Below are positions 1-852 of a stretch of 852 bases of DNA, piece after piece (the first letter of the stretch is position 1; each line of letters starts with the position of its first letter). The notes beneath the pieces were generated by a model. That model was not told where the DNA came from and made no database searches. It saw only the letters and a list, made by a program, of their open reading frames with translations. A program made the position numbers and the translations under genes. The DNA comes from Escherichia coli. GTDB lineage: Bacteria; Pseudomonadota; Gammaproteobacteria; Enterobacterales; Enterobacteriaceae. Where the stretch lies: the NCBI RefSeq assembly GCF_003334335.1, contig NZ_QOWQ01000144.1; one strand, written 5' to 3'.

Positions 1-64
1 GCGTCACGAAATGTCACGACATGTCACGGCGTGTCACTACGTGGTCACATTGATGTCACGACGG
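1..64 (+). repeat. Iteron array A: 6 direct copies of core GTCAC(GAC) at 10-11 bp spacing; may continue upstream of the window
   Basis: GTCAC occurs at 3-7, 13-17, 23-27, 33-37, 44-48 and 55-59, with spacings 10, 10, 10, 11, 11. Extended copies are gtcacgaa, gtcacgac, gtcacggc, gtcactac, gtcacatt, gtcacgac, all in the same orientation. Confidence 0.75.
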
Positions 65-852
65 AAGATTTAGCAAGTGCGCTTGATGTGACGGAAGACG
101 TAATTGATTCAATTTTGCATGCAATGCAGGGGCGGGTTCTGGATGGTGACCTTATTTCCGGATGGGAAAAACGTCAGGTGCTGAAAGAGGACAATGGTAA
201 CGTTTCGCAAACGGCAAAATCCCCGGCAGAGCGCAAGAGAGCGCAGCGGGAGCGCGAAAAGCTGCGGAAATATGATGCTGATTGTCACGATGAGTCACGA
301 CGTGTCACGCATCTGTCACGACAAGTCACGACAGATAAAGATACAGATACAGAATTAAACCCCACACATAACGCGCGCATGCGCGAGAGTGCTCCAACCG
401 GTGAGTCGCATGGTGCGCCGTTGCAGACAGCCGAACCTGAATACCTGGACGGCCTGAGCGAACCGATCGGGAAATTTTCGATGACTACTGTCTGGCAGCC
501 GTCGTCGGATTTTCGACAACGGGCAGCAGTGTGGGGTATGGCTCTGCCTGAGCCGGAATTTACACCTGCTGAGCTTGCCGCATTCCGGGATTACTGGATG
601 GCGGAGGGGAAGGTTTTCACACAGGTTCAGTGGGAGCAGAAATTTGCCCGCCACGTGCAGCACGTCAGGACACAGGTAAAACCAGTCAGCAAGGGGGTAA
701 GCCATGCAGCATCAGGTGGCACGGCATCACGGGCAGTTCAGGAAATCCGGGCAGCACGCGAACAGTGGGAACGAGACAACGGATTTATCAGCAACGGAAA
801 TGGCCTGGAAGCTGTGGGAGCTTATGGGGGAGGTGTATTCGAACCGCTGGAC
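1..852 (+). CDS. Replication initiator / replisome-organizer protein with DnaT-like C-terminal domain; internal fragment, 5' and 3' ends both outside the window
   Basis: Frame 1 (codons at 1, 4, 7...) has no stop across all 852 nt, while frames 2 and 3 carry stops in the first 110 nt (e.g. TGA 51-53, TAG 71-73, TGA 84-86, TAA 101-103). Residues encoded by about nt 466-672 (GKFSMTTVWQPSSDFRQRAAVWGMALPEPEFTPAELAAFRDYWMAEGKVFTQVQWEQKFARHVQHVR) share the motif string W-Q-P-x-x-D-F ... A-x-W-G-x-A-L ... E-L-A-x-F-x-x-Y-W-x-A-E-G-K-V-F-x-x-V-Q-W-x-Q-K-x-A-R that I recall from the C-terminal domain of E. coli DnaT. The N-terminal two-thirds does not resemble chromosomal DnaT and contains the iteron arrays, as expected for an initiator whose origin lies inside its own gene. 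Homology is from memory, not a search. Confidence 0.8.
281..333 (+). repeat. Iteron array B: 5 direct copies of core GTCACGAC at 10-11 bp spacing
   Basis: GTCAC occurs at 284-288, 294-298, 304-308, 315-319 and 325-329, with spacings 10, 10, 11, 10. Extended copies are gtcacgat, gtcacgac, gtcacgca, gtcacgac, gtcacgac, in the same orientation as array A. Confidence 0.75.
333..360. other. AT-rich tract with AGATA(C/A) x3 tandem; candidate DNA-unwinding element
   Basis: agataaagatacagatacagaattaaac has 21 of 28 A/T, in a window that is otherwise GC-balanced. AGATA starts at 333, 339 and 345. It lies immediately 3' of iteron array B. Confidence 0.4.
374..385. repeat. Perfect 12-bp palindrome CGCGCATGCGCG
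   Basis: cgcgca|tgcgcg is its own reverse complement. It is an alternating GC-rich run about 14 bp downstream of the AT-rich tract. The function is unknown; it also encodes part of the linker (A-R-M-R-E). Confidence 0.6.

Follow-up and report, generated by a model that had tools for sequence, protein, structure and literature searches.

The 852-nt window (the whole stretch of Escherichia coli DNA that was analysed) forms the body of the replication initiator gene of a lambdoid prophage; to judge from the sequence, this gene probably also houses the origin of the phage, an iteron origin lying inside the initiator gene. An origin within the initiator gene is a known kind of system, that of phage lambda. 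The probable origin is marked by two arrays of GTCACG repeats and by an A-rich tract, all of which the original prediction for this DNA had left out. For a large family of initiators from proteobacterial prophages, unrelated to lambda O, the analysis thereby pins a probable origin and its probable determinant of specificity.

Frame 1 of the + strand is free of stops over the full window (284 codons, 852 nt); the remaining five frames hold 8–14 stops each, and when the window was shuffled 20 000 times, frame 1 was never open. The stop counts and the ORF list thus bear out the claim that this frame is open throughout and that the sole tracked ORF lies on the opposite strand. The frame-1 ORF is missing from the track because the ORF lister leaves out ORFs that run past the window ends. 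The longest ORF that is listed (nt 355–705, − strand, 116 aa) is a shadow ORF. Its codons coincide with sense codons of the real gene, so that stops are possible only opposite sense TTA, CTA or TCA, and this register also accounts for its being open in several relatives. We rejected it as a gene on account of this register, of an internal stop in the E. coli O145 RM9872 locus (L088) and of its absence from the RefSeq annotation.

E. coli chromosomes such as that of JE86-ST05 contain the window with 100% identity. The window corresponds to nt 12001–12852 of the reference locus L001 and to codons 43–326 of a CDS of 1038 nt and 345 codons (L001 11875–12912, WP_046623286.1), which covers nt 1–852 of the window on the + strand; the true start lies 126 nt upstream of the window and the stop 60 nt downstream. 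RefSeq labels the product ‘DnaT-like ssDNA-binding domain-containing protein’, and the gene is already annotated and common. Residues 1–326 match positions 4–302 of the 302 in the PHROG profile phrog_1408 ‘replication initiation protein’ (E = 1.3e-118), which makes the protein a member of that family of initiators (‘replisome organizers’); together with the content of the locus this supports the reading of the window as an internal slice of a replication-initiator gene within a replication module. No RNA family was found by Rfam in the window (E ≤ 1), and a scan for promoters and terminators inside the gene gave nothing beyond the expectation from shuffles. Megablast against phages and plasmids returned few matches; the informative ones were the E. 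coli chromosomes and those from protein-level searches.

In E. coli, 1505 of the 1509 matching places are chromosomal, and the host locus is a lambdoid prophage adjoining yccA. The prophage is ordered integrase, exonuclease and dicB, a divergent DicA-like repressor, a Cro-like gene, a YdaT/CII-like gene, the initiator and a P-like gene, with RusA and then antiterminator Q farther downstream. The nearby integrase, repressor and Q and the chromosomal matches narrow a setting first given as ‘prophage- or plasmid-borne’ to a prophage, and the cro/cII-type regulators predicted upstream are present as the Cro-like and YdaT/CII-like genes. The DnaC-like helicase loader predicted downstream gives way to a lambda-P-like loader: no AAA+ DnaC/IstB-type gene follows the initiator, and what comes next is a gene for a 153-aa ‘replication protein P’, its start overlapping the initiator stop. 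This protein matches phrog_109 (E = 4.5e-54, profile positions 74–236 only) and residues 94–202 of lambda P (25% identity, E = 1e-6, BLASTP). The homology includes the DnaB-binding C-terminal part and places the protein among the lambda P-type loaders; the first ~90 residues of lambda P are absent from it, for which reason the initiator–loader contact may not be the same as in lambda. A further profile, phrog_15931 (482 positions), is matched by the initiator at positions 1–347 and by the P-like protein at 331–482, which suggests that the two genes are fused or form one ORF in some phage genomes. Past the replication module (L001 14719–17260) several genes are frameshifted or truncated (DUF4752, ead/Ea22-like, DUF551). 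The prophage also carries hokD in addition to dicB and may, given the several frameshifted genes, be partly defective.

Searches with tblastn against phage genomes give matches that break at aa 151–160 and divide the initiator into an N-module (aa 1–151) and a C-module (aa 160–345). The N-module is common to E. coli phages Evi and Tritos (85%), Aeromonas phage pAEv1818 (55%) and Pseudomonas phages (~60%), the C-module to Rac-SA53 YdaU, PPompW prophages and others. In E. coli a C-module of identical type, with its P gene, is also found behind a DUF1376 N-module. The AlphaFold2 model of the N-module is folded over aa 1–100 (pLDDT ~90) and consists of three helices, a loop of low confidence (aa 46–60), a helix-turn-helix and a β hairpin. 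As modelled, the fold is a winged helix that may resemble those of the DnaD-NTD and RepA_N initiators; its C-terminal two thirds (aa 43–100) are encoded by nt 1–174 (+ strand). Pfam run on the full protein finds the DnaT domain only and leaves the N-domain without a family, with no match to Phage_rep_org_N or RepA_N, so any likeness is one of fold only. From those initiators, and from the ‘replisome organizers’ of Gram-positive phages (e.g. SPP1 G38P), the present family differs in its proteobacterial hosts and in its C-module. The winged helix is followed by a basic linker (aa 101–136, nt 175–281, + strand) that is mostly modelled with low confidence: the pLDDT is ~45–55 over aa 101–120, rises to 73 for aa 121–130 (the maximum beyond aa 100) and is below 50 from aa 141, and the model puts a helix at aa 117–145. 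At the other end of the protein, most of the C-terminal tail (aa 267–326 of 345) is encoded by nt 673–852 (+ strand). The C-module and ‘replication protein P’ co-occur behind different N-modules; because the tail always travels with a P-like gene, it is a putative docking region for the P-like loader.

The C-module contains a three-helix ssDNA-binding domain of the DnaT C-terminal type (aa 197–266, nt 463–672, + strand). A sequence search of the PDB aligns these residues with the C-domain structures of E. coli DnaT (E = 7e-21 to 1e-16, ~55% identity over 70 residues; PDB 4OU6/4OU7, 6AEP and 9ZBT, with 6aep, 4ou6 and 9zbt at E ~1e-19 to 1e-21), and Pfam assigns PF17948 with E = 1.3e-16 to aa 159–224 of the window translation (nt 475–672). 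The DnaT-like domain first placed at nt 466–672 is thus real. In E. coli DnaT, mutation of Y127, W128, K133, F135, K143 or R146 impairs ssDNA binding (PMC4132743); all six are kept in the initiator, as Y240, W241, K246, F248, K256 and R259, and with the PF17948 match these contact residues place the domain among the DnaT C-terminal ssDNA-binding domains. Homology of this strength, with the binding residues conserved, is what would be expected if the gene were a host-type DnaT paralogue acting in PriA-dependent restart and not an origin-specific initiator. We regard that reading as the least probable of those considered. The protein was rejected as an orthologue of DnaT (primosomal protein I, NCBIfam NF002770), since it scores 93.4 bits against an equivalog cut-off of 201, the match being limited to positions 82–155 of the 179 in the profile (protein aa 194–268), and since its N-terminal half is a different, winged-helix module. 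The description of the product as DnaT-like accordingly holds for the C-terminal domain and fails for the N-terminus. The gene also lies in a prophage module running from cro/cII to P, and the DnaT module is found fused to several unrelated N-modules. Both the N-terminal domain and the PriB-binding linker of DnaT are absent from the initiator, in which the ssDNA-binding domain is tethered to a putative origin-binding winged helix, unlike DnaT, which is recruited by PriA/PriB.

The reading preferred here, an origin within the initiator gene, starts from the repeats. Exact GTCACG occurs 9 times in the window against 0.72 expected, a count reached by none of 200 shuffles. The 5-nt core GTCAC is present in 11 copies, all on the + strand, which form two arrays in the DNA coding for the N-module, with a spacing of 10–11 bp; TRF gives both arrays a period of 10 and also reports an ACAGAT array at nt 331–353. 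Array 1 (nt 3–59, + strand, period 10–11 bp) comprises six GTCAC(G) copies at nt 3, 13, 23, 33, 44 and 55, and sits in the codons for the low-pLDDT surface loop of the winged-helix domain. Relatives have four copies, and the two additional ones here come from a 21-nt in-frame expansion in this loop; other lineages have independent expansions of 6–7 aa. Array 2 (nt 284–329, + strand) comprises five GTCACG copies at nt 284, 294, 304, 315 and 325, and has 3–6 copies in relatives, with a codon register that depends on the lineage. If iterons are taken as at least three direct repeats in the same orientation, about one helical turn apart and far above chance, the repeats are iterons. A single inverted core (nt 88–92, − strand, reading GTGAC on the + strand) is kept in 11 of 11 diverse relatives, including its synonymous third position. 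In two IMG/VR contigs (L061 and L062) a 10-bp duplication of an iteron in array 2 (AAGTCACGAC, gene nt ~451–470) frameshifts the gene and leaves a 157-aa ORF that holds the N-module only. Proteins of 150–165 aa consisting of the N-module alone are present in databases (e.g. P0082, Pseudomonas aeruginosa), and a free iteron-binding N-module could inhibit replication.

The cores occupy all three codon phases, the period of 10–11 bp not being a multiple of three, and array 2 stands in a different register to the reading frame from one lineage to another, which yields cyclically permuted peptides such as CHD-ESR-xVT. Synonymous sites were compared among 11 sequences from γ- and β-proteobacteria (E. 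coli, Aeromonas, Pseudomonas, Azotobacter, Chromobacterium, Neopusillimonas and others; locus GC 48–65% in the six for which it was computed). Third positions at such sites are invariant in 5 of 5 cases inside GTCAC cores and in 4 of 52 outside them (Fisher p = 3e-5); two of these four are the G of GTCACG, and one lies in the inverted core at nt 88–92. Every N-module carrier examined has cores at gene nt 129, 139, 149 and 160, then an array of 3–5 cores at ~nt 388–430, then (C/T)AGATAAAGAT..., and this architecture is constant although the C-modules and the downstream genes vary (lambda P, DnaB-type helicase, primase-helicase, DUF6475, ParB-HTH protein). In all lineages examined, the last core of array 1 and the first of array 2 are 227–230 bp apart (238 bp in two loci), a spacing that protein length also constrains. 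Some of the conservation of array 1 is at the level of the protein, since the array overlaps codons that are themselves conserved.

In distant subfamilies both the loop peptide and the core are different; the change of core affects the two arrays together, and the period and the GATAAAGATA tract that follows are kept. GTAACG in L098, a metagenomic sequence, lies at nt 133, 143 and 154 and again at nt 404, 415, 425 and 436; these account for seven of the eight copies in the locus, against 1.0 expected, and none of 200 shuffles reaches eight. L097, L099 and L100 carry GAACGC-type cores in both arrays; in L099 the enrichment of GAACGC is weak on the whole-locus count (reached by 5 of 200 shuffles) and the argument there is one of position. 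GTCAC is absent from all four of these arrays' loci (L097, L098, L099 and L100). Core and loop peptide pair as GTCACG with ASRNVTRGH, GTAACG with ASTNVTRGN and GAACGC with ASNATERGR. Prophages that combine the same C-module with a DUF1376 N-module have no GTCACG, and TGTTCAAACA repeats precede the same A-rich junction in them. The repeats thus co-vary with the DNA-binding module of the initiator, and codon phase, synonymous sites, conserved architecture and covariation together argue that they are DNA-level elements.

The possibility that the repeats arise as a side effect of a repetitive peptide or of slippage during replication, with no function at the DNA level, draws on the position of the arrays in an insertion-tolerant loop and linker of low pLDDT, on their variable copy number and on the 10-bp slip that frameshifts the gene in two contigs. 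It is very improbable in view of a period out of step with the codons, with all three phases used, lineage-specific registers and permuted peptides, of the invariant synonymous sites in the cores and of the joint switch of core in both arrays of the subfamilies. An extension of the preferred reading is that the origin is bipartite, with array 1 written into the loop codons of the very winged helix that reads the iterons, so that specificity and loop change together; co-resident prophages of EHEC that share an iteron type could then cross-fire or titrate each other's origins. We hold this extension to be possible but unlikely.

Two side observations concern the N-terminal modules of related loci. 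A gene for a protein with DUF1376 and HNH parts lies just upstream of the initiator with GTAACG iterons (L098 1007–1501), so the DUF1376 module also occurs as a separate gene next to this type of initiator. In L088 (863–2197) an IS3-family element is inserted upstream of a third type of DnaT-like initiator, and the remaining N-part there has repeats of its own, CAAAGACACCCAAA in three copies and others of the CCAAAAACGG type.

Directly after array 2 lies the A-rich tract GACAGATAAAGATACAGATACAGAATTAAA (nt 331–360, + strand, GC 0.325, strong A skew), a candidate DNA-unwinding element that also forms the recombination boundary between the N- and C-modules, where the tblastn matches break. Nearest-neighbour energies make it the least stable of all 30-mers in the replication genes at this locus (z = 2.9), and the equivalent tract is the least stable 30-mer of the whole 2–3 kb region in the Pseudomonas, Azotobacter, Neopusillimonas and DUF1376-type loci (z = 3.5–4.1). 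Nucleotides 331–360 thus provide the adjacent AT-rich, easily melted element that is looked for in an iteron origin. A 12-nt unit, GATAAAGATACA (peptide DKDT), is present in one to five copies among prophages that are otherwise 91–100% identical (L007–L086), so that the candidate unwinding element changes length in frame. A perfect 12-bp GC palindrome, CGCGCATGCGCG (nt 374–385), is located 14 nt past the tract. In lambda, too, a palindrome is situated to the right of the AT-rich region. The palindrome was rejected as an origin element, since close variants have CGCGCGAGAG in its place. In Pseudomonas phage Marin the initiator (L004 2501–3401) is annotated as two CDSs and in phita81A (L005 2501–3400) as one; the two differ by one G in a run just past the A-rich tract (CCCCCCTGAGGGGGG vs GGGGG).

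Iteron plasmids have control arrays that serve titration or handcuffing. The repeats could by analogy be real DNA-level control sites (for autoregulation, titration/handcuffing or incompatibility) used by the initiator or by another factor, with replication starting elsewhere in the prophage. The two separated arrays resemble those of iteron plasmids with control arrays, array 1 has no AT-rich tract beside it, and up to four copies of the cassette are co-resident in a genome. This reading seems to us distinctly unlikely, because the least stable A-rich tract always stands right after array 2, even in a locus of 65% GC, because the layout copies that of ori-lambda inside O, and because the motif clusters nowhere else: the 25 kb of locus examined contain no further cluster of cores with 0–1 mismatch.

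If the origin lies at array 2, as we favour, the sequence suggests the following course of initiation. The initiator would bind the iterons through its winged-helix domain and then oligomerize, and oligomerization at array 2 would melt the adjacent A-rich tract. The tethered DnaT-like domains might then coat or mark the exposed single strand, much as the C-terminal domain of DnaT, which probably forms filaments on ssDNA that mark the helicase-loading site, does in replication restart (PMC13377028). Host DnaB would arrive with the P-like loader, recruited by the C-terminal tail. As for array 1, it could belong to this nucleoprotein complex or serve as a control array for titration or handcuffing, as in iteron plasmids.

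This arrangement resembles O, ori-lambda and P in several respects. The order cro, gene at the cII position, initiator and loader is the same; the proposed origin, like that of lambda, is located within the initiator gene, where an N-terminal module for DNA binding meets a C-terminal module for interaction with the loader; an A-rich tract on the coding strand comes after the iterons (the annotated lambda iterons are at O nt 349–433); the loader is a distant homologue of P; and the N and C modules recombine independently. The initiator itself is outside the lambda O family (Phage_rep_O), with E = 2.1 against O in BLASTP and no match to O in Pfam. The iterons here are short cores, all direct, with a period of 10–11 bp, whereas lambda has four annotated sites of 18 bp, and there are two arrays ~230 bp apart in place of one. 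The C-module here also has the DnaT-type ssDNA-binding domain, and its partner is the shortened P-like protein. The Rac-type YdaU prophage initiators (DUF1376 + DnaT-like) have in common with the present initiator the C-module (78–96% identity), the P-like neighbour and the A-rich junction, and differ in the DUF1376 N-module, the TGTTCAAACA repeats before the junction and the lack of GTCACG. The literature searched, whose coverage is incomplete and which includes the Eru papers on Stx-phage replication regions (PMC8044961, PMC8951638), has no description of these repeats or of this origin, so that the family is without experimental precedent there; an earlier description elsewhere is possible.

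The N-domain family comprises 2236 clusters at 50% identity, and of 5426 complete E. coli genomes, 702 contain DNA of the N-module, in at most four copies per genome. The O157:H7 strains among those listed typically have three copies, in different prophages, all having GTCACG iterons. With a common origin specificity, prophages in one genome might cross-activate or titrate each other. The core sequence in both arrays offers a testable rule for which prophages share origin specificity, a rule of relevance to the induction, cross-activation and incompatibility of the numerous lambdoid prophages in EHEC. The family is also a naturally occurring case of a DnaT-type ssDNA-binding domain at work in what we propose to be origin-dependent initiation. 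Many database entries for the initiator protein are marked ‘partial’, which is consistent with assemblies breaking at a gene that is present in multiple copies.

What the first reader, a model, noticed from the sequence alone, without database searches (positions are those of the whole stretch)
1..333. Two iteron arrays phased at one copy per helical turn inside the coding sequence
Eleven direct copies of a GTCACGAC core sit at 10-11 bp centre-to-centre spacing in two blocks about 275 bp apart. All copies would lie on one face of the helix. This differs from lambda-type origins, where 18-19 bp iterons with internal dyad symmetry bind O dimers. The pattern suggests an initiator that polymerises as a filament along one face, and the two blocks could be bridged by looping. 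Because 10-11 bp is not a multiple of 3, the repeats pass through all three codon phases and still keep frame 1 open; the GTCACGAC core itself contains no stop triplet in any phase. So the sequence is constrained both as a DNA site and as coding sequence.
Basis: seen in the sequence. Interest (0 to 1): 0.7.

Follow-up and report, generated by a model that had tools for sequence, protein, structure and literature searches.

The report
Phased short iterons inside prophage initiator gene
The repeats are real and are most likely the replication origin of an E. coli lambda-like prophage, written inside the gene of the protein that probably binds them; the general design is known, but this two-cluster, one-site-per-DNA-turn layout is a widespread version I found no description of.

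Summary
Observation confirmed. The window is codons 43-326 of a 345-codon gene at the lambda 'O' position of an E. coli prophage (cro-like, YdaT, this gene, lambda-P-like). Eleven direct GTCAC(G) cores lie at 10-11 nt steps in two clusters (3-60 and 284-330). The conserved core is 6-7 nt, (T)GTCACG, not 8.

Comparative data support a DNA-level function. In close relatives the cores are invariant and only the spacers vary. In nine diverged genes the synonymous codons are locked to GTC, ACG, TCA and CAC. In 44 of 47 non-redundant relatives from E. coli, Aeromonas, Pseudomonas, Ralstonia and metagenomes both clusters sit at the same gene positions. When the core changes (CGAACG, GTAACG, GCAACG, AACGCA) it changes in both clusters together. 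The core follows the N-terminal winged-helix domain, not the helicase or loader gene next door.

Best reading: a replication origin embedded in its initiator gene. It works like lambda O/ori or SPP1 gp38/oriL, but has short asymmetric sites, one per helical turn, in a two-part layout. Protein binding, filament formation and looping remain untested. I rate it a new variant of a known kind, of moderate interest.

The parts
1..852 (+). Internal part (codons 43-326) of a 345-codon initiator gene at the lambda O position. The protein has an N-terminal winged-helix domain, a basic helix, a disordered linker and a DnaT-like C-terminal domain.
   Evidence: Frame 1 is open. The annotated CDS is L001 7875-8912, between a YdaT gene and a 'replication protein P' gene. 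PHROG families are 'replication initiation protein'. Pfam DnaT PF17948 matches residues 201-266.
2..62 (+). Array 1: six direct (T)GTCAC(G) cores starting at 3, 13, 23, 33, 44 and 55. It encodes SRNVTTCHGVSLRGHIDVT, a predicted beta-hairpin in the N-terminal domain.
   Evidence: locate the copies. The hairpin is E47-50/E53-56 with pLDDT about 83. Close relatives have 4 copies, differing by an in-frame 21-nt indel. The same gene position holds an array in 44 of 47 non-redundant relatives.
87..92 (-). Inverted core copy (TGTGAC on the + strand, GTCACA on the - strand), starting 33 nt after the start of the last direct copy. It encodes part of 'LDVT'.
   Evidence: locates it. The same position holds CGTGAC in most GTCACG-type relatives (gene position 193). 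It holds CGTTAC in a GTAACG-type gene and CGTTGC in the GCAACG-type Ralstonia phage.
223..279 (+). Codes the basic helix (residues 117-135, AERKRAQREREKLRK). This is a candidate DNA-reading element, by inference only.
   Evidence: The helix is predicted. R120 and R125 are invariant. Positions 121/124 are K/Q in the GTCACG type, V/Y in the GTAACG type and A/W in the CGAACG type.
283..332 (+). Array 2: five direct (T/A)GTCACG cores starting at 284, 294, 304, 315 and 325. It encodes CHDESRRVTHLSRQVT in a disordered linker.
   Evidence: locate the copies. In close relatives the cores are invariant and the spacers vary. pLDDT is below 50 for residues 140-150. Relatives have 3-5 copies here.
331..360 (+). 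AT-rich, A-strand-biased tract (ACAGAT(A/C)A repeats), the presumed DNA unwinding element. It is also the crossover point between the N-domain/iteron module and the C-terminal module.
   Evidence: GC is 0.27, the minimum of the region. A hexamer repeat spans 331-353. The unit number varies about 2-9 in close relatives. Partial E. coli matches begin at 328-335 or end at 353.
374..385 (.). 12-bp GC-rich palindrome CGCGCATGCGCG downstream of the AT tract. Its role is unknown.
   Evidence: (I7).
475..672 (+). Codes the DnaT-like domain, presumed to be the surface that contacts single-stranded DNA or the P-like partner.
   Evidence: Pfam PF17948. PDB DnaT chains match with E 1e-19 to 1e-21. Foldseek finds 4ou6 and 6aeq. 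All five relatives with this domain have a lambda-P-like neighbour.

Best explanation
The two repeat blocks, together with the inverted copy at 87-92 and the AT-rich tract at 331-360, form the replication origin of a lambdoid prophage, embedded in the gene of its own initiator. The inferred steps are as follows. The initiator's N-terminal part (a DnaD-like winged-helix domain plus the adjacent basic helix) binds each GTCACG core. Because the cores are 10-11 bp apart, the bound subunits line up on one face of the DNA. The complex on array 2 destabilises the adjacent AT tract. The C-terminal DnaT-like domain then brings in the lambda-P-like protein with host DnaB. Array 1 and its inverted copy act as a second, auxiliary binding cluster that raises local initiator concentration or stabilises a higher-order complex. 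Shown here: the repeats, their DNA-level conservation, their co-variation with the N-terminal domain, the AT tract and the gene context. Inferred: binding, unwinding, helicase recruitment and any bridging of the two arrays.
For: (1) Context: the gene sits at the O position after cro-like and YdaT genes and before a lambda-P-like gene, and it matches PHROG 'replication initiation protein' families. (2) DNA-level constraint: in 49 distinct close homologues the GTCACG cores are invariant while the 4-5 nt spacers vary, whatever the codon phase. In nine diverged genes, with zones defined by protein landmarks, Val is GTC in 31/42 codons against 42/164 elsewhere, Thr is ACG in 33/46 against 27/126, Ser is TCA in 14/20 against 37/166, and His is CAC in 26/28 against 36/61 (p from 1e-3 to 4e-9). 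(3) Architecture: 44 of 47 non-redundant relatives have two arrays with 10- or 11-nt steps (191 and 65 steps, mean 10.26) at the same gene positions. (4) Co-variation: the core is GTCACG in E. coli, Aeromonas and Pseudomonas phages, CGAACG, GTAACG or AACGCA in other relatives, and GCAACG in a Ralstonia phage. It is always the same in both arrays. Peptide signatures of the two arrays agree in 121 of 134 family representatives. (5) The core follows the N-terminal domain and not the partner gene: GTCACG occurs with a lambda-P-like gene, a DnaB helicase, a primase-helicase and a DUF977/LygF gene. (6) The AT-rich minimum lies directly after array 2. (7) The N-terminal domain has a winged-helix fold closest to DnaD-NTD and to the RepA_N plasmid initiator. 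(8) Precedents: oriλ lies inside O (PMC7466680), SPP1 oriL lies inside gene 38 (PMC6316719), and SaPI origins have 5-6 nt iterons read by a winged-helix domain (PMC9371898).
Against: There is no experimental evidence for binding or origin activity in any member of this family, and I found no paper on it. The N-terminal domain matches no Pfam family, so even its DNA binding is inferred. The canonical 'recognition helix' of the winged-helix fold (residues 74-84) is acidic and variable, so the reading element is uncertain. A minority of relatives lack array 1 (L089; P0255, P0262 and P0265), so array 1 may not be essential. The AT tract is short, about 30 bp. No DnaA box or IHF consensus lies nearby. 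All the co-variation evidence is confounded to some degree by shared descent.
Confidence: 0.75

Rival explanations
1. The repeats are initiator-binding sites whose main job is control rather than initiation. Possible roles are autoregulation of the operon, titration or handcuffing of the initiator, or incompatibility. In a milder version only array 2 plus the AT tract is the origin and array 1 is a control or auxiliary site, like P1 incA or the P4 crr region (both from my own knowledge).
For: Array 1 is missing in some relatives that keep array 2. Array 1 lies about 230 bp from the AT tract and has its own inverted copy. Some relatives have three clusters (L096, L124). In Stx phages the distal extra iterons are weakly bound yet needed (PMC7466680).
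Against: Array 1 is present at a fixed place in 44 of 47 non-redundant relatives, and its core changes together with array 2. No promoter-like site is associated with it. This reading also overlaps with the main one rather than excluding it.
Confidence: 0.3
2. The repeats are binding sites for a different protein, such as a host factor or another prophage regulator, and not for the product of this gene.
For: No binding data exist. The canonical recognition helix of the winged-helix domain looks unsuited to reading DNA, judged from the sequence and the models.
Against: The core changes with the N-terminal domain subfamily across hosts as distant as Escherichia, Pseudomonas and Ralstonia, while neighbouring genes and C-terminal domains are swapped freely. 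A host factor would not explain different cores within enterobacterial prophages (L001 against L084).
Confidence: 0.07
3. The pattern is a protein-level peptide repeat (SRNVT, CH..SR motifs) or a slippage-prone tandem repeat, with no function as a DNA site.
For: The peptides SRNVT(R)GH and CHxxSRNVT are conserved in many representatives. Copy number varies through in-frame 21-nt indels.
Against: The 10-11 nt period is not a multiple of 3, so one DNA core is read as V-T, S-R or x-H. Codon choice is fixed well beyond what the amino acids require. Spacer bases vary while cores do not. Array 2 encodes a disordered linker, where protein-level conservation is not expected. An inverted copy co-varies with the direct ones.
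Confidence: 0.04

Closest known systems
Phage lambda O protein and oriλ, including Stx phages with six iterons
   Same: The origin lies inside the initiator gene at the same place in the early right operon. Direct repeats are followed by an AT-rich tract. The N-terminal part of the protein goes with the iterons, and the C-terminal part goes with the P-type helicase loader gene that follows. Extra iterons add in-frame residues to the protein: 13 aa in Stx phages (PMC7466680), 7 aa here.
   Different: Lambda iterons are 19-bp imperfect inverted repeats forming one array in the interdomain region (PMC7466680). Here the cores are 6-7 nt and asymmetric, one per helical turn, in two arrays about 230 bp apart, one of them inside the coding sequence of the folded N-terminal domain. 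There is no Pfam match to the lambda O N-terminal family.
Bacillus phage SPP1 gp38 (replisome organizer) and oriL
   Same: The initiator binds direct repeats located within its own gene next to an AT-rich unwinding element (PMC6316719). NCBI names members of the present family 'phage replisome organizer'. The N-terminal fold resembles DnaD-NTD.
   Different: There is no detectable sequence match to the Pfam replisome-organizer N-terminal family. The hosts and partner proteins differ. SPP1 has a second origin-like site elsewhere in the genome, not a second array within the same gene.
SaPI (staphylococcal pathogenicity island) Rep and ori
   Same: Short penta- or hexanucleotide iterons, six to twelve per origin, are read by a winged-helix domain, and an AT-rich region is part of the origin (PMC9371898).
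   Different: SaPI iterons lie downstream of rep, not within it. They flank the AT-rich centre and point in opposite directions. The initiator is itself a helicase.
Satellite phage P4 alpha protein with ori and crr (from my own knowledge, not checked here)
   Same: Short octamer iterons occur in two separate clusters, both bound by the initiator, and both are needed in cis.
   Different: The P4 clusters are kilobases apart, and alpha is a primase-helicase. The protein families are unrelated.
Iteron plasmids (RepE, pi, TrfA, RepA)
   Same: Arrays of direct repeats are bound by winged-helix initiators, lie next to an AT-rich unwinding element, and are specific to their own replicon.
   Different: From my own knowledge, plasmid iterons are 17-22 bp, spaced about two helical turns apart, and usually lie outside the rep gene.

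Membership tests
Iteron-type replication origin (general) | Three or more direct repeats in regular phase | tested here: met
   There are 11 direct cores at 10-11 nt steps. Family-wide, 191 steps are 10 nt and 65 are 11 nt.
Iteron-type replication origin (general) | An adjacent AT-rich unwinding element | tested here: met
   GC is 0.27 at 331-360, directly after the last core. Similar GATAAA/GATACA tracts occur in relatives. Whether the tract melts was not testable.
Iteron-type replication origin (general) | Repeat sequence is specific to, and co-varies with, the cognate initiator | tested here: met
   Five core types each track an N-terminal domain subfamily and agree between the two arrays. 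The core is independent of the partner genes. The caveat is shared descent.
Iteron-type replication origin (general) | Initiator binds the repeats and the fragment supports replication | not testable with these tools
   This needs EMSA or footprinting and an ori-cloning assay.
Lambda-type O/ori module | Origin inside the initiator gene at the O position, followed by a P-type gene | tested here: met
   The gene order is cro-like, YdaT, this gene, 'replication protein P'. PF06992 is found in the neighbour gene of relatives.
Lambda-type O/ori module | N-terminal domain homologous to lambda O | tested here: not met
   A Pfam scan of the full protein finds only DnaT PF17948.
Lambda-type O/ori module | Iterons of 18-19 bp with internal dyad symmetry | tested here: not met
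   The conserved core is the 6-7 nt asymmetric GTCACG at 10-11 nt steps. The lambda definition is taken from PMC7466680.
Phage replisome organizer (SPP1 gp38 / DnaD-like N-terminal domain) | Sequence match to the replisome-organizer N-terminal family | tested here: not met
   No Pfam hit was found on residues 1-135. NCBI nevertheless labels members 'phage replisome organizer'.
Phage replisome organizer (SPP1 gp38 / DnaD-like N-terminal domain) | DnaD-NTD-like winged-helix fold | tested here: inconclusive
Phage replisome organizer (SPP1 gp38 / DnaD-like N-terminal domain) | Origin repeats within the organizer's own gene | tested here: met
   Both arrays lie inside the CDS.
DnaT (primosomal protein I) | Full-length equivalog of E. 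coli DnaT | tested here: not met
   NCBIfam NF002770 scores 93.9 bits against a cut-off of 201, and only the C-terminal domain matches.

The most novel reading that the evidence does not exclude
The binding sites and part of the protein that reads them are the same stretch of DNA. Array 1 encodes a surface beta-hairpin of the origin-binding domain and array 2 encodes the linker next to a basic helix, so a change of iteron sequence rewrites the protein at the same moment. In this reading the one-per-turn cores nucleate a one-face oligomer of DnaD-like winged-helix domains. The basic helices (positions 121/124 setting specificity) enter successive major grooves. The two arrays are held in helical register and bridged, wrapping about 230 bp, to open the AT tract.
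Probability: 0.2. Interest if true: 0.75.

Novelty: new variant of a known kind. Interest (0 to 1): 0.55.

Why it matters
An origin embedded in its initiator gene is textbook for lambda. This family uses a different geometry: short asymmetric sites, one per helical turn, in two clusters, one of them inside the coding sequence of the folded DNA-binding domain. The family is common. Matches occur in 867 of 5,426 complete E. coli genomes, including O157:H7 strains, and the N-terminal domain has 1,884 representatives at 50% clustering, spread over phages of several proteobacterial genera. As far as the searchable literature shows, no member has been studied experimentally. It is a clean natural case of overlapping DNA-site and protein-coding constraints. 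Several specificity classes already exist in nature (GTCACG, GTAACG, CGAACG, GCAACG, AACGCA), together with a candidate two-residue specificity code in a basic helix, so specificity-swap experiments could be designed directly. It would also help in annotating prophage origins and in predicting replication incompatibility among co-resident prophages.

Tried and rejected
- **Literature.** Searches for the core sequence and for iterons in DnaT-like or replisome-organizer initiators found nothing on this family.
- **Known RNAs.** Rfam at a permissive threshold gave no hit.
- **Single-strand folding.** The array regions fold no better than shuffled sequence, with z-scores of 0.8, -0.2 and -0.4. A structured RNA or DNA hairpin explanation is rejected.
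- **Host-factor sites.** No DnaA box (up to 1 mismatch, or TTWTNCACA) and no IHF consensus lies within L001 7800-8600.
- **Promoters.** The scan found one weak minus-strand match inside array 2, close to what shuffled sequence gives (1 found, mean 0.5).
- **First codon-bias test.** The zones were defined by the GTCAC hits, which is circular. I replaced it with zones defined by protein landmarks.
- **Fold search with the full-length model.** It was dominated by the DnaT domain, so I modelled the N-terminal domain alone.
- **Inter-array helical register.** The test is significant on 20 geometry classes. I do not rely on it, because gain or loss of a copy preserves phase trivially. My hand calculation on the six core types alone gives R about 0.5, not significant.
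- **Second inverted GTGAC at 146-150.** It is not conserved in relatives and is treated as chance.
- **8-mer dyad.** The partial dyad GTC..GAC in the 8-mer is not conserved, because the last two bases vary.

Full report
**1. What the window is**

Frame 1 is open across all 852 nt. The window is 100% identical to part of a CDS in E. coli JE86-ST05. In that genome the CDS is 345 codons long, and window base 1 is the first base of codon 43.

The gene lies in a lambdoid prophage inserted next to yccA. The gene order is integrase, exonuclease, dicB, a divergent repressor-like gene, a cro-like regulator, a YdaT (cII-position) gene, this gene, 'replication protein P', the nin-region genes and Q. This is the lambda O position.

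PHROGs place the protein in 'replication initiation protein' families. Pfam and NCBIfam see only a C-terminal DnaT-like domain, well below the cut-off for true DnaT. PDB sequence and fold searches confirm that domain. NCBI names family members 'phage replisome organizer' or 'DnaT-like ssDNA-binding domain-containing protein'. Matches occur in 867 of 5,426 complete E. coli genomes.

**2. The observation**

GTCACGAC with up to one mismatch occurs 10 times against 0.98 expected, and none of 200 shuffles reaches 10. The 5-mer GTCAC occurs 11 times on the + strand, at 3, 13, 23, 33, 44, 55 and 284, 294, 304, 315, 325, and nowhere else on that strand. Tandem Repeats Finder gives period 10 for both blocks. 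The array does not extend upstream of the window. The copies fall in all three codon phases.

Three additions are needed:
- An inverted copy lies at 87-92 (TGTGAC).
- The sequence from 331 to 360, directly after the last core, is the GC minimum of the region (0.27). It is made of ACAGAT(A/C)A units.
- A 12-bp palindrome, CGCGCATGCGCG, follows at 374-385.

**3. Is it a DNA-level feature?**

*Close relatives.* Among 49 distinct genes from IMG/VR contigs, every GTCAC(G) core is retained while the 4-5 nt spacers differ between variants. For example, array 2 reads TGTCACGATGAGTCACGACGTGTCACGCATCTGTCACG in some and TGTCACGGCGCGTCACGAAATGTCACGCACATGTCACG in others. The conserved unit is thus (T)GTCACG, not the 8-mer. 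Copy number changes by an in-frame 21-nt step, which is two units or seven codons. The AT tract varies from about 2 to 9 units.

*Codon choice.* I took nine diverged GTCACG-type genes from E. coli, Aeromonas and Pseudomonas phages and from metagenomes. Zones were defined only by protein landmarks. Codon choice in the zones is locked compared with the rest of the genes:

| Amino acid | Codon | In the zones | Elsewhere | p |
|---|---|---|---|---|
| Val | GTC | 31/42 | 42/164 | 1.4e-8 |
| Thr | ACG | 33/46 | 27/126 | 3.7e-9 |
| Ser | TCA | 14/20 | 37/166 | 3.1e-5 |
| His | CAC | 26/28 | 36/61 | 1.1e-3 |

A peptide repeat cannot explain this. No Rfam family matches, and the single strands do not fold unusually.

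**4. Family-wide architecture and co-variation**

The N-terminal 160 residues have 1,884 representatives at 50% clustering. I collected 177 loci with DNA and reduced them to 47 non-redundant ones. Of these, 44 have two arrays with 10- or 11-nt steps (191 and 65 steps; mean 10.26) at the same gene positions.

The usual GTCACG-type layout has:
- four direct copies at gene positions 129, 139, 149 and 160;
- an inverted copy at 193;
- three to five direct copies at about 387-430.

The window's gene (6+5 direct copies) is an expanded version.

Other subfamilies carry a different core, and it is the same in both arrays:
- CGAACG in L092 and L097;
- GTAACG in L093;
- (A/T)AACGCA in L084;
- GCAACG in Ralstonia phage Hennie, whose protein is only 33% identical over the N-terminal region;
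- a GTAACG/GTGACG mixture in L085.

The inverted copy changes too: CGTTAC in L085 and CGTTGC in the Ralstonia phage. At the protein level, the peptide signatures written by the two arrays agree in 121 of 134 representatives.

The core does not follow the neighbouring gene or the C-terminal domain. GTCACG is found with a lambda-P-like gene (L001, L095, L099), a DnaB helicase (L094), a primase-helicase (L087) and a DUF977/LygF gene (L082, L181). The only constant partner of the core is the N-terminal domain. This is what is expected of an initiator and its iterons.

A few relatives keep array 2 but lack array 1 (L089; P0255, P0262, P0265). Array 2 with the AT tract is therefore the more universal part.

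**5. The protein**

AlphaFold models give four parts:
- a confident N-terminal domain (residues 1-100, pLDDT above 90);
- a basic helix (117-135);
- a disordered linker (about 140-184);
- a confident DnaT-like domain (about 200-270).

Array 1 encodes residues 44-62, a predicted beta-hairpin (pLDDT about 83) inserted between helices. Array 2 and the AT tract encode the start of the disordered linker.

The canonical recognition helix (74-84) is acidic and variable. In the basic helix, R120 and R125 are invariant, and positions 121/124 are K/Q in the GTCACG type, V/Y in the GTAACG type and A/W in the CGAACG type. This suggests the basic helix helps to read the core. The association is confounded by descent and is only a hypothesis.

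All five relatives with the DnaT-like domain have a lambda-P-like neighbour. The four examined that lack it have other helicases or loaders. This fits a C-terminal domain that recruits the loader, as in lambda.

**6. Module boundary**

Partial E. coli matches show where modules are exchanged. DUF1376-type initiators share window 328/335-852 at up to 96% identity. CFT073-type genes share 23/32-353. The AT tract at 331-353 is thus the crossover point between an 'N-domain plus iterons' module and a 'C-domain' module. The DUF1376-type gene has its own, different repeats (GTTCAAACA, two direct and one inverted) just before the same tract.

**7. Mechanism**

The best-supported reading is a replication origin embedded in its initiator gene. 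The initiator binds the cores. The complex at array 2 opens the adjacent AT tract. The C-terminal domain brings in the P-like loader with DnaB. Array 1 and its inverted copy form an auxiliary cluster. The sequence features and their evolutionary behaviour are shown. Binding, melting and recruitment are inferred by analogy with lambda O/oriλ (PMC7466680) and SPP1 gp38/oriL (PMC6316719).

The one-face arrangement follows from the 10.26-nt mean step. An actual filament and bridging of the arrays are untested. The relative helical phase of the two arrays is non-uniform over 20 distance classes from 179 to 278 nt (R about 0.53, p about 0.002). Those classes are not independent, and my hand calculation on the six core types alone is not significant. 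I regard this as suggestive only.

One detail illustrates the double constraint. GTAACG contains TAA in one phase, so arrays of that type cannot take two 10-nt steps in a row without creating an in-frame stop. The one clean GTAACG-type locus examined (L093) indeed steps 10 then 11, and 11 then 10. GTCACG arrays use all three phases freely.

**8. Comparison with known systems**

It works like lambda O/ori and SPP1 gp38/oriL: the origin lies within the initiator gene, with repeats next to an AT tract.

It is not a member of the lambda O family. The N-terminal domain is not homologous by Pfam, and the iterons are not 19-bp dyads. Membership of the replisome-organizer family is unproven at the sequence level and only suggested by fold.

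Short 5-6 nt iterons read by a winged-helix domain are known from SaPI origins (PMC9371898). There they lie outside the gene and flank the AT region.

I found no description of this two-part, in-gene, one-per-turn arrangement. The searchable library lacks most older subscription papers, so a prior description cannot be excluded.

**9. Verdict**

The iteron/origin interpretation is supported by strong comparative evidence, but its mechanistic extras (filament, looping) are untested. I rate it a new variant of a known kind, with moderate interest (0.55).

Noticed in passing
window 328-353: The AT tract is a mosaic crossover point. DUF1376-type initiator genes match the window from 328/335 to 852 at up to 96% identity. 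CFT073-type genes match only 23/32-353.
   Followed up: partly
window 374-385: There is a perfect 12-bp GC-rich palindrome, CGCGCATGCGCG, just downstream of the AT tract, encoding part of the conserved 'NPTHNARMRES'. On the minus strand it scores as a terminator-like hairpin. Lambda also has a palindrome beyond its AT tract (my own knowledge). Its role here is unknown.
   Followed up: no
window 223-279 (residues 117-135): The basic helix motif is E-R-x-[RK]-x-x-R, with R120 and R125 invariant. Positions 121/124 track the iteron core type: K/Q for GTCACG, V/Y for GTAACG and A/W for CGAACG. This is a possible specificity code, confounded by phylogeny.
   Followed up: partly
L180 810-880 (E. coli O103:H2 12009, DUF1376-type initiator): A different initiator type that shares the same AT tract and C-terminal domain has its own repeats just upstream. 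GTTCAAACA occurs twice in direct orientation 34 nt apart, plus one inverted copy.
   Followed up: partly
window 331-353 and homologous sites in L002-L081: The number of ACAGAT(A/C)A units varies from about 2 to 9 among near-identical genes, always in frame. This changes the length of the D-K/T-D linker.
   Followed up: partly
L096 1501-2670 (P0189) and L124: Some relatives have three GTCACG clusters instead of two. In L096 they lie at gene positions 139-160, 366-428 and 514-553.
   Followed up: no
L099 1501-2382 (P0241): Array 1 is expanded here with three inverted CGTGAC copies ('NVTNVTNVT') between the direct ones, giving a much longer hairpin-coding insert.
   Followed up: no
L088 (Escherichia phage 204576), about 1800-2000: The homologous gene is frameshifted between the two arrays, and the record carries no annotation. 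Both arrays are nevertheless intact.
   Followed up: no
L001 10719-13260: Several downstream nin-region genes of this prophage are annotated as frameshifted or truncated pseudogenes, so the prophage may be defective even though the initiator gene is intact.
   Followed up: no
P0056: A cluster of 153 member sequences of this initiator is labelled 'pyocin large subunit, partial' by its source. This is probably a misannotation.
   Followed up: no
window 146-150: A second inverted GTGAC lies within GGTGACC, encoding 'DGD'. It is not conserved in relatives and is probably chance.
   Followed up: yes

Follow-up and report, generated by a model that had tools for sequence, protein, structure and literature searches.

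Iteron origins carried inside initiator genes and inverted sites derived from iterons are both known in kind from phages lambda and SPP1, from RepA_N replicons and from iteron plasmids. The origin of lambda comprises four internally palindromic iterons of about 19 bp within gene O, RepA_N origins have direct repeats inside the rep gene, and the replisome organizer G38P of Bacillus phage SPP1 binds repeats within its own gene (oriL) and then recruits the helicase loader. In the plasmids that encode pPS10 RepA, F RepE, R6K pi and P1 RepA, compact two-armed inverted repeats overlap the rep promoter and bind initiator dimers.

The stretch of DNA analysed here (852 nucleotides from E. coli; hereafter the window) is an internal part of the replication-initiator gene of a lambdoid prophage that is integrated next to yccA (Table 1). 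E. coli chromosomes contain sequence 100% identical to the window, and 867 of 5426 complete genomes of this species carry a relative of it. The gene occupies the position that O has in lambda, with a cro-like gene, a cII/YdaT-like gene, the initiator gene and a gene annotated as “replication protein P” (a P-like helicase loader) following one another in this order. Its product matches PHROG families of “replication initiation protein” with E-values from 1e-118 to 1e-91, and the DnaT domain PF17948 in its C-terminal half (aa 201 to 266) is the sole Pfam match in the whole protein, with none in aa 1 to 110. Neither Foldseek against the PDB (no significant match for the N-terminal domain) nor a profile search against PDB sequences (noise only) connected this region to a described protein. 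An AlphaFold model built from a 63-sequence alignment (pLDDT 87.6, pTM 0.80), which superseded a single-sequence model of aa 1 to 160 (pLDDT 54), places helices at residues 16–25, 29–45, 63–70 and 74–84, a loop at 46–62, a turn at 71–73 and a beta wing at 85–96. On this model, the N-terminal domain is predicted to be a DnaD-like winged-helix domain, i.e., a helix-turn-helix (HTH) followed by a beta-hairpin wing, and its fold is closest to the N-terminal domain of DnaD and to RepA_N initiators.

The initiator gene carries its predicted origin within itself, as two arrays of GTCAC iterons with a 10 to 11 bp repeat followed by an A/T-rich tract. Counting both strands, the window has 13 matches to GTCAC (11 plus-strand cores and 2 on the minus strand, at 88–92 and 146–150), compared to 2.75 expected from shuffles on both strands together and a total of 13 reached in 0 of 200 shuffles. 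Array 1 encodes the loop at residues 46–62, and its copy number among relatives is either 4 or 6 through a 21-bp indel. Behind array 2, the hexamer tract at 331–353 has a period of 6 with 3.8 copies, and GC content is 0.325 at 321–360 compared to 0.65 to 0.70 just downstream; GATA-type hexamers are found 3' of array 2 in 166 of 246 relatives, and the tract at 331–360 is likely the unwinding region. Variants of the palindrome that comes next (ACGCGCGCGT and CGCGCACGTGCGCG) occur 3' of array 2 in relatives, and a perfect palindrome of 10 bp or more is seen in this place in 36 of the 131 GTCACG-type genes.

Table 1. Features of the initiator gene and its predicted internal origin, in coordinates of the window.
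Feature	Position	Strand	Remarks
Phage replication-initiator gene, internal part (codons 43–326 of 345 aa)	1–852	+	Whole window open in frame 1
Iteron array 1, six GTCAC cores at 3, 13, 23, 33, 44 and 55, spacing 10–11 bp	1–62	+	Encodes the loop between helix 29–45 and the HTH of the N-terminal domain
Near-duplicate copy 1, TTGATGTCACGACGGAAGA	50–68	+	Holds the last direct iteron (core 55–59); encodes I59-D-V-T-T-E-D65
Near-duplicate copy 2, TTGATGTGACGGAAGA	83–98	+	Encodes L70-D-V-T-E-D75, the predicted HTH turn and first residues of the recognition helix
GTGAC, reverse complement of the invariant iteron pentamer	88–92	-	Apparently the only part of copy 2 held at DNA level
Second GTGAC, codons GAT GGT GAC	146–150	-	Chance occurrence; found in 29/138 relatives, none of them outside the lineage of the window
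Iteron array 2, GTCAC cores at 284, 294, 304, 315 and 325	274–333	+	Inter-domain linker
A/T-rich tract, ACAGAT/GATAMA hexamer repeats	331–360		Directly 3' of array 2; likely unwinding region
GC-rich perfect 12-bp palindrome, CGCGCATGCGCG	374–385		Just 3' of the A/T-rich tract

A preliminary description of this DNA had pointed to two near-identical segments around the end of array 1, the second of them with an inverted iteron core. The near-duplicate is real: the best alignment of TTGATGTCACGACGGAAGA (50–68) with TTGATGTGACGGAAGA (83–98) has 16/16 identical positions with a single 3-nt indel (CAC). Of 2000 dinucleotide shuffles of the window outside the arrays, about 0.1% gave as good a score, and none did so within the next 100 nt; among synonymous re-codings of LDVTEDV, the proportion was 1.4%. 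The first segment as originally delimited (tgatgtcacgacggaag) indeed spans 51–67, but the second (tgatgtgacggaag) had been placed one base too early, since it spans 84–97 instead of 83–96 with its GTGAC at 88–92 instead of 87–91. Frame 1 gives the repeated peptide as had been noticed (DVTTED and DVTED), and the direct core at 55–59 and the inverted core at 88–92 do form the proposed convergent pair, 33 bp apart from start to start.

The protein model offers an account of this duplication. DVTTED (aa 60–65) leads into helix 2 of the predicted HTH, and DVTED (aa 71–75) forms its turn (D71-V72-T73) and the start of the recognition helix, so that the repeated peptide represents two helix-preceding segments of one HTH. 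The near-duplicate thus arises because D-V-T-(T)-E-D precedes both HTH helices, with the first peptide overlapping the last direct iteron. Identity at 16/16 positions is confined to the E. coli haplotype of the window, and other relatives have only the pentamer and the common amino acids. On these sequence comparisons, the DNA duplicate as a whole is best read as a coding coincidence that has been sharpened in one haplotype. Gene conversion between the two copies, as might be suspected from the matching third bases of T63 and T73 (ACG/ACG or ACA/ACA), was rejected given that this match is found in two E. coli haplotypes only and in no other lineage.

What is left after discounting the coding repeat is the GTGAC pentamer itself. 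The preliminary description had taken it for the only inverted copy in the window, which is incorrect given the second GTGAC at 146–150. This second occurrence is missing in relatives L002, L004 and L005 and was ruled out as another inverted site for its lack of conservation (29/138 relatives); two minus-strand GTGAC are about what chance provides. With a position weight matrix (PWM) derived from ten iterons, the site at 88–92 scores 5.9 bits in inverted and 5.0 bits in direct orientation, compared to 10.1 to 15.5 bits for nine of the ten source iterons, 6.7 bits for the GGTCACATT copy and up to 7.3 bits for unrelated background sites. With a score at background level and a minus-strand count at chance level, an “inverted iteron” is indistinguishable from chance in this window alone, and it is the comparative data, and these alone, that raise the pentamer above chance. 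Calling it inverted is accurate insofar as GTGAC is the reverse complement of the iteron core; the description is ambiguous, however, since GTSAC is palindromic save its centre and the inverted core is therefore also a direct core with a C-to-G change at the centre. Its flanks in the window (TGTGACG) fit the direct reading better, and the main sister haplotype has CGTGACA, a perfect inverted 7-mer. Inspection also disposed of two unrelated candidates: a CRP half-site (TGTGA, 87–91) has no TCACA partner six bases away, and an internal GTG start at Val72 would cut the HTH and is not preceded by a purine-rich Shine-Dalgarno sequence in either the window or a Pseudomonas relative.

For the comparative analysis, relatives were collected by tblastn against phage records and by four scans of viral contigs. 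The 327 loci obtained represent 250 distinct versions of the 5' gene part; they were found in E. coli, in Pseudomonas (D3-like), in Aeromonas and Ralstonia, and in numerous metagenomic phages. The preliminary description had suggested looking for the inverted copy in homologous origins and regarded absence or lack of conservation there as speaking against it. We find that 124 of the 138 distinct genes of GTCAC type have GTGAC at the place homologous to position 88 of the window, i.e., the pentamer is conserved in relatives. The four-fold-degenerate codon of Val72 is GTG in 128 of 129 GTCAC-type genes, and its third base requires a single parsimony (Fitch) step on a neighbour-joining tree built without codons 70–74, compared to 9 to 21 steps at 17 other four-fold sites outside of iterons; in this respect it resembles four-fold sites within iterons, which take 0 to 5 steps. 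The synonymous sites on either side are free, with 10 changes at the third base of D71 and 12 at that of T73, so that the constraint is limited to five bases and the sixth and seventh iteron positions vary.

This pattern holds over considerable evolutionary distance. Val72 is encoded by GTG in 19 of 20 lineages that are more than 20% diverged in DNA, compared to 10% to 50% GTG in other valine columns, and in the twentieth GTGAC is retained at a displacement of one base by different codons (GAC TGT GAC, encoding D-C-D). The fixed base is the centre of the pentamer, which sets its orientation, and it is always the non-iteron one: Val72 is never GTC (0/129), though GTC would likewise encode valine and give the consensus direct core. 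Of the genes with array 1, 118 of 123 carry GTGAC, compared to 0 of 8 among those that lack the array; this association is confounded with phylogeny, and the pentamer was lost in five lineages through change of T73 to A, M or S. No conserved inverted copy is found beside array 2 among relatives. Taken as patterns of substitution, these observations argue that the GTGAC pentamer is held by selection at DNA level and tied to array 1, on top of the coding constraint.

Across the family, the iteron core has the form G-N-N-A-C-G, and the cores of the two arrays go together. Among the 250 distinct genes, array 1/array 2 pairs are GTCACG/GTCACG in 128, GTGACG/GTGACG in 12 and GCAACG/GCAACG in 8, with further matched pairs for GGAACG (4) and GTAACG (3) and few off-diagonal cases. 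This covariation marks the two arrays as specificity-matched sites, and array 1 is apparently the accessory addition because many distant members of the family carry array 2 only. Sister lineages have a 10-bp palindrome of their core and its complement at the 3' end of array 1, a few codons upstream of the HTH-turn position, in the form of GCAACGTTGC (8/8 genes), GTGACGTCAC (8/12), GAAACGTTTC (1/1) and GTCACGTGAC (7/123, in Pseudomonas phages). The encoded residues vary (G-H/D/N-V-T/A/S) while the DNA symmetry is kept, and palindromes that covary with the cores in this way suggest that an inverted element at the boundary of array 1 is a recurring DNA-level feature. The E. coli window has no 10-bp palindrome at the homologous place, where it reads GGTCACATTGAT, and carries the pentamer alone 33 bp downstream. 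At the exact position of the HTH turn, the reverse complement of a gene's own core is found in 55 of 131 GTCACG genes and 6 of 15 GCAACG genes. Lineages with other cores mostly have no inverted core inside the HTH (0/35 for CGAACG, 0/14 for GTGACG and 0/13 for GTAACG), which we count against the interpretation proposed below.

Our preferred interpretation, which we hold with moderate confidence, is that positions 84–97 are foremost coding sequence for the HTH turn (L70–D75) and that the DNA-selected pentamer at 88–92 within them probably serves as an auxiliary or boundary contact of the initiator with array 1 in inverted orientation, and not as a promoter operator. One further winged-helix domain of the initiator would bind GTGAC with its orientation opposite to that of the domains on the direct array, and, as such a contact, could cap or bend the nucleoprotein complex. 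The distance of 33 bp downstream of the last direct iteron corresponds to three helical turns and would thus put the pentamer on the same face of the DNA. As a bolder and more tentative proposal, which is possible yet in our view rather doubtful, the need for an inverted GTGAC contact might itself dictate the Val-Thr of the HTH turn. The reading head of the initiator would then be encoded by its own binding site, and an orientation-specific cap or bend, recurring as 10-bp palindromes in sister phages, would set the geometry of oligomerisation or a limit to it on the accessory array.

The simplest alternative treats the pentamer as a pure by-product of coding, with a D-V-T-(T)-E-D peptide in front of two HTH helices, DNA identity through coincident codon choice and a GTG fixed by some cause other than initiator binding, for instance codon context or translation. 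That both copies just precede predicted HTH helices agrees with such an origin, and so do an identity limited to one E. coli haplotype, a PWM score at background and the five lineages without pentamer; threonine is a good helix N-cap, and V-T at the HTH turn could in part be a clade-specific protein feature, which is a point against our preferred interpretation, as are the low PWM score, the losses of the pentamer, a constraint that extends over five bases only and the confounding of array 1 with phylogeny. We nevertheless regard the by-product explanation as unlikely. It leaves unexplained the 1 step at Val72 versus 9 to 21 at other four-fold sites next to free neighbours as well as GTG in 19/20 deep lineages, it has no account of why the fixed base should give the complement of the iteron core, why GTGAC reappears displaced in GAC TGT GAC or why it is restricted to genes with array 1, and synonymous re-coding of the peptide reproduces the observed DNA identity in only 1.4% of cases. 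The same bases could also represent a seventh iteron in direct orientation, degenerate in that TGTGACG departs from TGTCACG at the central base, and be bound in the orientation of the array and in phase with it (55 + 33). The flanks in the window agree with the direct consensus (T at -1 and G at +6), the PWM score in direct orientation (5.0) is near the inverted one (5.9), GTGACG is a bona fide direct iteron of a sister lineage, and with GTSAC palindromic save its centre the two readings are one base pair apart. Yet a direct iteron should readily accept GTC, which provides both the consensus and valine and is seen in 0/129 genes, and the flanks that define orientation are unconstrained, with the perfect inverted 7-mer CGTGACA in the other main haplotype and in Pseudomonas. 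A seventh direct iteron therefore seems quite improbable to us.

The preliminary description had left the choice between an operator or autoregulatory site on the one hand and an array boundary or otherwise distinct site on the other. The latter is plausible given conservation in relatives, but an operator finds no support, as the site is a single pentamer deep in the reading frame with no promoter nearby. In the paradigm of iteron plasmids, inverted half-iterons are operators at which initiator dimers of the RepA/RepE/pi kind repress the initiator gene, and an initiator bound inside its own reading frame could in principle block elongation. Here, the pentamer lies 214 nt inside the frame, downstream of the start codon, and no sigma-70-like promoter is nearby (L001 8088), the only matches in 2 kb being at L001 7022–7090 and on the minus strand in array 2. 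Being 33 bp from its partner, it is no compact inverted repeat either, and the compact 10-bp palindromes of sister lineages have no counterpart at the homologous place in the window, all of which makes an operator highly improbable. A hairpin at the level of a single strand, in mRNA or in unwound origin DNA, would pair GTCAC(AT) at 44–50 or 55–59 with (AT)GTGAC at 86–92. GTCACAT (44–50) and ATGTGAC (86–92) do form a perfect 7-nt inverted repeat, and the minimum-energy RNA fold pairs 44–53 with 83–92. This folding is energetically no better than that of shuffles (z = -0.33 for RNA and -0.17 for DNA) and complementarity past five bases is unconserved in relatives, so that we find a hairpin barely credible.

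If the pentamer is a true initiator contact as in our preferred interpretation, it would offer a simple experimental handle on the assembly of this class of phage origins: mutating a single base synonymously (G90A or G90C) would change the site and leave the protein as it is. Such a contact would moreover provide a clear example of a protein domain whose codons are constrained by the cis-acting site that it reads. More broadly, the iteron code G-N-N-A-C-G could serve to classify prophages by their replication and incompatibility specificity. Our search of the literature for the iteron motif and origin type found no description of a G-N-N-A-C-G two-array origin or of the inverted element, and a paper on the replication of non-lambdoid Stx phages makes no mention of DnaT, repeats or primosomal proteins. 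The origin class is apparently both undescribed and widespread, with members in prophages and phages of E. coli, Pseudomonas, Aeromonas and Ralstonia and in many metagenomic phages.

Compared to the described systems, the locus shares with iteron plasmids the combination of direct iterons and a separate site with an inverted iteron core, but differs in that this site is one pentamer deep in the reading frame, 33 bp from the nearest direct copy and with no promoter nearby. The likeness to RepA_N initiators (pSK41 / MDR initiator, PDB 4pta) and to the N-terminal domain of DnaD is one of fold level only at 8% to 14% identity, and the initiator also matches the PHROG “DnaD-like helicase loader” (E 9e-7); what sets it apart are its proteobacterial phage hosts, an additional array within the DNA-binding domain and the inverted pentamer. 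Some records annotate relatives of the initiator gene as “N-terminal phage replisome organiser” in the manner of SPP1 G38P, but Pfam Phage_rep_org_N is matched by no more than 1 of 63 family members, and then weakly (E 0.016), and repeats and host range differ from those of SPP1.

The closest parallel is lambda O with its origin. In both cases, the initiator gene contains the origin and has the same place in the genome, 3' of cro and a cII-like gene and 5' of a P-like loader gene, with repeated initiator sites followed by an A/T-rich tract and then a palindrome, and with repeats whose translation links an N-terminal DNA-binding domain to a C-terminal one. Unlike lambda with its palindromic iterons of about 19 bp, the origin described here has direct repeats of 10 to 11 bp in two arrays, one of them in a loop of the DNA-binding domain, and a lone inverted pentamer in the codons of the HTH turn. 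Its initiator has a DnaT-like C-terminal domain and no sequence relation to the N-terminal domain of lambda O (Pfam is empty for aa 1 to 110). The overall layout is thus that of the lambda origin, assembled from unrelated parts.

Members of this initiator gene family characteristically carry iterons of 10 to 11 bp with a G-N-N-A-C-G core, arranged in two arrays (as in the window and in the relative phage and viral contig loci L004, L005, L008, L098-L114, L157-L163 and others). The cores of both arrays covary between lineages as GTCACG, GTGACG, GCAACG, GGAACG, GTAACG or CGAACG. Array 1 lies in a loop of the DNA-binding domain of the initiator, and many distant family members lack it. We found no published description of such a two-array iteron family in a literature search. 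The number of array 1 cores differs even among close relatives, with 6 in the window versus 4 in phage vB_EcoM-606R7 and likewise 4 in Pseudomonas and Aeromonas phages. An in-frame indel of 21 bp (7 aa) accounts for this difference, which is what slippage would be expected to produce where a repeat codes for a tolerant loop.

At the 3' end of array 1, several relatives carry 10-bp palindromes composed of the iteron core and its complement (GTCACGTGAC, GCAACGTTGC, GTGACGTCAC and GAAACGTTTC). Their sequences vary in step with the type of iteron, with changes in the encoded residues that preserve the DNA symmetry; no such palindrome is present at this position in the E. coli window. Separately, 13 of 138 relatives with distinct GTCAC-type genes have a second GTGAC exactly 10 bp past the conserved inverted core, so that a two-copy inverted mini-array lies inside the recognition-helix codons. 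Two codons outside all recognized iterons also show unusually few synonymous changes among these 138 relatives, D11 (GAC; 2 steps), upstream of the window, and Q101 (3 steps).

Coordinates of sequence features in the window, the E. coli prophage locus (L001) and relative loci
Feature	Locus	Position
Array 1	window	1-62
Array 2	window	274-333
Array 1 segment compared for the 21-bp indel	window	21-41
Array 1 segment compared for the 21-bp indel	L002	4002-4022
Array 1 3'-end palindrome	L004	1649-1658
Array 1 3'-end palindrome	L008	about 1663-1672
Array 1 3'-end palindrome	L102-L107, L113, L114	
Array 1 3'-end palindrome	L110	
Two-copy GTGAC (GAT GTG ACC GAG CGT GAC)	L005, Aeromonas phage pAEv1818	1693-1707
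Codon 11 (D11)	L001	7905-7907
Codon 101 (Q101)	window	175-177
Hexamer tract	window	331-360
GC-rich palindrome	window	374-385
Frameshifted homologue	L003, Escherichia phage 204576	1801-1998
N-domain plus iteron module with C-terminal domain	L001	7875-8912
N-domain plus iteron module with C-terminal domain	L002	3864-4934
N-domain plus iteron module with C-terminal domain	L004	1501-2400
N-domain plus iteron module with C-terminal domain	L005	1429-2346
Replication protein P gene	L001	8905-9366

A shared N-terminal domain with its iterons occurs next to C-terminal domains that are unrelated to one another: a DnaT-like one in the E. coli gene and the Aeromonas phage, and different ones in phage 606R7 and the Pseudomonas D3-like phages. 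Modules are thus exchanged at the linker in which array 2 lies. The next gene also varies across L001, L002, L004 and L005, encoding a P-like loader, a DnaB-type helicase or another protein. Just past the right end of the window, overlapping the initiator gene by 8 nt, the "replication protein P" gene encodes only 153 aa that align to positions 74-236 of the 236 in the P-like loader profile, i.e., its C-terminal two-thirds. PHROG profile 15931 (482 positions) covers initiator and P fragment together, as if the two were fused in some phages.

In Escherichia phage 204576, the initiator homologue is frameshifted past the N-terminal domain and its reading frame stops at 165 aa, with array 2 and the GATA tract intact as DNA in another frame. 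Possible causes are an error in sequencing, decay of the gene, or retention of a cis-acting origin without a full initiator.

Array 2 is followed by a hexamer tract (ACAGAT/GATAMA) with a periodic GAT motif that codes for DKDTDTE and is probably an unwinding element. Of 246 relatives, 166 have GATA-type hexamers downstream of array 2, very distant members among them, and L007 repeats GAGACA/GATACA about 6 times there. Directly past the A/T-rich tract, the window contains a perfect GC-rich palindrome (CGCGCATGCGCG), and relatives have other GC palindromes after array 2 (ACGCGCGCGT and CGCGCACGTGCGCG). The lambda origin has a palindrome on the right side of its A/T-rich region, and the GC palindrome of the window resembles it.

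Follow-up and report, generated by a model that had tools for sequence, protein, structure and literature searches.

Where would the replication origin of this lambdoid prophage first open, and which of the elements behind its iterons belong to the origin? The window, by which we mean the whole 852-nt stretch of Escherichia coli DNA analysed here, had been read in a first-pass annotation as an ori-lambda arrangement, with iterons followed by an AT-rich unwinding region and a perfect GC palindrome, and with initial melting at about 333–360. Our comparison of related sequences suggests, with a probability of roughly two in three, that 333–360 is both the unwinding element and the module-exchange joint of a lambda-like origin situated in a non-homologous initiator gene. 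The palindrome is a variable allele, not one of the constant elements of the origin, and is probably non-essential. The features on which the argument turns are the following:

1–852, plus strand: internal part (codons 43–326 of 345) of a replication-initiator gene, assigned from the open frame 1, the genome match and PHROG
3–62, plus strand: iteron array A, six GTCAC(G) copies at 10–11 bp spacing, supported by the repeat count against shuffles
284–332, plus strand: iteron array B, five GTCACG(AC) copies at 10–11 bp spacing, with the last copy abutting the A-rich tract
333–360, plus strand: A-rich tract of low stability, purine-rich in the top strand, with in-frame GATAMA hexamers; candidate DNA-unwinding element
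355–372, plus strand: 18-mer TTAAACCCCACACATAAC with the core AACCCCACACATA at 358–370, at the start of the DnaT-like C-terminal module
371–385, no strand assigned: alternating purine-pyrimidine CG run of 15 nt, hypervariable among the 59 variants compared, encoding ARMR
374–385, no strand assigned: perfect 12-bp palindrome CGCGCATGCGCG within the CG run
475–672, plus strand: coding region of a DnaT-like ssDNA-binding domain (aa 201–266; Pfam PF17948, E = 1.7e-16)

The coding frame, the mosaic recombination joint and the 13-nt motif at 358–370, which is the best-conserved DNA element, had gone unremarked in the first-pass annotation.

The initiator gene and its iterons

The window is part of a phage replication gene. 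Frame 1 is open over all 852 nt, so the window is coding and lies wholly within the initiator gene. It matches E. coli JE86-ST05 at 100%, and the annotated context of that genome was used: the 345-codon gene is carried by a lambdoid prophage integrated beside yccA, with the gene order cro-like, cII/YdaT-like, initiator and P-like helicase loader, the start of the loader gene overlapping the end of the initiator gene. The initiator protein matches PHROG families of the type "replication initiation protein", and the product of the next gene matches "P-like helicase loader". Related sequence is present in 867 of 5426 complete E. coli genomes, O157:H7 prophages among them.

The encoded protein appears to consist of two folded domains joined by a flexible segment. 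From 32 sequences, AlphaFold built a model with a mean pLDDT of 57, which is read here at the domain level only because of that value; it contains a folded N-terminal domain and a confident DnaT-like domain (AF2 pLDDT 84–90), with pLDDT below 50 at aa 47–59, encoded by array A, and at aa 137–193, encoded by array B, the A-rich tract, the motif and the CG run. The linker at aa 137–193, between the N-terminal and DnaT-like domains, is thus predicted by the model to be disordered. In Foldseek, the C-terminal domain (aa ~200–268) matches DnaT84-153/dT10 (4OU6) and 6AEQ at 51–58% identity and TM up to 0.92, and the ssDNA-binding domain of E. coli DnaT superposes on it. The same search against the PDB gave no significant match for the N-terminal domain, with weak HTH matches at E > 5, so that we infer its role in DNA binding. 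Here a phage N-terminal domain associated with iterons precedes the DnaT-like domain in one fused polypeptide, and the score for full-length DnaT equivalence (NCBIfam NF002770) is 93.4 bits against a cut-off of 201; owing to this fusion and to a score far below the equivalog cut-off, the initiator is a domain relative of DnaT and not DnaT itself.

The repeats in this gene are repeats of DNA. The window contains nine copies of GTCACG where 0.72 would be expected, a count that none of 200 shuffles reached. The GTCAC copies are spread over all three reading frames, which marks them as DNA repeats, and an origin as peptide repeats was rejected on the same grounds. Array A falls in the low-confidence loop at aa 47–59, a position shared with Aeromonas and Pseudomonas phage homologs. 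The copy number of array B ranges from 1 to 9 among relatives, and third-codon-position diversity is low over this array. A comparison of related genes revealed that the repeat type switches along with the N-terminal module. The last iteron of array B, GTCACGAC, occupies 325–332, and the A-rich tract begins right after it.

The A-rich tract as candidate unwinding element and module joint

The A-rich tract combines a tandem repeat with low duplex stability. As had been claimed, a 28-bp tract at 75% AT with three AGATA copies follows array B directly: 333–360 is AGATAAAGATACAGATACAGAATTAAAC (A/T 21/28), and AGATA starts at 333, 339 and 345 with a 6-base period (AGATAA-AGATAC-AGATAC, a degenerate AGAATT coming next). 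The linker peptide read from this segment is DKDTDTELN. With a nearest-neighbour dG of −29.4 (mean −39.8, sd 3.0), 333–360 is less stable than any other 28-mer of the 852 nt or of the gene (z ~3.5–3.7), the eight least stable 28-mers all begin at 329–336, and the tract ranks second for low stability in the operon from the cro-like to the P-like gene. Chance expectations were taken from 3000 first-order Markov simulations of the window alone, in which a 28-nt stretch with at least 21 A/T arose in 16% and a perfect palindrome of at least 12 bp in 18%, against 0.1% for a 5-mer present three times at period 6. The tandem repeat is therefore the sole unusual feature within the window (P 0.001 versus 0.16 for A/T content and 0.18 for the palindrome). 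A search for the DnaA box and the IHF consensus, with one mismatch allowed, found neither in the window, so the tract is no obvious host-factor site; the single GATC of the window lies outside the tract, and an Rfam scan at a permissive threshold returned no match.

The tract is also the place where otherwise unrelated genes meet. BLAST against E. coli genomes gave sharp mosaic boundaries at 335, 351 and 353: DUF1376-type genes match the window from 335 on only, another type matches from 351, and a third set matches 32–353 only. Ahead of the shared tract, the L003 and L005 types carry repeats TGTTCAAACA and the L006 type carries repeats ACACCCAAAAACGG, and the L008 type has a different C-terminal half after it. 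Altogether, at least five unrelated iteron types have this tract, or an A-rich equivalent, behind their last repeat, and it precedes at least three unrelated C-terminal modules. The set takes in Rac ydaU along with environmental phages and those of Aeromonas and Pseudomonas; the tract also accompanies C-terminal modules without a DnaT-like domain. Distant homologs of the N-module, in Aeromonas phage pAEv1818, Pseudomonas phage 5399 and the Manatee Spring environmental phage, have the two-array layout followed by a (C)TAGATAAAGA... tract that is again the stability minimum. The Manatee Spring phage keeps this layout with the repeat ACGAACGCAA, unlike GTCACG, which indicates that repeat and N-terminal domain co-vary. 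Being common to many module types, the tract doubles as a crossover point for the exchange of N- and C-modules, and such a shared joint accounts for phages swapping initiator specificity while the loader-interacting half is retained. Conservation of the joint could also stem from repeated recombination instead of selection for unwinding.

Recombination at the tract also figures in the main rival account, in which the tract is a mere by-product: a low-complexity acidic/basic linker, subject to hexamer slippage and acting as a patch of recombination homology (a Susskind-Botstein-type linker), with no role in strand opening. The predicted disorder of the encoded linker agrees with this account, as do the number of hexamers, which varies from 2 to 5 among relatives as slippage predicts, the BLAST joints at 335, 351 and 353, which place recombination exactly at the tract, the DK(D/E)-rich peptide kept in distant homologs, and the A/T richness itself, which at P = 0.16 is not significant in the window alone. 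Protein and DNA explanations are partly confounded, because linkers of Asp, Lys, Thr and Glu are A/T-rich by codon. However, the A/T bias at synonymous positions exceeds what amino-acid composition demands. Third codon positions of the tract are A/T in 9 of 10 cases, compared with 47% elsewhere in the gene (p = 0.0075), and the bias recurs in six other genes, lambda included (12/15 in the lambda O tract versus 46%); it extends to GC-rich genes such as that of Pseudomonas phage 5399 (9/12 versus 32%) and the 58% GC gene of the Manatee Spring phage (18/18 versus 34%, p = 1e-8), the p-values of these codon tests being inflated somewhat because the tract limits were set by eye. Natural variants of the tract are non-synonymous and alter the peptide (K/T/I, D/N), and the A/T content is kept; amino-acid changes are thus tolerated where composition is not given up. 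Furthermore, the tract always stands directly behind the last iteron, whatever the repeat family, and the arrangement is identical to that of lambda, where experiments have established the A-rich tract as the unwinding region (PMC7466680). Taken with this evidence, a mere by-product is unlikely.

Strand opening might otherwise start elsewhere, for example between or upstream of the arrays, in which case 333–360 would not be the first site to melt. The two arrays are ~270 bp apart, unlike those of lambda, and the L006, L012 and L104 types, which share the same C-terminal module, have a tract of ~10–12 nt and place their stability minimum within or upstream of the repeats. The short tracts of these types mean that the 28-bp form is not obligatory; the tract is the gene's least stable 28-mer in 6 of 10 representative genes. 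Against an opening elsewhere in the present gene, no other stretch comes near the instability of the tract, and the 220 bp between the arrays are not A/T-rich and encode parts of the folded N-terminal domain. We regard this alternative as improbable.

Melting at 333–360, as proposed in the first-pass annotation, has gained comparative support: the segment is the least stable one, stands behind many iteron families and carries a synonymous A/T bias. With 333–360 as the unwinding element, initiation would proceed in four steps. The N-terminal domain would bind the GTCACG iterons of arrays A and B, and the resulting nucleoprotein complex, together with negative supercoiling, would melt the adjoining A-rich tract. 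The DnaT-like C-terminal domain could then engage the exposed single strand, and this domain and the P-like loader encoded downstream would bring in the host DnaB. The tract occupies the coding sequence of a linker predicted to be disordered, where protein constraint would be weak.

The conserved motif and the variable CG run

The motif immediately behind the tract appears to be conserved at the DNA level. The exact 18-mer TTAAACCCCACACATAAC is found behind unrelated iterons in more than 120 viral contigs, and among these loci at least seven unrelated repeat families end at the joint. Third-position diversity falls to 0.03–0.10 over 295–384 against a gene mean of 0.18 (54 unique genes), a dip whose 18-mer portion is biased by the way in which the loci were found. 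More divergent loci were collected by a protein search from a divergent C-terminal module, the alignment-based locus search having yielded close relatives only. The core AACCCCACACATA is retained in C-modules of only 33–41% identity, for which protein similarity was the sole search criterion. When 15 divergent lineages were aligned by codon, the motif codons were Asn AAC in 13/13, Pro CCC in 15/15 and His CAT in 13/13, without synonymous variation, whereas all other conserved residues used two to five codons each. The L213 and L216 types read the motif DNA in a different frame. Most of the divergent loci examined have a P-like loader gene after the DnaT-like module, L215 being an exception in which a larger ORF with a Walker-A-type motif (GCGTGKN) comes next. 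The motif at 358–370 has no match to the DnaA or IHF consensus. With its lack of synonymous variation, it is a small and clean candidate for a new cis element.

We tentatively propose that the tract and AACCCCACACATA together form a portable "origin core" that may serve at least seven to eight iteron/N-domain specificities, with the motif as a single-strand or loader-entry site for the DnaT-like domain and the P-like loader; we hold this extension to be a good deal less probable than the unwinding role of the tract. The basal unwinding system of bacterial oriC consists of DnaA boxes beside DnaA-trios and an AT-rich DUE. We presume a likeness in concept, in that double-strand sites are followed by a short-period repeat (here GAT at 6-nt intervals) on the strand that would melt and in that a ssDNA-binding module resides within the same initiator. 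The differences are that the window is without DnaA boxes and that the repeat period is 6 instead of 3. If the proposal is true, the origin core would be a phage counterpart to the DnaA-box/DnaA-trio unwinding system of bacteria, and also a working case of the old "conserved linker" model of lambdoid mosaicism.

The GC palindrome has a different character. A perfect palindrome after the tract had been reported, and CGCGCATGCGCG at 374–385 bears this out for the window. Among the 59 distinct variants, a perfect palindrome of at least 12 bp occurs in 8 and one of at least 8 bp in 26. Alleles of the CG run include CGCGCACGTGCGCG, a 14-bp palindrome, as well as CGCGCGTGCGCG, CGCGTGCGCGCGCGCG, CGCGCGCG, CGTGCGTGAACGCG and CGCACGCG, and a natural short allele of 371–385 is ACGCGCGCG; their lengths differ by multiples of 3, the encoded residues change, and in many relatives the alternating run is no longer than 9 nt. 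As ssDNA, the local 27-mer forms a hairpin with a dG of −7.4 kcal/mol, and 22 of 200 dinucleotide shuffles fold equally well (z −1.2). Since shuffles of the CG-rich neighbourhood fold as well as the sequence itself, the palindrome is largely a by-product of the alternating CG run.

A functional role for the palindrome or CG run, as a cruciform or hairpin, as Z-DNA, as a GC clamp or as a mark for helicase entry in the manner of the lambda inverted repeat, has some observations in its favour. Eight genes with unrelated post-tract sequence have a GC-rich hairpin-prone segment within ~30 nt of the tract end (Fisher p ~0.001, for cases picked after inspection); the set includes lambda, Rac ydaU and the Pseudomonas and Manatee Spring phages, with block probabilities of 0.03–0.5. 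In addition, CGCGC/GCGCG arms recur with the centres AT, GT, GG, AG, ACGT and GTGG and in two reading frames. Nevertheless, the hairpin block probabilities of eleven further lineages (0.03–0.92) look random, and no notable hairpin follows the tract in the L034, L003, L006, L012, L246 and L258 types. Several further points argue against such a role: a perfect palindrome of at least 12 bp is confined to 8/59 variants, common alleles (CGCGCGCG-only, CGTGCGTGAACGCG and CGCACGCG) are without a notable inverted repeat and have block probabilities of 0.5–0.9, a CG run is self-complementary automatically and its local shuffles fold equally, and a 12-bp palindrome arises by chance in 18% of such windows. 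By rough estimate, a stem of 4–5 bp is too short for cruciform extrusion, and Z-DNA in 12–15 bp would need about the full superhelical density of −0.06. Even in lambda, ori-lambda is delimited as 39034–39160, which leaves the inverted repeat outside (PMC3349717). We therefore rate a functional palindrome as quite unlikely, and a loose preference for a GC-rich inverted repeat following the tract is unproven. Of the ori-lambda layout first suggested, iterons, A-rich tract and inverted repeat do correspond to what is seen in lambda, and the palindrome fails as a fixed element.

A GC hairpin beside a T-rich run on the minus strand could also be an intrinsic terminator of an antisense transcript, and the consensus scan found three terminator-like matches on the minus strand at 388–360 against 0.5 expected. 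The weak minus-strand promoter-like site from 308 to 281 is downstream of these matches and so cannot start a transcript that ends there, and no promoter-like site is positioned to feed them. Moreover, the stem measures only 5 bp, the run of T is broken (TTATGTGTGG), many relatives lack the hairpin, and Rfam gave no match. An antisense terminator is very improbable. A promoter/terminator reading was rejected as the main explanation, as its minus-strand matches are weak and depend on the variable CG hairpin.

Relation to known origins and meaning for the family

The lambda origin is the closest parallel in layout. Read directly, lambda O contains four iterons, then ACACAAAAGACACTATTACAAAAGAAAAAAGAAAAGATTATTCG, an A-rich segment of ~43 bp, and then a 28-bp inverted repeat, GTCAGAGAATTC-TGGC-GAATCCTCTGAC, at 39162–39189; in the lambda record, recombination joints are marked at 39157/8 and 39165/6, where the A-rich tract ends on its right side. 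In common with ori-lambda, and with the origins of phi80, 82, P22 and Stx phages, the candidate origin lies within the initiator gene of the early-right operon, upstream of the helicase-loader gene. Its direct-repeat cluster is over-represented and specific to the N-terminal module, the least stable AT-rich tract, purine-rich in the coding strand, sits directly downstream of the last of these initiator-specific repeats, and a GC-richer inverted repeat comes after it. These elements fall in the segment that codes for the inter-domain linker, a P-type loader gene is next, and the joints of module exchange are at the A-rich tract.

The building blocks themselves differ. Pfam detects only DnaT PF17948 in the initiator, and the matched PHROG families are not O-like; by these two and by the form of the repeats, the gene shows no homology to the lambda O family and no lambda-type iterons, and lambda O has no sequence relationship to the prophage initiator. 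The repeats here are 8–10 bp long, non-palindromic and set in two arrays ~270 bp apart, whereas lambda has a single cluster of four dyad-symmetric iterons of 18–19 bp. GATAMA hexamers make up the tract, which is 28 bp long in place of ~40 bp; the inverted repeat is 12 bp and variable in place of 28 bp, and the C-terminal domain belongs to the DnaT-like ssDNA binders.

The Rac prophage of E. coli K-12 provides a second parallel. In Rac ydaU, the joint AATAAAGATACAGATAAAGATCT stands right behind that gene's own repeats TGTTCAAACA, a GC-only palindrome CCCCCGGGGG comes shortly after the joint, and YdaU-like N-modules of the DUF1376 type occur fused to the C-terminal module of this window. Rac ydaU differs in its iterons, N-terminal domain and C-terminal module, and it is followed by the DnaC-like ydaV in place of a P-like loader. 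An active but repressed origin, oriJ, has been reported in Rac (PMC3945230), and we infer that oriJ corresponds to the ydaU repeats.

The literature searched contained no paper describing this origin, the GTCACG iterons, the tract or the motif, and a paper on the replication region of Stx phages (PMC8044961) makes no mention of iterons or an origin. The arrangement is an ordinary one in a little-studied family, and the general picture of lambdoid replication is unchanged by it. The replication module is nonetheless common in E. coli and has relatives in Aeromonas and Pseudomonas phages, and its origin is apparently undescribed in the literature searched. The likely unwinding site at 333–360 offers a concrete target for work on prophage induction in pathogenic E. 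coli.

Iteron arrays within the initiator gene

The initiator gene carries two arrays of GTCACG iterons, and the codon positions of both are identical across E. coli and the Aeromonas and Pseudomonas phage homologs, with a spacing of ~270 bp:

Window 3-62 and 284-332: iteron arrays A and B
L262 (Aeromonas phage homolog) 129-165 and 389-416: the two arrays
L263 (Pseudomonas phage homolog) 129-165 and 388-425: the two arrays

This two-array layout of the window gene and its homologs differs from that of lambda, in which the iterons form a single cluster. The part encoded by array A, aa 47-59, is modeled with low confidence as a loop of the N-terminal domain.

Repeat number is variable: the 34 unique sequences of window 284-360 in the relatives (L009-L209) hold 1 to 9 copies of the array B iteron and 2 to 5 GATAMA hexamers. 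The E. coli genome matches to the 852-nt query also vary, from 846 to 868 nt. In two loci, L121 (near 4861 on the minus strand) and L135:1380, array A is fused straight onto array B by a deletion, which looks like inter-iteron recombination. The deletion removes ~271 nt and should therefore break the reading frame; both copies probably belong to defective prophages.

Sites of low codon variation and minor signals

A 13-nt motif lies between the A-rich tract and the CG palindrome, and is listed here with the minor signals:

Window 358-370, within 355-372: 13-nt motif AACCCCACACATA
Window 388-360, minus strand: terminator-like matches, a CG hairpin with an interrupted T-run
Window 308-281, minus strand: weak promoter-like site
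Window 115-124: perfect 10-bp palindrome TTGCATGCAA within the N-terminal domain coding region

Among 15 divergent lineages of the DnaT-like C-terminal module, AACCCCACACATA shows no synonymous codon variation, while every other conserved residue varies; in loci L213 and L216, it is translated in another frame. Palindromes of 10 bp are expected by chance in more than half of simulated windows. From window 790-852 through the gene end (L001:8790-8912), third-codon-position diversity falls to 0.02-0.06 compared to a mean of 0.18, in the approach to and overlap with the start of the P-like loader gene. This may reflect translational coupling or an interaction surface, or else homogenization in the recent past.

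Joints and layout in related replication regions

The K-12 Rac prophage contains a comparable arrangement:

L129:3100-3170, E. coli K-12: segment of Rac ydaU

Here TGTTCAAACA repeats are followed by the joint AATAAAGATACAGATAAAGATCT, as in the window, and then by C-runs with the perfect palindrome CCCCCGGGGG; the segment is plausibly the sequence position of the reported oriJ origin. In the reference record of lambda, the A-rich tract carries two annotated recombination joints at its right end (L261:558-567, i.e., lambda 39157-39166), the same position as the mosaic joints of the window family. A distant homolog in the Manatee Spring phage (MW202785; L265:727-1728) preserves the order of array, array, A-rich tract, and strong GC-rich inverted repeat, with a repeat, ACGAACGCAA, unlike that of the window. 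The same layout built on a different repeat shows that the repeat and the N-terminal domain co-vary.

Follow-up and report, generated by a model that had tools for sequence, protein, structure and literature searches.

The end of an Escherichia coli replication initiator gene raises the question of how a start-like signal in a second reading frame is to be read. In the window (the whole 852-nt stretch of DNA that was analysed), the letters aagggggtaa (691–700) and gccatgcagc (701–710) show an ATG separated by 6 nt from the final G of AAGGGGG, and frame 2 reads SARG, a stop and then AMQHQVARHHGQFRKSGQHANSGNETTDLSATEMAWKLWELMGEVYSNRW up to the end of the window. The first-pass annotation had pointed out AAGGGGG at 691–697, a frame-2 TAA at 698–700, ATG at 704–706 and the 6-nt gap, with frame 2 open from ATG 704 to the window end and frame 1 open over the same stretch; the elements were confirmed in the sequence and the open frames by translation, which showed frame 1 to be open over the whole window. 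It had offered three readings: that the initiator continues in frame 1 and the frame-2 signal is coincidental, that a downstream gene (for example a helicase loader) starts here, or that a frameshift or programmed recoding occurs. The evidence below makes it very probable that a loader gene truly starts at ATG 704, a conserved codon located ~200 bases before the initiator gene ends, and that both frames are coding. Coordinates of the features are collected in Table 1.

Prophage context and gene order

Several E. coli chromosomes carry prophage DNA with 100% identity to the window, which had matches in 867 of 5,426 complete E. coli genomes; a megablast search of phage genomes with the window gave partial matches only. 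In the reference locus L001 (NZ_AP022815.1), where the window corresponds to 6001–6852, the genes were arranged as a lambdoid early-right operon (dicB ... cro/YdaS-like, YdaT, initiator, P, DUF1627), with the loader gene immediately 3′ of the replication initiator. RefSeq gives a frame-1 CDS at 5875–6912 of this locus, named “DnaT-like ssDNA-binding domain-containing protein”, and as the next CDS a “replication protein P” of 153 aa, starting at 6905 (window-equivalent 905). The annotated P start, ATG 905, shares its frame with ATG 704, and the ORF from ATG 704 (220 codons, L001 6704–7366, window-equivalent end 1366) contains the annotated P gene.

Downstream extension of the sequence, a check proposed in the first-pass annotation, located the stop of frame 1 at TGA 910–912, 60 nt past the window, and that of frame 2 at 1366, and both products had homologues. 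The leaning of that annotation towards a continuing frame 1 was borne out by the resulting initiator of 345 aa. The initiator and loader genes overlapped by 209 nt, on the same strand and out of frame (from ATG 704 to TGA 910–912). A promoter scan revealed no promoter-like internal site near the loader start, and an Rfam scan no family match there.

Table 1. Features of the initiator/loader overlap, in window coordinates
Feature	Position	Strand	Evidence
Frame-1 ORF, initiator with DnaT-like domain, 345 aa (starts 125 nt before the window; TGA at window-equivalent 910–912)	1–852	+	RefSeq CDS, ORF list, PHROG
Initiator DnaT DNA-binding domain, residues 201–266	475–672	+	Pfam PF17948, E 1.7e-16
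Putative loader Shine-Dalgarno AAGGGGG, in the initiator linker (frame 1: K-G-V)	691–697	+	Pairing −11.8 kcal/mol
TAA in frame 2, 5′ boundary of the loader ORF	698–700	+	Sequence, frame-2 translation
ATG, proposed true loader start	704–706	+	Present in 26/26 lineage representatives
Loader ORF, 5′ part, frame 2, residues 1–49 of 220	704–852	+	ORF, PHROG 109, lambda P profile/fold
Initiator C-terminal motif RAVQEIRAAREQWERDNG, frame 1; overlies the low-confidence N-terminal segment of the loader (frame 2, residues ~10–27)	730–783	+	Frame-1 third-position variability peak
Start of the loader folded domain, predicted helices 26–45 and 47–53; overlies the initiator C-terminal tail, which runs on to 912	790–852	+	Frame-2 third-position variability, pLDDT ~83
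In-frame ATG, loader M33, weak alternative start	800–802	+	Pairing −3.3 kcal/mol; Thr in most homologues
In-frame ATG, loader M41, possible minor internal start	824–826	+	GGGAG 3 nt upstream, −6.5 kcal/mol

Conserved start signals at ATG 704

From 256 related loci, 26 were kept as lineage representatives, sharing <85% nucleotide identity in the region of the start; these lineages are not statistically independent, and probabilities quoted from their counts are indicative only. The 153 unique sequences were aligned with MAFFT (faster mode), and per-site diversity was expressed in window coordinates. For each ATG, the Shine-Dalgarno energy was that predicted for pairing between the preceding 18 nt and the 3′ end of 16S rRNA, and the chance openness of a frame was estimated for each lineage by synonymous recoding of the initiator or the loader.

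Pairing energies upstream of the frame-2 ATGs at 704, 800, 824 and 905 were −11.8, −3.3, −6.5 and −3.1 kcal/mol, respectively. AAGGGGG alone was within chance, ~1.6% of the positions in the initiator genes of these lineages reaching −10 kcal/mol. Frame 2 stayed open over the ~30 codons from 704 to 800 in ~74% of synonymous initiator recodings, and its openness there was not counted as evidence because it is expected by chance at ~0.74.

An ATG equivalent to 704 was present in 26/26 lineages, at a distance of 83–91 codons from the downstream WPPDL motif; the few apparent exceptions reached a contig end, had the codon just beyond the search range or carried a broken ORF (L068). Across this ATG the frame-1 codons of the 26 lineages were always NAT followed by Gnn, and the encoded residues varied (H/N/Y and then A/E/D/V). 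The T of NAT, which is synonymous in frame 1, was never replaced by C, NAC making up ~55% of the His/Asn/Tyr codons elsewhere in the same genes. Shine-Dalgarno pairing of −7 kcal/mol or better was found in 23/26 lineages, as against 6% of positions in the initiator body, and the mean pairing energy was −8.8 kcal/mol upstream of the 704-equivalent ATG, compared with a background of −3.0 kcal/mol. The motif occurred as GGAGGT, CGAGGT, AGAGGT or GGGGGT and in a codon register that differed among lineages; Arg codons inside it were CGA or AGA in 11/11 cases, these two making up 32% of Arg codons elsewhere. The variable register and the CGA/AGA bias argue that the RNA signal, and not a Gly-Gly or Arg-Gly dipeptide, is the target of selection. 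Three lineages (L094, L102 and L103) contained no other potential start codon (ATG, GTG or TTG) from M1 to the conserved Trp.

It is conservation, and not the single sequence, that lifts the putative signal at 704 above chance. The comparison of homologous loci, another check named in the first-pass annotation, spoke against its suggestion of a coincidental frame-2 signal, with start codon and Shine-Dalgarno conserved across diverged lineages. Both frames are open and the second carries conserved start signals of its own, the arrangement expected of dual coding.

Partition of selection within the overlap

Up to ~763, diversity peaked at the third positions of frame 1, with π values of 0.18/0.16/0.48 in the segment 734–763, over RAVQEIRAAR. 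From ~790, it peaked at the third positions of frame 2 (0.37/0.12/0.14 in 824–853, given in frame-1 order), and this pattern was unchanged beyond the initiator stop. A signature of selection was present in each frame, in complementary segments and not simultaneously. Constraint is partitioned, the initiator helix lying over the disordered N-terminus of the loader and the folded domain of the loader over the initiator tail. Loader residues 1–25, which are predicted to be disordered, showed no purifying selection of their own. Purifying selection in frame 2 started near loader residue 30, before M33 and M41, so translation must begin further upstream.

Frame 1 was open for 191–224 nt past the loader ATG in 25/26 lineages. 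When the loader was recoded synonymously, the frame-1 tail remained open in a fraction of 0.09–0.41 per lineage (mean 0.27, including the trivial value of 1.0 for L003), and the openness of the initiator tail looks selected, in a count of lineages that are not independent of one another. The tail is necessarily translated, because frame 1 has no stop before 910. Most of the apparent residue conservation in the initiator tail mirrors the loader frame.

Two further measures were set aside. Loader-frame synonymous diversity was ~0.40 inside the overlap and ~0.46 outside, and an extra constraint from the initiator tail on loader synonymous sites was rejected, the difference being too weak. A T before AA/AG/GA codons was found in 0/129 cases in the overlap compared with 191/727; this avoidance was dropped as independent evidence, being circular, since the overlap is defined by absent frame-1 stops.

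A probable lambda P-type loader of 220 residues

The gene product is a putative helicase loader of the lambda P family (PF06992 / PHROG 109), and the 220-aa lambda-P-family ORF from ATG 704 bears out the alternative, named in the first-pass annotation, of a downstream helicase-loader gene with its start at this site. PHROG 109 (“P-like helicase loader”) covered residues 14–220 (profile positions 18–236 of 236, E 2.4e-62), and Pfam PF06992 covered residues 58–187 (E 1.9e-15), its model being entered at position 31 at residue 58. Family profile positions 11–189 were aligned with residues 13–202 of the 233-aa lambda P (PDB sequence, E 3e-7), and the loader was colinear with full-length lambda P, including domains I–II upstream of the annotated start. 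Homologues with 45–90% identity, from Escherichia, Klebsiella, Enterobacter, Salmonella, Raoultella, Symbiopectobacterium and other genera, have been called in databases at 212–223 aa, with Met in the same position. Residues M41, R48, W49, K52, N53, G54, P57 and W61 were nearly invariant in the homologue alignment, and a conserved motif, AWxLWExMGEIYSNRW, lay within 790–852. The conserved M41–W61 residues and the AW.LW motif that precedes M41 are all upstream of the annotated M68.

Lambda P consists of a disordered N-terminal “lasso” (domain I, residues 1–29) and then a compact domain II (~30–119) (PMC12661323). An AlphaFold2 model of the 220-aa loader had a mean pLDDT of 75.8; residues 1–25 were below 50, and helices were predicted at 26–45, 47–53 and 59–66 with a pLDDT of ~83, upstream of the annotated start. 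The top three fold matches in the PDB were lambda P chains in complex with DnaB, the best of them the full chain 9oa1_Z (E 1.8e-5, 218 columns). Their TM-scores were 0.42–0.47, low because the domains are flexibly linked, and domain III alone was superimposed with an rmsd of 1.7 Å over 70 columns. As modelled, the 220-aa form reproduces the domain I/II architecture of lambda P, the 153-aa form would lose three domain II helices, and a start at M41 would halve the first helix. The longer, 220-aa form appears to be the real protein.

Internal starts, the annotated start and frameshifting

A main loader start at the internal ATG 824 (M41) or 800 (M33), with 704 little used or unused, is rather unlikely. 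It would give a protein of 180–188 aa and an overlap of 89–113 nt, and such a protein may be made as a minor isoform. The near invariance of M41 is in its favour, as are the GGGAG before 824 (−6.5 kcal/mol, with 32% of lineages reaching −7 kcal/mol or better), the many database entries of 177–192 aa that begin with MGEIY or MAWQLW, the initiator stop of L003 only 11 nt past the M41-equivalent ATG, and the unconstrained loader residues 1–25. However, the spacing between GGGAG and ATG 824 is only 3 nt, the mean pairing energy at the 824-equivalent is −5.9 kcal/mol, and this ATG falls inside the predicted helix 26–45; most lineages have Thr in place of M33, and M41 is absent from L090. Purifying selection in frame 2 and the predicted helix both set in at residues 26–30, before M41; W35 and W38, also upstream of it, are conserved; and the colinearity with lambda P reaches back to about residue 13 of that protein. 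Nor would this reading account for the strict conservation of the ATG and Shine-Dalgarno at 704.

That the annotation is correct, the loader starting from ATG 905 (153 aa) with an 8-nt overlap and the upstream frame-2 signals being coincidental, is very improbable. This start is used by RefSeq and by the Rac-SA53 record, and short overlaps beside a stop codon are the commonest arrangement, that of lambda O/P being 4 nt. But ATG 905 is preceded by a pairing of only −3.1 kcal/mol, and many lineages have Leu in place of M68. The matches to the Pfam and PHROG models, the alignment with lambda P and the predicted structure all begin well before residue 68, and the nearly invariant residues 41–61 would be untranslated despite the frame-2 selection pattern. 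The three GenBank phage records do not share one start either: the protein has 153 aa in Rac-SA53, 140 aa in PPompW and 136 aa in Citrobacter phage Chris1, and three differing truncated starts point to overlap-avoiding annotation heuristics and are not evidence. The tblastn identity to the DNA of these three phages starts at loader residue 2.

A programmed +1 frameshift near 691–706, fusing the initiator to the loader frame as in the recoding alternative of the first-pass annotation, deserves almost no credence: a Shine-Dalgarno-like element does stand before the frame change, superficially like prfB, and PHROG 15931, a 482-position profile, is matched by both proteins, but frame 1 (AAG GGG GTA AGC CAT GCA) contains no 0-frame stop or obvious pause site, a +1 shift is needed, the frame reached by a −1 slip (frame 3) being closed, the complete and independently conserved Shine-Dalgarno and ATG make a shift unnecessary, and P0106, the sole initiator-loader fusion in databases, owes its junction to a deletion, and this junction falls at loader residue ~103 and not near 691–706. 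Other odd-length entries that were inspected (P0006, P0032, P0036 and P0045) were internal deletions or junctions with other sequences.

With the start at ATG 704 as the preferred reading, a continuing frame 1 and a loader start, which had been posed as alternatives, are not exclusive, since the two genes overlap.

The initiator and its C-terminal module

The initiator matched PHROG replication-initiation families (E 1e-118). The NCBIfam DnaT equivalog NF002770 was matched at 93.4 bits (cut-off 201) and over positions 82–155 of 179 only, and the initiator was rejected as a DnaT orthologue on this partial, below-cut-off match. The remark in the first-pass annotation that frame 1 runs on past the length of chromosomal DnaT holds roughly, the DnaT match ending at position 155/179 (initiator residue 268), with ~50 extra C-terminal residues. 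GTCACR was found 11 times inside the initiator CDS, against 1.5 expected, with ~10-nt spacing, at 3–60 and 284–330. This is a lambda O-like organisation, with a putative iteron origin within the initiator’s own gene.

Among the lineages, at least 8 unrelated initiator N-terminal domains were joined to a common C-terminal module, comprising the DnaT-like domain, a linker with the loader Shine-Dalgarno and ATG, the RAVQEIRAAR helix and the tail. The DUF1376-type initiator of L003 had only residues 282–318 (37 residues) in common with the window initiator, exactly the part encoded within the 5′ end of the loader gene. It kept the C-terminal motif of 730–783, though otherwise unrelated, and had no initiator tail, frame 1 running 113 nt past the loader ATG.

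The stretch of initiator residues 282–318 may dock the loader, because in lambda the C-terminal domain of O binds P, and the overlap may hold a matched pair linked. If docking is true, the matched initiator-tail/loader pair would be kept together through mosaic recombination.

Comparison with known systems

The locus resembled lambda O-P in having an initiator with origin iterons in its own CDS followed by a P-family loader. The O/P overlap in lambda is 4 nt, whereas here it is 209 nt in different frames, and the initiator is not O-like but combines an N-terminal domain of its own with a DnaT-like domain. The loader shared with lambda P its family (PF06992/PHROG 109), colinearity, best structural match and ~25–30 disordered N-terminal residues, but identity was low, about 15–18% in structural alignments (PDB 9oa1, 8v9t). 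With E. coli DnaT the initiator had in common the DNA-binding domain PF17948 (E 1.7e-16); it differed in an extra N-terminal half with iterons and in the C-terminal extension that overlaps the loader gene.

Long same-strand overlapping genes are known in phages, as phiX174 A/B and D/E and lambda Rz/Rz1. As in these, two frames are used, the second protein would be made from an internal ribosome-binding site, and a segment that is ordered in one protein coincides with a weakly constrained segment of the other. Unlike these, the present case is a partial 3′/5′ overlap of old, widespread replication genes with no de novo embedding, and the two overlapping proteins may be expected to interact.

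Proposed mechanism and meaning of the overlap

Under the preferred reading, one mRNA would carry the two out-of-frame genes. Ribosomes on the initiator (frame 1) would continue to TGA 910–912, and other ribosomes would initiate independently at AAGGGGG and ATG 704 (frame 2), yielding the 220-aa lambda-P-type loader. The loader start signals would lie within a flexible linker, between the DnaT-like domain of the initiator and its C-terminal helix. Over ~730–790, the initiator helix (RAVQEIRAAR...) would be selected and the loader N-terminus, the probable counterpart of the domain I “lasso” of lambda P, would tolerate the residues imposed on it; over ~790–912, loader domain II would be selected and the initiator tail would tolerate imposed residues while being kept free of stops.

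A more speculative proposal, which we hold only tentatively, is that the overlap could be a selected linkage device, with a docking helix RAVQEIRAAREQWER and an acidic tail coded in the alternative frame of the loader 5′ end. If so, the docking-peptide/loader pair would be one recombination cassette, attachable to any origin-binding domain, and production of the loader, which is toxic in excess, might be restrained by the position of its ribosome-binding site within a translated ORF.

In a literature search of incomplete coverage, no description of the overlap or of DnaT-like prophage initiators was found. The 220–223-aa loader form has already been produced by gene callers in public databases, and with its loader of the lambda P type and its long overlap of phage genes the locus is a well-supported case of kinds already known.

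The loader gene is carried by hundreds of E. coli genomes and also by Klebsiella, Salmonella, Enterobacter, Citrobacter and Pectobacterium prophages. RefSeq and phage records shorten the loader by 27–84 residues, by which half of the lambda P domain II equivalent is lost, and homology searches, structure models and expression constructs made from the short loader would be wrong. The locus offers a conserved same-strand overlap of ~200 nt between two core replication genes, of a length usually dismissed as a misprediction. It also raises an idea of how initiator-loader specificity may stay together in mosaic phages, and the two genes are genetically separable by single silent mutations.

Annotated and probable extent of the loader gene

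As shown in the table, different internal ATGs were chosen as the start of the same loader gene in four curated records (the locus L001 and the phage records L257–L259). The annotated start avoided an overlap with the initiator gene in all four, and loader homology started ~200 nt upstream of these ATGs. In the IMG/VR locus L068, the loader ORF was broken around 2219–2264 by a stop codon that precedes the WPPDL motif by 15 codons, and because of this interruption it is probably a pseudogene.

Table. Coordinates of annotated loader genes and of sequence features in the initiator gene

Feature	Record	Coordinates	Description
Loader gene as annotated	L257	1699–2160	153 aa
Loader gene as annotated	L258	1753–2163	136 aa
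Loader gene as annotated	L259	1738–2160	140 aa
Loader gene as annotated	L001	6905–7366	153 aa
GTCACR cluster 1	window	3–60	five direct repeats, ~10-nt spacing; inside initiator coding sequence
GTCACR inverted copy	window	87–92	
GTCACR cluster 2	window	284–330	five direct repeats, ~10-nt spacing; inside initiator coding sequence
A/T-rich stretch gataaagatacagatacagaattaaa and G+C palindrome	window	336–388	directly 3′ of cluster 2
G+C palindrome cgcgcgcatgcgcg	window	372–385	after A/T-rich stretch; flagged terminator-like, minus strand

Derivatives of the loader and mosaic initiators

Five database proteins (P0106, P0032, P0045, P0006 and P0036) were loader derivatives by deletion or fusion, among them a fusion to the initiator, another to DUF1627 and a loader with an internal deletion. 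They look like products of decaying cryptic prophages rather than of recoding. PHROG 15931, a chimeric profile of 482 positions, was matched by both initiator and loader.

The initiators of eight related loci (L002, L003, L090, L100, L104, L105, L107 and L114) have a mosaic structure: one common C-terminal DnaT-like module is fused to N-terminal domains of at least eight unrelated kinds. In the DUF1376-type initiator of L003, the common part was only 37 residues, encoded within the 5′ end of the loader gene.

Putative iterons within the initiator gene

GTCACR occurred 11 times in the window, versus 1.5 copies expected by chance. The two clusters are probably iterons of a replication origin; these putative iterons lie within the initiator coding sequence, as the ori of lambda lies within O. 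The A/T-rich stretch has a GC content of ~0.42 and, with the palindrome, could be an origin unwinding element with a flanking structure.
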